Shown: in pieces, positions 1 to 64,000 of the stretch
Layout: each line of letters begins with the position of its first letter
Numbering within the stretch: the stretch's first letter is position 1
Source: an uncultured Trueperaceae bacterium
Lineage (GTDB): Bacteria > Deinococcota > Deinococci > Deinococcales > Trueperaceae
DNA length: 64,000 nucleotides
NCBI GenBank assembly: GCA_963799485.1
Contig: CAWCXJ010000013.1
Span: 256,001-320,000 of the forward strand
Direction: 5' to 3'
Made by a program: the position numbers and the translations under genes
The notes under the pieces: generated by a model
Told to the model about the DNA's origin: nothing
The model's database searches: none
The model's input: only the letters and a program-made list of their open reading frames with translations

Positions 1-1161
1 TCGATGACCAATACCGACACCGCCGACGCCGAAGCCACCGCGCTGCAGGTCGCGCAGCTCTGCGAGGCCGGGAGCGAGCTTGTCCGCATCACCGTCAACA
101 ACAAGGCTGCCGCGCAGGCGGTACCCGAAATCAGGGCGAGGCTTAGCGATCAGGGGATAGCCGTACCGCTCGTCGGCGACTTTCATTTTAACGGTCACAT
201 CTTGCTACGCGAATTTCCCCAAGCTGCCGCCGCGCTCGCCAAATACCGTATCAACCCCGGCAACGTCGGTACCGGCAAACGCCACGACGAAAACTTCGTC
301 ACGATGGTTGAAGTTGCCAAAGAACACGATAAGCCCGTGCGTATCGGCGTCAACTGGGGTTCACTAGACGCACAGCTACTCACTAAACTGATGGACCTCA
401 ACGCCGCCTCAGCCGCGCCCAAAGACGCCCGCGACGTGATGATCGAAGCGATGTTGCAGTCTGCGCTGCTCTCCGCCGAACTCGCCGAGGCGCACGGGCT
501 GGGTCACGACAAGATCATCTTGTCGGCAAAAGTCTCAAACGCCCGCGACCTCTGGGAGGTCTACCGGCTGCTCGCAGCGCGCTGCGATTATCCGCTGCAC
601 CTGGGTCTGACCGAAGCGGGTATGGGCGTCAAAGGTGTCGTCGCAAGCGCAGCGGGCCTCAGCGTGCTGCTCGCCGAAGGCGTGGGCGATACCATCCGCG
701 TGTCGCTGACACCTGAACCCGGTGCGCCGCGTACAAAAGAGGTCGAGGCGGCGCAGGAAATTCTAGCCGCGCTCGACCTGCGTAAGTTCTATCCAACCGT
801 CACCGCCTGTCCCGGGTGCGGGCGCACGACCAGCACGCTCTTTCAGGAGATGGCGCGAGATATTCAGGCGTATCTCAAGGCGCAGATGCCGAGCTGGAAA
901 GCGCAGTATCCGGGTGTCGAAGGGCTCCGGGTCGCGGTGATGGGCTGCGTGGTCAACGGCCCCGGCGAATCGAAACACGCCGACATCGGCATCTCGCTAC
1001 CGGGAACCGGCGAAGACCCACGCGCCCCGGTCTACCGTGACGGTCGGCTCGTCGGGGTACTGCAAGGCAAAGAGATTGTCGGGGAGTTCAACCGGATGTT
1101 AGACGCGTACGTCAAAACGCGTTACGGCAAGCTCGAGCCCGGTTACGCGGACAGCCCCTGA
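1..1161 (+). CDS. ispG: (E)-4-hydroxy-3-methylbut-2-enyl-diphosphate synthase (5' end lies before the window)
   Basis: [39 protein letters not shown] and [10 protein letters not shown] motifs. Confidence 0.97.
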
Positions 1162-1266
1162 ACAAATCGTAACCGAGCGGGCAGCTAGCTGCTACTGTTT
1201 CACGTCGGCTCAGCTTGGCCTAAGCCGGGGTGCTGCCGTAAACCAAACGTCTTAACGGCCCGTGTC

Positions 1267-1326
1267 GCGGCTTTTCACGGTGCTTTTTGCGGTGGGTTTT
1301 ATGATGGATTTTACGGCAGCATTTGC
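1267..1326. repeat. Five degenerate tandem 12-bp units upstream of crtB
   Basis: GCGGCTTTTCAC/GGTGCTTTTTGC/GGTGGGTTTTAT/GATGGATTTTAC/GGCAGCATTTGC; also a 12-bp inverted pair TGCTGCCGTAAA (1231-1242) and TTTACGGCAGCA (1310-1321). Confidence 0.6.
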
Positions 1327-1410
1327 CGAGGCAAGCCAAACCGTGAGATGAGCCGTTGTCCGGGGCACGGCTGACGTGAAACTATGGCTTTAATGAGAGT
1401 TGGAGGTTTA

Positions 1411-2301
1411 GTGACGGATACCAGGGAACTGACGCGGGTATGGACGGCGGCGGACGCGGTAGCCTACTGTACGCAGCTGACCCGCGCACACTCGAGCACC
1501 TTTTACCTGGGTTCCCGTCTTTTTCCGCCGACCGAGCGTCAGGCGGTCGCGGTCGTCTACGCCGTCTGCCGGAGTGGGGATGACGCCGTTGACGAAGCCC
1601 CTTCGAGCGACGCCGCGCAGACGCGCCTGCTGGTCTGGCAAGAACACGTCGAACGCGCCTACGCCGGAACGCCGCGTTCAGGGGCATTTCTAGAAGTCGG
1701 GTTGTCCTGGGTTTTGGAGCGTTTCGACGTTCCGAAAAGCGCTTTCGACGAGCTTTATTTGGGGCTCGAGTCCGATTTGACCGAGCAGTGTTTTGAAACC
1801 ATGGGCGACCTGATGGTCTACTGCCGCCGGGTCGCCGGGGTCGTCGGCCTGCTCGTTGCGCCCGTAGCGGGCTACCGGGGCGGCGACGCCACCTTGCAGA
1901 GTGCGCTGGCGCTCGGTGAGGCGATGCAGCTGACCAATATTCTCCGCGACGTCGGTGAAGACCTGCGGATGGGCCGCTGCTACTTACCGAACGAACTGCT
2001 TGGCAAACACGGAGTGTCACGCTCGGCGCTCGAGGCCGGGCAGGTCACACCCGGCTACATCGCGCTGCTAGAAGAGCTGTCCGAGCACGCGTCGGCGCTT
2101 TACCGGCAGGGGTGGGCGGGTATCCCGAAACTCAACGGCGTCGCCGCCACAGCGGTCGGGGTCGCCGCCCTCAACTACGAGGGCATCTTGCAAAAATTAC
2201 GGCAAAACGGTTTCGATAATCTGACACGGCGGGCGTATCTGCGCCCGGTCGAGCGTTTGGTGCTCATCCCCAAAGCTTTTTACGGTGTTTACGGCTTCTA
2301 A
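1411..2301 (+). CDS. crtB: Phytoene synthase
   Basis: HSSTFYLGS, CRxxDDxVDE, YCRRVAGVVG and LGEAMQLTNILRDVGED motifs; GGAGG at 1402-1406 supports the GTG start at 1411. Confidence 0.95.
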   Translation: MTDTRELTRVWTAADAVAYCTQLTRAHSSTFYLGSRLFPPTERQAVAVVYAVCRSGDDAVDEAPSSDAAQTRLLVWQEHVERAYAGTPRSGAFLEVGLSWVLERFDVPKSAFDELYLGLESDLTEQCFETMGDLMVYCRRVAGVVGLLVAPVAGYRGGDATLQSALALGEAMQLTNILRDVGEDLRMGRCYLPNELLGKHGVSRSALEAGQVTPGYIALLEELSEHASALYRQGWAGIPKLNGVAATAVGVAALNYEGILQKLRQNGFDNLTRRAYLRPVERLVLIPKAFYGVYGF

Positions 2302-2309
2302 GCTGCTCG

Positions 2310-2621
2310 CTACGATTTGCACCGAAAGCCGTTGCCGTAAACGATGATTTCAACGCCTCCCTCGACAACTTTCGGGCTTACAATTCTGACGCCCAACACG
2401 CCGTCGTAGCCTCGTTCGGTAGCTTTTCGCTCGAGCTTCGCCAAGGCGCGCGCCAACGTCTTATCGATCAGCACCTCGTAGTGTTTCATTTCACCGCCGA
2501 CCAGATTACGGACGTTTTCGCGGATGTCTTTGACGACGTTCGCCGCGCTTACGCTACAAACGGTCAACAGCTCGCCGAGTTCGACAGCTTGTGGGAGTGT
2601 TTCTGAGGTGTAGAGCATCAA
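2310..2621 (-). CDS. YbjQ/UPF0145-family protein
   Basis: [23 protein letters not shown]...A...G.DGVLGVR..GNG pattern; start overlaps the upstream gene stop. Confidence 0.85.
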
Positions 2622-4456
2622 ATACGTCTGCGTTTCCGGCGTCTTGTCAGCCGGCGAAACACGTTTACTGCAAAAAATGCAGCGCCCACTACCACCAGAG
2701 CCACAACCAACCCCGCCAAGAGCAAACTACCCAGGCTGTATTTGGCAAGGAGCAAGCTGCCGCTGACGGTACCGGACGAAACTGTCGTCACGTCTTCACC
2801 CAGACCTTGAATAAGGTCGGCGCCAAGTATGCCGAAACTCGGTTCGTTACCGAGAAACGTAACTGCTGTCAAAGGTTCGCGGCTGTTTGCAACCGCGTTT
2901 CTGATAGCTTGCGGTTCGAACTTTGCGAGCCGCGAGGGGCGCTCGAGCAGTCTCACAACGAGCGCGTTAAAGGGTTCTTGGTCTAGCGTACTTGCATACC
3001 AGGCAACGGTCTCGAGCTGCCCCGGATTAAACTCGTTTGTAAGTGCGTTTAGATTGACCCTGGAAAGTTTTAGTAGCGTGTTCATAGCGTCTTTGGGCAG
3101 CGCCGATACTTTAGCAGCTGTTACGATGTTGTCCGTATCCAACAGGCGGTTTAGCGTTTGCTCTGAAAAATCGTCCGGGTTTTTTGAGCGGTAAACTTCG
3201 GTGCTGACAACTTCGTCCAAACGGGTTCCGGCGAGGTCGGCCCAGGCTAGAACAGTCGTGATAGACGGTGAGGTCGTAAGAATCTCGAGCGCCGCGTCCG
3301 GCAATTCTACAACCCGCCTCAGCTCGCCTTTTTGGGCAGCCTCGAGTACCGTGCTTTCGGGAACGGTCTGCACGACCTCGGCAAGTTTGTAGAGGTCGAT
3401 TTCGGGAACCCGCTCGAGTTCTCGCCGGAACGCCGCGTTACGGCTGGCTAAGCCCAAGATCAGCGCGAAGTTCTGGGTAAAGCTCTGCCACTGCGTAAAG
3501 ATTTCGCCGGCGATACCCGCCGAAAGTTCCGCGCTGACCGTGGGCGTGTCTTCACGCAGCGAGGTAGCAATCTCCTCTTGAATCTGCCTTTGGGTCTCCG
3601 CACCGGAAAGCTGACGGCGAATGGCTGGAAACGGCCCACGAACGGTGCTGTCGATTACGTCAAAAACGATGAGACCGCCACCGACGACCCAACCGACGAC
3701 CGGAATCACCGATGAGCCTGCCCGCCCCAAAATACGGGTGGCGATGTTGCCGGCGACGCGGCGCGAGACTTGGGTGCTGAGCCGCCGCGCCACCGCTCTG
3801 GCAACGTAGCCGCCTGCGATTGAGGCGACCCCGACGCCGCTCCTTAAGCCCAGCGTGTCCGGCTGAAAGTTTCCTGTCAGCGCTTCGGTACCTACTTTTT
3901 CAACCTGTGCTTGAATTTCTTGCTTGTAGGTCGTTGCTACGGCGCTTCCGTAGGTGTTGCCGAGATAAGTTTGAAGACACGCTGCCGAGGCCGACGCACT
4001 GCGCGCCGCAACCGACGTAAAACTTTGTGTGAAGTCGTCGGCGACTTCGCCGGCGAGCGTCTCGAGACGGGTGCGAAGCGCCTCGGACGTAAACGCTCTT
4101 TCGGCAATCTGTTCGGCGAGTTCGGTCGCCTGGGCCGGGGAGAAGCTCGCGGTAAGGTTTCTAGTCCAGGCGGTATCCTGACGTACACTCTCTACTGCGC
4201 GGTTGACTTCGGTTTCCAGAAGGTCGGGCAGCCCCAGCTCGAGCCACTTGTTTTCGACCATTCGGGGCAAATCCACCGCACCTAGTTCGGCGTCGAAAAA
4301 TTGCCGGGTTACCTCCCTGAGTTCGCTCCTAAGGTCGTTTTCGTCCAGGTTGAGGCAGCGCTCGAGCGGTGGTGCCGAGTCGGATTGCTGTGCTGATCCG
4401 AGGGTAATGTAGACCAGAATACCCAGCAGCAAAGATATGATGGCGGCTCTATGCAC
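2618..4456 (-). CDS. Hypothetical exported, C-terminally membrane-anchored helical protein (612 aa)
   Basis: Long ORF; signal peptide, central Gly-rich hydrophobic segment, C-terminal TM helix with poly-Arg tail; TAAGCT-N7-GTG leaderless promoter. Confidence 0.8.
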
Positions 4457-4602
4457 GGGCTCGAGCTTAGCACGGGCTATGTTACTGGAAGATGCGGTAG
4501 CGGCAGTGTAGATGAAGCCGACCCGCTAGGGTTGGCAAAGAATATGGAGCTGCAAGACTTACCATCACCGAGCTCTAAATGCTTGGTCGTCCCTTGCCAG
4601 CT

Positions 4603-4631
4603 AAAAAGGGAGTGCTTTCGTAAGCACTCCC
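4603..4631 (-). terminator. Rho-independent terminator
   Basis: Minus strand GGGAGTGCTT-ACGA-AAGCACTCCC-TTTTT (10-bp stem plus U tract). Confidence 0.85.
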
Positions 4632-4656
4632 CTTACTCCGTTTGCTGGAAATGTAT

Positions 4657-6227
4657 CTAGCGTGCGCCGGTAGGCTCGGCGTTACGGTATTCGGAAAAGC
4701 CCGGATGCCGGTCAAACCATTTGGCCCGCGCCGTTTTCCAGACGCCGACGTCGGTGGTGACGTCGAAGCACTCGGGCGCAGCTTCACGCAGCTGTTTAAG
4801 GTAGCTCGCGTTACCGCCGAGGTAGACGACGGTGTTTTTGTTCCCCGACACGCGGCGCGGTCGAGTACGTCGTAGTTGACTTTCGGATCGTCGGAGGGGT
4901 CGATGTAGCCGGCGTACCCGGTAATTAAAAAAACATTGTTTTGAAGGACGAGCTTGCACCCTTTTTTGGGCCCCTGGCTGACCTTGAAGAGCTGATTATG
5001 ACCGGGCCCACCCCGGTTTTTGTAGACTCCGACCTGCGGCTTAAGCGCAATCAGGCTGTCGCGGACGGTAAAGTCGTAATCGACGTCGGCAGTAGCTTTC
5101 TCCTTGCGGCACGACAACCCGGTATACGCCCAGTCGATCAGCACGTCGTCGACCAACCCTTCGCTAAAGCGGTCGTTTTCTACCCCGTCGTCGCCCGCAT
5201 GACGGACATACGAGTCGCGGAAGACCCAGTTGGGGTTGTTGTCCTTAAACGAAATGCCGTCGCCGGCCTGATAGATGGTGAGGTTTTCGACGACCGCGTT
5301 CGGGGTGTTGTAAAAGAGCAGACCGGGGGCGCTGTGAAAGGTGTCCCAGTCGGTGGTGTCGCTCAGGCCGTTGTCGAAATAGCCGCCGTAAAGACAAAAC
5401 GACCCGCCGTTAAGGTTGGTTACGAATGAAGCGCGTAGCTGAGCGCCCCGGGCGTCGATCCGCGCGCCGGAACTTTTGTTGCGGATTACCACGTTGTTCC
5501 GGTAGCTGCCGTCAAGCACAATCTGTTCGCCGCTCCCTCTGTTCAGACACGAAGCGGACGGTACACTGGGCGTGCTAGGCTCCGGCTCCGGGGTAGCGCC
5601 GGGTTTAAGCGTTTTCGGCTCGAAGGCGATCTTGAGTACGGGTGTACGCCCGCTACTTTTATCGCGTGCGTAAGCCGAACGTTTTACGTTACGGTCACCG
5701 GTTACATAAAACGCCAAGGCGTTGCCGCTCTGCCAACCCCCGCGCGATACGACCTCCTGGACAACGCTGCTTAAGTCCCAGGTGCGCGTAGCTAGACCTT
5801 TGCGCCAGGGTTTGGGGTTCCAAGGGGCGACAGCGCTGGTTTTGGCTCTGGTTTTTACGCTGCCGCCAAAAGCAGCAGCGTTGTCCGAGTCTTCCGCCCT
5901 GACCTGCAGCTTGACCGGCGCTGAATCGGCAGCGATAGCGGTAAAGCTGATCGTCGCACTTTTGATCCTGGCCCCTTGTGGAATCTTGACGTCGGTAAAG
6001 CGCAAGGCGACGGTTTGACCTCTTTGCGAAAAATCGAGCGCCTTGCCCCCCTTGTTCAAGCCGGAGCTGCCCTCTTCGGCGTCGTCGGCGTTGCTGGGGA
6101 GTGGAATCCGCAAGCTGGTCGTCGCGGCCTGCGGCTCGAGTTCGGGTAAGTCTTGCTCCAAGCCGCTGCTACACGCCGCGAGCAGTACAAGTGAGCCGAA
6201 TAAAAAGCTTCTAGCGGTCAGTTTCAT
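4657..6227 (-). CDS. Lipoprotein with an N-terminal beta-sandwich module and a pectate-lyase-like beta-helix; frameshifted near 4843-4846
   Basis: LAAC lipobox; DDAEE/LRF..V.IPQGA.I..A.I module; GDGISF and GDDGVEND coils; the C-terminus continues in another frame to the stop at 4657, just before the terminator. Confidence 0.7.
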
Positions 6228-6657
6228 CGTTCCTCCACCCCAAATGATGTCGGTTTGTTCAGGCCGGGTTGCGTGAGGTGAGGCGGAGTGCAGACCACTC
6301 CCCTCGGCCGGTTGCCAGTTCCTGTTCCGGAAACCTAAAAGAACAGAAGATGCTGCTGTCTAAGGGGTGGGGAGCCCCTCTTCTTTACCTACCTTAATCT
6401 AGGCTTAATAATCGTGGGTGTAAGATTTTTCGAATCCGGAACAGTAAGGTGAAAACTTCACATTTCGCTGTCATAAGCTGTCACAAGAGGTATATTCGCG
6501 CCAAAGTCGGGAGCAGGTCGAAGCACGACCGGGTAAAGGCGCTCAACCAAATTCGGTCACTGCCCGGTGCACTATTTGAACGGCAGGCGCGTGACGCGGC
6601 GTTAAAATCTTATCGGGGCTTTCGTAAAGCCGCTGGTCGGTGGGCTAAACTTATGAA

Positions 6658-8196
6658 GTGCCGGATTTCGATGTCATTACCGTTGGGGCGGGTCACAACG
6701 CGCTGATTACGAGCGCGTACCTCGCGCAAGCAGGCTACAAAGTAGGGGTTTTCGAGCGGCGCGACGTGGTGGGCGGCGCGGTTTCGACCAAGGAAATCGT
6801 ACCGGGCTACCAGTTCGATTTAGGCGGCAGCGCCCATATTTTAATTCGCTTGACGCCGATTGTCCAGGAGCTGGGGTTGGAGCGGTTCGGCCTCGAGTAC
6901 ATCGACATCGACCCGCTGTTTTTCGCCCCTTACGACGACGGCGAGAGCGTGTTTATCTACCGCAGTGAACAGGCGACGATAGACGGGCTCGAGCGCACCT
7001 ACCCCGGCGAGGGCGAAGCCTACAAACGCTTTATGGACGACTGGCGGCCTTTCGGTCAGGCCGTCAAAGAGCTGTTTTTAAGCACGCCGAGCCCCTTTAA
7101 CCTCGGCAAAAAGATGATTTTCGGGCGTGCGATTAAGGGCGACTGGAAACAGGCGCTTAGCAAAATCCTCAAACCTTACGGCGAAGTGGTTGACAGCTAC
7201 TTCAAAGAGGAGCGGGTCAAGACGCCTTTGGTCTGGATGGCGGCGCAGTCGGGGCCGCCGCCCTCGGAACCGTTTTCGTCGCCGTTCGTGCTGTGGCAAC
7301 CCTTGTACCACGAAGGCGGGATGGCGCGGCCCAAGGGCGGCTCGGGGATGCTGACGCAGGCGCTGGCGCGGCACATCGAAGCGCACGGCGGGCAGATTTT
7401 TACGGACGCGCCGGTCGAGAAGATTTTGGTCGAAGGAACAAAGGCCACCGGGATTGAGGTAGCTGGACAGGTCTATACAGCGCGCACAGTCGTCGCCGGG
7501 GCGCACGCCTTGGAGACCTTCGGCAAGCTCCTGCCCGAAGAACACCGCCCTGAAAGCAGCAAGAACATGCGCGTCGGCAACGGTTTCGGCGCGGTTTTAC
7601 GGCTGGCTTTAGACGCGCCCGTGCGTTATACCGCCCACCCCGGCGACGAGGCGCGGCGGGCCTTGGGTCTGTTGTGCCGCGACCGGGCGCAACTGAGCGC
7701 GGCCTACGGCGACTTTTTAGCCGGTCGGCCCGCATCCGACCCGCCGATTGTGGCGATGAGTTTTAGCGCGGTAGACGACACGCTGGCCCCGCCCGGCGGC
7801 GAAGTGTTGTGGCTCTGGGCGCAGTATTTTCCTTATGAACTGGTCAAGGGCGCACGCTGGGCCGACATCGAAGACGAGGTAGCCGAGAGCATTTTGGACG
7901 CCTATGAGGTTTACGCACCCGGAACGAAAGCGAAGGTCGTCGGCAAACTGTTTCAACACCCGGAGTGGCTCGAGCGTCACTTAGGTCTCTTCCGGGGCAA
8001 CGTCATGCATTTAGAGATGAGTTTGGATCAGATGTTCGCCCTGCGGCCCTTTCTGGGCATGGCGGAGTACAAAACGCACCTCAAAGGGCTTTACCTGACC
8101 GGCGCGAGTACGCACCCTGGGGGCGGCATCATGGGCGCGTCGGGACGCAACGCAGCGCGGGTCGTCTTAAAAGACCTCGAGAAGAAAAAGGTTTGA
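6658..8196 (+). CDS. crtO: Carotenoid ketolase, CrtO type (phytoene desaturase superfamily)
   Basis: [54 protein letters not shown] and [19 protein letters not shown] recall Deinococcus CrtO; TAAACT-N6-GTG start. Confidence 0.88.
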
Positions 8197-8200
8197 GCCG

Positions 8201-8614
8201 GTGAGCCGTTACGCCGTAAAAATGCAAACTCCGAGTGTCGAAGATTACATTTGCATTCGCCTCGCTGCCGGACTCAGCCGCAAAACTGAAGCAGCGGCGA
8301 CGATTGGCCTGAAGAATTCGCTTTTTGCCGTTACGGTTTTTTACGGCGCTGAAAGGGTTGGCGTAGGCCGGGTGATCGGTGACGGCGGCTGTTTTTTTGA
8401 AATCGTCGATATTGCCGTTTTGCCCGAGTATCAAGGGAAGGGCGTCGGCAAAAGCATCATGGACGCGCTTATGGTCTATATCCGCGAACACGCGCCCAAA
8501 AGCGCCTATGTAAGCCTGATGGCGGATCACGGCACGCCTGACTTTTACGCGAAGTTCGGCTTTCGTAAAGCCGAAGCGCCTCACGCGGCGGGCATGTACC
8601 TGCGCGTCTCGTGA
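8201..8614 (+). CDS. GNAT-family N-acetyltransferase
   Basis: [24 protein letters not shown] and FYAKFGF motifs. Confidence 0.9.
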
Positions 8615-8629
8615 CCCACTCGTAATTCG

Positions 8630-10081
8630 ATGACCTACTTGCAATTCCACTTCGTTTTTATCTTGCCGCCGCTGCTTTTACTTGCGCTGCTGACGTGGCG
8701 TTCTTGGCGGCGGGGACAGGTGGCCCAGGCCGGACTCGTCGCCCTTGGTGTTCACGTCCTCTTGGCCCTCGTCTACACGACGCCGTGGGATAACCTGCTG
8801 GTGGCGCGCGGCGTGTGGGGTTACGGCGAAAACCGGGTGCTCTTTACGCTCGGCTTTGTGCCGTTTGAAGAGTATCTGTTTTTTATCTTGCAAACGCTGC
8901 TGACGGGGTTGTGGGTGCTGCTTTTGCGCCGCCGTCACCGGGTCGGTAATCTGGTCAATCATCCGGTTGATGTCCCGGTACCTGAATCCCGGAAAACCGC
9001 CGTCCGCCTTGTCGGGGCGCTGGTATGGCTCGGTTTGGCAGCGGCGGGCGTGCTGGCTTTGACGACGCCGCGCGGGTTCTATTTCGGGATGATTGCGGCG
9101 TGGGCTGCGCCGATTCTGGCGCTTCAGTGGGGTTTCGGCGGCGACCTGCTGTTACGGCGACCTTACGTTCTACTCGCCGGATTCCTGGTACCGACGCTCT
9201 ATCTGTGGGTAGCCGACCGTCTGGCGCTGGGTCTGGATATCTGGTGGATTTCACCGGAACTCTCATCGAATCTGGCGATTTTCGGGCTGCCCGTCGAAGA
9301 AGCGCTCTTTTTTCTGCTGACGAACCTGCTGGTCGTTTTCGGGCTGACGCTGGCTTTGGAACCCGCGGCGATGGCGCGTCTGCGCGCCCTCCGCACGCTC
9401 AGCCCGTGGCGTTTCGTGTTGGGCTTGTGGGCGCTCTCGATGGTGCCGACGCCGCTCTTTCCGGATTATTTTGCGGCGCTGGCTTATCTCAGCACCGGCC
9501 TTCTGACGCTCGGCGTGTTCGGGTACGCGCTGTCGCGTTACGCTCACAAAGCCTGGCTGCTGTTTACGGCGGCCTTCGGCTTTGGGCTGCTGGTCGAATG
9601 GGTCGGATACACGACCGGCGTCCCGTTCGGCGCTTACGACTACACTGCGCCGGGGCCGCAGCTTTTGGGGGTGCCGCTGCTGGTGCCGCTCGGCTGGTTT
9701 GCGTTTGCCTTGATCGGCCTCGAGCTCTCCCCGCCCGGCAGCAAACGCTGGCTCGCGCCGCTGGCTTTGGTCGCCTGGGACGTGGGGCTCGACCCGCTGA
9801 TGGTTTCGCAGGGGTTCTGGGAGTTTGACCGGGGTGGGTACTACGGCATCCCGCTGAGCAATTTTCTGGGCTGGTTCGTCGCCGGAGCCGTGCTCGTGAC
9901 GCTGCTGGGGTGGCTCGAGCCCCGTCTGCTGCAAAACACTTCGCCCGACTTACGCGCCGTGTTTTGGGCGCAGGCATTTCTTATCAGCGTCGGGCTGCTA
10001 TTTTACGGCCTGCCGTGGGCGGCGTTGGCGGCGTTTGTAGCGATGGGGTCGGTGGGGCTGTTGGCAAGCCGGGTTTTATGA
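8630..10081 (+). CDS. Fused lycopene cyclase (CrtYc+CrtYd) and CruF-type carotenoid 1,2-hydratase
   Basis: MTYLQFH, YTTPWDN, PFEEYLFF and LPVEEALFF cyclase repeats, followed by EWVGYTTGVPFGAYDY, GVPLLVPLGW, AWDVGLDP and YYGIPLSNFLGW CruF motifs. Confidence 0.85.
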   Translation: MTYLQFHFVFILPPLLLLALLTWRSWRRGQVAQAGLVALGVHVLLALVYTTPWDNLLVARGVWGYGENRVLFTLGFVPFEEYLFFILQTLLTGLWVLLLRRRHRVGNLVNHPVDVPVPESRKTAVRLVGALVWLGLAAAGVLALTTPRGFYFGMIAAWAAPILALQWGFGGDLLLRRPYVLLAGFLVPTLYLWVADRLALGLDIWWISPELSSNLAIFGLPVEEALFFLLTNLLVVFGLTLALEPAAMARLRALRTLSPWRFVLGLWALSMVPTPLFPDYFAALAYLSTGLLTLGVFGYALSRYAHKAWLLFTAAFGFGLLVEWVGYTTGVPFGAYDYTAPGPQLLGVPLLVPLGWFAFALIGLELSPPGSKRWLAPLALVAWDVGLDPLMVSQGFWEFDRGGYYGIPLSNFLGWFVAGAVLVTLLGWLEPRLLQNTSPDLRAVFWAQAFLISVGLLFYGLPWAALAAFVAMGSVGLLASRVL

Positions 10082-10779
10082 ACGCCTACTTTGCTTCGCT
10101 TGCGGCGCGTTTACGGGCACGGCTGACGGCGCTGATCGCCTGGAGCTTGCCCTTTTTGATCCGCCGCTCGTTAGCCCGTGATCTGCACGGCGTTTACGCT
10201 AAAGGCGACTGGAACGGCCTCTCGCCGGGTGGCGCAGTGTTGGCGGCGAACCATCACAGCTGGTGGGACGCGTATCTGGCGTGGTTTATCGGACAAAAGC
10301 TGAGGCGGCCTCTAAGCGGCTTGATGCTTCCTGAGACCTTGGGGCAGTTCCCCTTTTTTCGCCAGCTTGGGGCCGTACCGACGACCGAACTGCGCGAAGC
10401 GCTCCGGCGTTTACAACGTGGCGAACTTTTGGTTGTGTTTCCTGAAGGCGAGCTGCGCTCAGCCGGGTACGTGGAAGTTTTGCAACCGGGTTTGGGGTTT
10501 CTGGCGTCGCGCGCCGCCGTGCCGGTCTATCCGGTGGCGATTCGCGCGGTGCTGCGCGGGGCGCAGCGCCCGGAAGTATTTATTATTTTAGGGGACGCGG
10601 TCGCTCCGGAAGAGGTGGCGGGGGCGCTGAACGGGCTTTTGGCGGGGTTGGGGCGTGAGCTGGCCCAAGCCAACCCTGAAAAACCGCTGCCGGGGTTTGT
10701 GTGCTGGCGCGGCGGCGCAGCGAGTACGAACGAACAGGCCGCCTGGGTAGGTAAACTACTCGGCAGGAGGGCGAGATGA
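10078..10779 (+). CDS. cruD: Carotenoid glycoside acyltransferase (CruD-like, PlsC family)
   Basis: NHHSWWD and VFPEG motifs; ATGA overlap with the upstream stop; operon context. Confidence 0.75.
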   Translation: MNAYFASLAARLRARLTALIAWSLPFLIRRSLARDLHGVYAKGDWNGLSPGGAVLAANHHSWWDAYLAWFIGQKLRRPLSGLMLPETLGQFPFFRQLGAVPTTELREALRRLQRGELLVVFPEGELRSAGYVEVLQPGLGFLASRAAVPVYPVAIRAVLRGAQRPEVFIILGDAVAPEEVAGALNGLLAGLGRELAQANPEKPLPGFVCWRGGAASTNEQAAWVGKLLGRRAR

Positions 10780-11882
10780 GCTTATTCGGTTGGCTGGTGT
10801 GGGGGTTGGTAACGCTGGCGGTCACGGCGCAACTCGCCGTGCTTCTGGTCAACACCTTTACCTTTCCTGTTTTAACTCCTCCGCAGCGTGCGCCGGAACA
10901 GGGCCGCCGCGTTTCGCTGCTCGTCCCGGCCCGGAACGAAGCCGTCAACCTCAGCGAAACGCTGCCGCTGCTGCTCGCGCAAGGCGCGGATGAGATACTG
11001 ATTTTGAACGACGACTCGGAAGATGAGACGGCGCAGGTCGTCGCTGAATCCGGCGTCAGATGTATAAGCGGCAAACCCTTGCCGCCCGGTTGGACGGGTA
11101 AAAACTGGGCCTGCTGGCAACTCGCGCAAAAAGCCAGCGGTGACATTCTGGTTTTCACCGACGCCGACGTATCGTGGGAACCGGGGGCGCTGGCGTCACT
11201 TTTAGTGTTCGCCGAACACGGCGACGCGGTTTACGCGAGCGTCTGGCCCCGGCAACGTACCGAAACACTCTTTGAACGCCTCAGCGTCCCGGTGATCGAC
11301 CTCGTGCTGCTCGGCCTCTTACCGTATCCACTTGTGCAGCGCACGACCGACGCCGCGTTTTCAGCGGGCAACGGGCAGTGCATGATGTGGACGCGGAGCG
11401 CTTACTTGCAGGTCGGCGGGCACGCGGCTTTCAAGGACGAAGTGTTAGAAGACGTAAAGATGGGGCAATACGCCAAGGGGCGCGGCCTCAAAACGGTGCT
11501 GGCTTTGGGCGGTGAGCTTTTGAGCGTGCGGATGTACCGGACGCGGGGGGAACTCTTGGAGGGTTTCTCGAAAAATATTCTGGCGGCGCATCAGGGCAGC
11601 CGCACTTTGCTGCTGTTGTCGCTCGTACTCAACACCCTGATGTACACGCTCTCGTGGTTCCTGACCTTGTTGAACCCGCTCTGGCTTATTCCGGCGGCGC
11701 TCGGGCTGTTTCAACGTGCTTTAACGTCTTACAAAACGCACCGGAGCCCGCTCGAGGCATTTTTGCAACCGTTCGTCTTCGTCCCGCTCTGGCAGATTGG
11801 TTTACGGGCACTTAGACATAAAGGTTATCGTTGGAAAGGTCGTTTTTACGGCGACGCCGAAACCTCTGAAGCACATGACTAA
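10776..11882 (+). CDS. cruC: Carotenoid glycosyltransferase (GT2, CruC-like)
   Basis: VPARNE, DDSEDET, GWTGKNWAC, FTDAD, GNGQC and LEDV motifs; operon context. Confidence 0.8.
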   Translation: MSLFGWLVWGLVTLAVTAQLAVLLVNTFTFPVLTPPQRAPEQGRRVSLLVPARNEAVNLSETLPLLLAQGADEILILNDDSEDETAQVVAESGVRCISGKPLPPGWTGKNWACWQLAQKASGDILVFTDADVSWEPGALASLLVFAEHGDAVYASVWPRQRTETLFERLSVPVIDLVLLGLLPYPLVQRTTDAAFSAGNGQCMMWTRSAYLQVGGHAAFKDEVLEDVKMGQYAKGRGLKTVLALGGELLSVRMYRTRGELLEGFSKNILAAHQGSRTLLLLSLVLNTLMYTLSWFLTLLNPLWLIPAALGLFQRALTSYKTHRSPLEAFLQPFVFVPLWQIGLRALRHKGYRWKGRFYGDAETSEAHD

Positions 11883-13308
11883 ATCACTTAAACCCCAGAC
11901 GGCGCTGGTTTTGGGCGGCGGCTTTGCCGGACTGTCGGCGGCGCTCGAGTTAACCCTCAGCGGCGTTCAGGTCACGCTGCTAGAGCAACTTGACGAAGTA
12001 GGCGGTAAAGCCGGTGAGTTCACCGACGGCGGCTTTCGTTTCGACCTCGGCCCGAGCGTCTGGACTTTGCCCGAACTCGTCACCGATTTGTTCGTGCGGG
12101 CCGGGGCGACGCCGCCGGAGTTTAGGCCGCTGTCGCCCCTGTGCCGCTACATCTACTCGTCCGGGCGCGTTTGGGACGTGTCTTTAGACGCTGAACAAAC
12201 CGCCGCGCAGTTGTCCGACGCAGAAGCCGAGGCGTTTTACCGGTTGAGAGATGAGGCCCGCCTGCTTTACGAAGCGGCTGCCCCGACGTTTTTATTCGGG
12301 CAATCGCCGGGACTCAAAGAACTGGCACGTTACGGCCTTTCGGCTGGACTTAAGGCCCATCCGGGCAAACGCCTTCCGGCGTTGTTACGGCAATTTGGCG
12401 CAACCGGCGACTTGGAGACCTTCTTTTTACGGTTCGCGACTTACTTCGGCGCCGACCCCTACCGCGCCCCGGCGGTGCTGCACAACATCGCCTGGGTCGA
12501 ACTCGGCAAAGGGGTGTTTTATCCGGTCGGCGGCATCAAAGGGGTGGTGCGGCAGCTCCGGGCGTTAGCGGAAAAGCTGGGCGTCGAGGTCTGCACGAAT
12601 GTTACGGTGACGCGGCTCTGCACCTCGGGGTCTAAAATTACGCAGGTTGAAACGGACGCCGGAGATTTTACGGCGAACGTCACCGTGTCGGGTCTGGACG
12701 TTATCCGCACACATCAACTACTCGGTAAAGTAAAAGGGGAGAGGCTCGAGCCCTCCTTGTCCGGTTTCGTCTTGTTGCTGGGTCTAGACGCTGAAACGCC
12801 CGGTCTGGCCCATCACAACATCTCGTTTCCGGCGGACTACCGCGCCGAATTCGAAGCGGTGCGGCGCGGCAAGCTTGCCGACGACCCGACGCTCTACATT
12901 TCCATCAGCAGTAAAACCGAGCGTAACGACGCGCCGCCGGGGTGTGAAAACTGGTTCGTGCTGGTCAACGCGCCTGCACTCTCGGCAGAGCGTCCGCTGG
13001 ATTGGGAACGCGAGGCTCCGCACTATGCTGGGCATGTGCTCGCGGTTTTAGCGCGGCGTGGGTTGGACGTGCGTGAACGTATCCGGGTACAAAAGACCTT
13101 TTCTCCGGCATATCTGGGCCGCCTTGCCCACCGGGGCGCGATTTACGGCGCTGCGCCGCATTCGCTCCTCCAGACGATTCGGCCCGGGCAGACCGTAAAA
13201 GGTGTTAAGAATCTGGTGCTGGCGGGGGGGACGGTGCATCCGGGAGGCGGGATTCCGTTGGCGCTGTTATCCGGAAAGCACGCAGCGGCGCTTGCTTTGA
13301 GCATGTGA
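11875..13308 (+). CDS. crtD: Carotenoid 3',4'-desaturase (CrtD/CrtI family)
   Basis: GGGFAGLSAA, GFRFDLGPS, RFATYFGADPYRAPA, ENWFVLVNAP, GAIYG and GGTVHPGGGIPL motifs. Confidence 0.78.
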   Translation: MTKSLKPQTALVLGGGFAGLSAALELTLSGVQVTLLEQLDEVGGKAGEFTDGGFRFDLGPSVWTLPELVTDLFVRAGATPPEFRPLSPLCRYIYSSGRVWDVSLDAEQTAAQLSDAEAEAFYRLRDEARLLYEAAAPTFLFGQSPGLKELARYGLSAGLKAHPGKRLPALLRQFGATGDLETFFLRFATYFGADPYRAPAVLHNIAWVELGKGVFYPVGGIKGVVRQLRALAEKLGVEVCTNVTVTRLCTSGSKITQVETDAGDFTANVTVSGLDVIRTHQLLGKVKGERLEPSLSGFVLLLGLDAETPGLAHHNISFPADYRAEFEAVRRGKLADDPTLYISISSKTERNDAPPGCENWFVLVNAPALSAERPLDWEREAPHYAGHVLAVLARRGLDVRERIRVQKTFSPAYLGRLAHRGAIYGAAPHSLLQTIRPGQTVKGVKNLVLAGGTVHPGGGIPLALLSGKHAAALALSM

Positions 13309-13631
13309 TACACCTTATCGCCTTTGGAGGAGAGTTCTCTGGGCCGGAAATGAACTAGGCTCTACAGCTAAACTTCAATGCAAAAGTGAGGTTGTTTGCC
13401 AAAGTCGTCATAAATTACGTTTCTCAAAGCCCCGAAAAGGTTACCTTGGACGGTCGAGCCGTAAAGTTCAGCGGTGCAAAATAACGCCGTGCGGGTGAGC
13501 TACCAAGATGATGGGGAGCGGCACGCGCTCGAGCTGAGTATTTAAGACAGCGATATAAGACAATCCGCTACCGGGCAAATGCCAAATAATTACCAGCCGG
13601 GTTGCTTCTTTTTGCTTATGGTAGAACTCTT

Positions 13632-14048
13632 ATGCCGCGAGTATTTCAAGAAATTGCTTACGAAAGCCTGAACGCAAGGCAAAAGGAGAGCTACAATTTC
13701 CAAAAGTTTTCTGCTGTGCTTGCCGATTACGGCTTTATCACCATCAAGTTGAGCGATGATTGGCACGGTGCGGATTTTATCGCGCAACATCTACACGGCG
13801 AAACTCTAAAAGTTCAATTGAAAGGCCGACTCACATTCCACAAAAAATATCAAGGCAAAGACTTGTGGCTTTGCTTTCGTGAAGACAACGAATGGTATTT
13901 TTATCCGCATGATGAATTGTCGGAGAGATTCTTAGCGGAAACGAACATTGGAAACACGGAATCTTGGGTGAAGTATGGCAGTTACTCGTTTTCTTATCTT
14001 TCCCAACAGCGTAAGAAGATGCTCGAGCCTTACCGATTTGTGGAGTGA
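13632..14048 (+). CDS. Hypothetical protein with a restriction-endonuclease-like (PD-(D/E)xK) signature
   Basis: GADFIA...VQLKG motif; AT-richer than the flanks. Confidence 0.65.
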   Translation: MPRVFQEIAYESLNARQKESYNFQKFSAVLADYGFITIKLSDDWHGADFIAQHLHGETLKVQLKGRLTFHKKYQGKDLWLCFREDNEWYFYPHDELSERFLAETNIGNTESWVKYGSYSFSYLSQQRKKMLEPYRFVE

Positions 14049-14410
14049 ATCGTATGGACAGAATCGAGAAGGCGTTTGCCGATTACTTCGAGCCTTGGAG
14101 CCTTGTCTTACCCGAGGGGGCGACGGCTGAAGAAAAGCCCGGTGTCGTCGTCGGGGAAGGCTGGCACATTCGCTACATATTCGGGAGCGATGAGCAGGGC
14201 ACATACTTGGATTTTCTCGCCAGCCACCGCATGACAAACGAGCGCCACATTCGTCTACGTGCCAGCGGGAAAGTTGAAGGACTTCCTGCGATACGGGAGG
14301 GGTACGTGTGGAACGGCACTGAGGAAGACCGGCAGCGCGCCGAGGCCGAGTACCTTGCATACAACCGTCAGATTGGCGAGATGCTACGCGAGAAGGGTTT
14401 GACAGACTGA
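14045..14410 (+). CDS. Hypothetical protein (121 aa)
   Basis: GTGA overlap with the upstream gene; protein-like composition; HRMTNERH motif. Confidence 0.7.
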   Translation: MNRMDRIEKAFADYFEPWSLVLPEGATAEEKPGVVVGEGWHIRYIFGSDEQGTYLDFLASHRMTNERHIRLRASGKVEGLPAIREGYVWNGTEEDRQRAEAEYLAYNRQIGEMLREKGLTD

Positions 14411-14465
14411 CTTCAGTGCTCAGGTAGGCCAAGCCGCTGCTGCACCTCGCTCCAAGTAAGCCTAT

Positions 14466-14714
14466 TTAGCTCTCATCATCTGGAAGCTCGAGTATTTTTT
14501 CTTCGGTCTCAGCTACGTCTTCAGCGTCCATCCCAAGTTGCCGCGCCTGAGCTAGCGTGTAACCCAAAAGGTCACTATGTTCTTCGCTGTTCGAAGGGAG
14601 CGTTTTAAGCTGTTGCCAAGACGCAAGATAAGCCTGGGCGTTTTCAGCCAGCTCATCCAGCAGAAATGTTCTGTGCTCGACTAGACTGTCCAGATTTTCA
14701 GCCGTGCTGCTCAC
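14466..14714 (-). CDS. Small acidic helical protein (putative antitoxin, copy 2)
   Basis: Paralog of 14944-15189; GTGA overlap with the upstream basic gene. Confidence 0.75.
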   Translation of the reverse strand: MSSTAENLDSLVEHRTFLLDELAENAQAYLASWQQLKTLPSNSEEHSDLLGYTLAQARQLGMDAEDVAETEEKILELPDDES

Positions 14715-14905
14715 TTTCCACCTCCGGGTAGTCTGGCTGCAAGTCTAGCGTAAATGCGTGCGTGTTTGGCAATGTCAGCTTGCCATTTCTCAATCGCGCG
14801 GCGGCTGGGATAGGTCTCGAGGTCATCCGCAATCTTTTTTTCGTGGACGGCAATCTGCTTGAGTTCACCTGCCAGCTGTTTGCAAGTATTTTTGTTCGTT
14901 CCCAC
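14711..14905 (-). CDS. Small basic protein (putative toxin, copy 2)
   Basis: About 50% identical by hand alignment to 15186-15383; TAGACT-N6-GTG leaderless promoter. Confidence 0.75.
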   Translation of the reverse strand: MGTNKNTCKQLAGELKQIAVHEKKIADDLETYPSRRAIEKWQADIAKHARIYARLAARLPGGGK

Positions 14906-14943
14906 AAGTACAGTCTAGCAAGGCGTATGCGCCGCAAACTATT

Positions 14944-15189
14944 TCACTCTGGTTGCGCATCGTCATCTTGAAGGTCGTCGGTACACGTGTCCATCGCCTC
15001 GATAACGTCTTCAGTATCCATGTGGACTTGCTGAACGTAAGCGTACATCGTTCCTAGCAGCGTATCCGCCTCTTCGCTTTCCGGGGGCAGCGCCTCGAGC
15101 TTCTGAGCCAGCTCGAGATAATCCCGGCTGCTACCGGAAAGATGTCTGAGCAGCATCTTTATCCGCCTGGTTTCGACAACTTGACTCAT
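14944..15189 (-). CDS. Small acidic helical protein (putative antitoxin, copy 1)
   Basis: Shares LL..L......YL...Q.L..LP..SEE...LLG...A...Q..MD.EDV.E with 14466-14714; ATGA overlap. Confidence 0.75.
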   Translation of the reverse strand: MSQVVETRRIKMLLRHLSGSSRDYLELAQKLEALPPESEEADTLLGTMYAYVQQVHMDTEDVIEAMDTCTDDLQDDDAQPE

Positions 15190-15383
15190 TTTTTCCTTCC
15201 CGGCAGCTTTGCCTCGAGCTTGGTCTTAATACGTTCGTGGCGAGCAATGTCTTGCTGCCACTTAGAGATATCTTGACGGCTCGGATAGGGTTTGGCAAGT
15301 TCCGCCGCAATCTTTTTTCGGTGTTCTAAGATGACTTGAACCTCGCTCTGAATCTGATTGCGAAGGCGCTTATTCTTTCCCAC
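15186..15383 (-). CDS. Small basic protein (putative toxin, copy 1)
   Basis: H.KKIA...YPSR..I.KWQ.DIA.H.RI...L.A.LPG shared with copy 2; TAGAAT-N6-GTG promoter. Confidence 0.75.
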   Translation of the reverse strand: MGKNKRLRNQIQSEVQVILEHRKKIAAELAKPYPSRQDISKWQQDIARHERIKTKLEAKLPGRKK

Positions 15384-15435
15384 TCGTACATTCTAAAACG
15401 AAGCCTATAGAAAGAAAGCCTGTTTTCTAGACAGA

Positions 15436-16401
15436 TTATTTAGTCGACGCGAGCCGTTCCGGGTGAACCTTCGTCCAATAGCGTTTAAGCCCCATGACCG
15501 TCATCGCGTCGTTACTCGTAATGCTGTGCCGCTCAATTGTTCCCGCCGACGCACCTTCGGCCCCGAGTGCGCCCCGGCTGAGCGCATCAATCCGCGCCGC
15601 TAACGTTTCGTCGTCTTCACCGGCGTTCATGCCATCTAAAATACTCTCGCTCCAGCTTTGGTGTTGGTGCTCGAGTTCCCGAAAATGCTCCGCGACATTC
15701 TCGACCGGGCCGAAGTGCGTGAGCAACAGCTCTTCGGGTTCGACTTGCAACATCGCCTGAATAGAACGGTGCCAGGTCTCTAGATCAGCTTCGGGGGGCG
15801 GCAACGCAGGTCGCACCGTTTCGGCTCCCGGCAAGCGGATTCCGGCGGCGTCCCCCGTAAACATTCGGGTTTTATTTAGCACGTAACTCACGTGATGCGA
15901 GGCGTGACCGGGTGTATAGAGGACGCCGATACGGTGGCCCAAAATCTCCACGGTGTCGCCGTCTCTCACGGGCCGCACTAAGTTTTGCGGCAACGGTTTC
16001 ATCTCGCCCCAGAGCGTGTCCATCTGGTCGCCGTAAATCCGGCCCGCGCTGCTGAGTAACCGGCTCGGGTCGATAAGATGCCCCGCCCCGTTCTCATGGA
16101 CGTACACTTCCGCGCCGTAACGCTGTGCCAACGTCCCGGCAGCCCCGGCATGGTCGAGGTGAATATGCGTGACCAAAACGCTCGTCAGTTTTACGGGGTC
16201 GAAGCCTGCCGCTTGAATCCCGGTCAAAACCGTGTTCAACGTTGACCCCGGCCCCGATTCGATGAGCGCAAAGGTTCCGGCAGCGCCGGGCAGCAAATAC
16301 ACGCCGACGGTTCCGGCGTAGCCCATGTGCTGCGTGTCCAGCAGGAACAGCCCGCCCAAATCTTGCACCGCCGGGATAACGGGTTCGTTTTGACCGCTCA
16401 C
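15436..16401 (-). CDS. MBL-fold metallo-hydrolase
   Basis: THIHLDHAG, TPGHASHH, FTGDAAG and THFG motifs; GTG at 16401 overlaps the upstream stop. Confidence 0.92.
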   Translation of the reverse strand: MSGQNEPVIPAVQDLGGLFLLDTQHMGYAGTVGVYLLPGAAGTFALIESGPGSTLNTVLTGIQAAGFDPVKLTSVLVTHIHLDHAGAAGTLAQRYGAEVYVHENGAGHLIDPSRLLSSAGRIYGDQMDTLWGEMKPLPQNLVRPVRDGDTVEILGHRIGVLYTPGHASHHVSYVLNKTRMFTGDAAGIRLPGAETVRPALPPPEADLETWHRSIQAMLQVEPEELLLTHFGPVENVAEHFRELEHQHQSWSESILDGMNAGEDDETLAARIDALSRGALGAEGASAGTIERHSITSNDAMTVMGLKRYWTKVHPERLASTK

Positions 16402-17171
16402 GGGACGAGCCGTGCGGACGCTTCGACGACACACTCCAAAGTTCCGATCCCTTCGACGGTGACCTCGAGCTTGTCCCCGACTTGCATCGGCCCCACCCCG
16501 TCCGGCGTGCCGGTCAACACCAAATCTCCGGGTTGCAGCGTTAAAAACGAACTGATATAAGACAATACCTTCGGCACCGGAAAGATCAAATCTGCGGTGT
16601 TGCCGTCTTGTTTCAACTCGCCGTTAAGCCGCGTTTGCACGCTTAGAGAACCCGTGTCCAGGTCGGTCTCGAGCCACGGCCCCACCGGACAAAACCCGTC
16701 GGCAGATTTACCCCTTGCCCACTGCAAATCGCTCCGCTGTTTGTCACGGGCCGTCACGTCTACCGCGCAGGTGTAGCCAAGAACATGCTGCAAAGCCTCC
16801 GCCTCTGACACGTCCCGCATTTCCCGACCGATCACAACGGCTAGCTCACCCTCGAAATGCAGGTTCTGCGTCCAGCTCGGATACGGAACCGGGTCGCCGG
16901 GGTTGGCGAGCGTCCCCAGCGATTTGATAAACAACCCCGGCTCTTTGGGCAGGTCTTCGGCGCTGCCGCCCATCTCGACGACGTGCTTGGCGTAGTTTTT
17001 GCCCACACAGACGATGTTTTTAGGCTCACACGGTGCGAGTAGCGTGACGTCTGAGAGCGTAACGGTGGGGCCGCTGCGTTCACCCAGCAAGTGCGTTAGA
17101 GGGTAGACGGTGCCCCCCTCCAACTCACCCCAACTGACGCCGTTTTCGTCTCTGTACCTGATGCGTTTCAC
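16398..17171 (-). CDS. Fumarylacetoacetate hydrolase family protein
   Basis: CVGKNYAKH, HFEGELAVVIG, DVTARD, GKSADGFCPVGP and LTGTPDGVG motifs. Confidence 0.93.
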   Translation of the reverse strand: MKRIRYRDENGVSWGELEGGTVYPLTHLLGERSGPTVTLSDVTLLAPCEPKNIVCVGKNYAKHVVEMGGSAEDLPKEPGLFIKSLGTLANPGDPVPYPSWTQNLHFEGELAVVIGREMRDVSEAEALQHVLGYTCAVDVTARDKQRSDLQWARGKSADGFCPVGPWLETDLDTGSLSVQTRLNGELKQDGNTADLIFPVPKVLSYISSFLTLQPGDLVLTGTPDGVGPMQVGDKLEVTVEGIGTLECVVEASARLVP

Positions 17172-17248
17172 CCTTGACCTCTTTTCAGTTTCCAAATGCT
17201 GCTATCTTAACCGAGTTTGCGCGATAAGAGCGGAGCGAAACCTGTTCG

Positions 17249-18427
17249 TCAGGTTTCCTCGTCGATAAAAAGTACACCGTGCACAAGGTCGCGGCTGTCC
17301 GCCCGACCGCCGAGCGAACCCGCAAGCGTGCCGAACGCGGCGACGAACAGGCTCAACTTGAGGTGGTCGAGCGTCCGCACCGCCGGGTCTACGGTCGGCC
17401 ACGTCTCCATAAGTTGGCGTGGAAAAATTGTAGCGACGCCCAGGTAGACGAGCGCGGCAAAGGCGGCAAAGATAAACAGCATCGTCAGCGTAAGACTGAA
17501 GAGGACGGCTGCGCCGGTGACGACGCTCGACTCGGCTAGACGGCGGCCCCGGCGCAGGGGTGCGCCGAAAGCAAAAGCGCGGTAGAGCGCAAAGGTGCCT
17601 ACTGCGACCGACACCCCCGCAAACAAGATGAGCTGATACAGCTCGACGGTGCTCGCTACGTCCCACATTTCGGGGCTGAAAAATACGACGATGATTACTG
17701 AGAGCGCCGCAGTAATCAGGGTGGGCAGGCGCGTCGCTAAACGCAGCGGGTTCGCCCTCTTTACCGCGTGCGCGATGCTACGCCAGTCTTTTAGAAGCGT
17801 CTGCAACACAAAACTCCAGCGGTTGCCCCGGCTCGAGCGCTCATGGGCTTCGCGCGGCAACGCCAGGCGCACGTGGTTCCGCTGTGCGGGCGTCAGCGTT
17901 GCCATCGCGCCCAGATCGTCTACGTTCTCAAACGCGTACATCGCGTTGTGCGGCCCGTCCGCGTGCGGCAGGTTGAGGAGATGACCGAGGGTATGCAGCA
18001 GGAGGTGATTCAGACGCCGCACCGCGAGCGCCTCGTCTGCCTCTTCCCCCCAAAAGGTGGGCTCGAGCCGCTTGGTCGAGATGACGCCGATGTTGGTCAG
18101 CTGACTCGGCAGGGCGAGGGTATAGGAGAGCGCCGTGGCGGCGAGGTCAACTTCGGTGACGATCAGGAGAAAGTCGGCACTACGCTCGAGCTTTTCGGTC
18201 ATGCCGAGGCGCAAAAAGTCGAGCGGCGCGTAGGCTCCGGCTGCCGGGGTGAGGTGCGGCCCGTCGAAACGGAGCAGGTTGACGCGTAACCCCAGTTCGG
18301 TGCCGAGCGCCTCGTCAAACGCCGTCACTGCCGCGTTCGCCAGCCTCTCGAAACGCTCCGAGTGCTTGCCCTCCACGTCTATCGTCATCACGCCGACGAC
18401 GTAGTTACGGCTTTTAGCCTCAGACAC
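17249..18427 (-). CDS. Archaemetzincin-like domain (catalytic Glu missing) fused to a 4-TM membrane domain
   Basis: LLHTLGHLLNLPH...NAM (metzincin HExxHxxGxxH plus Met-turn with E>T); four C-terminal hydrophobic helices. Confidence 0.7.
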   Translation of the reverse strand: MSEAKSRNYVVGVMTIDVEGKHSERFERLANAAVTAFDEALGTELGLRVNLLRFDGPHLTPAAGAYAPLDFLRLGMTEKLERSADFLLIVTEVDLAATALSYTLALPSQLTNIGVISTKRLEPTFWGEEADEALAVRRLNHLLLHTLGHLLNLPHADGPHNAMYAFENVDDLGAMATLTPAQRNHVRLALPREAHERSSRGNRWSFVLQTLLKDWRSIAHAVKRANPLRLATRLPTLITAALSVIIVVFFSPEMWDVASTVELYQLILFAGVSVAVGTFALYRAFAFGAPLRRGRRLAESSVVTGAAVLFSLTLTMLFIFAAFAALVYLGVATIFPRQLMETWPTVDPAVRTLDHLKLSLFVAAFGTLAGSLGGRADSRDLVHGVLFIDEET

Positions 18428-18582
18428 GGTTGCTCACTGAGCTGAGTATACGTTACGCGCCTATACCAAGCCCCGGTTCACGCCGTTTTCGTTGCGGTAG
18501 CGGATACGTTTATACGTTTCATGGTTTACCCCTTTCTAGCCACTGCTATCTCAGAAGGGAGTGTTGGTTGAGAAGTCTTTTG

Positions 18583-19482
18583 CTACCGGTTCATAAATGT
18601 ACTAATTGCCGCGACAATTTGCGGAAGATTGGCAGCTACCTGACTACTAGCAACACTGGCTGTGAAGTTGCCGAGCCAAGCTTTTACGCTATCCCCAATT
18701 CCGCGATGTCCACTTTGTTGGTCAGCTATTACAGCTTGCTCGAGCTTTTCAAGGCTTTTCTGCTCCACACCCAAATCTTGCAGGCGGAAAAGCAAACTGT
18801 CTAAATCCTCTATGGTTTTAGTAACAGCTTGTGTAAACTCACGTCCACTCGCTACCGTGTTTTCATCGCCATATATATAATTGTTTACAAGAACCTGAGC
18901 AGTTTGACTTGTGTTAGAATCCGGCGCGCTTTCTGATATATCAAGGTTGGGGTACTGCTCTCGTAACTCCATCAAAAATGTGAGTAATCTATTCCGAGTA
19001 TTATCTAAGATTGTTTGTACCGACACACGTCCTATGTTTCTCTGAGCATCTACATAGACTCCGGGACGATTTTTTTGCTGAAGTTCAAAATTCAGCATCG
19101 TTAGCATGTCGGATGGCCAACTTGCCTTAATGTTATCGCCGTGGTCGTTCTGAAGCAAACCCTGAATACTTGAGACAGATTGCCCGATACTGATGTGTTC
19201 AGCAAAATCTCTCAATTCATCTGATAGGAGAAACAAAGGAATAGGACGATTATGGATTATAGAAGTTATCCCATCGGTGAACGTTCCTACGCTCTGCACG
19301 TTTATATCAGTCCTATACTCCGGCATTATCATACTGCTGTTGTAACCGTTGATTTCTCCCTCAAGCCAAACCTTGAGGTTATCCGCGTGAAGGTTGTAGG
19401 CAAGCACTTTCGCCTTGAGTAATACGGAGTTGAGGGTTACTTGGTCATCAACTACTTGGTTAATAAGCTCATTCAAGGTCAC
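18583..19482 (-). CDS. AbiTii-like domain protein (putative defence gene)
   Basis: N-terminal LNSVLLKAKVLA..L....L..WL..EINGY.....PEYR pattern; markedly AT-rich relative to the flanks. Confidence 0.7.
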   Translation of the reverse strand: MTLNELINQVVDDQVTLNSVLLKAKVLAYNLHADNLKVWLEGEINGYNSSMIMPEYRTDINVQSVGTFTDGITSIIHNRPIPLFLLSDELRDFAEHISIGQSVSSIQGLLQNDHGDNIKASWPSDMLTMLNFELQQKNRPGVYVDAQRNIGRVSVQTILDNTRNRLLTFLMELREQYPNLDISESAPDSNTSQTAQVLVNNYIYGDENTVASGREFTQAVTKTIEDLDSLLFRLQDLGVEQKSLEKLEQAVIADQQSGHRGIGDSVKAWLGNFTASVASSQVAANLPQIVAAISTFMNR

Positions 19483-19604
19483 TAGAACTCGAGTTTACTA
19501 TGGATTAAGAAAGTATCTCTTTGAATTGTGGCAAGAAACTCAAACACTGCTGCTCGCAATCTCGATAAAGTTTCTTGCCACAAATTCAAGCCTAAAGTCT
19601 ATTG

Positions 19605-20435
19605 CTAGTCTTTCACCGCCCCCGCCGTAATCCCCGCAACAAAAAACCGCTGCAAGAATAAAAACAGGATCAAAAACGGCACGGTCATCAAAACAGCCCC
19701 GACCATGATCCCGCCCCATGACACCCGCGTCAGTCCGAGCAGTGTTCCCAGCGCGACGGGCGCGGTGTACATCGTTTTTTCGGTCAAGATTAAGAGCGGC
19801 CAGAGGTAATCGTTCCACGCGGTCAGGAACAAGATGATGCCCAAAGCTGCCATTGCCGAGGAGACGAGTGGCAGGGCAATCTGAAAGAAGATGCGGTATT
19901 CGCCTGCGCCGTCAACGCGGGCGGCGTCGAGCAAACTTTGCGGCAACGACAAGAAGTTCTGCCGCATAAAGAAGATCCCGAGTGAGTTGGCCAAGAGCGG
20001 CAGCACCACACCGATGTACGAGTTCGTCAGGGAAAACTCGCGGGCGACCAAGATGTACTGCGGAATCACCACGACGAAATACGGGATGGTCAGCGTCGCA
20101 ATGACAATCGTAAAGATGGCGGCCCGACCGATAAACTGAAAGCGGGCGAAAGCGTAGCCGGCCATGCTCGTCAGGAGCAGCGACAGCAGCGTGTAAATGC
20201 CTGAAATCATCACACTGTTTAGAAGCGTGCGGAGAAAATCGGTATCGGCCTGCAGGTCTCGCAGGTTTGCCATAAACTCGCCGCCGGGTAAGAGCGGAAC
20301 GGGAGTGCTGAAGATTTGCGGCTCGAGCACCGTCGAAAACACAACCATCAGCCAAATCGGGGCGAGCCATAAGAGGGCCAGCGGCGTCAGCAAGAGGTGC
20401 AGCCAGAAACGCCCGATAAAATTTGCGCGTTTCAC
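19605..20435 (-). CDS. Carbohydrate ABC transporter permease (MalG-like)
   Basis: AGYAFARF, LLDAARVDGA (EAA loop) and WNDYLWPL motifs. Confidence 0.95.
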   Translation of the reverse strand: MKRANFIGRFWLHLLLTPLALLWLAPIWLMVVFSTVLEPQIFSTPVPLLPGGEFMANLRDLQADTDFLRTLLNSVMISGIYTLLSLLLTSMAGYAFARFQFIGRAAIFTIVIATLTIPYFVVVIPQYILVAREFSLTNSYIGVVLPLLANSLGIFFMRQNFLSLPQSLLDAARVDGAGEYRIFFQIALPLVSSAMAALGIILFLTAWNDYLWPLLILTEKTMYTAPVALGTLLGLTRVSWGGIMVGAVLMTVPFLILFLFLQRFFVAGITAGAVKD

Positions 20436-21292
20436 GAGGCGTCCCCGCCGAAAATCCGCAGTTGCAGCGCCGAAAAGATGACCGCCAGAAGTGCAATCGC
20501 GTAGCCGATGGCCGAAGCGTAGCCGAAGTTAAACGACCTGAAGCCCTGCTGATACAGGTATACGCCTAAAGTCAGGGTGGCGTTACCGGGGCCACCGCCG
20601 GTAATCAGGAACGGTTCGGTAAAGAGTTGCAGCGTGCCGATGACCGATAAGACGAGGGCAAAGAGGAGAATCGGGCGTAAAAGTGGCAAGGTAATGCCCC
20701 AGAACTGCTGCCACGGGTTGGCACCGTCGATTTTGGCGGCTTCGTAAAGCTCCAAGGGGATGTTTTGCAACCCTGCCAAGATGATAATCGCGTTGTAGCC
20801 CGTCCAGCGCCAGGTGACAGTCAGGATGATCAGGATAAACGCCGGGACGGGTGCATTGAGCCAGTCGATACGCGGCAAGCCGATGCCGGTCAAGGCAGCG
20901 TTGACTGCGCCGTTTTGGGTGTTGAACAGCAGCCGAAACACCGCCGAATACGCAACCGACCCGACGACGACGGGCGCGAAAAAGGCGAAGCGGTAAAAGC
21001 CTTTGAGTTTTAACAGTGGCGAGTTGAGGCCGACGGCGAGTCCGGTGGCTAAGAGCAGCATCGCCGGAACCTGAACAGCCAAGATAATGACGGTGTTCCG
21101 AAACGCCTGCCGGAAAAATGGGTCGCTCAAGATGCGGCCCCAGTTCGCGCCGGGTTCCCACGCCCAGGGGAAGCCGCGTGTATCTAGAAACGACAGGTAG
21201 ACCGAATAGATAATAGGCCACGCCCAGAAGAGCAAAAAAATAGCGAGATACGGGAGCAAGAACGTATAGGGGACAAGGCGGTTACGCTGCAT
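20432..21292 (-). CDS. Carbohydrate ABC transporter permease (MalF-like)
   Basis: WRWTGYN, LAGLQNIP.ELYEAAKIDGA and TGGGPGNAT motifs. Confidence 0.95.
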   Translation of the reverse strand: MQRNRLVPYTFLLPYLAIFLLFWAWPIIYSVYLSFLDTRGFPWAWEPGANWGRILSDPFFRQAFRNTVIILAVQVPAMLLLATGLAVGLNSPLLKLKGFYRFAFFAPVVVGSVAYSAVFRLLFNTQNGAVNAALTGIGLPRIDWLNAPVPAFILIILTVTWRWTGYNAIIILAGLQNIPLELYEAAKIDGANPWQQFWGITLPLLRPILLFALVLSVIGTLQLFTEPFLITGGGPGNATLTLGVYLYQQGFRSFNFGYASAIGYAIALLAVIFSALQLRIFGGDAS

Positions 21293-21345
21293 AAGACCTC
21301 CGCGAGGGATGAATTTTGGTGCGCTTTAAGTGTACTCGAGCTAAA

Positions 21346-21377
21346 GCGTCGGCACCCCGTTTTGCAGGTGCCGACGC
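21346..21377 (-). terminator. Intercistronic hairpin after the solute-binding protein gene
   Basis: GCGTCGGCACC-N10-GGTGCCGACGC 11-bp stem followed by TTT on the minus strand. Confidence 0.7.
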
Positions 21378-21407
21378 CCAAGTTAGCTAAACCTGTTGAC
21401 TGAAACG

Positions 21408-22691
21408 CTACTGACCGGCAACGGGTAAACCGGTGGCTCCGGCAATCTGCTCGGCGGCGTTGTCCATTGCCGCCTGCGCGCTGTCATAGGTGCCTTCGGT
21501 GAGGTACTGCGACAGGGTATTGGTGACAATCTGCCGCGCCTCTTGGAAGTACTGCGTGCCGCGTGCCTGCGGAATCTCACCGAGTGTCGCCAAGATGTCT
21601 TCCCAGATGGGCTGGTCGCCCCAGTAGGGGACGCCTTCTTGAACGTAAGGGTCGTCTAACGCCGGCAAGAACGAGGGCACCAAACCGTAGTTCTCGAGCA
21701 TTCCGACCTGACCCTGCGTCGTTGCCAGCGCGTAGTCGATAAACGCCATCGCCGCTTCGGGATTGTCCGAAGACGTCGGAATCGCTAGCGCCGAACCGCC
21801 CAGGTTGGCAGCGCGGACGCCACCCGCCTCAGAGGCCGGCATCGGGTAAACACCCCAGTTGCCCGACTGATCGGGGGCGTTACTCTGAATCGTGCCGACG
21901 TACCAACCGCCGAACACTGCGCCCGCCAGGTTGTTGTTTTTAATCGCCTGAATCGCGCCGTTCCAATCGACGATGCTTGCGACTTCAGCGTCGTAAAGCT
22001 TTTTCATCGTTTCCATCGCCGTCACACACCCCGGTTGATTGGCAGTGATGGTTTCGCCCGCGTCGTCGAAGTAAAAGCAGCCGTTCTGGTTGGCTAACTC
22101 GCGCCACACGCCGTCGTCGGAAAAGTCGAACCAGAGCATCTTCGCGCCGGTTGCTTCGTCGAGCTTTTGCCCGGCAGCGATAAAGTCGTCCCAGGTTTCG
22201 ATGTCGTCGGGGTTGATCCCGGCTTGTTCGTACAAGTCGCGGCGATAAAAGGTCACGACCGGGCCGGAGTCCCAGGGAACCGCAAAAACCTGATCGCCGA
22301 CGCTCAGCTCCGTCCATTTGAAGTCGGGGAACTGGTCGCGGAGGTCGCCCGCGCCCATCGTATTGAGGTCGGTAAAGCAGCCGGGGAAGCGGTTCCAGAA
22401 GACTTCGGCTTCGTTGTTTTCAACGGCGTACACGTCGGGCAAATCCGCGCCGCCCGCCGCACATCCGGCTAAGCCCCGGTCGTAAACTTGCTGGTTGCCT
22501 AAATTTTCAACCGTGACGTTGACGTTCGGATACTCCTGGTTAAAGCCTTCGACGGCACCTTGAAGGGCTTCGGCGGCGACGTCCCAGGCCATGACGGTGA
22601 TGTCTCCCGAAAGGTCGGTATTTTGCGCGGCAGCGAGTGGCAACGCAGCAGTGCCGAGTAAGAGAAGACTTGCAGCGAGTGTCTTTTTCAT
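21408..22691 (-). CDS. Sugar ABC transporter solute-binding protein
   Basis: Signal peptide; LPDV, AVPWDSGP..FYRRDL and GGSALAIP motifs; AAGGAG RBS. Confidence 0.93.
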   Translation of the reverse strand: MKKTLAASLLLLGTAALPLAAAQNTDLSGDITVMAWDVAAEALQGAVEGFNQEYPNVNVTVENLGNQQVYDRGLAGCAAGGADLPDVYAVENNEAEVFWNRFPGCFTDLNTMGAGDLRDQFPDFKWTELSVGDQVFAVPWDSGPVVTFYRRDLYEQAGINPDDIETWDDFIAAGQKLDEATGAKMLWFDFSDDGVWRELANQNGCFYFDDAGETITANQPGCVTAMETMKKLYDAEVASIVDWNGAIQAIKNNNLAGAVFGGWYVGTIQSNAPDQSGNWGVYPMPASEAGGVRAANLGGSALAIPTSSDNPEAAMAFIDYALATTQGQVGMLENYGLVPSFLPALDDPYVQEGVPYWGDQPIWEDILATLGEIPQARGTQYFQEARQIVTNTLSQYLTEGTYDSAQAAMDNAAEQIAGATGLPVAGQ

Positions 22692-22759
22692 TTTTTGCTC
22701 CTTAATGACTCGAGAAAAGGTAAAAGGTTCGTTTCGTAACTGTCACGATGTTAGTCCAT

Positions 22760-24793
22760 CTAAACCCCCTCTGCCGGGACGACTTCAGGAACATCCTCAG
22801 CTGGAGATACGGCTGTACGGCGTAAAAAACGGACGCCGTAAGGGGGTAGCGAAACCTGCTTTACGGCGTCGCCCCCGCCCAAAGCGGTCGCCGTTTGGGA
22901 GAGTTCGAGCCGGGTTTCGGCGGCGGTGTGGTTTAGGAGGATGAGATAGTCAGCACCCTCGGCGGTGCGGTTTACGGCTTCGACACCTTCAGGAAAACGT
23001 TCTGCCTTGACGCCCGCCCGCGCACACGCTCTTTCCAGTACCCACGCCGTACCTGCGGGCTCGAGTCTCGTCCCTACATAAAAGCTCAAGCCCTTCCCAA
23101 ACGCGTGCTGCGTCACCGCCGGACGCCCTGCGTAAAAACCACTTTCAAAGGTCGCCAGCACTTCCGCGCCCTCCAGGGTAATCACATCGGCCCAGAGGTC
23201 GGCGGAGAACGTCTGCTCGCCTTTTACAGCGGTTTTTACGGTGGTCGTTACCCCGACGGGTAGCGCGTCGAACTCTTCAACCCTGAGCCCCAAGAGTTTA
23301 CGGAACGGAGCCGGATACCCGCCCAGCCGAATCTGGTCGTTTTCGTCTACGATGCCGCTGAAAAAACCCAGCACCAGCGTGCCGCCGTTTTGGATGTAAC
23401 GCTCCAAGTTCGCCGCCGCCTCATCCCGAACGAGGTACAAGTTGGGCGCGACGACGAGTTTATAAGCCGACAAGTCGGCGTCCGGTTTGACGAAGTTTAC
23501 GGTGATGTTTCTCTGCCAGAGCGCCCGGTAAAAGCTGTAAACTTGCTCCAGATAACGCACGTCTTCGCTCGGGCGAGCGTCGAGTTCTAAAGCCCACCAC
23601 GTTTCCCAGTCGAATAGAAGCGCGACTTCGGCTTGGACGCGGGACTCCAAAACCTCTCCCAAACCCCCGAGTTCTTGTCCCAAATCTCTAACTTCGTGCC
23701 ACGTCCGGGTGTCGGTGCCGCCGTGCGGCACCATCCCGCTGTGAAACTTTTCGGCCCCGGCTTTAGACTGCCGCCACTGAAAAAACATCACGCCGCGTGC
23801 GCCCCGCGCCACCGCCTGCAAGCTCCAGAGCCGCATCACACCGGGCGCTTTGAGGCTGTTACGCCCGCGCCACTGCACCTGACTCGGAGCCTGCTCCATC
23901 AAAATCCACGGCGCACCCCCTTTCAGTGAGCGCATCACGTCGCTCTGAAACGCGGCGTAGATTCCAGCCTCGGCGTTGCCGGGGTCGGGGTACGAATCGT
24001 TTGAGACCATATCGAGTTCTTGCGCCCAGCGCCACTCGTCGAGCGGTTTATGAACGCCGATAAAGTTGCTCGTGGCCGGAACCTCGGGCGTGACGTCGCG
24101 TAAAATCTCGCGCTCCATCTGATAAAGGGACAACAGGGCGTCGCTGCAAAACCTGCGCCAGTCGAGCTGCTCTGTCGGGTTGAGCAAGGTCGGGGCGGCA
24201 GCGGGCGGCGACACCTCTTCCCAGGCGTAGTAGGTCTGGCTCCAAAACGACGTGCCCCACGCTTCGTTGAGCTTTTCAACGGTGCCGTAACGCTCTCTCA
24301 GCCACACTCTGAACGCCTGCGCTGAATCCTCATCGAACGACTCGTAAACGTGGCAACCGTATTCGTTGTTGATGTGCCAGAGCTTGAGCGCCGGGTGTTT
24401 GCCGTAACGCTCCGCCAGCTTGCGCACGAGGTTGGCAGCGAGACGCTGATAGTCGGGGCTCGAGGGGCTGTACTGCTGCCGTGACCCGACGCCCAACCTC
24501 ACACCGTTTTTGGTGACGGGCAAACTTTGCGGATATTTACGGGCCAGCCACGGCGGTGGCGCGGCGGTTGCGGTCGCTAGACACACGCCGATACCGTTTT
24601 CGTAGAGCAAATCCAGCAGCCTGTCTAACCAGGCAAAGTCGTAACGGCCTTCTTCAGGCTCGAGCTTCGACCACGCAAATATCGCTACGCTGACCAGATT
24701 GACGCCCGCTTCGCGCATGAGCCGGACGTCTTCTTGCCAGACCGTTTCGGGCCACTGTTCGGGGTTGTAGTCGCCGCCGTAAAAAATGTCCAT
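22760..24793 (-). CDS. Beta-galactosidase, GH42
   Basis: YGGDYNPEQW, WHINNEYG, WILMEQ and FFQWRQSKAGAEKFHS motifs. Confidence 0.96.
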   Translation of the reverse strand: MDIFYGGDYNPEQWPETVWQEDVRLMREAGVNLVSVAIFAWSKLEPEEGRYDFAWLDRLLDLLYENGIGVCLATATAAPPPWLARKYPQSLPVTKNGVRLGVGSRQQYSPSSPDYQRLAANLVRKLAERYGKHPALKLWHINNEYGCHVYESFDEDSAQAFRVWLRERYGTVEKLNEAWGTSFWSQTYYAWEEVSPPAAAPTLLNPTEQLDWRRFCSDALLSLYQMEREILRDVTPEVPATSNFIGVHKPLDEWRWAQELDMVSNDSYPDPGNAEAGIYAAFQSDVMRSLKGGAPWILMEQAPSQVQWRGRNSLKAPGVMRLWSLQAVARGARGVMFFQWRQSKAGAEKFHSGMVPHGGTDTRTWHEVRDLGQELGGLGEVLESRVQAEVALLFDWETWWALELDARPSEDVRYLEQVYSFYRALWQRNITVNFVKPDADLSAYKLVVAPNLYLVRDEAAANLERYIQNGGTLVLGFFSGIVDENDQIRLGGYPAPFRKLLGLRVEEFDALPVGVTTTVKTAVKGEQTFSADLWADVITLEGAEVLATFESGFYAGRPAVTQHAFGKGLSFYVGTRLEPAGTAWVLERACARAGVKAERFPEGVEAVNRTAEGADYLILLNHTAAETRLELSQTATALGGGDAVKQVSLPPYGVRFLRRTAVSPAEDVPEVVPAEGV

Positions 24794-24843
24794 TACCCAA
24801 CCTCGGTTTGAAGGTCACAACGTTGAAGACTTTATGCCTGCTT

Positions 24844-24900
24844 AAGTGACCGGTCACTTTTTAGATGACTTAGGGTAGCACATTACCAAATAGCTGTCAA
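24844..24900 (-). promoter_or_regulatory. Sigma70 promoter plus LacI-type operator of the beta-galactosidase operon
   Basis: TTGACA (24900-24895)-17 bp-TACCCT (24877-24872); perfect palindrome AAGTGACCGGTCACTT at 24844-24859, just downstream. Confidence 0.8.
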
Positions 24901-25139
24901 TTTCGTCTTTATGAGGTGTCGGTGAAACTTCGTCTAGCCTCGGCACTTAATCTCGGTCAGCCGAACGGTACCTTTAACCCGGTGGGAGGGTGGTGACACA
25001 GGTTGTCTACGGGTTGTCTACCTTGCAACGAGCAACGACGGTTGACGTAAAGCTGCTACGGTTTCCCGGTCGAGCCGCGCTTTAGGAACCGGTCGCAAAG
25101 AGGATTGGGACGAGCTGCTACGCCTGGAACGGGGACAAC

Positions 25140-25892
25140 TTACGGTTTTAGCGAGTCAAGCTCAGATGGGCTTGAAGGAACCGGTGGTTTTCCGGCTATA
25201 TCCGGAGCCGTTACCCACAGGCGACCCGGATAGGCCAACAGGGTGTAGAGAAAAAGACTCGCCCCGATCATCTCGAGAAACTCCTCGAGTGTGCTGAACG
25301 CTGCGTAAGTCAGCGTTTCGTCTCCGTAACGCGCGACGTAGCCTGCCGTAACGACCTCGACGCCGAGCGCTCCGGCGAGATACAAAGCCCCTGCGCCGAG
25401 GGCCAGGTACCGTGTTCTGGCAGGGAGGTTCAGTAAAAACCGCAGGTAAATAGCGATAAAGGTAACAACGAACAACGTTCCGGGTATCACCCAGGCAAAG
25501 TAAAGAAATCCCGAAAGACTAAACTTCTCTTGGATGATGTCACCCGTGAGTTCGTGAAATTGCACGGTCTCGTCCACTGACAACGCCAGGAAAATGACAG
25601 CCAGACCTAACCAGCTTCCGGCGTACTGCCGCCTTGCCTGGTGTTCTAGTCTGTAGATACCGTAAAGCGACGCCGAACACAGCATCAGCAAGACCGCGCT
25701 GTACCAACTAGGTATGCTGTTTTCAGCATCGACGTTCGTCAGTTTGACGATTGAATTTAGACCCCTGAACTCAGTACCCGTGTAAACGTAGAGCTGAACC
25801 AGCAAGCTGACGAGTGCAAGGCCTAAGCCGACAAGTAAGAGGAGCCTGAGAAGCTTCCACGGGGAAATTCGAAGTGTAGGTGACGTTGCCAT
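25140..25892 (-). CDS. Hypothetical polytopic membrane protein
   Basis: About 7 hydrophobic helices; ENSIPSWYS, LSVDE...HE and EEFLEMIG motifs. Confidence 0.8.
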   Translation of the reverse strand: MATSPTLRISPWKLLRLLLLVGLGLALVSLLVQLYVYTGTEFRGLNSIVKLTNVDAENSIPSWYSAVLLMLCSASLYGIYRLEHQARRQYAGSWLGLAVIFLALSVDETVQFHELTGDIIQEKFSLSGFLYFAWVIPGTLFVVTFIAIYLRFLLNLPARTRYLALGAGALYLAGALGVEVVTAGYVARYGDETLTYAAFSTLEEFLEMIGASLFLYTLLAYPGRLWVTAPDIAGKPPVPSSPSELDSLKP

Positions 25893-25949
25893 GACAAACC
25901 CTCTCTGAAGCATCCTAACAAGTCTGGAACATAAAAGTAAGTCATCAGG

Positions 25950-25983
25950 AAACAAATTTTTCACGAGCAGAGGTGTTGTGAAA
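25950..25983 (-). promoter_or_regulatory. Shared ~35-bp element, copy 1
   Basis: Minus strand TTTCACAACACCTCTGCTCGTGAAAAATTTGTTT. Confidence 0.65.
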
Positions 25984-26040
25984 AATATTACTTTAAGCGA
26001 TACAAACCAGAAACTTCTGCAGACGAAGCGTTTTTTGTCT

Positions 26041-26679
26041 TCAGCTCCCGGGTCGGGCAAGACGCTTTAGCAGCTCGAGCACAAACATGACGTCGCCTAG
26101 TGCGCGGTGGCTCGCGTGCTGCGTTAAAAGCGCTTCAAGTCCTTCGGTAACGACCGCCTTGTGCAGCCCGTAGCTGGGGCGACCGTGCGTTTGGGCGTAA
26201 AGCCGCATGGCGCAGACATAAAGGAGTTTTGGATGGGGGAGATCCCAGCGGGCGCTGGTCTGCTCGAGCATCCGCGCGTCAAAAGGTGCGTTCCACGCCA
26301 GCACGGTCGCATCTTTTGCCAGCGCGACAAATTCCGGCAAGACGTCGGGCCAGCGCGGTTGGTTTTGCAGCTCACGTAGCGAAATCCCGTGAACCCGCTG
26401 GGCGTGCGGGTTCATCGCCGGGGTTTGCGGCTTCAGCAGCGTGTTTAGGCGAACCGCCCCGGTCGTATCGACGAGCGCCAACTCGATCACCTCGGCGTCT
26501 TTAAGCCCGGTCGTCTCGGTGTCGAGGATAAACACATCGGTACGGTCTAGCAGTTTACGCGCCGCCTCGGCGACGCGCGCAACGTCCGGACTACGTTCTG
26601 GCACACAGCGCCCACAACGTCCGGCAGACGAAAGTAGGTGGTTACAGCGGACGCAGCGTATAGCTCGAGTTGACGCCAT
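26041..26679 (-). CDS. DEDDh 3'-5' exonuclease with an N-terminal Cys4 zinc ribbon
   Basis: CVRC..CGRC; ILDTETTG, AWNAPFD and HRALGD motifs; TAGACT-N6-ATG start. Confidence 0.9.
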   Translation of the reverse strand: MASTRAIRCVRCNHLLSSAGRCGRCVPERSPDVARVAEAARKLLDRTDVFILDTETTGLKDAEVIELALVDTTGAVRLNTLLKPQTPAMNPHAQRVHGISLRELQNQPRWPDVLPEFVALAKDATVLAWNAPFDARMLEQTSARWDLPHPKLLYVCAMRLYAQTHGRPSYGLHKAVVTEGLEALLTQHASHRALGDVMFVLELLKRLARPGS

Positions 26680-26787
26680 TATACTAGTCTATCGTATCGG
26701 TCTCAGGGCGCGCGGTTGCGTTACACTGGCTCCGAAGACACTAGCCCCGAAATACAAACGACCCCAAAGGTTTACGAGAGGAACCAA

Positions 26788-28248
26788 ATGACCTCAATTC
26801 CCCCGACTTCAAGCCCCCAAGCAGACCTCGGACTTATCGGCCTCGCGGTGATGGGCCGCAACCTCGTACTTAACCTAAACGACCACGGTTACAAGGTCGC
26901 GGTTTACAACCGCACCACCGCGAAGATGACCGATTTCACCGAGGGTGAAGCGCAAGGCACGGACGTAACCGGCTACGCCGAGCTGCCTGACTTCGTTGCG
27001 GCACTTAAGCACCCGCGTAAAGTCATGCTGATGGTCGAGGCGGGGCGCGGGGTAGACGCCGTAATCGCCGCCTTGGCGCCCCTCCTGGAACCCGGCGACG
27101 TGATTATCGACGGCGGCAACTCGAACTTTGAAGATACCCGCCGGCGCAACCGCGAGCTGACCGAAAAAGGCTTTCACTTTGTCGGTACCGGCATTTCCGG
27201 CGGCGAAGAGGGTGCGCGGCACGGCCCCTCGATCATGCCGGGCGGTGCGCCGGAGGCGTGGGAAGAAGTCAAACCCATTTTTCAGAGTATCGCTGCCCAT
27301 GTTCACGGCGACCCGTGTTGCGATTACGTGGGTGAAGACGGCGCGGGTCACTTCGTCAAGATGGTGCATAACGGCATCGAATACGGCGATATGCAGCTGA
27401 TCGGCGAGGCTTACGGGCTGATGCGCGGCGTGCTGGGCCTGAGCGCGGATGAGCTGAGTACGGTCTTTAAGAAGTGGAATACAGGCCGCCTCGACTCGTA
27501 CCTGGTTGAAATCACCGGCACCATCTTAGCGGTCAAAGACAAAGACGGGTCGCCGCTGGTTGAAAAGATTCTGGACGTTGCCGGGCAAAAAGGCACCGGT
27601 CGCTGGACGGTTATCGCTGCGCTCGAGGAAGGCGTGCCGCTGACGCTGATTGCCGAAGCGGTCTTCTCGCGTTCACTCTCGGCGCTCAAGGACGAACGCG
27701 TCGCGGCGGCTAAAGTGCTGGGCGGCCCCGAAGCACCGGCTGCACCTGACCGGGAGACTTTTGTGCGCGACCTCGAGGACGCCCTCTACGCCGCTAAAAT
27801 CGTTTCCTACGCACAGGGCTACATGCTGATGCGTTCGGCAGCCAAAACCTACGGCTGGAACCTCAACTACGGCGGCGTCGCGCAGATGTGGCGCGGCGGC
27901 TGCATTATCCGCTCAGCCTTTCTGGACGACATCAAAAACGCCTTCGACGAAGACGAGACGCTCGCCAACCTGCTCCTGGCCCCGTACTTTCAAGAAGCGG
28001 TCATGGACGCGCAGGCCGCGTGGCGGCGGGTGGTGGCGACTGCCGTGGCGTGGGGTGTACCGGTACCCGCGTTTTCGGCTGCGCTCGCCTTTTTCGACGG
28101 CTACCGCACCGCCGACCTGCCCGCCAACCTCCTGCAAGCCCAACGCGACTTTTTCGGCGCGCACACCTTTGAACGTACCGACGAGGCACGTGGCAGCTTT
28201 TTTCACCACAGCTGGCTTGGCGACGCCGGGGGTACGGCTGAAGGTTAG
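26788..28248 (+). CDS. gnd: 6-phosphogluconate dehydrogenase (NADP, decarboxylating)
   Basis: GLAVMG, IDGGNS, SGGEEGA, KMVHNGIEYGDMQ, WRGGCIIRS and QAQRDFFGAH motifs. Confidence 0.98.
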   Translation: MTSIPPTSSPQADLGLIGLAVMGRNLVLNLNDHGYKVAVYNRTTAKMTDFTEGEAQGTDVTGYAELPDFVAALKHPRKVMLMVEAGRGVDAVIAALAPLLEPGDVIIDGGNSNFEDTRRRNRELTEKGFHFVGTGISGGEEGARHGPSIMPGGAPEAWEEVKPIFQSIAAHVHGDPCCDYVGEDGAGHFVKMVHNGIEYGDMQLIGEAYGLMRGVLGLSADELSTVFKKWNTGRLDSYLVEITGTILAVKDKDGSPLVEKILDVAGQKGTGRWTVIAALEEGVPLTLIAEAVFSRSLSALKDERVAAAKVLGGPEAPAAPDRETFVRDLEDALYAAKIVSYAQGYMLMRSAAKTYGWNLNYGGVAQMWRGGCIIRSAFLDDIKNAFDEDETLANLLLAPYFQEAVMDAQAAWRRVVATAVAWGVPVPAFSAALAFFDGYRTADLPANLLQAQRDFFGAHTFERTDEARGSFFHHSWLGDAGGTAEG

Positions 28249-28264
28249 GTCGGCAGTCATGGTC

Positions 28265-28293
28265 TGAAGCCGGGTATGCCACATCCGGCTTCA
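28265..28293 (+). terminator. Hairpin downstream of gnd
   Basis: TGAAGCCGG-N11-CCGGCTTCA stem; no clear U tract. Confidence 0.5.
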
Positions 28294-28369
28294 TCAAGCG
28301 TTAATGCTCCGTTAATGTAGGGAAAATTACCCAAGCCTAAACTGGCCTTAATCTGGTAGGCTGGTCGCT

Positions 28370-31087
28370 GTGTTGCCGGTCACCCCTACCCTTTCTCCTG
28401 CTGCTGAAACTATACGCCTGGCAACACTTCACCGCTACGGCGTTCTCGGAACCCCACCCGAAGGGCCCTTCTCCCGGCTGACACAGCTGGCGGCAGAGAC
28501 GCTGGGCATGAGCGGCGCGGCGCTCAGCTTCGTGGGCGCGCAGCGGGTTTTTTACAAGGCGCAGCAGGGCGCGTCCGGGCGTTCGTATCCGCGCGCGCAG
28601 ACGCTCTGCGGCGCTGCCGCTTTCGCTGCCGAGCCCCTTGTCCTCGAGGACGCTGCCTCAGGTGAAGCCGCAGACTTGGCGTTCGTCCGGCAAAACAGCG
28701 TGCGGTTTTATGCAGGTGTCCCACTCGTTGCTCCCGACGGCGCAGTACTCGGCGCGCTGAGCGTTTTCGACCGTGTGCCGCGTGCTGCGGCTCAGGTACA
28801 AGTCAAACTGCTGGAAACACTCGCGCGGACGGTGCTGGACTTGCTCGCCGCGCGGCGCGGCGCGTTGGCACGAAGCCAAGCCGAAGCGACCGAAGCGCGC
28901 TTGACCGAGTTGCTCGAGCGCACCTCTTGTTATGCGTTTAGCGTCGCTGCCGATGGACGCCTCGACTACCTGAGCGGCCCCCTTAAAACCGCGTTGGGTT
29001 ACCGGACACCCCCGGAATATTACCGCGACCTCTACCCGCCGGAAGCTCAGGCGGCGGCAACGGCAGCGCTCGCCGAAGCTCACGCTACGGGTCAAAAACA
29101 GCTGGTTACGACCTTTTTAAGCCGCACCGGTAGCACGGTTCCGGCCTTCCAAGAGCTGGTGCGGTGCGGCGAGGCGGTCGCCGTTCTCGCCAGAGATTTA
29201 ACGGCGCAGGGGCAGCGCGACGCCTTCGAACAAAAACGTGCCGAGGTACTCGAGCTGACCGCGCGTGGCGCGCCGCTCCCGGCGGTGCTCCTGGAATTGA
29301 CCCGGCTTTTGGAGAGCTACTGCGAGGGACTTATCGGCGCAGTTTTCCTGGTTCAAAACGGCACCTTGCAGCTCGAGGTCGCGCCGCAACTGCCGAGCGC
29401 CTTTACCCGCCTCGTCAGCGAGTTACCGCTCGGGCCGGTAGCGGCGGCTCCCGGAGCCGCCGCACTAAGCGGCAAAAGGGTTATCACGACCGATATTCGG
29501 CACGATCCGCTGTGGCATCACCTGCGTTACTTCGCGCTGCAAAACGGCTTGCAGGCGTGCTGGGCCGAACCCATCCTGAGCGACCAGGGTGAGGTTCTCG
29601 GGACCTTCGTCCTCTACGCCTGTGAGACGAGAGCCCCCAGCGACGCCGAAAGTCGGCTTTTGCGGGAAACCGCGCAGCTCGCGGCGATCGCCGTCTCCCG
29701 GCAAAAGCTTTACGCGCAGCTCGAGCACCAGGCGCGTTACGACGCCCTGACCGGCCTGCCCAACCGGCGACTCTTGCACGAACATCTGGGACGCGCCGTT
29801 CAGCAGGTGCAAACACCGAGCAGTCAAGCCCAGGGTGAAGGGGTCGGCGTCTTTTTACTCGACCTCGACAACTTCAAGCGGGTCAACGACGCGCTCGGTC
29901 ACAGCGCCGGCGACCTCTTGTTGGTCAGCGTGACCGAGCGGCTTAAAGCGCACCTTCAGGCGCAGCTCCCGCCGCGCACCACCCTCGCGAGAAGTGGCGG
30001 CGACGAGTTCGTGTTGACCGTTCCCCTCGCCCACCGTGACGACGCCGCCCGCTTCGCTTTCGGTCTGACCGACGTCTTCGCGGCTCCCTTTACGCTGGGC
30101 GCGCGCACCTTGCACGTCGAAGCGAGTATCGGGGTCGGCTTTTACGGCGAGGACGCGAAGACGCCCCAAGCTTTGTTGCAGGCCGCCGATACCGCCATGT
30201 ACGCCGCCAAAGCCGACCGCCGCGCCGGCTCTAGGCAGGGCTACCGGCTTTACCGGAGCGAGATGACCGAACAGCTCGAGGCGCAGCTCAAGCTCGAGGC
30301 CGAGCTCAAACGGGCCTTCGCCAAAGATGAGCTCAGAGTTTTCAGCCAACCACGTTTCGACATCGCCCGGCAGCAGGTCGCAGGTTTCGAGGTACTCGTA
30401 CGCTGGCAGCACCCGGAACAGGGCCTACTGCTGCCCGGCGCCTTTTTAGGGGGCGCGCAAAAGGCCGGTTTGCTGCCGCAGCTCGACGCGTGGGTTTTGC
30501 GTCAGGTCGCGCGGCAGCTAAGTGAAGGGGCGGCGCGTGGGCGACCCGAACGGCTATCATGCAACGTGTCCGCTACGAGCTTCCAAGACCGCAGCTTTTT
30601 ACACGAACTGGAAACCATCTTGGGAGCCGACCGGGCGGTACCCGAAGGACTCGAGCTCGAGATCACCGAAAGCCTGCTGATGCAAAACCTAGACGATGTC
30701 GCTGCCAAGCTCGCCGAACTCAAGGTGCGGTTTCCGGGTATCCACGTTGCTATCGACGATTTCGGCAGCGGCTACTCGTCTTTGGCTTATTTGCGGCATC
30801 TGCCAATCGATACGCTTAAGATCGACCGGGCGTTCGTCCGTGACCTCGACCACCGCGACGGTAAGCTTCAGCGCACCGCGCTCGCCGTGATTCGCACCGT
30901 GATCGCCCTGGGCCGCGATCTGGGATTTCGCGTCGTCGCCGAGGGAGCCGAGACCGCGGGTCAACTGGGGATGTTGACCGCACTCGGCGTCGATGAAGTG
31001 CAGGGTTTCGCCATCGGCAAACCGCGCCCTATGGAAACGCGCGTATTCGAAGCACCCGGCGACGCCTTCTCGAGCAAATTTTCCTAA
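28370..31087 (+). CDS. GAF-PAS-GAF-GGDEF-EAL c-di-GMP signalling protein
   Basis: RFYAGVPL GAF; DALTGLPNR, DLDNFK, GGDEF; EVL, ELEITE, DDFGSGYSS and LKIDRAF; TAGGCT-N7-GTG start. Confidence 0.93.
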   Translation: MLPVTPTLSPAAETIRLATLHRYGVLGTPPEGPFSRLTQLAAETLGMSGAALSFVGAQRVFYKAQQGASGRSYPRAQTLCGAAAFAAEPLVLEDAASGEAADLAFVRQNSVRFYAGVPLVAPDGAVLGALSVFDRVPRAAAQVQVKLLETLARTVLDLLAARRGALARSQAEATEARLTELLERTSCYAFSVAADGRLDYLSGPLKTALGYRTPPEYYRDLYPPEAQAAATAALAEAHATGQKQLVTTFLSRTGSTVPAFQELVRCGEAVAVLARDLTAQGQRDAFEQKRAEVLELTARGAPLPAVLLELTRLLESYCEGLIGAVFLVQNGTLQLEVAPQLPSAFTRLVSELPLGPVAAAPGAAALSGKRVITTDIRHDPLWHHLRYFALQNGLQACWAEPILSDQGEVLGTFVLYACETRAPSDAESRLLRETAQLAAIAVSRQKLYAQLEHQARYDALTGLPNRRLLHEHLGRAVQQVQTPSSQAQGEGVGVFLLDLDNFKRVNDALGHSAGDLLLVSVTERLKAHLQAQLPPRTTLARSGGDEFVLTVPLAHRDDAARFAFGLTDVFAAPFTLGARTLHVEASIGVGFYGEDAKTPQALLQAADTAMYAAKADRRAGSRQGYRLYRSEMTEQLEAQLKLEAELKRAFAKDELRVFSQPRFDIARQQVAGFEVLVRWQHPEQGLLLPGAFLGGAQKAGLLPQLDAWVLRQVARQLSEGAARGRPERLSCNVSATSFQDRSFLHELETILGADRAVPEGLELEITESLLMQNLDDVAAKLAELKVRFPGIHVAIDDFGSGYSSLAYLRHLPIDTLKIDRAFVRDLDHRDGKLQRTALAVIRTVIALGRDLGFRVVAEGAETAGQLGMLTALGVDEVQGFAIGKPRPMETRVFEAPGDAFSSKFS

Positions 31088-31103
31088 GTTCTCAGCACCC
31101 GCC

Positions 31104-32099
31104 TTACCACTCACGGGTCACGTCCTCGAGCGCTTTTTCACTTACTTTCGCGTAGATCGTCGTGGTGGCGATGTTTTTATGTCGTAAATGCGTTTGTGTC
31201 CGCCGGAGGTCGCCGGTTTCCTCGTACATCCGGGTGCCGGACTGATGCCGCAAAGGGTGCAGCGCGCGGTAATCGACGCCCGCTGCGGCGCAGAGTGCGC
31301 GCAACCGTTGCCGCAGGCGTTCGTCGGCGTAGGGGAGAACCTTGCCTGCTCGAGCCTTTGCCTTGCGCCTGGTGGTGGTGTCGTTTTGGAGCAGCTCGAG
31401 GGCGCGGACGAGGCTGTTCGACAAGGCGACGCTATCGACGTAGCCGCCTTTACCGCGTACCTGCAAGCGCTGCGTCTTTAGGTTGACGGCGCGCCACTCG
31501 AGCCCCGCCGCTTCGTGCGCGCGCAAACCCGCGTGCGCGCAGAGCAGGAGCGCTACGGTGTCGGCCGGGTCGGTGGTCACTGCGAGCAGTTGCGCTAAGT
31601 CAACCTTCGGGTAAGGCTGTACTTTCTCCCACGCCGGGACGGGGTCGTGAACACCTTTAACCGACGCAAACGGGGTCGCGTCGGTGGCCCCGGCCCAGTG
31701 CAGCGCCCGGTAGAGAACGCGGGCCGCCGCGAGCGTTTTGTTTACCGTCGAGGGTGAGCGGTACCGCGCGGGGCCGTCACTACCCTCATTAAAAGGCGTT
31801 TCTTTAAGCCACGCCCGGTAACGGCTGCCCATCCGGCGGCTCGGGTGCAGGAGGTTCTCGTGCGCGTTTGCCCCGACAAAAAGCCCGACCCCGTGACGGT
31901 ACGCCTTAAAGGTCAAGCGGCTCAGGTTGTCTTTATCCGTGGTGTCCTCGAGGTACGCCTGCGTTAACACCCAGAGTGCTTCGGGGTCGCGCTCGCCCGC
32001 AGCTTTTACGGCGAAACGCCGGAGGGCTTCGTCGTCCAGGCGGCGGGTGAGATTGATTTGCTCAAGTTCCGCTTCAGGTGTATAGGGAGTCAGAGTCAT
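31104..32099 (-). CDS. Tyrosine recombinase/integrase
   Basis: Full catalytic set R (GLRAHE), K (GKGG), HxxR (HPLRH), H (LRH), Y (TTIYAK); TACACT-N5-ATG start. Confidence 0.93.
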   Translation of the reverse strand: MTLTPYTPEAELEQINLTRRLDDEALRRFAVKAAGERDPEALWVLTQAYLEDTTDKDNLSRLTFKAYRHGVGLFVGANAHENLLHPSRRMGSRYRAWLKETPFNEGSDGPARYRSPSTVNKTLAAARVLYRALHWAGATDATPFASVKGVHDPVPAWEKVQPYPKVDLAQLLAVTTDPADTVALLLCAHAGLRAHEAAGLEWRAVNLKTQRLQVRGKGGYVDSVALSNSLVRALELLQNDTTTRRKAKARAGKVLPYADERLRQRLRALCAAAGVDYRALHPLRHQSGTRMYEETGDLRRTQTHLRHKNIATTTIYAKVSEKALEDVTREW

Positions 32100-32634
32100 A
32101 GCCAAGTGTAGCCGGTAGAGGTTGAAATAGCAACGTATTTTGGAGAACGAACGATTCTAACTAATACGTTTCGGTTTTGTGAACAGTCTAAATATTCTGT
32201 TTGTGCGACTAATGTTTATGCGACTAAGCAGATGATTAGGGGAACCACACTCTTTCCGTTTATTCTCAGCGTGCGGATGCGTTCTAGAATGTCAGGGTGG
32301 TTGTCAAGCATAGCGTACGGCTCTCCGGCATCCGGTTCTGTCGCCGTAATAGCGACCTCTTCCCCGGTTTTCTCGAGGTTATCGAGAACTTCGCTCGGGA
32401 AAATTTTTCACTTGTATAAGACGCTCTCCTTACCGTCTCCAAGCTCTTGCATCAGCTTATAATATGGTGTCCAGACAGTTTCCAAAATTTATGACGTGTC
32501 CGTCCAATCCTCCTAGGGTAAACAATGCTTTAGGTTCAGCTCCCGGATTCTTTACTATAGAGATTGTGGAGCGCAAACGGCTGCGTGCACCTTTTGTAAG
32601 AGTCCCTGGTTCATGATAGAGCGAGGATACCGCG

Positions 32635-33756
32635 ATGCCAACTTCTCCCCTGCCTACCCCCCTGCTTAAACGCTCTTTCTACCTCTTCGGTCTGCCGGCT
32701 GCCATGGTCGCCGTTTCGCTGCTCGTGTTTGCCGAGTGGCGGCAAGGAACGCTGCACGTGGTCGATCTCGTGGGGCTACCTTTGCTGGTGCTCCTCTTCG
32801 GCGTTTTGACCTTTTGCTTCTGGCGTAAAACGATCTCCACCTCGAGACTCGAGACGGTCGCCTTCGGTGGGACGGTGCTGATGTACCTGGCGAGTCTGGG
32901 TTATTCGCTCTTGGGCCTTTCGCAAGCCCAGGCCGCCTTGTGGAATCTGACCGGGTTAGGTTACTGGTCGCCTATCGTCTACGCCCTGGCGTTCTTGATC
33001 TTCGGGGTCAAAGGCGGGCTCAGGATGTCGCTCGTTATCTATACGCTCTCGCTGGTCGTATGGCTCGTTCACTTTGTGACGCTCTCACGTGCAGGTAACC
33101 CACCTATGGGCGAGGCTGTTTTCTATCAGCTTTTCGCTTCGGACGGCCTGCTGCTTATCATGCTCTACGGCATGGCGCGAGCATTTGTAGCGCAGGCGCA
33201 GCAGACGGTGCGCCTCGAGCACGATGCGAACACCGACGCCCTGACGCAGCTGCATAACCGCCGCTTTTTGACCGAACGTCTGGCTCAGGAGGTCGCCCGC
33301 TCGTTACGCCAGGGCCACCCCCTGGCCGTTACGCTTATCGACCTCGACCACTTCAAACGGATCAATGACGTCTATGGTCACCATGTCGGCGACAGCGTAT
33401 TGCAGGGTGTAGGAAACCACCTGTTAGCTCATGCCCGCAAGATGGATGTGGTCGGGCGCTGGGGTGGTGAGGAGTTTCTCATCGTGCTGCCCGATACGGC
33501 GTTGTTAGAGGCGCTCGAGGTCGCTGAACGGCTGCGAACGGTGCTGGGGCAGCGCCCGGGTGAAACAGCAGAAGCGGTCACCGCCAGCTTCGGGGTTACC
33601 CAGTATAGAGCCGGTGAAAGGCTCAAGACACTTCTCGCACGGGCTGACCAGATGCTCTACCGGGCAAAAGCGGCGGGCCGCAACCAGGTTTTGGGAGATG
33701 ACAACCGCCCCGCTGATTCGGCTGCGCCGGAGGTGTTGACCGTCAATTCGTTTTGA
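32635..33756 (+). CDS. Membrane-bound diguanylate cyclase
   Basis: About 6 N-terminal TM helices; DALTQLHNRR, DLDHFK, GRWGGEEF and ADQMLYRAK motifs. Confidence 0.93.
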   Translation: MPTSPLPTPLLKRSFYLFGLPAAMVAVSLLVFAEWRQGTLHVVDLVGLPLLVLLFGVLTFCFWRKTISTSRLETVAFGGTVLMYLASLGYSLLGLSQAQAALWNLTGLGYWSPIVYALAFLIFGVKGGLRMSLVIYTLSLVVWLVHFVTLSRAGNPPMGEAVFYQLFASDGLLLIMLYGMARAFVAQAQQTVRLEHDANTDALTQLHNRRFLTERLAQEVARSLRQGHPLAVTLIDLDHFKRINDVYGHHVGDSVLQGVGNHLLAHARKMDVVGRWGGEEFLIVLPDTALLEALEVAERLRTVLGQRPGETAEAVTASFGVTQYRAGERLKTLLARADQMLYRAKAAGRNQVLGDDNRPADSAAPEVLTVNSF

Positions 33757-33793
33757 TACCGGAGGTCTCCCCTTTCAAACGGTTAGTGTTTTA

Positions 33794-33826
33794 TTTCACA
33801 ACATCTTGCTCGTGAAAACTTTGTTT
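33794..33826 (+). promoter_or_regulatory. Shared ~35-bp element, copy 2
   Basis: TTTCACAACATCTTGCTCGTGAAAACTTTGTTT upstream of pxpA. Confidence 0.65.
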
Positions 33827-33868
33827 TATCTAACCGGCTGGTTTTCTAGCATGATATTCTGGTCTGCC

Positions 33869-34633
33869 ATGAAGACCATCGACCTCAACGCCGACGCAGG
33901 TGAGTCTTTCGGCGCGTGGCGGCTAGGGCGTGATGGTGCGTTGATGCCGCAGCTCACTTCGGTAAACCTGGCGTGCGGTTTTCACGCGGGCGACGCCGGC
34001 ACGATGCGGCGGAGCGTTGCGCTGGCCCTTAAGCACGGTGTTGCCAGCGGCGCGCATCCAGGCTTCCCCGACCTCTTGGGTTTCGGGCGGCGCGACGTGA
34101 CCGCGTCACCGGATGAGGTTTACGCCGATACCCTTTATCAGCTGGGTGCGCTCAGCGCATTTTTACGGCCTCACGGCAGGGCGCTTCATCACGTCAAGGC
34201 GCACGGGGCGCTCTACCTCAAGATGCTTGTCGATGTGCCGACGGCAGCGGCAGTGGCAGCAGCAGTTAAAGATTTCGACCCGACTTTACCGCTCGTCGTG
34301 CTTGCCGGGACGGGCGGTGAACAGATGGCGGCGGTGGCGCGTGAGGCGGGGCTGAGGGCGGTGCTCGAGGCGTTCCCCGACCGGGGTTATCTAGACGACG
34401 GGCGGCTCGCCCCGCGTTCACAACCGGGTGCAGTGGTGCACGACCCGCAGGGGGTTGCCGCACGCGCGCTTCAAATGGCCCGTGACGGCACCGTTATCTC
34501 ACTGTCGGGCAAGCGGTTGGAGCTGAACGCAGAGACCCTCTGCCTTCATGGCGACGAGCCGAACGCACCCGCTTCAGCGCAGGCAGTAAGGACGGCGCTC
34601 GCAGGTGCAGGCATCGACGTTCGGACGTTCTGA
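33869..34633 (+). CDS. pxpA: 5-oxoprolinase subunit A (LamB/YcsF)
   Basis: IDLNADAGESFG, NLACGFHAGD, AHPGFPD, HVKAHGALY and LCLHGD motifs. Confidence 0.95.
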   Translation: MKTIDLNADAGESFGAWRLGRDGALMPQLTSVNLACGFHAGDAGTMRRSVALALKHGVASGAHPGFPDLLGFGRRDVTASPDEVYADTLYQLGALSAFLRPHGRALHHVKAHGALYLKMLVDVPTAAAVAAAVKDFDPTLPLVVLAGTGGEQMAAVAREAGLRAVLEAFPDRGYLDDGRLAPRSQPGAVVHDPQGVAARALQMARDGTVISLSGKRLELNAETLCLHGDEPNAPASAQAVRTALAGAGIDVRTF

Positions 34634-36132
34634 TGCCGAGCGGATTTTATCTGCGGTTTGGAACAATGCTGGACAAAACGCTCAACCGGCGTGTCCAGGG
34701 CACCGCTCAGGCTATCCTCAAAGCACCCCATCCGGCCCTGACCGATGTGATTCCCGGTTACAACACGCTTTACCTCGAGTACGACGGCAGAAAACTAAAC
34801 GAAGCCGGGTTGAAGCGGTGGTTAGCTGCGTTTCGCGCGGCAGAACCCGCACCGGGGCGGCAGCTCACCGTCCCCGTCCTTTACGATGGGCCGGATTTAG
34901 ATGACGTTGCAAAACGTACAGAGATGAGCGTCGCAGAGGTCGTCGCCCGCCACAGCGCCCGTGACTACCACGTTTACGCGCTCGGGTTTACGCCGGGGCT
35001 GGCGTTTATGGGCGATTTAGACACGGCTTTGCGTCTCCCCCGCCGGGACGCGCCCAGAGCGCAGGTTCCGGCACAAAGCGTAGCCATTGCCAACGGACAG
35101 ACGACGGTCTATCCCGTTGCGTCACCGGGCGGCTGGCATCTGCTGGGGCGTACCGTCGAACCTGTTTACAAGCCGACCGCCGACCAGCCTTTTTTGTTCG
35201 CTGCGGGCGACCGGGTACGGTTTCAGCCGGTTTCTGACAAACCTGGCGAAGCGGACGAAGGGGGACTCGAGCTTTTGCCTAGCACCCCGCAATTCCCGCT
35301 TTTACAGGTCGCCGAACCCGGTCTGCTCGATGTGATCGTCGACCGGGGCCGCTTTTTAGCCGGACACCTCGGTTTCGCCCGGAGTGGGCCGCTCGACGCG
35401 GTTTCTGCGGCGCGGGCGAACCGGCTCGTGGGAAACGAGGCGGGCGCGGCGCTGCTCGAGCTGAACTTGCAAGGTGGCGTCTACGAAGTTCTTAAGGACG
35501 GTGTGTTGGCTTTTACGGGCAGCGGGATGCAGGCGCAGCTGAACGGTGAGGGTGTGCGGGCGGACTCGAGCTTTGCGGTTCGCCGGGGCGACCGTTTGAA
35601 TTTTGTGCCAAATACAGCCGGGAGCCGGGGGTACCTGGCACCGGCGGGGGGGCTCGAGTCCCGGCGCTTTCGGGGCAGTGCGTCGGTCGATCTGCGCGGA
35701 CGCATCGGTCGGGCACTCCGTGAGGGTGACGTACTCGGGACAACGTGCGCGCACACCGCCAGGGCAGGACGGACGTTTTCACCCCACAGGTTTTACGGCG
35801 CGCTCCGGCTTGTCCCCGGCCCGCAGGCCTCGGCGGAGGCGCTCGGGGCGCTTACCCGGCAGCGTTTTACCGTCGGACGCGCCGACCGGGTGGGTGTGCA
35901 ACTCCTCGGGACAGGTATTCCCGGCAGTGTTCCCGGCGGTGAGGTTTTGTCCGAAGCAGTGCCGCTCGGCAGTATTCAGGTACCGCCGGGCGGAACGCCG
36001 CTGCTGCTCTTAAACGACCGGGGGACGTTAGGTGGTTACGCCAAACCTGCCGTGTTGCACCCGGCCGATTTGCCGCGTGCGGCGCAGCTGAGGCCGGGGC
36101 AAGAGGTACGGTTTAAGCTAACCAGGGTTTAA
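34633..36132 (+). CDS. pxpBC: Fused 5-oxoprolinase subunits B and C
   Basis: LGFTPG and YPVASPGGWHLLGRT (B); DRGR, ANRLVGN, GSIQVPPGG and TLGGY (C). Confidence 0.9.
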   Translation: MPSGFYLRFGTMLDKTLNRRVQGTAQAILKAPHPALTDVIPGYNTLYLEYDGRKLNEAGLKRWLAAFRAAEPAPGRQLTVPVLYDGPDLDDVAKRTEMSVAEVVARHSARDYHVYALGFTPGLAFMGDLDTALRLPRRDAPRAQVPAQSVAIANGQTTVYPVASPGGWHLLGRTVEPVYKPTADQPFLFAAGDRVRFQPVSDKPGEADEGGLELLPSTPQFPLLQVAEPGLLDVIVDRGRFLAGHLGFARSGPLDAVSAARANRLVGNEAGAALLELNLQGGVYEVLKDGVLAFTGSGMQAQLNGEGVRADSSFAVRRGDRLNFVPNTAGSRGYLAPAGGLESRRFRGSASVDLRGRIGRALREGDVLGTTCAHTARAGRTFSPHRFYGALRLVPGPQASAEALGALTRQRFTVGRADRVGVQLLGTGIPGSVPGGEVLSEAVPLGSIQVPPGGTPLLLLNDRGTLGGYAKPAVLHPADLPRAAQLRPGQEVRFKLTRV

Positions 36133-36141
36133 GCTAAAAAC

Positions 36142-36861
36142 GTGAAGCTCAATCTTCCAATTTACAACCGTGCCGGTCTGCGCGAACTGGCTGAGTTAAA
36201 ACCGTTTTTAAGACTTGAAGACACATTGATGCTGGTTTCGGGCAACGTTGATAAAACGCTGGATTTGGTGTGGCTCGAGACCTCTCTGGCCCAGCTTACG
36301 ACCGAGTATCCACAAGGTGTTCTCGTCGCCACGGCGGGGCTGGAACACTTGGAGCAGCTCGCCGCCGCAACCCTCCCGAACGCCGGCCTCGTCTACATCT
36401 ACGAACCCGGTTTTGCCAACGTCCCGGAATTCTCGTGGGAGGCTGGCGTAACGGTCAAAAATCTGGAGCGTGCCGCCGACCTAGTTCACGCTCACGAATC
36501 TAAGGTGGCCTTCAAGCCCACCGGACGCCCGCTGTTTCAAGGCTATCTGTTCAAGTACGGGTGGAATTACGGGGTTTTTGCCGAGCACGCCGACTTGCTG
36601 CTCGTCCAGACGCAGACGTACTGCCACGCCGGGACTTTTTCCGGGGCGGCGGAGAAGTTGGGGCTCGAGTGTGCCCAGCAGCTCGCCAAAACCTACGTTC
36701 AGGTCACGCTCGACCCGACCGCGCGCAACGGCGTTTCCCCCGAAGCTGCCGTAAATTGCGTGCAAACCGCCCAAGCGTGCGGTTTTGCGGGGGTGACGGC
36801 GTGGGGCTCGCCGCGTTTTACCGCGCAGACAGTGACGTTTCTAAAGAGCCTGCGCCCCTAA
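36142..36861 (+). CDS. Hypothetical protein, possible TIM-barrel/glycosidase-like fold
   Basis: 239-aa ORF 9 bp after pxpBC; alternating beta/alpha pattern (YIYE, LLVQTQ, VQVTL, VTAW). Confidence 0.65.
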
Positions 36862-38351
36862 CGCCGGGTGCGGCGCAGATACGGCCCGGCAAGTGGCACC
36901 AGCACCGCGAGCAGGGAAATTGCCAATAAAGTTGCTGAGAGCGGCTCACGTAAAAACACGCTTGGGTCGCCTTGACTGATCGACAACGCCCGCCGAAACT
37001 GCTGCTCCGCCATCGGCCCGAGGATCATTCCGAGAACCGCCGGAGCGACCGGAAAGCCGTAACGCCGCATCAAAAAGCCTGCGCCGCCGATTAAAAAGAG
37101 CGTCACCAAATCGACCGTCGAATTACTCAAGGTGTAGGTACCGAGCGCTGCGAAGACCAAAATCCCGGCGTAGAGCAGCGGGCGCGGGATAAACAGCAGC
37201 CGTACCCAGAGCCCGACGAGCGGTAGGTTGAGGATCAGCAGCATGGCGTTGCCGATGTAGAGGCTCGCAATCAACCCCCAAACCAGGTCGGGTGAGGTTT
37301 GAAACAAGAGCGGCCCCGGTTGTAAGCCGAACTGCTGAAACGCAGCAAGCATGATCGCCGCCGTCGCCGAGGTCGGCAGACCGAGCGTCAGGAGCGGAAC
37401 GAGAACCCCGGCAGCCGAGGCGTTATTAGCCGCTTCCGGCCCGGCGACGCCTTCGATGGCACCCTTGCCGAACTCTTCGGGGCGTCGGCTGAGGCGTTTC
37501 TCGAGCGCATAAGAGAGAAACGTCGGGATTTCAGCGCCACCCGCCGGCAGCGCCCCGAGCGGAAACCCGAGCAGACTCCCGCGCAACCAGGGCCGCCACG
37601 AGCGCTGCCACTCGTCACGGTTCATCCACACCGAGCCGCCGCTAATGGGCGTGATGTCCTGGTCGCCGCGCCGAAGTCTCGAGGCCACGTAAAGGGTCTC
37701 CCCTACCGCAAAGAGTCCTACAGCGACAATCACTACACTGATGCCGTCGAGCATCGCAGGCATACCCAGCGTGTAGCGCGCCTGCCCGGTTTGCAGGTCG
37801 ATACCGACCAGACCCAAACCCAGACCCAGAAAGAGGCTTGTCATGCCGCGCAACACCGACCCGCCGAGCAGCGACGCCACCGTCGTAAAGGCTAGGATCA
37901 TCAGCGCGAAGTAGTCGGCGGGGCCGAAGCTGAGGGCAACTCTGACCATCAGCGGGGCGATGAACGTCAGGGCGATTGTCGCGAGCGTTCCGGCGATAAA
38001 CGAGCCAATTGCAGCCGTGGCCAGAGCCGCGCCGCCACGCCCACGGCGCGCCATCTTGTTGCCCTCCAACGCCGTAATAATCGAGGCGCTTTCACCGGGC
38101 GTATTGAGCAAAATCGAGGTCGTCGAACCGCCGTACATGCCGCCGTAATAGATACCGGCGAACATGATAAACGACCCCACCGGGTCGAGCCGGAAGGTTA
38201 CGGGCAACAGCAGCGCCACGGTCAACGCCGGGCCGATCCCCGGCAAGATGCCGACGACTGTTCCGAGGGTGACGCCGAGCAGCGCCCAACCCAGGTTGGG
38301 TAAGGTCAGCGCGACGGCAAAGCCGTCTAGCAGCGCACTTAACGTGTCCAC
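36858..38351 (-). CDS. tctA: Tripartite tricarboxylate transporter large subunit
   Basis: [29 protein letters not shown] and LTLGLPT motifs. Confidence 0.96.
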
Positions 38352-38860
38352 TAAAGCCCTAGCGGGGCCAGCAATCCGGCAGGGAGACGCAACCCCAAGA
38401 GGCGGGTAAACGCCTCGAAAACGACGAGGGCTAAAATGAGGCCGACGACCGGGTCACGAAGCCAGGCGCGGCTGCCAAAGGCGAACGCAACGCCCCAAAA
38501 GAGCACGGCTGAAGCGAGGATAAACCCGGCGGGTCTGAGCAGCAGCACATAGAGCGCGAGGGTCACGCCGATGATGCCGACGGCCCGGTAATCTACGGGC
38601 GCTTCAGCATCGGCGTCTTCGGCTTCTTCGGGTTCGGCAGTTTGACCTCGGAGCGCCTGCACGAGCAGCAGTGCGCCGCAAAAGAGCAGCCCAAACGCCA
38701 CTAGAAACGGAAAAAAGCGTGGCCCGACGCGGGCATAGGTCTGCGCCACGTTAATTTGCAACGCGCCGTAAACGAAATAACCGCCGAGCCCCATTACACC
38801 GAGTGCGATCAGCAGGTCGCCGAGCGGAACACCGTTTTCTCGAGGTTTGTCCAACCTCAC
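38351..38860 (-). CDS. tctB: Tripartite tricarboxylate transporter small subunit
   Basis: GPRFFP and LGLRLP motifs; 4 TM helices; operon position. Confidence 0.92.
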
Positions 38861-39831
38861 TCGCCGACCAGACCGATGTCGGCCAGAATCTCCTGAACGC
38901 GGATGTCTTCGCTCTGCAGGTACGCCGCAAACTCGTCACCGCTACGGTACACGTCGTCCCAGTTGTTTTCTTCCAGAATAGCCTGCCACTCCGGAGAAGC
39001 TTGCAACTTGTCAACTACGTTTAGGAGTGCGCTCCGCTGCTCGCCTGTTAGGTCGGGCGGCGCGACGACGCCGCGCCAGTTGGCAAGCTCGACGTCGATC
39101 CCTTGCTCGGTCAGCGTCGGCACGTCGATGCCCTCGAGCCGTTCTGGAGACGAAATGGCGAGCGCGCGCAGGTCGCCCGACTCGATCGACCCGGCCCACT
39201 CGCCGTAACCCGTGACGCCCGCCGAAACCTGCGAACCCAACACCGCCGCAAGCGCCTCGCCCCCGCCCGAATAGGGAATGTAGTTGAGCTGGGCGGGGTC
39301 GACCCCGGCAGCTTGCGCCACCAGACCCGCCAAGATGTGGTCGGTACCACCCGCTGAACCGCCGCCCCAGGAAACTGCCCCGGGATCTTCACGGAGGGCT
39401 GCCAAGAGGTCGTCGAGCGTTTGGAAAGGCGAATTTGCGGGTACGGCGATGACTTCGTACTCGGCGGTAAGGCTGGCAATCGGGGTGGTTTCGGCGAGCG
39501 TTACGGCTGAATTATTCGTCAGCACTGCGCCGGTCATCACCAGACCCATCATCATCAGCAGGTCTCCCTGACCGCGTTCGGCGCTAGCAAGCTGCGCCAA
39601 ACCTATCGTTCCGCCTGCCCCAGGAACATTAAAGACCTCGACGCGCGGCACAATGCCGGTCTCTTGCAAGGTCTGCTGCATAAGCCTCGAGGTCGTGTCC
39701 CAACCGCCACCGGGCGACGCCGGGGCCATAATGCGCAAAGATTCCAAATCCTGCGCCGACCCCAAGCCGGTAAGTAACATCCCGCCCACAAGCAAAGAAA
39801 CGACCCGACGACGTACCTGTATAGTTCGCAT
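38857..39831 (-). CDS. tctC: Tripartite tricarboxylate transporter substrate-binding protein
   Basis: [25 protein letters not shown] and NWRG motifs; GGAG RBS before ATG 39831. Confidence 0.93.
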
Positions 39832-39920
39832 AGCTGCTCCGATCCAAAAGTAGATTTGTCGGAGTATACCGGACATAGCCGCTGACGACAAGGCGGTTCT
39901 GTTGCACAATTAATAATTAT

Positions 39921-39955
39921 TTTCACAACACCTTTGTTTGTGAAATTTTTTGTTT
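39921..39955 (+). promoter_or_regulatory. Shared ~35-bp element, copy 3
   Basis: TTTCACAACACCTTTGTTTGTGAAATTTTTTGTTT upstream of tctC. Confidence 0.65.
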
Positions 39956-39957
39956 GC

Positions 39958-40389
39958 CTAATGCCCGACCTCGGTTGTTTGGTCGCCTCGTGGGAGTGCC
40001 CCTTCAACCAACAGCTGCGCGTACTCCTCGTCGCTAAAAATGCGGGAGCGGATTAAAAAGCGCACCCCTTCAGGAGCTTCGACCGAAAAGCCGCTGCCAC
40101 GTCCCTTGACGACGTCGACTGTGAGGTGTGTGTGTTGCCAGTATTCGTACTGCGAGGCGCTGATATAAAACGGTGCGCCCGCGACCGTGCCGAGGTAGAT
40201 ATCGACGTTGCCGAGCCGAAAGTCACCCTGCGGGTAACACATCGGCGACGAGCCGTCGCAGCAACCGCCCGACTGGTGAAACATCAGCGGGCCGTGAATG
40301 AGTTTGAGGGTGTCTAACAGCTCAGCCGCTTTCGGGGTAATGCTCACCCGTTCGACGCGCCCATCGGCGGTGCGTTTAACCGTATCCAT
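39958..40389 (-). CDS. DUF779-family protein
   Basis: HGPLMFHQSGGCCDGSSPMC and GRGSGFS motifs; usual partner of this aldehyde dehydrogenase. Confidence 0.93.
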   Translation of the reverse strand: MDTVKRTADGRVERVSITPKAAELLDTLKLIHGPLMFHQSGGCCDGSSPMCYPQGDFRLGNVDIYLGTVAGAPFYISASQYEYWQHTHLTVDVVKGRGSGFSVEAPEGVRFLIRSRIFSDEEYAQLLVEGALPRGDQTTEVGH

Positions 40390-40529
40390 AAGGTCTCCTT
40401 GCAGACGAGAATTTAGAAGGCAGAATACAGCGTGGGGAAATTTGCCTTTTACATCTTTGTTCGCCTTGGCGCTTCAAAATGCTGAAAGCCCGACCTGAAG
40501 CCGGGCCCCAGCCTACTGCAAGCTAGCGT

Positions 40530-42047
40530 CTAAAAGAAGCCCAGCGCATCTTTGCTGTATGAAACCAGCATGTTTTTGGTCTGCTGGTAGTGATCCAACA
40601 TCATCAGGTGGTTTTCGCGGCCTACGCCCGACTGCTTGTAGCCGCCGAACGCGGCGTGCGCGGGGTACGCGTGGTAGTTGTTGACCCACACGCGGCCTGC
40701 CTGAATCCCGCGCCCCATCCGGTAGCAGACGTTGGCGTCGCGGCTCCAGACCCCGGCTCCGAGGCCGTAAAGCGTATCGTTGGCAATCGTAAGCGCGTCG
40801 GCTTCATCCTTAAAGCTCGTGACCGAGACGACCGGGCCGAAGATTTCTTCTTGGAACACGCGCATCTTGTTGTTGCCTTCGAAGATGGTCGGTTCGACGT
40901 AGTAGCCGTCCTCGAGCCCTTCGAGCTGTTTACGCTGCCCGCCGGTCAAGACCTTCGCCCCTTCGGAGGTGCCGATGTCGAAGTACGACAGGATTTTCTC
41001 CAACTGGTCGTTCGAGGCTTGCGCGCCCATCATCGTGTTCGGGTCTAGGGGATTGCCCATCTGAATCTTTTCGACGCGGGCCACGGCGCGCTCCATAAAT
41101 GCGTCGTAAATCGACGCCTGCACCAGGGCGCGGCTCGGACAGGTACAGACTTCACCCTGGTTGAGCGCAAACATGGCAAAACCCTCGAGCGCCTTGTCGA
41201 AGTAGGCGTCGTCTTCACGCATCACGTCCTCAAAAAACACGTTAGGTGATTTGCCGCCGAGCTCCAAAGTCACCGGAATCAGGTTTTCCGAGGCGTACTG
41301 CATGATCAGGCGGCCCGTGGTGGTCTCGCCGGTAAAGGCGACCTTGCCGACGCGGGGGCTGCTCGCTAAAGGCTTGCCCGCTTCGACCCCGAAACCCTGC
41401 ACGATGTTGAGCACACCGGCAGGCAAGATGTCGCTAATGAGTTCGGCGACGAACATGATGCCGACAGGCGTCTGCTCAGCAGGTTTAAGGACCACGCAGT
41501 TGCCAGCAGCAAGCGCCGGGGCAAGCTTCCAGGTCGCCATCAGGATGGGAAAGTTCCACGGGATAATCTGCGCGACGACGCCAATGGGCTCGTGAAAGTG
41601 GTACGCCACGGTGTCGTTGTCGATCTGCGAGATGCCGCCCTCTTGCGCGCGGATGGCTCCGGCGAAGTAGCGGAAGTGGTCGATAGCGAGCGGCAAATCG
41701 GCGGCCATCGTCTCGCGGAGCGCCTTGCCGTTGTCCCACGTTTCGACTTTGGCGAGGGTCTCCAAGTTCTCTTCCAACCGGTCGGCAATCTTCAAGAGGA
41801 TGTTTGAACGTTCAGCCGGTGAAGTGCGGCCCCACGCGCCCTTGGCGGCGTGTGCGGCGTCGAGCGCTTTTTCGACGTCTTCAGCGGTCGAACGGGCGAC
41901 TTCGCAGAAGGTCTGCCCGGTGACCGGCGAAGGGTTTTCGAAGTACATGCCTTTAGCCGGGGCGATGAACTCACCACCGATAAAGTTGTCGTAACGTTTC
42001 TTGAATGCTACGGGCGGGGTAACGCGGCTCTCTGCGTCTTGAATCAT
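40530..42047 (-). CDS. NAD-dependent aldehyde dehydrogenase (AldB/ExaC type)
   Basis: [40 protein letters not shown] and FGGYKQSG motifs; AAGGAA RBS. Confidence 0.95.
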
Positions 42048-42254
42048 CCGGGGTTCCTTTCGGGAATCGAGACCTGAAGCGGTGGGCAAATAGCTGCAAA
42101 GGCTCCTTTCGCGAGACAAGCTGTAATGTGATGGCGACTATACCAGAAAAACGTGAAAGTCTAGGGTCGGCAGGGATGCATACCACCGGAGACATGCTGG
42201 GGTTTGGGGCCCCCTACCGAGAATACTCGGCGCTGAATAGCTTCATGATATTAA

Positions 42255-42298
42255 TGGTGAACAAATTCACAATACTCCTACTCGTGAAAACTTTGTTT
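42255..42298 (+). promoter_or_regulatory. Shared ~35-bp element, copy 4, including a full GTGAA-N4-TTCAC palindrome (Rex/CRP-like)
   Basis: TGGTGAACAAATTCACAATACTCCTACTCGTGAAAACTTTGTTT. Confidence 0.65.
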
Positions 42299-42341
42299 CA
42301 TTGTATTTTCCAACACTCTGACCAAGCGCTATACCCGGCAG

Positions 42342-42480
42342 ATGAAAATGGCGGACGTTTTATCGGTGGCGGTATCATCGGCTCTGCGTGCGCGCTTCGG
42401 CTCACTGAACGGGGCTTTAAGGTGGCCGCGCGAGGCGAAACGCCGACAGAATCCCTGCTCGTGGCAGCGGGCAAGCTGCC
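42342..42480 (+). pseudogene. FAD-dependent oxidoreductase N-terminal remnant
   Basis: MADV / IGGGIIGSACALRLTERGFKV Rossmann motif split by a frameshift, then truncated. Confidence 0.65.
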
Positions 42481-42498
42481 CGAGAAAAGTTTGCGCCG

Positions 42499-42817
42499 AT
42501 GAATGTACGGTTTCTCTGCGCCGGCAGCGCGGCCCGCAGTCAGATGGCGGAAGCGTTATTGCGGCGCTACGGCGGCGAGCGTTTCAGCGCCTACAGCGCG
42601 GGTCTGGCCCCTAGCGTGATTAATCCTTACGCCCTGCGGACAACGGAAGAGCTGGACTTCGATATGGAAGGCGTCACGCCAAGAGCATAAAGGAATATCT
42701 CGGTGGGATGAATTTCGCCTATGCGATTGCCGTGTGCGCCAAGGCAGAAGCGAAGTGCCCCGCGACCTTTCCGGGTCAGCCCGTCCGCTTGGCGTGGCAG
42801 TTCGACGACCCGGCAGC
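42499..42817 (+). pseudogene. arsC: Arsenate reductase (LMW-PTP family) pseudogene
   Basis: FLCAGSAARSQMAE..SAG; frameshift near 42670; resumes HAKSIKEYLG..VC....KCP..W.FDDPA; truncated. Confidence 0.8.
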
Positions 42818-42997
42818 GAAGGAAAGCACCACTTCCGCGCCGATGCTGAACTCATCGGCACCGATGAGCGGCACGACGGTACGCTCGAGCCCCACCATGC
42901 CGCCACAAAGGCGTTCACCAATACCAGCAGGGCTGAACTGTGACCTGTTCTCCTCAAGGCCGAGTCGGACATTTCGTTGCGGCGAGGTGCTCACCAT
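42818..42997 (-). pseudogene. MFS transporter N-terminal remnant
   Basis: RLGLEENRSQF / LLVLVNAFV / GGMVGLERTVVPLIGADEF with two frameshifts; abuts the arsC remnant. Confidence 0.75.
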
Positions 42998-43108
42998 AGC
43001 ATCAGCCCTTTACGGCTAGACTTGCAGCTTGCCTGGCGAAGATAGCTCGGTCGAGGGATTGGATGAGCAGCGATCTGGATAATCTTACAGAAACCTGCAC
43101 AAGGGTTC

Positions 43109-43876
43109 TCAAAGCACTTTGGGCACATTTTGATAAAGAATAAATGCGCCCATTGCAAGCAGAAACACCGCGAACACGCGTTTAAGAAGCACCTGCGGCA
43201 TACTACGGCCCAAGCGGTTGCCCAGGAAGCTCCCGACCACTCCGAGGCCGGTAAAGATAAAGACCACGTTCCAGTCCACCGTGAGGTTCAGGTCGGTAAG
43301 GACGTTCAGATACTCGAAAAAACCAACGAACGACTTGAGCGCGATGATCAAGAGACTTGTGCCGATGGCAATATGCATCGGCAAACCACCTAGAAGGGCC
43401 AGGGCCGGGACGATCAGGAACCCTCCGCCAACCCCTACGAGTCCCGTTACAGCGCCAACCGTCAGGCCCTCGAGCCCAATTTTCCAGAGTTCGTGAGGTT
43501 TATCAGCCTGCACCGCCTCAGTGTCATCAGGACGAAACATGAAAATGGCAGCGAGCAGCATGATACCGGCGAACAGCAGGAGCTGAACGGTGCCGCTCAC
43601 GTACTGGGCGATATAGGCTCCGAGAAACGAACCCGCCATACCCGGCAGGCCAAAAAAGAGCACGTTGCGCCAGGAGATCCGGCGGCTTAGGGCAAAAGGT
43701 AGCGCGCCGATGAGGCTGATGCCTCCGACGATAGCAAGCGAGCTAGCGATAGCTACCTTGTCGGGTTGCCCCACCAGGTACACAAGGACGGGCACTGTGA
43801 CGATAGAACCACCCGATCCCAGAAGTCCCAAGCTCACGCCGATGGCGAGCGCGCCGAGCCAAGCAGCGATAATCAT
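43109..43876 (-). CDS. Sulfite exporter TauE/SafE family
   Basis: LGLLGSGGSIVTVP, GLVGVGGGFLIVP and AIGTSL motifs. Confidence 0.93.
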   Translation of the reverse strand: MIIAAWLGALAIGVSLGLLGSGGSIVTVPVLVYLVGQPDKVAIASSLAIVGGISLIGALPFALSRRISWRNVLFFGLPGMAGSFLGAYIAQYVSGTVQLLLFAGIMLLAAIFMFRPDDTEAVQADKPHELWKIGLEGLTVGAVTGLVGVGGGFLIVPALALLGGLPMHIAIGTSLLIIALKSFVGFFEYLNVLTDLNLTVDWNVVFIFTGLGVVGSFLGNRLGRSMPQVLLKRVFAVFLLAMGAFILYQNVPKVL

Positions 43877-43942
43877 CGAGGTCTCCCGAACTGGCCCACA
43901 ACAGGCACCGGGTTTCCGGATAGACAGGGGGGGTTTTTGGCT

Positions 43943-44236
43943 TTATTCGGTAGGAAGACCACGTTGCCTCCACCCTGCTGTGCCGCCCATGAGGTTCGCC
44001 ACCGCTTCATACCCTTGCTCCGCCAGATATTGGGCTGCTTGTCCCGAGCGGTTGCCGCCGGTACACACCAGCACGACAGGTTTCTTGACTTCATCGCTAC
44101 GGTTGGGAAGCTGTACCAAGGGAATGTTCACAGCACCGGGCAGGTGACCATGCGTGTACTCCCCGGGCCCGCGCACGTCGATAATCTGTGCGCCTTTTTC
44201 TTTCCACCGGCTGACTTCAAAGATGTCGTGATACAT
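43943..44236 (-). CDS. Single-domain rhodanese sulfurtransferase
   Basis: IIDVR..EY..GHLPGA, CTGGNRS and GGT.GW motifs. Confidence 0.93.
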   Translation of the reverse strand: MYHDIFEVSRWKEKGAQIIDVRGPGEYTHGHLPGAVNIPLVQLPNRSDEVKKPVVLVCTGGNRSGQAAQYLAEQGYEAVANLMGGTAGWRQRGLPTE

Positions 44237-44316
44237 GAGGCGGCTCCTTTTGTTCGCAACAAGTTTGCCGGAAAGGGCGACGAAGGGACGGAAGATACCC
44301 GCCCCTTTTCCTGAAA

Positions 44317-45711
44317 CTAGGCATCGACCCGTCGTTGTTGAGCCTTTTCCCAGCCGAGGTACGAGCCCTCGAGCTCTACGACGTTCGCAAATCCGGCCGC
44401 GCGCAGGGCACTCGAGACCACCGTGTTGCGTGCGCCCCCCTGGCAGTGTGTCACTAAGGGGCGGTCTTTAGGCAGCTTGCCCAGGTCCCACATCACCCGG
44501 CCCGCGTGAAGCCGCTGTGCCTCGGGGAGGTGTCCGGCCTCGTATTCACTCTTAGTCCGAATATCGAGGATAAAGGGGTCATCAAGCGCGGCAAGGGCCT
44601 CAGGTGCCACCGTGTTCACCTGAGCGCGCTCGAGGTTGCCGAAGTCGGTCACAAAACCCGCCACGTTGTCGATGCCTACGTACGATAATCGGTCGCGCAA
44701 CGTTTCTGCTTGCGCCGCGTCCTGAGCCAGTAGCACGATGTCGCGCTTGTCCTTTTCGGGGTCGATCACGTATGAGGCGTAGGTCACAAAGGTCTTGCCC
44801 GCAGGAAGGTGCAGCACACCCTTGACGGCGTCATGCTCGTAGACGTCGCGGGCGCGGGTGTCGATCAGAATGAGGCTATTCCCTACACCGCTGAGCTGAT
44901 CAGGGTCGAGGCGCTTGGGGGTGCCTCGGTCGCCCAGCAGGGGCGGGCCGGCACGGTTCATTTGCTTCATCCGGTTAAAGTAGACGGGCGCGTCGGGCTG
45001 CCCCTCGAGCAGCGCCTTTATAAAGCCCGCTTCGTCGTCGTTCTGGACAAAAGTAGGCCACCAGGAAACCAGCTTCTCATAACCGACTGTGGAGCTATCT
45101 ACGGCACCCAGGGACTTCCCGCAGGCGCTACCCGCGCCGTGGCCCGGCCAGACCTGAACGAAATCGGGCAAGGTAACGAACTTCTCTTTAAGGCTCCCAA
45201 AAAGCTCTTTAGTCATGGGTAAGCGCGTATCACCACCGGCTGTTTCATCGAGAAGGTCCGGGCGGCCTAAGTCGCCGACAAAAACGAAGTCGCCGGTAAG
45301 CACATAACCGGGTTCAGCGGTCGCCGCGCCGTCCGTGATCAGGAACGCGAGGTGCTCCGGAGTGTGTCCGGGCGTATGCACCGCTGTGAGGGTGATGTTG
45401 CCGAGCTTGATCTCGCTACCATCTACGAGTCCTTCATGCTCGAAGCGGTACTGCCAGTTCTCGCCGCCCTCATCGGAGAGATAGAGCGTCGCACCGGTTG
45501 CCTGGGCAAGCTCACGAGCGCCGGAAAGGTAATCGGCGTGGATGTGGGTCTCGGTCACAGCAACGATCTTCATATGGTTGCGCTCGGCCTCGTCCAAATA
45601 CACCCGGACGTCGCGGCGCGGGTCGACGACAACAGCCGTTGCGTTGGACTGGCAGCCGATGAGATAGCTCGCTTGCGCCAGGTCTTCGTCGTAGATTCGC
45701 TTAAACAGCAT
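44317..45711 (-). CDS. Persulfide dioxygenase-rhodanese fusion (CstB-like)
   Basis: ETHIHADY, TPGHTPEH, PGHGAGSACGK and C-terminal rhodanese CQGGAR. Confidence 0.9.
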   Translation of the reverse strand: MLFKRIYDEDLAQASYLIGCQSNATAVVVDPRRDVRVYLDEAERNHMKIVAVTETHIHADYLSGARELAQATGATLYLSDEGGENWQYRFEHEGLVDGSEIKLGNITLTAVHTPGHTPEHLAFLITDGAATAEPGYVLTGDFVFVGDLGRPDLLDETAGGDTRLPMTKELFGSLKEKFVTLPDFVQVWPGHGAGSACGKSLGAVDSSTVGYEKLVSWWPTFVQNDDEAGFIKALLEGQPDAPVYFNRMKQMNRAGPPLLGDRGTPKRLDPDQLSGVGNSLILIDTRARDVYEHDAVKGVLHLPAGKTFVTYASYVIDPEKDKRDIVLLAQDAAQAETLRDRLSYVGIDNVAGFVTDFGNLERAQVNTVAPEALAALDDPFILDIRTKSEYEAGHLPEAQRLHAGRVMWDLGKLPKDRPLVTHCQGGARNTVVSSALRAAGFANVVELEGSYLGWEKAQQRRVDA

Positions 45712-45762
45712 GGACTTCTCCTTATCGTGGTCAAGTCACCAGTTGGACTTGAAGACACCATA

Positions 45763-45779
45763 ATACCCCTATGGGGTAT
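45763..45779. promoter_or_regulatory. CsoR/CstR-type operator in the cstB-like promoter
   Basis: ATACCCCTATGGGGTAT, between minus-strand TTGACA (45786-45781) and the -10 box. Confidence 0.85.
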
Positions 45780-45825
45780 CTGTCAAGTTTAGATAACGAC
45801 AGTTTCATCCGATTATATAAAACAA

Positions 45826-45869
45826 TTGACACTTTGAGATACACATTGCATAATACCCCCTATGGATAT
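45826..45869 (+). promoter_or_regulatory. Leaderless promoter plus second CsoR/CstR-type operator
   Basis: TTGACA-17-CATAAT-N7-ATG; ATACCCCCTATGGATAT (45853-45869) overlaps the start codon. Confidence 0.8.
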
Positions 45870-46428
45870 TATAGATTTATTGAGGCAACCTTGGCCCTGG
45901 TATGTTGCTGGGCCCCTTATAGGTCTGCTCGTTCCCGCACTCTTGCTCCTTGGCAACAAGCAGTTCGGCTTCTCGGCCAACTTAAGTCACGTCTGTGCCA
46001 TGGTCCCGAACCGGGTCAATTTCTTTAAGTACGACTGGCGCAGAGAATCGTGGAATCTGGTGTTTGCCTTAGGTACGCTCCTGGGCGGCCTCATTGCAGG
46101 GATCCTCCTCCAGAGCCCAGAACCACTCCAGGTATCGGCTCAAACGGCGACCGACCTAAGTGCGCTAGGGGTGCAAGTAGACGGTCAGTTCGTTCCCACC
46201 GACCTTTTTAGCTGGTCGGGCCTCCTGACCCTGCCCGGCTTCATCCTCATGGTGTTTGGGGGCTTTTTAGTAGGCTTTGGCGCGCGTTACGCAGGCGGCT
46301 GCACCTCGGGACACGCCATTTCCGGCCTCGCCAACCTGCAACTCCCCTCGCTCGTTGCGGTCATCGGGTTTTTCATCGGTGGACTTTTCACCACCTTCGT
46401 GCTTTTGCCCCTCATTCTTAGTCTCTAG
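45862..46428 (+). CDS. YeeE/YedE sulfur transporter subunit
   Basis: WPWYVAGPLIG and GFGARYAGGCTSGH motifs. Confidence 0.92.
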   Translation: MDIIDLLRQPWPWYVAGPLIGLLVPALLLLGNKQFGFSANLSHVCAMVPNRVNFFKYDWRRESWNLVFALGTLLGGLIAGILLQSPEPLQVSAQTATDLSALGVQVDGQFVPTDLFSWSGLLTLPGFILMVFGGFLVGFGARYAGGCTSGHAISGLANLQLPSLVAVIGFFIGGLFTTFVLLPLILSL

Positions 46429-46434
46429 GAGATC

Positions 46435-46902
46435 ATGATGGACGCCGCTCAAACCAGTATGCAAACCCGGCCGACGCCCAGGCCTCTGCTAGCTAACACT
46501 AAGTTTCTTGTGCTGGGCCTGTTATTCGGCTTCATCCTGGTGAAATCGCAAGTCATCTCCTGGTACCGCATTCAGGAAATGTTCCGCTTTCAGTCGTTCC
46601 ATATGTACGGCGTGATAGGTACCGCTGTTCTCGTCGGCATTATCTCTATCTGGCTGCTCAAGCGCTTTGACGTTCACGCACTGGACGGCACCCCAATCAA
46701 ACTGGCACCTAAAGACCCCACCTACAAGCGCTACATCTTCGGAGGTACCCTCTTTGGGCTCGGATGGGCCATGACGGGCGCATGCCCAGGCCCCATTGCC
46801 GCGCTGATCGGCGGTGGTTACAGTGTCTTTCTTGTGGTGTTCGCCAGCGCCCTGCTTGGCACCTGGGCTTATGGAGTCCTACGCAAGCAGCTACCTCACT
46901 AA
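46435..46902 (+). CDS. YeeE/YedE-family partner subunit
   Basis: SWYRIQEMF and [14 protein letters not shown] motifs. Confidence 0.9.
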
Positions 46903-46956
46903 CGTCTACCCAACCCTAAGGTTTGCTCGGCTCAGCACGCTGAAAGGAATCAAGGC

Positions 46957-47226
46957 TTGAAACAAAAAGCCCCTGTCGGAGAAAAAACAAAAGTGCTCAA
47001 CCGACTTCGCCGCTTGGAAGGTCAGGTGCGCGGCTTACAAAAGATGATTGAGGAAGAGCGTAGCTGCCACGAGATCCTCGCTCTCTTTTCCAGCGTTCGG
47101 AGCGCACTCGACGGTACCGCCGACGTTGTTTTGGAAACCTACCTCAAGGAGTGCCAACAGGACTTCCTTACAGGCGAGATTCAAGTAAGCGACGTCATCA
47201 AAGCAGTCAAACTGGCCAGGGGATAA
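46957..47226 (+). CDS. CsoR/RcnR-family repressor (CstR-like)
   Basis: NRLRRLEGQVRG; Cys-X24-Tyr-X3-Cys; AAAGGA RBS. Confidence 0.88.
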   Translation: MKQKAPVGEKTKVLNRLRRLEGQVRGLQKMIEEERSCHEILALFSSVRSALDGTADVVLETYLKECQQDFLTGEIQVSDVIKAVKLARG

Positions 47227-47248
47227 GTCCTCTAGCGGTACTTGGCGT

Positions 47249-47340
47249 CAAGCTCTCGACGCCGACCGTAACATCGGCTTGCTTCTGCCTTGCAACGTCG
47301 TCATTAAGGAAAACAAATAAGGGAACTGATGTGAGCATCC
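47249..47340 (+). pseudogene. DUF302-family remnant
   Basis: Unannotated frame reads QALDADRNIGLLLPCNVVIKENK*, then GTDVSI in a shifted frame; IGLLLPCNVV is typical of DUF302. Confidence 0.65.
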
Positions 47341-47390
47341 GCGAGCTCGAGGTGAGGTTCGGAGACCTTCCACACTTGGCGAAGGCGAGG

Positions 47391-47818
47391 CTACAGGCGG
47401 TTCTCGAGCCTCAACCTATAGACGAGCTCCCCCACGCCCTCATCCGCAATATTTTCAATCAGGCCGTTCGCCGTAAAACCCATATGCAGGTGCCACCTTT
47501 GCGGCTCCGGTTCGTCTGTTTGCGACGAGCCGAGAAGCGCCACATAGCCCTGAGCGCGGAGGTGGTCTTTTAAGTAAGACAGCAGGAGCCTCGAATACCC
47601 CCTTCCCCGGTGCGCCGCCGCAATTTCAATCAGCCCCGTAAACGGCACCGTCGTCCACAGCACAGCGTACCGAACAAGGCCGACGACGTTACCGTAAGCT
47701 TCCAAAACGATGACCTCGCCGCCCGCAATTTTTTGCCGCCACACGCGTTCTTTAGGCCAAGGGTCAAGTTCTCGCAGCGCAGCTACGTCGTCAAGCTGAG
47801 CAAGCCGAACAGACGCGC

Positions 47819-47822
<4 letters not shown>
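47391..47822 (-). CDS. GNAT-family acetyltransferase
   Basis: HRGRGY and WHLHMGF motifs; GTGA overlap with glpK. Confidence 0.85.
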
Positions 47823-49318
<1,496 letters not shown>

Positions 49319-49442
49319 GCCTCCTTGTGTGAGGCTAAAATAGCATGAGATAGCCTCTAAGCGGTTCGGCTAGGTTTTTACGAAGCCGAGAATCGTGCCG
49401 GAGAAGCAATAGTTTGGGGCAGCGACACCTTAAGGTGGTGCT

Positions 49443-50474
49443 ATGACTAAAGACAGCAACCAAAGAATTGTTCTCGCGTCTCGCCCTGAAGGTCAACCGA
49501 GTAAAGAAAACTTCAGGCTCGAGCACGCTGACATCCCCGAACCCGGGGACGGCGAGGTGCTGCTGCAGACCGTCTATCTCTCGCTAGACCCGTATATGCG
49601 GGGCCGCATGAGCGCCGCAGCGTCTTACGCCGACCCGGTCGAGCTGGGCCAGGTCATGGTGGGGAGCACGGTCAACCGGGTTGTCGCCTCAAAACACCCG
49701 GATTACACCGAGGGCGACGTGGTGCTGGGTAGCAGCGGCTGGCAGCAGTACAGCCTTGCCGGGGGCGCGGGTTTACGCAAGCTGGACCCCGCCCAAGCAC
49801 CGGTCTCGAGCGCGCTGAGCGTTTTAGGCATGACCGGTTTGACCGCCTACGTCGGCCTCTTGGACATCGGCAAACCACAAGCGGGCGAGACCGTGGTCGT
49901 CTCGTCGGCAGCGGGCGCAGTCGGGTCGGTCGTCGGGCAAATCGCCAAGCTTAAAGGCTGCCGCGTCGTCGGCATTGCGGGTGCAGATGAGAAAAACGCC
50001 TACCTCAAAGAGACCCTGGGATTCGACGAAAGCCTGAACTACAAGGCTGAAGGTTTTGCTGCCGAGCTCGCTAGAGCCTGCCCGAACGGGGTTGACGTGT
50101 ACTTTGAAAACGTCGGCGGCGGAGTATTTGAAGCCGTGCTGCCGCTCTTTAACGTCGGCGCGCGCGTCCCGGTTTGCGGTCTGATCGCGCATTACAACCA
50201 GACCTCGTTACCCGAAGGCCCCAACCAGGTTCCCCGGCTGATGTCTTTGGTGCTTACCAAACGGCTGCTGCTTCAGGGCTTTATCGTCGGCGATCATCTG
50301 GCGCGGCTGCCGGACTTTACCCGCGATATGAGCCGGTGGGTCAGCTCAGGGGAGGTCAAGTACAAAGAAGATATCGTCGAAGGTTTGGAGAACGCGCCGG
50401 GGGCGTTTCTCGAGCTGCTCGCGGGGGGGAATTTCGGCAAGCTTTTGGTTCAGGTTTCGGCGCCGCCAAGTTGA
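49443..50474 (+). CDS. NADP-dependent oxidoreductase (CurA/YncB, PTGR family)
   Basis: LSLDPYMRGRM, GMTGLTAY, AAGAVGS, YFENVGG and NFGK motifs; TAAGGT-N6-ATG start. Confidence 0.93.
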   Translation: MTKDSNQRIVLASRPEGQPSKENFRLEHADIPEPGDGEVLLQTVYLSLDPYMRGRMSAAASYADPVELGQVMVGSTVNRVVASKHPDYTEGDVVLGSSGWQQYSLAGGAGLRKLDPAQAPVSSALSVLGMTGLTAYVGLLDIGKPQAGETVVVSSAAGAVGSVVGQIAKLKGCRVVGIAGADEKNAYLKETLGFDESLNYKAEGFAAELARACPNGVDVYFENVGGGVFEAVLPLFNVGARVPVCGLIAHYNQTSLPEGPNQVPRLMSLVLTKRLLLQGFIVGDHLARLPDFTRDMSRWVSSGEVKYKEDIVEGLENAPGAFLELLAGGNFGKLLVQVSAPPS

Positions 50475-50541
50475 TCGTTGGGCTGCCGGGTTCAGCTGCG
50501 CTAGCCAAGTTTTACTTGCAACTGTGCGGTATCGTAAGCTT

Positions 50542-51276
50542 ATGGACTGCTGTCAAGTAGACGGACTCCGCCGCGTTTTTCGTGGTCGTCCGGTCAACCA
50601 AGAGGTCAAGGCGTTTACCCGTCACGGCCCCAACGCCCGTCAGACGGCCTTGCTCGCGGCTTTGGGCAAAGTTGATGGAACCGTCGAGGACGCGCGTGTA
50701 CTCGATATCGGGGGCGGCATCGGCGTTTTGGCGCTGAGTTTGTTGGCGCGTGGCGCAAGTGCCGCGCAGCTCGTCGAAGTCTCCCCGGCTTACCTGCGCG
50801 CGGCCCGAACGTTAGCTGCAGGGCGGGGCGTTGCTGAACAGCTCGAGCTGCTCGAGGGCGACTTCGTAACCCTGAGTGGGGTCGCGCCCGCCGATATCGT
50901 CACGCTCGACCGGGTGGTGTGCTGCTACCCCGACGCCGACGCGCTGCTGGGCAAGGCGGCGCATAAGAGCCGCCGCTGGCTGCTCTTTACCTATCCGTCC
51001 CCTTCGTGGCTGACAAGGTTTTTCCGGGGCGGTCTAAACGGCCTGATGCGGGTGCTGGGCTGGTCGTACCGGTTTTACCTGCACGACGAAACGCGCCTTC
51101 TGGCTGCCGCGCAGAGAGCGGGTCACCGGCTTGTTGCCAGACGAGACCTGGGGGTGTGGCGGTTGGTGGTGCTCGAGCGTCAGACGCTAACATTTCAAGC
51201 TAACGCTTCCCTAACTTTACTCGAACCCCGAGCAGGTAACGTAGTTGCCAGCTTTTCACACTATCTGGAGGGATAA
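50542..51276 (+). CDS. Class I SAM-dependent methyltransferase
   Basis: VLDIGGGIG, GDFV and LDRVVCCYP motifs; TATCGT-N6-ATG start. Confidence 0.85.
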   Translation: MDCCQVDGLRRVFRGRPVNQEVKAFTRHGPNARQTALLAALGKVDGTVEDARVLDIGGGIGVLALSLLARGASAAQLVEVSPAYLRAARTLAAGRGVAEQLELLEGDFVTLSGVAPADIVTLDRVVCCYPDADALLGKAAHKSRRWLLFTYPSPSWLTRFFRGGLNGLMRVLGWSYRFYLHDETRLLAAAQRAGHRLVARRDLGVWRLVVLERQTLTFQANASLTLLEPRAGNVVASFSHYLEG

Positions 51277-52166
51277 TGAAAAAATTTTCGGTACTGCTGA
51301 CCATCTCCTGGTGTCTCTTGCTGAGCGCCGCATTCGGATCGGCCCAAGTTGAAGAGCGTGCTGCTGAACCCGTCGTCATCGGTTCAGCGAATTTTGCCGA
51401 AAGCGAACTCTTGGCAGAAATTTTCGCGCAAGCCTTGGAAGCCAACGACGTCACTGTCGAGCGGAACTTCGACTTGGGTTCACGTGAGGTCTACCTCGAG
51501 GCGCTCAAGGAGGGCAAGATCGACCTGGTGCCCGAATATTTGGGTTCCGCACTTCGTTATCTGAGTGGCGACGCGGCGGCGGGCAACCCTACGGCTGCGG
51601 CTACCCAGAAAGCCCTGCAAAAAGCGCTTCAGGAGACCGAGCTGCAGGCGCTTGGTTACGCTAAAGCCGAAAATACCAACGTGGTCGTCGTGACGCAGGC
51701 ACTCGCCGACAAATACGACCTCACCAATATCAGCGACTTGCAAAACGCCGCTGATAAGTTGGTCTTTGGCGGCTCAGCCGAGTGTATGGAACGGATTGCG
51801 TGTTACCGGGGTCTTACCGACGTTTACAAGCTACAGTTTCGCGCGGTCAAGACGTTGGATACCGCCGGCCCCGACACTGTTAAAGCCCTAGCGGACGGTG
51901 AGGTGGACGTTACGTTTTTGTTTAGCACGCAGGGCGTCATCGCCGAACGGGGCTTTGTGATTTTGGCGGACGACCAGGGCACACAACCTGCGGAAAACAT
52001 CGTACCCGTCGTCCGTACAAAAACGGTTACAGACTTGGGAGAGCGCCTTACAAGTCCGCTCGACGCGGTGACCCAAAGGTTAACGACCGACGAACTGCGG
52101 GCGCTCAACACGCGTCTAGATGAGGGTATGGCGTTAAAAGAGGTCGCGCGGACATGGCTGGAGTAG
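51276..52166 (+). CDS. Glycine betaine/osmoprotectant ABC substrate-binding protein
   Basis: Signal peptide; GSANFAESE, VPEYLGS and PAENIVP motifs; GGAGG RBS. Confidence 0.9.
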   Translation: MKKFSVLLTISWCLLLSAAFGSAQVEERAAEPVVIGSANFAESELLAEIFAQALEANDVTVERNFDLGSREVYLEALKEGKIDLVPEYLGSALRYLSGDAAAGNPTAAATQKALQKALQETELQALGYAKAENTNVVVVTQALADKYDLTNISDLQNAADKLVFGGSAECMERIACYRGLTDVYKLQFRAVKTLDTAGPDTVKALADGEVDVTFLFSTQGVIAERGFVILADDQGTQPAENIVPVVRTKTVTDLGERLTSPLDAVTQRLTTDELRALNTRLDEGMALKEVARTWLE

Positions 52167-52279
52167 CGGGTAAAACAACCCGGAAGCAGGCCGACTGTAA
52201 CCGACACCAGGACCAAAACTCTGCTGCGGCCTACTTTACAAAAGTCGCGCTGCGCTAAGCTGAACCTTTGGAGGTCACC

Positions 52280-52654
52280 GTGGGACTTTTCGATAATTTG
52301 TTGGGCAACGCCTCAGAAGTTGACGCCGGCAAGCTCGAGGATGAATTCAAAACGCTGCTGGCGAAAGGCGAACAGATTGAACACGCCTACCGCTTGTTTC
52401 GTGATCTGCTCGTCTTTACCAACAAACGCTTTATCACCGTTGACAAAGAAGGTACCGGCAAGAAACGAACCTATACGTCGGTGCCGTATAGCAGCATCAC
52501 CAAGTTCGCCAAAGAGAGTTCAGCGCGCTTTGAAACGGACGCGGCGATTACGCTGTGGGTTCGGGGCGACCCTGAGCCAACCGCGCTCGAGTTCGGCAGA
52601 GACAAGAGCATCGACGACGTTTACCGGGTGCTCAGCACCTATATCTTGCGGTAG
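52280..52654 (+). CDS. Bacterial PH-domain protein
   Basis: GLFDNLLGNA..RDLLVFTNKR..DKEG..K..Y.S.PY pattern; GGAGG RBS. Confidence 0.88.
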   Translation: MGLFDNLLGNASEVDAGKLEDEFKTLLAKGEQIEHAYRLFRDLLVFTNKRFITVDKEGTGKKRTYTSVPYSSITKFAKESSARFETDAAITLWVRGDPEPTALEFGRDKSIDDVYRVLSTYILR

Positions 52655-53120
52655 CTGTGGCGTTGGGAGGTAACCCTCGAGCAGCAGTCGATAGGCCAAA
52701 GCACGTCACCTGCTCGCTTTAACCCTCACCGCTCGCGTAGCCTTAGCAAGCAGGCTGTCACCGACAGCAGATGCGTCGTAAGCGCCCGATTAAAAACGGA
52801 TAGGACAACTGCTTACCAAAGCGAACTTTAGACAGAAGCCTGTTTCCCGGTTGTCGGGACGCCGTAAACGGTCATGTAGCGGCAGACGAAACGCTGCAGG
52901 CTTTGGCTCGCGAGGTCAAAAAACGGTTTTAGCGCCGAGGTTGACGACGACCTCGAGCGCCCGGTGCCGGAAGACACCAAGGTCGGTAAATACCGTTGGC
53001 TCGGTTCCGCACAGCTCGATGTTCCAAAAAACCGCGCATCGGACGATCAAGCTGTTTTACGTCTCGTTGGGAGCGCTCCGGCTCTCAACCCGCCAAAAGA
53101 CGACGGCCTATACTAAACTT

Positions 53121-53849
53121 ATGCTCATTTACGGAAAACAAGCCGTCACCGAAGCCCTGCAAGAAGGTTCAGCCGAACGGGTATTCGTCGCGCACGGCGT
53201 CCAGCCCGGAACGCTCAAACAGCTCCAGACCTTGGCCCGTAAAGCCGACGCCGACTTTCAGCTCGTTCCCCGCACGCAGCTCGACCAGACCCTAAAAACC
53301 ACGCGGCATCAGGGCATCGCCGCCGAGCTTCCCGACTTGCAATACGCCGAACCGGACGCACCTTTCAAACTAGCTGAGACTCGCGGAGAGGCACCTTTAC
53401 TCGTCTTGCTCGACCAGATTACCGACCCGCACAATTACGGCGCGATCATCCGCAGCGCCGAGGTCTTGGGCGCGCACGGCGTCGTCACCGAAGAACGGCG
53501 GAGCGCAGGGTTGTCGGCGGTCGTGGCAAAGGTTTCTGCCGGGGCGAGCAGCCATCTGCCGCTCGTACAGGTGAAAAATCTGCCGCGTTATATGGACCAG
53601 CTCAAAGAACGGGGCGTGTGGCTTTACGGCGCGTCGGGTGAGGCGAGCTTGCGCCCGGAGCAGATCGACTGGGACAGACCCGCGGCGCTCGTCATCGGGT
53701 CTGAAGGAACGGGGATGCGGCGGCTCGTGCGGGACAAGTGCGACGACCTCATCGCCATCCCCATGCGCGGCAAGGTAGCGTCGTTGAACGCATCGGTAGC
53801 AGCGGGAATTTTGCTGTATGCGGTGGTGGGCGCGAGACCAAAGCAGTAG
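53121..53849 (+). CDS. rlmB: 23S rRNA Gm2251 methyltransferase (SpoU/TrmH)
   Basis: HQGI, LDQITDPHNYGAIIRSA, GSEGTG and SLNASVAAG motifs; TATACT-N6-ATG start. Confidence 0.92.
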   Translation: MLIYGKQAVTEALQEGSAERVFVAHGVQPGTLKQLQTLARKADADFQLVPRTQLDQTLKTTRHQGIAAELPDLQYAEPDAPFKLAETRGEAPLLVLLDQITDPHNYGAIIRSAEVLGAHGVVTEERRSAGLSAVVAKVSAGASSHLPLVQVKNLPRYMDQLKERGVWLYGASGEASLRPEQIDWDRPAALVIGSEGTGMRRLVRDKCDDLIAIPMRGKVASLNASVAAGILLYAVVGARPKQ

Positions 53850-53885
53850 CCCTAACCGCCGGGCACGCCTCCCCTTCGTTGCAAT

Positions 53886-53913
53886 TTTCACAGGAAGACT
53901 TTCACAGGAAGAC
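53886..53913. repeat. Perfect 14-bp tandem duplication
   Basis: TTTCACAGGAAGAC twice. Confidence 0.85.
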
Positions 53914-54137
53914 ATAGACCCCGCTGCGACACCTCGTGGGCAGCAGGGAGTCTCCGTAGGACAGGTCATCTGGCCGGGCTCGGCACAGGTCTTGCCGATC
54001 GGCACGCAAATGACACTTGGGGCAAGCTCTCGTGGAAATGCCACTGCAGTTGTGCGGCTCGCGGCGCGTTGACGCGCAAGGCAGGTTTTTACGAACTCGA
54101 GTCGAAAAACGTCTAGGGACAGGTGCCGAGCCGTGCG

Positions 54138-55535
54138 CTACAGGTCGCGGGCAAATCCCGTCAGCAGCGCCGCACTTACCTCGATGCCCTTGTAGTAGTT
54201 GACCAAGTCGAATTTCTCGTTCGGCGAGTGCGCCCGGTCGCTCTCCAAACCCAGCCCCACAAACACCACGTCCGCTCTCAAAACGTTTTGAAAGGTGCTG
54301 CCGACCGGAATCGTCCCACCGGTCCGGGCAAAGACCGTTTCTTTGCCGTAAACCCCGGCGAGCGCGCGGCCCGCCGCCTGCACCGCCTTCGACGTGAGCG
54401 GCGTCAGCACGCCGTCACCGCCGTGCAGGTCGATAACCTCTACGCTCAACCCTTCAGGGACGATAGACCGGAGGTAAGCCGTAAGTTTTTGCGCGATCTC
54501 TTGCGGGGTTTGATTCGGCACCAGCCGGCACGAAATCTTTGCTACTGCCCCAGACGCGATCACCGTTTTTGAACCCTCGCCCTGAAAGCCGCCACCGATG
54601 CCGTTGCAATCCAAAGTCGGGCGCGCCCAGAGGCGCTCGAGCACCGTGTAACCTGCCTCTCCCGGCAACGCGCCGACCCCTAGCGCTTCAGCCAAAGCTT
54701 GTTCGCTAAAAGGAGCCCGCTTGAACACTTCGCGCTCTTCGGGCGTAATGTCGATAACCGCGTCGTAGAATCCCGGTACCGCGACCCGGCCCGCGTCGTC
54801 GTGCAAAGCCGCAATCATCTTCGCAAGGCCGTTGATGGGGTTAGGGGCTGCGCCGCCGAACGCGCCCGAGTGCAAATCCATTACGGCACCCCGAACGTGA
54901 ACCTCGAGATACGCGAGCCCCTTGAGGCCGTAGGTGATCGTCGGGGTTTCAGGAGCAGCCATCGCACCGTCGGAGATTAACACCACGTCGCAAGAGAGCA
55001 AGTCGGCATGAGATTCGATAAAGGGCACGAGGTTCGGGCTGCCGATCTCTTCTTCGCCCTCGATTAAAAATTTGACGTTGAGGGGCAGCGTCCCGGTCTC
55101 GGAGAGAAGCGCCTCGACCCCTTTAAGGTGAGCGAATATCTGCCCTTTGTCGTCGGACGCGCCCCTGGCGTAGAGCACGCCGTCCCGCACCGTCGGTTCA
55201 AAGGGTGGCGTTGTCCACAGTGCTAACGGCTCGGGCGGTTGTACGTCGTAGTGACCGTAAATCAAGACGGTCGGGGCTGTACCGGAAACATGTCTTTCGG
55301 CGTAAACGACCGGGTGGCGGGCTGTAGCGTAAAGTTCGGCGGCAAAGCCTAGTGCGCTAAGCTGCTGCAACACAAAGTCGGCGGCGCGGCGCACATCGTC
55401 TTTATGCTGCGGCGCGGTGCTGACCGACGGAATCCGGAGAAAATCGCGGAGTTCGGCTAACAGCCGGTTGCTCGAGGCTTCGATGTAGGGTTGGTAATCA
55501 CCGGTTTTGTAGTTGCTGCTTTTGGCGTCGCTCAT
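54138..55535 (-). CDS. M20 family dipeptidase
   Basis: YGHYDVQP, ARGASDDKG, EGEEEIGS, DLHSG and HSPNE motifs. Confidence 0.95.
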   Translation of the reverse strand: MSDAKSSNYKTGDYQPYIEASSNRLLAELRDFLRIPSVSTAPQHKDDVRRAADFVLQQLSALGFAAELYATARHPVVYAERHVSGTAPTVLIYGHYDVQPPEPLALWTTPPFEPTVRDGVLYARGASDDKGQIFAHLKGVEALLSETGTLPLNVKFLIEGEEEIGSPNLVPFIESHADLLSCDVVLISDGAMAAPETPTITYGLKGLAYLEVHVRGAVMDLHSGAFGGAAPNPINGLAKMIAALHDDAGRVAVPGFYDAVIDITPEEREVFKRAPFSEQALAEALGVGALPGEAGYTVLERLWARPTLDCNGIGGGFQGEGSKTVIASGAVAKISCRLVPNQTPQEIAQKLTAYLRSIVPEGLSVEVIDLHGGDGVLTPLTSKAVQAAGRALAGVYGKETVFARTGGTIPVGSTFQNVLRADVVFVGLGLESDRAHSPNEKFDLVNYYKGIEVSAALLTGFARDL

Positions 55536-55561
55536 CCGCCGAGTATAACGCCGATTTCAAG

Positions 55562-55984
<423 letters not shown>

Positions 55985-55997
55985 CGTTTCCTCCCTG

Positions 55998-56951
55998 CTA
56001 ACTCAGCGCGTTCCGGACACGCCGCCAGAGACCACCCCAGAGGTCGGTTTGCAGCGTCAGGATGAGGTCGCCCTCGCCCAGACCGCCGCCCGGAACGCGC
56101 AGCGTGTCACCGGGGCTCGAGCCCGGCGGTACCGTTACAAGAACGCCCAGCGCGGTCGTCTCGAGGCCGCGCGCCGCCTCAAAAGGTAAGACCGTCAGAG
56201 GTGCCCGCAGCGTACCATCTGCCGAGAGCGTCGCGCCCGGTGGCAGCTGCACGCTGAGGTCGACGTAGGCGTCGCCGGGGGGGCGACCGGGACCACCCAA
56301 GCCTTTAAGCTTGAGGCGCAGATCGTTTTTACGCAGCGGCGGCACCGTGACTTCGACGCTGTTGCCGCCCCGCGAAATGCCCCGTCCGCCGCAAACCTCG
56401 CAGAACCCGGCGGCATTTTGCCCCGTACCGCCACAGGTCGCGCAGACGCTCGGCCCCGGTATGTGAACGCGCCGCTGCGCGCCCGCTCTCGCCTCGGCAA
56501 GGCTCAGCGAGAGCGCAACCTCGCGGTCTTCACCGGGCAGCAGGCCCGACGAACGCATCATTCCTGCCATCACCCCGAAAAGCGCGTCGAACATCGCATT
56601 GCCGGTGCGCGGCGCAGCCTGCTGCCGGCTCCAGTCGATCTTGATGTCCGCCTCTTGAAAAACGCTCTGCCAGTCGACGGTGCTGAAGTCGGGGCGACCG
56701 TACCCGACCGGGCCACTCGTACCGGAACCTGCCGTACCGTAACGGTCGAAGCGCGCCCGCAGTTCGGGATCGCGGAGCGTGGCGTAAGCTTCGGAAATCT
56801 CCTTAAACCGCTCCTCTGCCTCGCGGCTGCCGGCGTTGCGGTCGGGGTGATAGCGTAACGCCAGCTTGCGGTACGCCGCCTTGATCTCGGCGGCGTCAGC
56901 GGTGCGGGCCACACCTAGCGTCGTGTAAGGGTCGGTGAGCGTCCGTGTCAC
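55998..56951 (-). CDS. dnaJ: DnaJ-class co-chaperone with two CxxCxGxG repeats
   Basis: J-domain with [11 protein letters not shown] and CEVCGGRG; C-terminal DnaJ_C. Confidence 0.88.
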
Positions 56952-56969
56952 TTGTAGAAGTATATATTA

Positions 56970-56990
56970 CTTGAGTGTGAGAGAGTCAAA
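56970..56990. promoter_or_regulatory. HAIR (HspR operator) at the dnaJ-hspR promoter
   Basis: CTTGAGT-N7-AGTCAAA against consensus CTTGAGT-N7-ACTCAAG. Confidence 0.8.
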
Positions 56991-57015
56991 TTGTCCGACA
57001 TGATTTGTCGGACAA
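56991..57015. repeat. Perfect 10-bp inverted repeat / paired TGTC-N-GACA boxes
   Basis: TTGTCCGACA-TGATT-TGTCGGACAA. Confidence 0.75.
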
Positions 57016-57174
57016 GAGTCTGCCGGGCGAGGGTTTGTCAGGTGGGGGTTCGTCAGGCAGTGCCCCGGAACCGTAGCGCAGCTGTTAGAAGCGCAGCTAC
57101 CCGGAACTCGAGCGTCCGAAACGCAACCCCAACCCGCGCCCCGGCTTGGTACTATGCTCGCTAAAGGAGACACT

Positions 57175-57528
57175 ATGAAACACAACAAAAAGTGGGCCTC
57201 TATCAGGCGCTCACTCGGACTCTCGCTTCTGCTCGTCGTGCTTTTGCTCGCAGGCTGCCGTAACGAAACGCAAAACCGCATTCGCCGCGACCTTCAGGAC
57301 TTTACCGGCAGGCGTATGTACATTACGGTCTACGCCCTTGACGGCACCCCTGTTCATCAGGGCCTGGTCGACGGTCAGGTCACGCGCTCCGTGTCGGAAG
57401 TAACCAACGGGGCCGCAACCGAAACCGCCGCCTACGTCTACTGGTTCGACCCGTCCGGGCAATACTTTCAAACCGACATGCAGTATCTGCTGTCGTCAAA
57501 ACCGCAACCCGGTCAAGAAGCGCCGTAG
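57175..57528 (+). CDS. Hypothetical lipoprotein
   Basis: LAGC lipobox; AAGGAG RBS. Confidence 0.8.
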   Translation: MKHNKKWASIRRSLGLSLLLVVLLLAGCRNETQNRIRRDLQDFTGRRMYITVYALDGTPVHQGLVDGQVTRSVSEVTNGAATETAAYVYWFDPSGQYFQTDMQYLLSSKPQPGQEAP

Positions 57529-57680
57529 TGGTCTCTCCAGTGGGGTGTTCGGCGACGCAGCTGCTTTTCCGTTACCCCGCTCGCACTCGTGAAAGATTTC
57601 CTTTTTAGATGAAGCTTTCCGCTGCTTTTGTTGAGGTTTTTCCACGTTGGCCTTTAACAAAGGCTTGTTAGACTACCCGG

Positions 57681-58157
57681 ATGAAACCCTTTTTAGCTGT
57701 TCTCACTTTAGGGCTGACGCTGAGTTTTGCCCTCGGCGCTTGCACGTTCTATGTCAACCCGGAACCCGAAGCGTCCGTGCGGGTGCGTCCGCTGCCGGAA
57801 ATCCGCGCGTCGCAACCCGAAATCGTCGTTACCGAAGCGCCGGTCATTACCGACTTCGCCCCGACGCGGGGAGCCGGGTCGGTTTACGCGCTGGGTGAAG
57901 AGATTCGCTTTCAGGTGCGGAGTACAGGTGGGTATGCGACGCTTACGGTGACGGGGCCGGACGGCAGCACCTCGGTTCTGGCCCAAAGCGTTTATATTCA
58001 AGGCAGCACCGACGTCTATCTGCCGACGCCGGAGCAGCGCGTGACGTATACCCTTGCGCCACCTCGAGGTTTACAGCGGGCGACCCTGAGCTTGACGAGC
58101 GACGCTTCTGGTTCTTCTGTTGGGGACACCGCCGAAACCACCTTTTATATTCAGTAG
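57681..58157 (+). CDS. Lipoprotein with a DUF4384-like Ig domain
   Basis: LGAC lipobox; Y.LGE.I.F.V...GY.TL pattern; TAGACT-N6-ATG start. Confidence 0.75.
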   Translation: MKPFLAVLTLGLTLSFALGACTFYVNPEPEASVRVRPLPEIRASQPEIVVTEAPVITDFAPTRGAGSVYALGEEIRFQVRSTGGYATLTVTGPDGSTSVLAQSVYIQGSTDVYLPTPEQRVTYTLAPPRGLQRATLSLTSDASGSSVGDTAETTFYIQ

Positions 58158-58158
58158 C

Positions 58159-59211
58159 GTGCGGTTTTGGTTGTTAGTGCTGCTGACGTTGACGACGGGG
58201 CGCGCGGCCCCCTACGCGCCGCTCCCTGCCGACACCGGGCTCGAGGCCGCCCTGCTCACCCTTACCAATGAGGCGCGCGCTGAAAACGGGGTCGGGGTGC
58301 TCGCGCCCGACGAACGCCTCGCGCAGGCCGCACGTCACCACGCTGAGGAAATGGCGCGCCTCGGCTATTTTTCGCACACCTCACCCGTCGCCGCAAATGC
58401 GACCCTGAGCAGGCGCGTCGCCCGGAGCGGCTCTTTTATCGGGACGCTCGGCGAGAATCTGGCGCTGGTCGGGGACACCGATACGGCCCAAGTAACGACG
58501 ACGGGGTGGCTGGAGAGCCCCGGACACCGCGCGAATCTGCTCGACCCGCAGTTTACGCACGTCGGTTTCGGCAGCGCGCAACTTCCGGACGGACGCGTCG
58601 TCGTCGCGCAGGTTTTGGGGTATCAACCCGCACCCTTGAAGAGTGCGCAGGTCGTGTCGGTGCTGCGTGAAGTGCCGACGCTTACAGCCACCGTCTCACT
58701 CTCTTCGCCTGCTGAAATCGCCCTCTTTTACGCCGATAAAAGCAGCGTCCCGGAAACGTTGGGAGCCGGTACACAGACTTTGGAGGTACCGCTAGGCGAA
58801 CGCCCAACCCTGCCACTTGCCGTGCAACTCGGCCTCCGCAGCAGCGGCGCGGCCGGTGGGTTTGTCCTGCAAGACGACGGCTGGTTGAATCCGGACGGGT
58901 TTACGCGTTCGGGTGAGGTCTCAGGCGAGTACGCGCAGCTGCTCGGGGTGACGCTGCTAGAAAAACCGGAACGCGGCTTAGAGCTTCAGCTCTCATTCTC
59001 GCGAACACCGCCTCCCGGTCTCAGCGCGTGGCAAGGGAGCACCTTGCTGCCGCTTGAACTGACCGGCGAACGGGCGAGCGTCACCTTGACCGGGCTCGAT
59101 GCAGAACCCATCTACGTCGGCGAAGCCCAAGCAGATGGGCGCTACCACGCTGCGTTTGGCTTTAGGCCGAACTTTGAAGGGATTCCGTCGGTCGCTCCGC
59201 TGGGGGATTGA
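58159..59211 (+). CDS. Secreted CAP/SCP-domain protein
   Basis: LTNEAR, AARHHAEEM..YFSH, GENLA and WLESPGHRANLL motifs. Confidence 0.9.
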   Translation: MRFWLLVLLTLTTGRAAPYAPLPADTGLEAALLTLTNEARAENGVGVLAPDERLAQAARHHAEEMARLGYFSHTSPVAANATLSRRVARSGSFIGTLGENLALVGDTDTAQVTTTGWLESPGHRANLLDPQFTHVGFGSAQLPDGRVVVAQVLGYQPAPLKSAQVVSVLREVPTLTATVSLSSPAEIALFYADKSSVPETLGAGTQTLEVPLGERPTLPLAVQLGLRSSGAAGGFVLQDDGWLNPDGFTRSGEVSGEYAQLLGVTLLEKPERGLELQLSFSRTPPPGLSAWQGSTLLPLELTGERASVTLTGLDAEPIYVGEAQADGRYHAAFGFRPNFEGIPSVAPLGD

Positions 59212-59319
59212 CACGCTAGTTCGACGCGCCATTTGACATCTCCGGTTTCACGAACGCGGTCTCAAGCTTTATACTTGATAGAGCACGGGCGACGAACGTG
59301 AGCCGGAGGAGTCAGGGTT

Positions 59320-60036
59320 ATGGCAGGTCACAGCAAATGGTCACAGATCAAACGCAAAAAGGCCGTAAACGATAAAAATCGCGGCAAGATTATCAGCAAG
59401 CATATTCGGGCGATTCAGGCAGCGGTGCGGGAGGGCGGCAGCGGCGACCCCACCGCCAACTTGCCGCTTAAAAATGCCCTTGGCGCGGCTAAGGGCGACG
59501 ATGTACCGCAAGACAACATCGACCGCGCCGTCGAACGCGCGCTCGGCGAGAGCGAGGGTAACGGTTACGACGAGGTAGCCTATGAAGGTTACGGGCCTGC
59601 AGGCGTCGCGCTGCTCGTCGAAGCGCTGACCGACAACCGCAACCGCACTGTTGCCGAAGTCCGGCACGTCTTTAGCAAGCATGGCGGCAACATGTCGGGC
59701 TCGACCGCGTGGCAGTTTGAAAGCAGGGGCGTGATCGTCGTCGGCGACACCTCTGACAAGGTGCAAGAACTCGCCATCGAACTCGGTGCGGACGACCTCG
59801 AGGCCGACGAACAGCTGACTATCTATACCGGGCCGAGCGAACTGTATACGGTACTGGAGGGCTTGCAAAAGCGGGGGCTCGAGGCCGAGGTCGCGCAGCT
59901 CACCAAAGTCGCGCAAACCGAAACCGAACTGAGCTCCGGCGAAGCCGACAAACTCGTGCGGATGATCGAGGCGCTCGAAGACTTAGACGACGTACAAAAC
60001 GTCTATACCACCGCCAACTTGCAGGGGGCAGCTTAA
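59320..60036 (+). CDS. yebC: YebC/PmpR family protein
   Basis: MAGHSKW, YEGYGPAG, TDNRNRT and DDVQNVY motifs. Confidence 0.97.
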   Translation: MAGHSKWSQIKRKKAVNDKNRGKIISKHIRAIQAAVREGGSGDPTANLPLKNALGAAKGDDVPQDNIDRAVERALGESEGNGYDEVAYEGYGPAGVALLVEALTDNRNRTVAEVRHVFSKHGGNMSGSTAWQFESRGVIVVGDTSDKVQELAIELGADDLEADEQLTIYTGPSELYTVLEGLQKRGLEAEVAQLTKVAQTETELSSGEADKLVRMIEALEDLDDVQNVYTTANLQGAA

Positions 60037-60038
60037 AG

Positions 60039-60746
60039 ATGGTCGCCGCTATTCCGACCCTCACCTGGCAAGACGTCCCTAAAATGAGCTGTGCGCAGCT
60101 CCGGCAGCTGACTGTCCTCGCCACCGGACGTTACGGCTTCCGGATGCTCGACCTGATGGACACGGCAGGCGCGAGCCTCGGCGCGTTAGCCGCTCACCTC
60201 GTTCCCGAGGGGCCGGTTTTGGTTGTTGTCGGGCGGGGTCATAACGGCGGTGCGGGCATCTCGGCGGCGTGCTACTTAGCCGAGCAAGGTCGCCGCGTCT
60301 GGGTCGTCCCGACCCACGAAGCGGAAAACTATTCGGGCGTCCCCAAAGAGCAGTTGGAACGGCTCGCCGCCCACGGCAACGTGCGGGTCAAAAGCGGTCT
60401 GCCCAAGATGAAATTTGCTTGTGTGGTCGACGCGGCGGTAGGTACGGGGCTCGAGGGGCCGCCAAGGGGCCGGACGCTCGACGTGATTACCGTCTTGAAC
60501 AACCTCGGTGCGACGGTTTTATCGCTCGACGTACCGACCGGCATGAACGCCGACGACGGCAGCGTTCCCGGCGACGTGGTGCAGGCGACCGCTACGCTCG
60601 CCCTGGCACTGCCCAAACCGGGAACCGCACCGGGTGGCCCCGTCGGTGAGCTTTACGTGACCGGGCTCGGTTTCCCCGATACACTTTATCTGGATGTAGG
60701 ACTCGAGCCTTTTACCGCACCCGCGCCGTGGGGCCGCATCGTTTAG
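60039..60746 (+). CDS. nnrE: YjeF N-terminal domain, NAD(P)H-hydrate epimerase-like
   Basis: LM..AG, GRGHNGGAG, VDAAVGTG, SLDVPTG and AT.TL.L..PK motifs. Confidence 0.8.
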   Translation: MVAAIPTLTWQDVPKMSCAQLRQLTVLATGRYGFRMLDLMDTAGASLGALAAHLVPEGPVLVVVGRGHNGGAGISAACYLAEQGRRVWVVPTHEAENYSGVPKEQLERLAAHGNVRVKSGLPKMKFACVVDAAVGTGLEGPPRGRTLDVITVLNNLGATVLSLDVPTGMNADDGSVPGDVVQATATLALALPKPGTAPGGPVGELYVTGLGFPDTLYLDVGLEPFTAPAPWGRIV

Positions 60747-60933
60747 CCTTCTTACGAGAGGGTGACGTCAACAGCACCGCGAAATGTATGTGCTTTCGGG
60801 CAACGCTCGCGCCGGACTCGTACTGGCGCGGCGCGCCGGCTGATGACTGCCCTACAAGGCTGCGAACACGCCCGGTAGACAAAACGCGCTGGACGTAAAC
60901 ATCCAGCGCGAGGCTCATCCGTTTTAGCAGGGC

Positions 60934-61848
60934 TTAGGGCAGGTTCGCGGCCCACTCGAGAATCGCCGCGTTGGCTTCTTCTGGAGCCTCGATAATTGCC
61001 GCGTGTGCCCCACCCGGCGGCAAAACCAGTGCCGAGTTCAAGATAGCTTCATTCATCGACTGAGCGATCTCATACGGATAGAGCGTGTCTTCGACACCGG
61101 TCAAGATCAGTGTGGGCACCGTGATTTCCGCAAGCGTAGCGGTCGAGTCGGGCCGCGTCTCGAGCGCTTTAGCTCCCGCAACCGCCGCGGCTTGCGACGC
61201 CTCTTTCATCAGATCACCGAGGTACGTGACCAGCTCAGGGTTACTCATACGGGTAGCGGCAGTCAACATGTCGGGTATTAAAAAATCGACGAGCGACGCC
61301 ACCCCCGTCGTTTCGGCCTGCTTCGCTACCCCTTGCCACAGGCCCGCTTCGGCCGGACTTGCAGCAGCGGCGATAGTATCGATCAGCACCATGCCGCGAA
61401 AGCGCTCCGGCGCTTCACGGTACATCTCGAACACAATCGGCCCACCCATCGACATACCGCCGATAAGCGCCCGGTCAACCCCTATCTCGTCCATAACCGC
61501 AAACACGTCTGCCGCGTAAATGGCTACCGACCCTTCGCGGTTTGGCGTTTCGCTCCGACCGTAACCACGCAAGTCGAGCGTAATGACCTGATACTGCTCG
61601 GAAAGTGGCCCGACGTTTTCGCGGAACAGGCCGCCGTTTAGCGGGTAGCCGTGAACCAAAACCAGCGGCTCACCTTCACCCTGAACTTCGTAGTAGATGC
61701 GCGCCCCGTCTGCTGTCGTCACAAAGCTGCCTACAGCCGCCGCGCCACCACTCATCATGCCACCGCTCGCCATACCGCCACTCACCGTCTGCGCCGCAAC
61801 GACGTTGAGAAGTAAAGCTGCGGCAAGACCAATCACCAATTTGAGCAT
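60934..61848 (-). CDS. Secreted alpha/beta hydrolase
   Basis: Signal peptide; LVHGYP, DLRGYG, GMSMGG and GAH motifs; SGGM repeat linker. Confidence 0.9.
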   Translation of the reverse strand: MLKLVIGLAAALLLNVVAAQTVSGGMASGGMMSGGAAAVGSFVTTADGARIYYEVQGEGEPLVLVHGYPLNGGLFRENVGPLSEQYQVITLDLRGYGRSETPNREGSVAIYAADVFAVMDEIGVDRALIGGMSMGGPIVFEMYREAPERFRGMVLIDTIAAAASPAEAGLWQGVAKQAETTGVASLVDFLIPDMLTAATRMSNPELVTYLGDLMKEASQAAAVAGAKALETRPDSTATLAEITVPTLILTGVEDTLYPYEIAQSMNEAILNSALVLPPGGAHAAIIEAPEEANAAILEWAANLP

Positions 61849-61992
61849 TGTTGCCCCCTTGTAAACTTTCCCCCGACGTTCTCGAGTATGACAGGTCTAG
61901 GACGACCTGCACTGAAGGGTGAGGTACATTCAAGCGGCTTAGTAGATATGTCGACGGGGCGTTGGCTCAAGCTACCGAAGCCGAGAAACCCG

Positions 61993-62310
61993 TTACTCGA
62001 GCCGCCGCACCTCAGAGACTTGCAGCTCCCCATTACGCAGCATGCCCTGAACATAAACGGTGTCGCCTGCCTGAAGCGCCGTAAGCGGCAACGTCTCGCC
62101 TGTACCGGTACGCACCCCGTCTTCGGGTACTACAAGGCTCAGCAGGGGGGTTCCGGGGGTCCGCTCGAGGTGGAGCGTCGAAACTTCAGGCGACACGCCG
62201 ACGACGACGCCGCGAAACGCCGTCGATTGTTGAGCGAGCGGCGCGGGGCAGCACGCGGCGAGCAGCACAGATAGTAACAGTAGTACAACCGAAAAAGGCC
62301 AAACCTTCAT
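61993..62310 (-). CDS. Small lipoprotein (OB-fold/DUF5666-like)
   Basis: LAAC lipobox; LQAGDTVYVQG; TAAGCT-N6-ATG start. Confidence 0.7.
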   Translation of the reverse strand: MKVWPFSVVLLLLSVLLAACCPAPLAQQSTAFRGVVVGVSPEVSTLHLERTPGTPLLSLVVPEDGVRTGTGETLPLTALQAGDTVYVQGMLRNGELQVSEVRRLE

Positions 62311-62361
62311 AGCGAAAGCTTAGCCTTTATTTGCCTAGGCAACGTGAGCGTCGTTACGCCG

Positions 62362-62541
62362 CTAGTAACCGTCGTATTCGCATACCGAGCGTTGCCAGAT
62401 ACGTTTGGAGATGTTTTGCAAAATCTTGGTCTGCTGCGTCGTCGAAATCGTATTGGTTTCCTTTACGCTCTGCGACAAGGCGATAAGTTGTTTGAGCGTC
62501 AGGTCGCGGTTTAGAAGGTGGTCGACTTGCTGAGCGGTCAT
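62362..62541 (-). CDS. Small hypothetical protein (59 aa), absent from the ORF track
   Basis: GAGGAGG RBS 6 nt before ATG; MTAQQVDHLLNRDLTLKQLIALSQSVKETNTISTTQQTKILQNISKRIWQRSVCEYDGY. Confidence 0.6.
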   Translation of the reverse strand: MTAQQVDHLLNRDLTLKQLIALSQSVKETNTISTTQQTKILQNISKRIWQRSVCEYDGY

Positions 62542-62881
62542 CGCTAACCTCCTCGGTCAAGCATGGAGCTGAGTCCCGACAAAACACCGTTTGCGGCCAA
62601 AACGGATGGCTTGCTTTCACGCTTAGTTTACGACAAATAACAGTTTACGCTTTTTGTATACTTAAGAAGCAAGTACAACAACGTAAGAAAAGTCACACGT
62701 GATTTGGAGCCGGAACTGAGCAAGTAGTCGCGTTTCAAATACCTGCGCCAAGACATAAAAAAGTGAGATTCAAACCAAACATCGGGGTATTCTTAAGCCC
62801 GTCTTGCAGCTACTCGAGCCCTCAAGCACCCAGTCGGAGCAAGCAAGCAACCGAGAGTTCAATATACCCTGCTACGGTGCG

Positions 62882-63211
62882 CTAAAGCTTGGCAAACTCT
62901 TCAACGTCGAGAATGAAAACCGTCGCGCCGCCGACGGTAACCTCGATGGGTTCGTTCGGCATGACCGGGCCCATCTCGCTCATGTGCGGCAAGGGCCTGA
63001 GCATTTTGCTTCGTTCGCGGCAAACGTCGTGGATGACCGCCTTGACGCGCGTGACTTCGTGGTCTTCGACACCGACGATAAAGGTGGTGTTGCCTTCGCG
63101 CAAAAAGCCGCCGCTCGAGGCGAGTTTGGTCGAGCGTAAGCCCCGTTCGCTCAGGGCGTTTTGCAACTTCCCGGCGTCGGCATCCTGAACGATGGTCACG
63201 ATAAGCTTCAC
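62882..63211 (-). CDS. darA: PII-like cyclic-di-AMP receptor (DarA/PstA)
   Basis: MKLIVTIVQDAD, TKLASSGGFLREGNTT and VGGATVF motifs; TAGACT-N6-GTG start. Confidence 0.92.
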   Translation of the reverse strand: MKLIVTIVQDADAGKLQNALSERGLRSTKLASSGGFLREGNTTFIVGVEDHEVTRVKAVIHDVCRERSKMLRPLPHMSEMGPVMPNEPIEVTVGGATVFILDVEEFAKL

Positions 63212-63302
63212 GAACCTAGTCTAGCACGGCTGCCGCTGTTGTAAAACGGTTTTTCTACAAAAGAGATGGTTGGGACTGAAGTATCCCGGAGTACGAAGCA
63301 GG

Positions 63303-63873
63303 ACTAAACAACACACCGACTAAAGTCGGAGGGTTTGAGACGACGCCTGAAAGTCGGGATACGGGTCGTAGACCCGTTAGTCCTCCGTCTTGAAGTTGTC
63401 GTCCCGAGTCGGTTCCAAGTGGTGTTCCAAGTAGCTCTTGATCATCTCCTCCGTTTCCTGCCCGACGGTCGCATAAAAGTATCCCCTCGCCCGGAAGTGT
63501 CTGCCCCAATATCGCCCTTTCAGCTTTGGAAACTCCTCGAACAGCTTGCTCGCACTTCGTCCCTCGATTCGCCGCATGATCTCGCTTGGGGCCAGCGTCG
63601 GCGGAGCGCTTACCAAGATGTGTACATGCTCGCTACTGACTACCCCACTCAGTATCCGTATCTCGAACGCCTCGCAGGTTTGCCGTACCAGTTCTCGCAC
63701 TCGCTCGGCAGCGTCACCCTTGAGTACCTTGTAGCGGTACTTCGTCACCCAGACAAAATGGTACTCGATGTTGAAAACCGTGTGACTCCCACAGCGATAC
63801 TCCACCCCCTAAGGCTGGCAGATGAAATCTGACCGCCTAAAGGCGGTGGCTTGAACCTTACGCTTGGAATAGT
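63303..63873 (-). mobile_element. IS200/IS605-family element, tnpA only (ends approximate)
   Basis: Subterminal hairpins ACCGCCT-AA-AGGCGGT (63832-63847) and CCGACT-AA-AGTCGG (63316-63329) flank tnpA. Confidence 0.85.
63377..63805 (-). CDS. tnpA: Y1 HUH transposase
   Basis: YHFVWVTKYR, HVH, RGYF and IKSYLE motifs. Confidence 0.95.
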   Translation of the reverse strand: MEYRCGSHTVFNIEYHFVWVTKYRYKVLKGDAAERVRELVRQTCEAFEIRILSGVVSSEHVHILVSAPPTLAPSEIMRRIEGRSASKLFEEFPKLKGRYWGRHFRARGYFYATVGQETEEMIKSYLEHHLEPTRDDNFKTED

Positions 63874-64000
63874 CACGGGGCAAGAAACAAACGCGAGCCC
63901 AAGGTTCTGTGAGGATTTTCCCCTGACACCCGGTTTGCTTCAGGGACTGGCTGAAGACTCTACGTAGATGAAGATTGTCAAGCTGAACAAACGGTTAAAA

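Follow-up and report, generated by a model that had tools for sequence, protein, structure and literature searches.

We have identified two consecutive two-gene cassettes, each of which is probably a toxin-first toxin–antitoxin or toxin–immunity module of a new and as yet nameless family, in a 64,000-nucleotide stretch of DNA from an uncultured Trueperaceae bacterium (hereafter, the window). The four ORFs on the minus strand form the bicistrons B1-A1 and B2-A2 (Table 1), and their calls match the positions given in an earlier, sequence-only reading of this DNA, which had drawn attention to small size, opposite charge and overlapping stop and start codons; all of these hold for the four ORFs. 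The B proteins are rich in basic residues (18 K+R and 7 D+E in B1, 13 and 7 in B2) and the A proteins in acidic ones (6 K+R and 19 D+E in A1, 4 and 19 in A2). Stop and start codons share 4 nt, as ATGA in B1/A1 and as GTGA in B2/A2. A purine-rich GGAAGGA is located inside B1 directly upstream of the A1 ATG, GGAGG lies 5 nt upstream of the A2 GTG, and a spacer of 38 nt separates the A1 stop from the B2 start. Both cassettes reside in a low-GC islet (13309-15435; 50.1% GC vs 59.2% for the whole window), flanked by a gene of the metallo-beta-lactamase fold and by a pair of ORFs without family assignment.

Table 1 Features of the two cassettes (coordinates in the window)
Feature	Coordinates	Strand	Description
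B1	15186-15383	-	65 aa, GTG start; candidate toxin, predicted helical hairpin, pI 10.6
A1	14944-15189	-	81 aa, ATG start; candidate antidote of B1, predicted helical hairpin, pI 4.2
B2	14711-14905	-	64 aa, GTG start; basic paralogue of B1, pI 9.8
A2	14466-14714	-	82 aa, GTG start; acidic paralogue of A1, pI 4.1
TAGAAT, -10-like box	15390-15395	-	ends 6 nt before the B1 GTG; candidate promoter of B1-A1
TAGACT, -10-like box	14912-14917	-	ends 6 nt before the B2 GTG; inside the A1-B2 spacer

A leaderless promoter had been proposed for each cassette. Its components stand, namely the -10-like boxes, the GTAC-NN that comes after both of them and a fixed 6-nt spacing that recurs in relatives; the leaderless character is suggested by this geometry. 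In 14/67 B genes examined, including both window copies, a TANNNT precedes the start codon with a gap of exactly 6 nt; each of the other gaps from 0 to 37 nt occurs 0 to 4 times. This recurrence would argue for independent expression of B. The 14 nt preceding the B1 and B2 starts contain none of the motifs GGAG, GAGG and AGGA, and a simple sigma-70 scan of positions 14300-15600, which requires both hexamers, returned neither promoter nor terminator.

The assignment of roles draws on a census of 93 curated B loci in Deinococcota genomes. Homologues proved consistently paired: in 92 of these loci an A-type ORF follows B directly on the same strand. The first A model detected A in 54 of the 57 loci left out of its building, and in the remaining three A was confirmed by eye and with an iterated model. 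B is damaged in 25/93 loci by nonsense mutations, frameshifts, truncations and start loss, with lesions at differing positions; some lesions are possibly ancestral in related species (e.g., L092/L103 and L101/L102), so the independent events may number fewer than 25. A is full-length in 88/93 loci, the exceptions being one truncated copy (L131), one absent (L013), two with uncertain starts (L016 and L096) and one cut by a contig end (L085). No intact B (0/68) lacks an A-type ORF, and a full-length A stands beside the broken B in 22 of the 25 damaged loci. Additionally, 31 evaluable A loci gave no B match, of which 10 retain B remnants and 21 show no trace of B at all. Such comparative behaviour, with pairing, asymmetric decay and orphan A genes, is what a basic toxin and its acidic antidote, translationally coupled as proposed earlier, would be expected to leave. 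The signature (intact B never without A, frequent decay of B, frequent orphan A) is independent of homology to known toxins.

The same loci bear on the reversed assignment, in which A would do the harm and the basic product of the first gene, B, would be a DNA-binding antitoxin. The antitoxin is the first gene in most type II modules, and DNA binding is possible for basic helical proteins, which lends this arrangement some appeal. A toxin without its antitoxin would not be tolerated, however, and A persists both next to broken B genes and, in the 21 loci devoid of B, entirely by itself; moreover, the domain found fused to RHS cores (see below) is B and not A. We regard reversed roles as very improbable.

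Both proteins are predicted to be helical hairpins. The AlphaFold2 model of B1 has helices at residues 3-29 and 36-59 (pLDDT 88.9), and that of A1 at residues 3-33 and 39-76 (pLDDT 89.3). The B1-A1 complex was modelled with an ipSAE of 0.84 (0.85, 0.84 and 0.84 in three runs) vs 0.01 for the best of three controls, with pLDDT of at least 88 for the partners and at least 97% of contacts common to the runs. In calibration, the ipSAE mark was reached by 116/157 solved complexes and by 2/215 mismatched pairs, figures that apply only roughly here (own alignments). In silico, the model supports a direct association of A with B, as a type II antitoxin should make. Foldseek searches of the PDB with the B and A models returned generic hairpins and nothing at E<=0.001, and the top match of B in a wide VIA fold search (Z 9.3) was a designed heterodimer, in a score range that is uninformative for helical proteins.

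Profile searches agree with the earlier statement that signatures of RelE, VapC, HicA, MazF, HTH and RHH are absent: no curated profile of the known toxin–antitoxin superfamilies (RelE/ParE, MazF, PIN, HicA, Fic/Doc and HEPN for toxins; HTH, RHH, Phd and AbrB for antitoxins) scored above cut-off. Pfam, NCBIfam, PADLOC and PHROGs returned nothing above cut-off for the four window proteins, nor did Pfam when 13 members of the B family, 31 of the A family and a set of 20 long B representatives were searched. The best sub-threshold matches of B are coiled-coil models (E 0.001-0.1), among them Val_tRNA-synt_C, which 4/13 members match (best E 0.0012), and ABC_tran_CTD, matched by 3/13; this weak likeness to tRNA-binding coiled-coil arms hints at tRNA or the ribosome as a possible target of B. 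Sequence searches of the PDB with the B and A profiles reached E 0.15 and 0.11 at best. In a word-indexed protein search, B1 alone found one match, the B alignment found none among longer proteins, and the A alignment found 19, all unnamed or 'hypothetical' except for one labelled 'DNA-binding ferritin-like protein'. A scan of genome contigs with alignment A1 revealed no relatives. DUF2383, a UniRef label on one A homologue, was dismissed, as it does not appear among the best 25 of 46 Pfam families for the 31 A members. The literature searched on polymorphic toxins, RHS, helical hairpins, toxin–antitoxin systems in Deinococcota and the accessions and locus tags of homologues does not describe the family; the passages of one preprint (10.1101/2021.10.19.465003) retrieved by term search make no mention of Deinococcus, Thermus or helical toxins. 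The absence of any sequence or fold match between B and characterised toxins counts against a toxic function, as does the generic nature of a two-helix hairpin.

The conserved residues of B had been thought possibly catalytic. The motifs H.KKIA, YPSR and KWQ.DIA.H.RI were all recovered in the alignment of B1 and B2, which share 33/65 residues (51%, E 1e-20) and so fit the approximately 50% identity claimed. Seven positions alone are invariant across 13 B members, namely N4, K5, H21, I25, P34, W42 and L60; E can stand in place of D45, and F or W in place of H49. From their heptad spacing, I25, W42 and L60 are read as probable core residues of the hairpin. With two of the supposed catalytic positions variable and the fold predicted to be a plain two-helix hairpin, the idea that the conserved residues act in catalysis is not supported. 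A HEPN-like Rx4-6H motif around the invariant H21 was looked for by eye in the alignment and is absent.

The A proteins are less alike, with 26 identities among the 64 residues aligned (41%, E 3e-11) or about 32% when the whole length is counted, in keeping with the 'about 30%' estimated before, and both paralogues belong to the respective families, B2 being matched by the B profile at E 4.1e-26 and A2 by the A profile at E 2.5e-21. Divergence following a duplication had been suggested, with specificity of the cognate pairs as its outcome. B1 nevertheless resembles some copies from other genomes more closely (65% identity to P0001 and 62.5% to L006) than it does B2. Nor are B1 and B2 resolved as sister copies in trees built from 21 sequences each of B and A, whose resolution is too poor for dating the duplication. 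By hand count, 8/17 predicted interface residues are identical between B1 and B2 vs 25/48 others, so that the interface appears no more diverged than the rest. On these comparisons a recent tandem duplication of the cassettes is not supported, and neither is the suggested divergence after it.

Among the best 150 of 467 representatives are three metagenomic proteins (P0129, P0076 and P0110) in which the B domain directly adjoins the C-terminal end of an RHS-associated core, the domain that closes with a DPxGL-type motif. In P0129, a protein of 442 aa that its source calls 'RHS repeat-associated protein', the TIGR03696 Rhs_assc_core match spans residues 284-335, runs to the last model position and scores 54.3 bits vs a cut-off of 32.5, and the B domain occupies residues 340-402. 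P0076 and P0110 have the same core–B junction, but the ends of their cores score below threshold (E 0.015 and 0.007), leaving P0129 as the only one of the three to pass the curated cut-off. This placement at the toxin position of RHS proteins, as judged from the three metagenomic representatives, speaks for the assignment of B as the toxin. All three fusions carry a further Gly-rich or hydrophobic tail of 40 aa after B, and this tail could be the truly toxic part. B and A are both absent from the 37 metagenomic loci whose RHS body is related to that of P0129, so the C-terminus of that RHS lineage is variable, as in polymorphic toxins; a scan of genome contigs with P0076 found no relatives. Position next to an RHS core is a property of the domain family (3 of the best 150) and not of this locus: no gene for RHS or another delivery protein contains the cassettes or precedes them, and TIGR03696 has no match in the genome of the window (99.99% complete). 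Both the small number of fusions and the lack of an RHS core in the window's own genome are to be entered as counter-evidence.

The fusions raise the question of whether A, rather than the pair, is what selection maintains. A might be kept as protection against B-type toxins of competitors, delivered by RHS or other polymorphic proteins, with standalone B genes being decaying orphan cassettes and not addiction or defence toxins. The existence of RHS-B proteins, the 31 evaluable orphan A loci and the damage to B in 25/93 loci would all be accounted for. We nevertheless find this explanation improbable, because 68/93 B genes are intact with their own start codons, 14/67 starts have the -10 box at the fixed 6 nt, standalone B carries no secretion or delivery domain, RHS fusions amount to 3 of the best 150 representatives and the window genome has no RHS core.

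From among 1.84 billion proteins the B profile retrieved 467 representatives at E<=1e-3, of which 153 also pass E<=1e-10, and 109 of the best 150 of the 467 measure 60-69 aa; judged by this profile, B founds a large family without a name. B is present in 63/364 Deinococcota genomes, with up to five matches per genome, and an A-seeded search found A in 76/364. The protein atlas returned unnamed clusters only (scores 0.88-0.91), and its taxon labels place the B family also in Cyanobacteriota and Acidobacteriota, which we treat as a lead only. No copy was detected by tblastn in 72,556 plasmid records (queries B1 and P0006) or in 50,697 phage records (query B1), and one B-A pair is located on a viral contig of 49.6 kb, adjoining HTH, DUF4258, DUF2283 and HNH genes. 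The module is accompanied by PIN genes in L010, L017 and L165, by HicA in L023 and by an RHH gene in L015; these conflict-gene neighbours are anecdotal cases, not a systematic survey. In L075, L077 and L093, which represent three species of one genus with genomes of 2.0-2.5 Mb (family f5, with relatives named Thermus), the module lies between genes for a class II aminoacyl-tRNA synthetase and aspartate-semialdehyde dehydrogenase, with B broken in L093. A fixed place between the same housekeeping genes in three species looks like vertical inheritance, not mobility; this and the lack of matches in the plasmid and phage records count against the toxin–antidote reading.

That conserved position would also suit a harmless heterodimer, i.e., a small helical-bundle complex of B and A with a regulatory or structural task (e.g., a nucleic-acid-binding factor and its modulator), in which B is simply the less constrained partner. 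Two simple helical hairpins with a predicted mutual interface, both devoid of toxin signatures, and the sub-threshold likeness of B to RNA-binding coiled-coil arms are in line with such a complex. Neutral decay, however, should strike A, the longer of the two, no less often than B. Instead, B is damaged in 25/93 loci, against two loci in which A is truncated or missing and two more in which its start is uncertain; A alone is found in 31 further loci and intact B is never alone. The cargo position of B in RHS proteins, the patchy multicopy distribution and the low-GC islet around the window copies likewise sit badly with a non-toxic complex, which we therefore consider unlikely.

Read as toxin-first modules, the cassettes have precedents among type II systems, since HigB-HigA, HicA-HicB and MqsR-MqsA are also encoded with the toxin first. 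The likeness comprises a pair of short genes in one orientation whose stop and start codons overlap and of which the first encodes the presumed toxin, a basic putative toxin with an acidic partner in a predicted direct complex, and a patchy, multicopy occurrence with PIN and HicA modules as neighbours; by sequence, adjacency and co-orientation follow the type II layout, with the B-then-A order in 92/93 loci. Unlike these systems, B and A match no profile of any toxin or antitoxin family, B is a predicted 65-aa two-helix hairpin and not an RNase fold, and A has no HTH or RHH domain. In Hha-TomB (YmoA family), too, a small basic all-helical protein is counteracted by a small acidic helical partner, and B and A resemble that pair in charge and predicted structure. 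The gene order of Hha-TomB is, however, the reverse (tomB first), Hha works with H-NS, and neither B nor A belongs to any Pfam family at cut-off. EsxA-EsxB (WXG100) are bicistronic helical hairpins of roughly 65-100 aa that pack into a helical bundle, as is predicted for B and A. The WXG motif is missing from B and A, which are oppositely charged, and no type VII secretion context was seen; the WXG100 profile PF06013 matched 1/31 A members at a sub-threshold E of 0.039 and 0/13 B members, which places the pair outside WXG100.

Two further comparisons concern delivered toxins. LXG toxins such as EsxX are reported to have glycine-zipper C-termini that depolarise membranes (PMC12744356), and the Gly/Ala-rich or hydrophobic tails of the three RHS-B fusions could similarly act on membranes. 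By contrast with those termini, standalone B, both window copies included, ends in LPG(R/G)(K/G)K without a tail and is highly charged, not hydrophobic; the extra tail thus distinguishes the RHS-fused forms from the standalone ones. Rhs C-terminal toxins and their RhsI immunity partners in polymorphic toxin systems (Zhang et al. 2012, PMC3482391) offer a parallel: B starts 5 residues past the RHS core of P0129, related RHS bodies bear other C-termini, a small partner gene follows B, and orphan partners are frequent. Unlike such Rhs toxins, B here is free-standing, with its own start, no delivery domain and no RHS core in the genome.

A toxin-first module of this kind would be expressed from the -10-only promoter 6 nt before the GTG, which would yield a leaderless mRNA. 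B would be translated first, and A by coupling through the 4-nt overlap, aided by the purine-rich stretch in the 3' end of B. B is predicted to fold as a basic antiparallel hairpin of two helices that, when free, would harm the cell; its target, at a guess, may be polyanionic, e.g., tRNA or the ribosome, and would be bound and not processed catalytically. The acidic hairpin A is predicted to lay its helix 2 (with the conserved L-E-G-x-L-Y-A) and the start of helix 1 along one face of B, with A residues 9-16 and 42-61 contacting B residues 6-17 and 35-52, and the helical bundle so formed, a complex of about 17 kDa, would mask B. As the B domain is also RHS C-terminal cargo, A genes kept without B may be immunity genes against incoming toxins. 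Tentatively, and with some doubt, B might represent a minimal, non-enzymatic toxin hairpin of about 60 residues, used in toxin-first toxin–antitoxin modules and as secreted RHS cargo alike, which poisons cells by attaching to a polyanion (perhaps tRNA or the ribosome) and is neutralised by a second hairpin that completes the bundle.

Should this last idea be true, B would stand for a new toxin fold and a class of mechanism common to toxin–antitoxin systems and interbacterial competition. If B is toxic, it would be a new and unusually small all-helical toxin with a simple, easily studied hairpin-on-hairpin neutralisation, and a single domain would link chromosomal cassettes resembling toxin–antitoxin systems with RHS-delivered toxins. 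The recurrent -10 box at 6 nt makes the cassettes a handy test case for leaderless expression in Deinococcota. Moreover, hundreds of genes now listed as 'hypothetical protein' (467 at E<=1e-3 by the B profile alone) would become annotatable if B is toxic.

Two consecutive bicistrons occupy the minus strand at 14466-15395, each composed of a gene for a small basic protein (B) and one for an acidic partner (A). The stop codon of B overlaps the start codon of A by 4 nt (ATGA in B1/A1, GTGA in B2/A2), and a 38-nt spacer lies between the stop codon of A1 and the start of B2. B1 and B2 are 51% identical (E 1e-20), and A1 and A2 are 41% identical over 64 residues (E 3e-11). The ORFs, overlaps, charges and identities confirm the sequence-only reading of two paralogous basic/acidic bicistrons, and all motifs quoted there were found in the proteins.

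Features of the two cassettes and their surroundings in the window
Feature	Position	Strand	Description
B1	15186-15383	-	ORF, 65 aa, GTG start, basic, pI 10.6
A1	14944-15189	-	ORF, 81 aa, acidic, pI 4.2
B2	14711-14905	-	ORF, 64 aa, GTG start, basic, pI 9.8
A2	14466-14714	-	ORF, 82 aa, acidic, pI 4.1
TAGAAT	15390-15395	-	ends 6 nt ahead of B1 GTG
TAGACT	14912-14917	-	ends 6 nt ahead of B2 GTG
3' ends of B2, B1	14711-14725, 15186-15200	-	codons for L-P-G-(G/R)-(K/R)
GC islet	13309-15435		50.1% GC (whole window 59.2%)
ORF pair	13602-14048, 14045-14410	+	148 and 121 aa, overlapping, converging on A2
Second GC dip	18400-19800		41-49% GC (most flanking sequence roughly 59-65%)

No Shine-Dalgarno-like tetramer lies within 14 nt 5' of the B1 or B2 start, and we infer leaderless expression of B. 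A TANNNT box ending 6 nt upstream of the start precedes 14 of 67 B genes; some others have instead Shine-Dalgarno-like tetramers no more than 14 nt from the start. The codons for the conserved C-terminal L-P-G-(G/R)-(K/R) of B read GGAGG or GGAAGGA just 5' of the A start, so that conservation of this motif may partly reflect the ribosome-binding site for A.

The islet that holds the cassettes is bordered by an amine-oxidase-like gene and a metallo-beta-lactamase-fold gene. Its plus-strand ORF pair, neither member of which had a Pfam match, may be another accessory two-gene module, and the second GC dip may mark another islet.

None of B1, A1, B2 and A2 had an above-cut-off match in Pfam, NCBIfam, PADLOC or PHROGs, and PDB sequences searched with the family profiles yielded none. 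A word-indexed protein search with B1 as sole query matched one protein; a profile built on 13 intact B proteins and run on 1.84 billion representatives retrieved 467 at E<=1e-3, of which 153 reach E<=1e-10. Among the matches listed, 109 of 150 B representatives are 60-69 aa long, and members are named ‘hypothetical protein’ or carry evidently spurious coiled-coil labels. Residues N4, K5, H21, I25, P34, W42 and L60 are invariant over the 13 proteins, and G2, K24, E28 and I39 are at least 90% conserved.

The window comes from a 3.66 Mb genome in 15 contigs (G000:C13:256001-320000). Counting this genome, 15 of 128 genomes searched in its family and 63 of 364 in the phylum carry B, with at most five matches per genome. 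Relatives carry the names Thermus aquaticus, Thermus caldilimi and Deinococcus sp. (exact look-ups), from which we infer that the phylum surveyed is Deinococcota. With the window's genome left out, B-bearing genomes number 13/127, 5/125, 12/19, 5/23, 27/68 and 0/1 in families f1 to f6, respectively. In a protein atlas the nearest clusters are unnamed and commonest in Acidobacteriota and Cyanobacteriota, which serves as a lead only.

Pairing of the two genes is obligate. Our census comprised 93 non-redundant curated places (L numbers) in other genomes: every row of the phylum-wide B search plus one weak row from the family search, after removal of both rows from the window's genome, the second pieces of split genes in G089 and G280, an additional incomplete B copy in G053 that covers only profile positions 33-64 and has no A after it, and a row from the unpublished genome G090 (G090:C255). 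L008, with both genes intact, also stems from G090; without it there are 92 places and 67 intact B. An A-type ORF lies directly downstream of B on the same strand in 92 of the 93 places (iterated A profile). The sole unpaired place is L013 in G122, of the window's genus, where a CRISPR-like array (positions 172-1510, 37-nt repeat, period about 72, about 18 copies) replaces the B 3' end and whatever followed. On the 57 loci that contributed nothing to it, the first A model (an alignment of 31 partners) detected A in 54; in the remaining three (L093, L128 and L141) an A-type ORF was recognised by eye and by the iterated model.

Decay of the pair is asymmetric. B is damaged in 25 of the 93 places by nonsense codons (twice at the W42 codon, in L087 and L090), frameshifts, truncations at the N- or the C-terminus or loss of the start codon. 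Automatic criteria had flagged 27; L138-L140, with a divergent N-terminus and a GTG start, were re-classed as intact by eye, and L013 as damaged. Some lesions may be ancestral and common to related species (e.g., L092/L103 and L101/L102), hence the independent events would be fewer than 25. Full-length A is present in 88 of the 93 places, 83 by the strict script and five with a start codon further in; elsewhere A is cut by a contig end (L085), has an unclear start (L016, L096), is truncated to 40 aa beside a B that has also lost its start (L131) or is absent (L013). A full-length A accompanies 22 of the 25 damaged B genes, and none of the 68 intact B genes is without an A-type ORF. In the syntenic L005 (1477-1931, G126, window's genus), a single cassette adjoins the metallo-beta-lactamase-fold gene, and a deletion abutting that gene took the B promoter and first codons; its A is intact, with 77% identity to A1.

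A search seeded with A, which takes away the bias of viewing from the B side, found A in 76 of 364 genomes (128 rows). We took 33 A places without a B match at E<=1e-3, leaving out four contig-edge rows and those of G090; two had no upstream sequence. Among the 31 evaluable places, B remnants were recognised at 10 (five by profile at E<=0.02, five by eye), and 21 bore no trace of B. Thus B never stands without A and is often broken, and solitary A genes are frequent. Such a pattern is what a harmful protein and its antidote would yield. Neutral loss in a two-subunit complex fits it poorly, because A, the longer gene, should then be broken no less often than B.

On a 49.6-kb viral contig (L144, 1849-5362) a B-A pair (3001-3198 and 3195-3446; 65 and 83 aa, 4-nt overlap) directly follows HTH_26, DUF4258 and DUF2283 genes and precedes DUF6848 and HNH genes. 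Anecdotally, and not as a survey, genes adjoining the module include PIN genes (L010, L017, L165), a HicA gene (L023) and an RHH gene (L015). Three species of one f5 genus with 2.0-2.5 Mb genomes (L075, L077, L093) share one conserved module position, flanked by genes for a class II aminoacyl-tRNA synthetase and aspartate-semialdehyde dehydrogenase; in these places the overlap between A and the 3' end of B measures about 70 nt, not 4 nt, and in L093 B has a stop codon while A is still open.

Orphan A-type genes without B directly follow other small-gene modules in L161 (197-1213; a weak RelB-like ORF and an unassigned 99-aa ORF) and L165 (274-1213; a PIN-domain gene). In L016 (1616-2536, G125, window's genus) the A-type region is prolonged at its C-terminus by a long extension, with an open frame of 307 codons and an ORF of 260 aa from the first ATG, and no canonical start codon precedes the first helix of the A-type region.

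B1 is closer to proteins of other genomes (65% to the representative P0001 and 62.5% to L006) than to B2, and A1 is closer to the same-genus L005 copy than to A2. In the trees B1 and B2 fall into a single, weakly supported subclade together with other-genus copies and are not joined as sisters. By this sequence comparison the two cassettes appear to be old paralogues or separate arrivals. For the earlier suggestion of specificity-driven drift after duplication we found no evidence: by hand count, B1 and B2 are identical at 8 of 17 positions of the predicted interface and 25 of 48 others, so divergence is no greater at the interface than elsewhere.

AlphaFold2 with the family alignments predicts both proteins as helical hairpins: B1 with helices 3-29 and 36-59 (pLDDT 88.9), A1 with helices 3-33 and 39-76 and a disordered acidic tail (pLDDT 89.3). 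Fold searches with these models returned only generic hairpins. Complex prediction for B1-A1 supports binding, with ipSAE of 0.85, 0.84 and 0.84 (best control 0.01), partner pLDDT no lower than 88 and 97% or more of the contacts common to the runs; in the calibration of the method, 116 of 157 solved complexes but only 2 of 215 mismatched pairs attain this mark, counts only roughly applicable here owing to the custom alignments. The predicted interface comprises B residues 1, 6, 9-10, 12-14, 16-17, 35, 37-38, 41, 45, 48-49 and 52 and A residues 9, 12-13, 16, 42-43, 45-51, 53-54, 57 and 61, including the best-conserved stretch of A (consensus L-E-G-x-L-Y-A). The conserved surface residues H21, K24 and E28 of B and its loop residue P34 lie outside this predicted interface and are candidates for contact with a putative target.

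B also occurs behind the core of RHS polymorphic toxins, in 3 of 150 representatives among the matches listed (P0129, P0076 and P0110, all metagenomic). P0129 (442 aa, named ‘RHS repeat-associated protein’ by its source) matches the Rhs_assc_core profile TIGR03696 at residues 284-335, reaching the end of the model with 54.3 bits against a cut-off of 32.5, and the B profile at 340-402; P0076 and P0110 have the same junction, with sub-threshold core ends. Neither B nor A was found in the 37 loci from metagenomes that resemble the body of P0129, and most of their matches end at residue 334; the C-terminus of this RHS lineage is therefore variable. All three fusions continue for roughly 40 residues after B, two with Gly-rich tails ending in C-P-x-G-G-I-A-C and one with a hydrophobic, Gly/Ala-rich tail; standalone B proteins are without such a tail, and so B may be only part of the toxic module in the fusions. 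In the genome of the window itself, no RHS core was found.

Overall, we favour, with moderate confidence, a new toxin-first toxin-antidote family of two helical hairpins, in which B would be the toxin, acting on a cellular target, and A its antidote, the toxin domain being used by RHS toxins as well. This reading of B-A is open to ordinary expression and rescue experiments.
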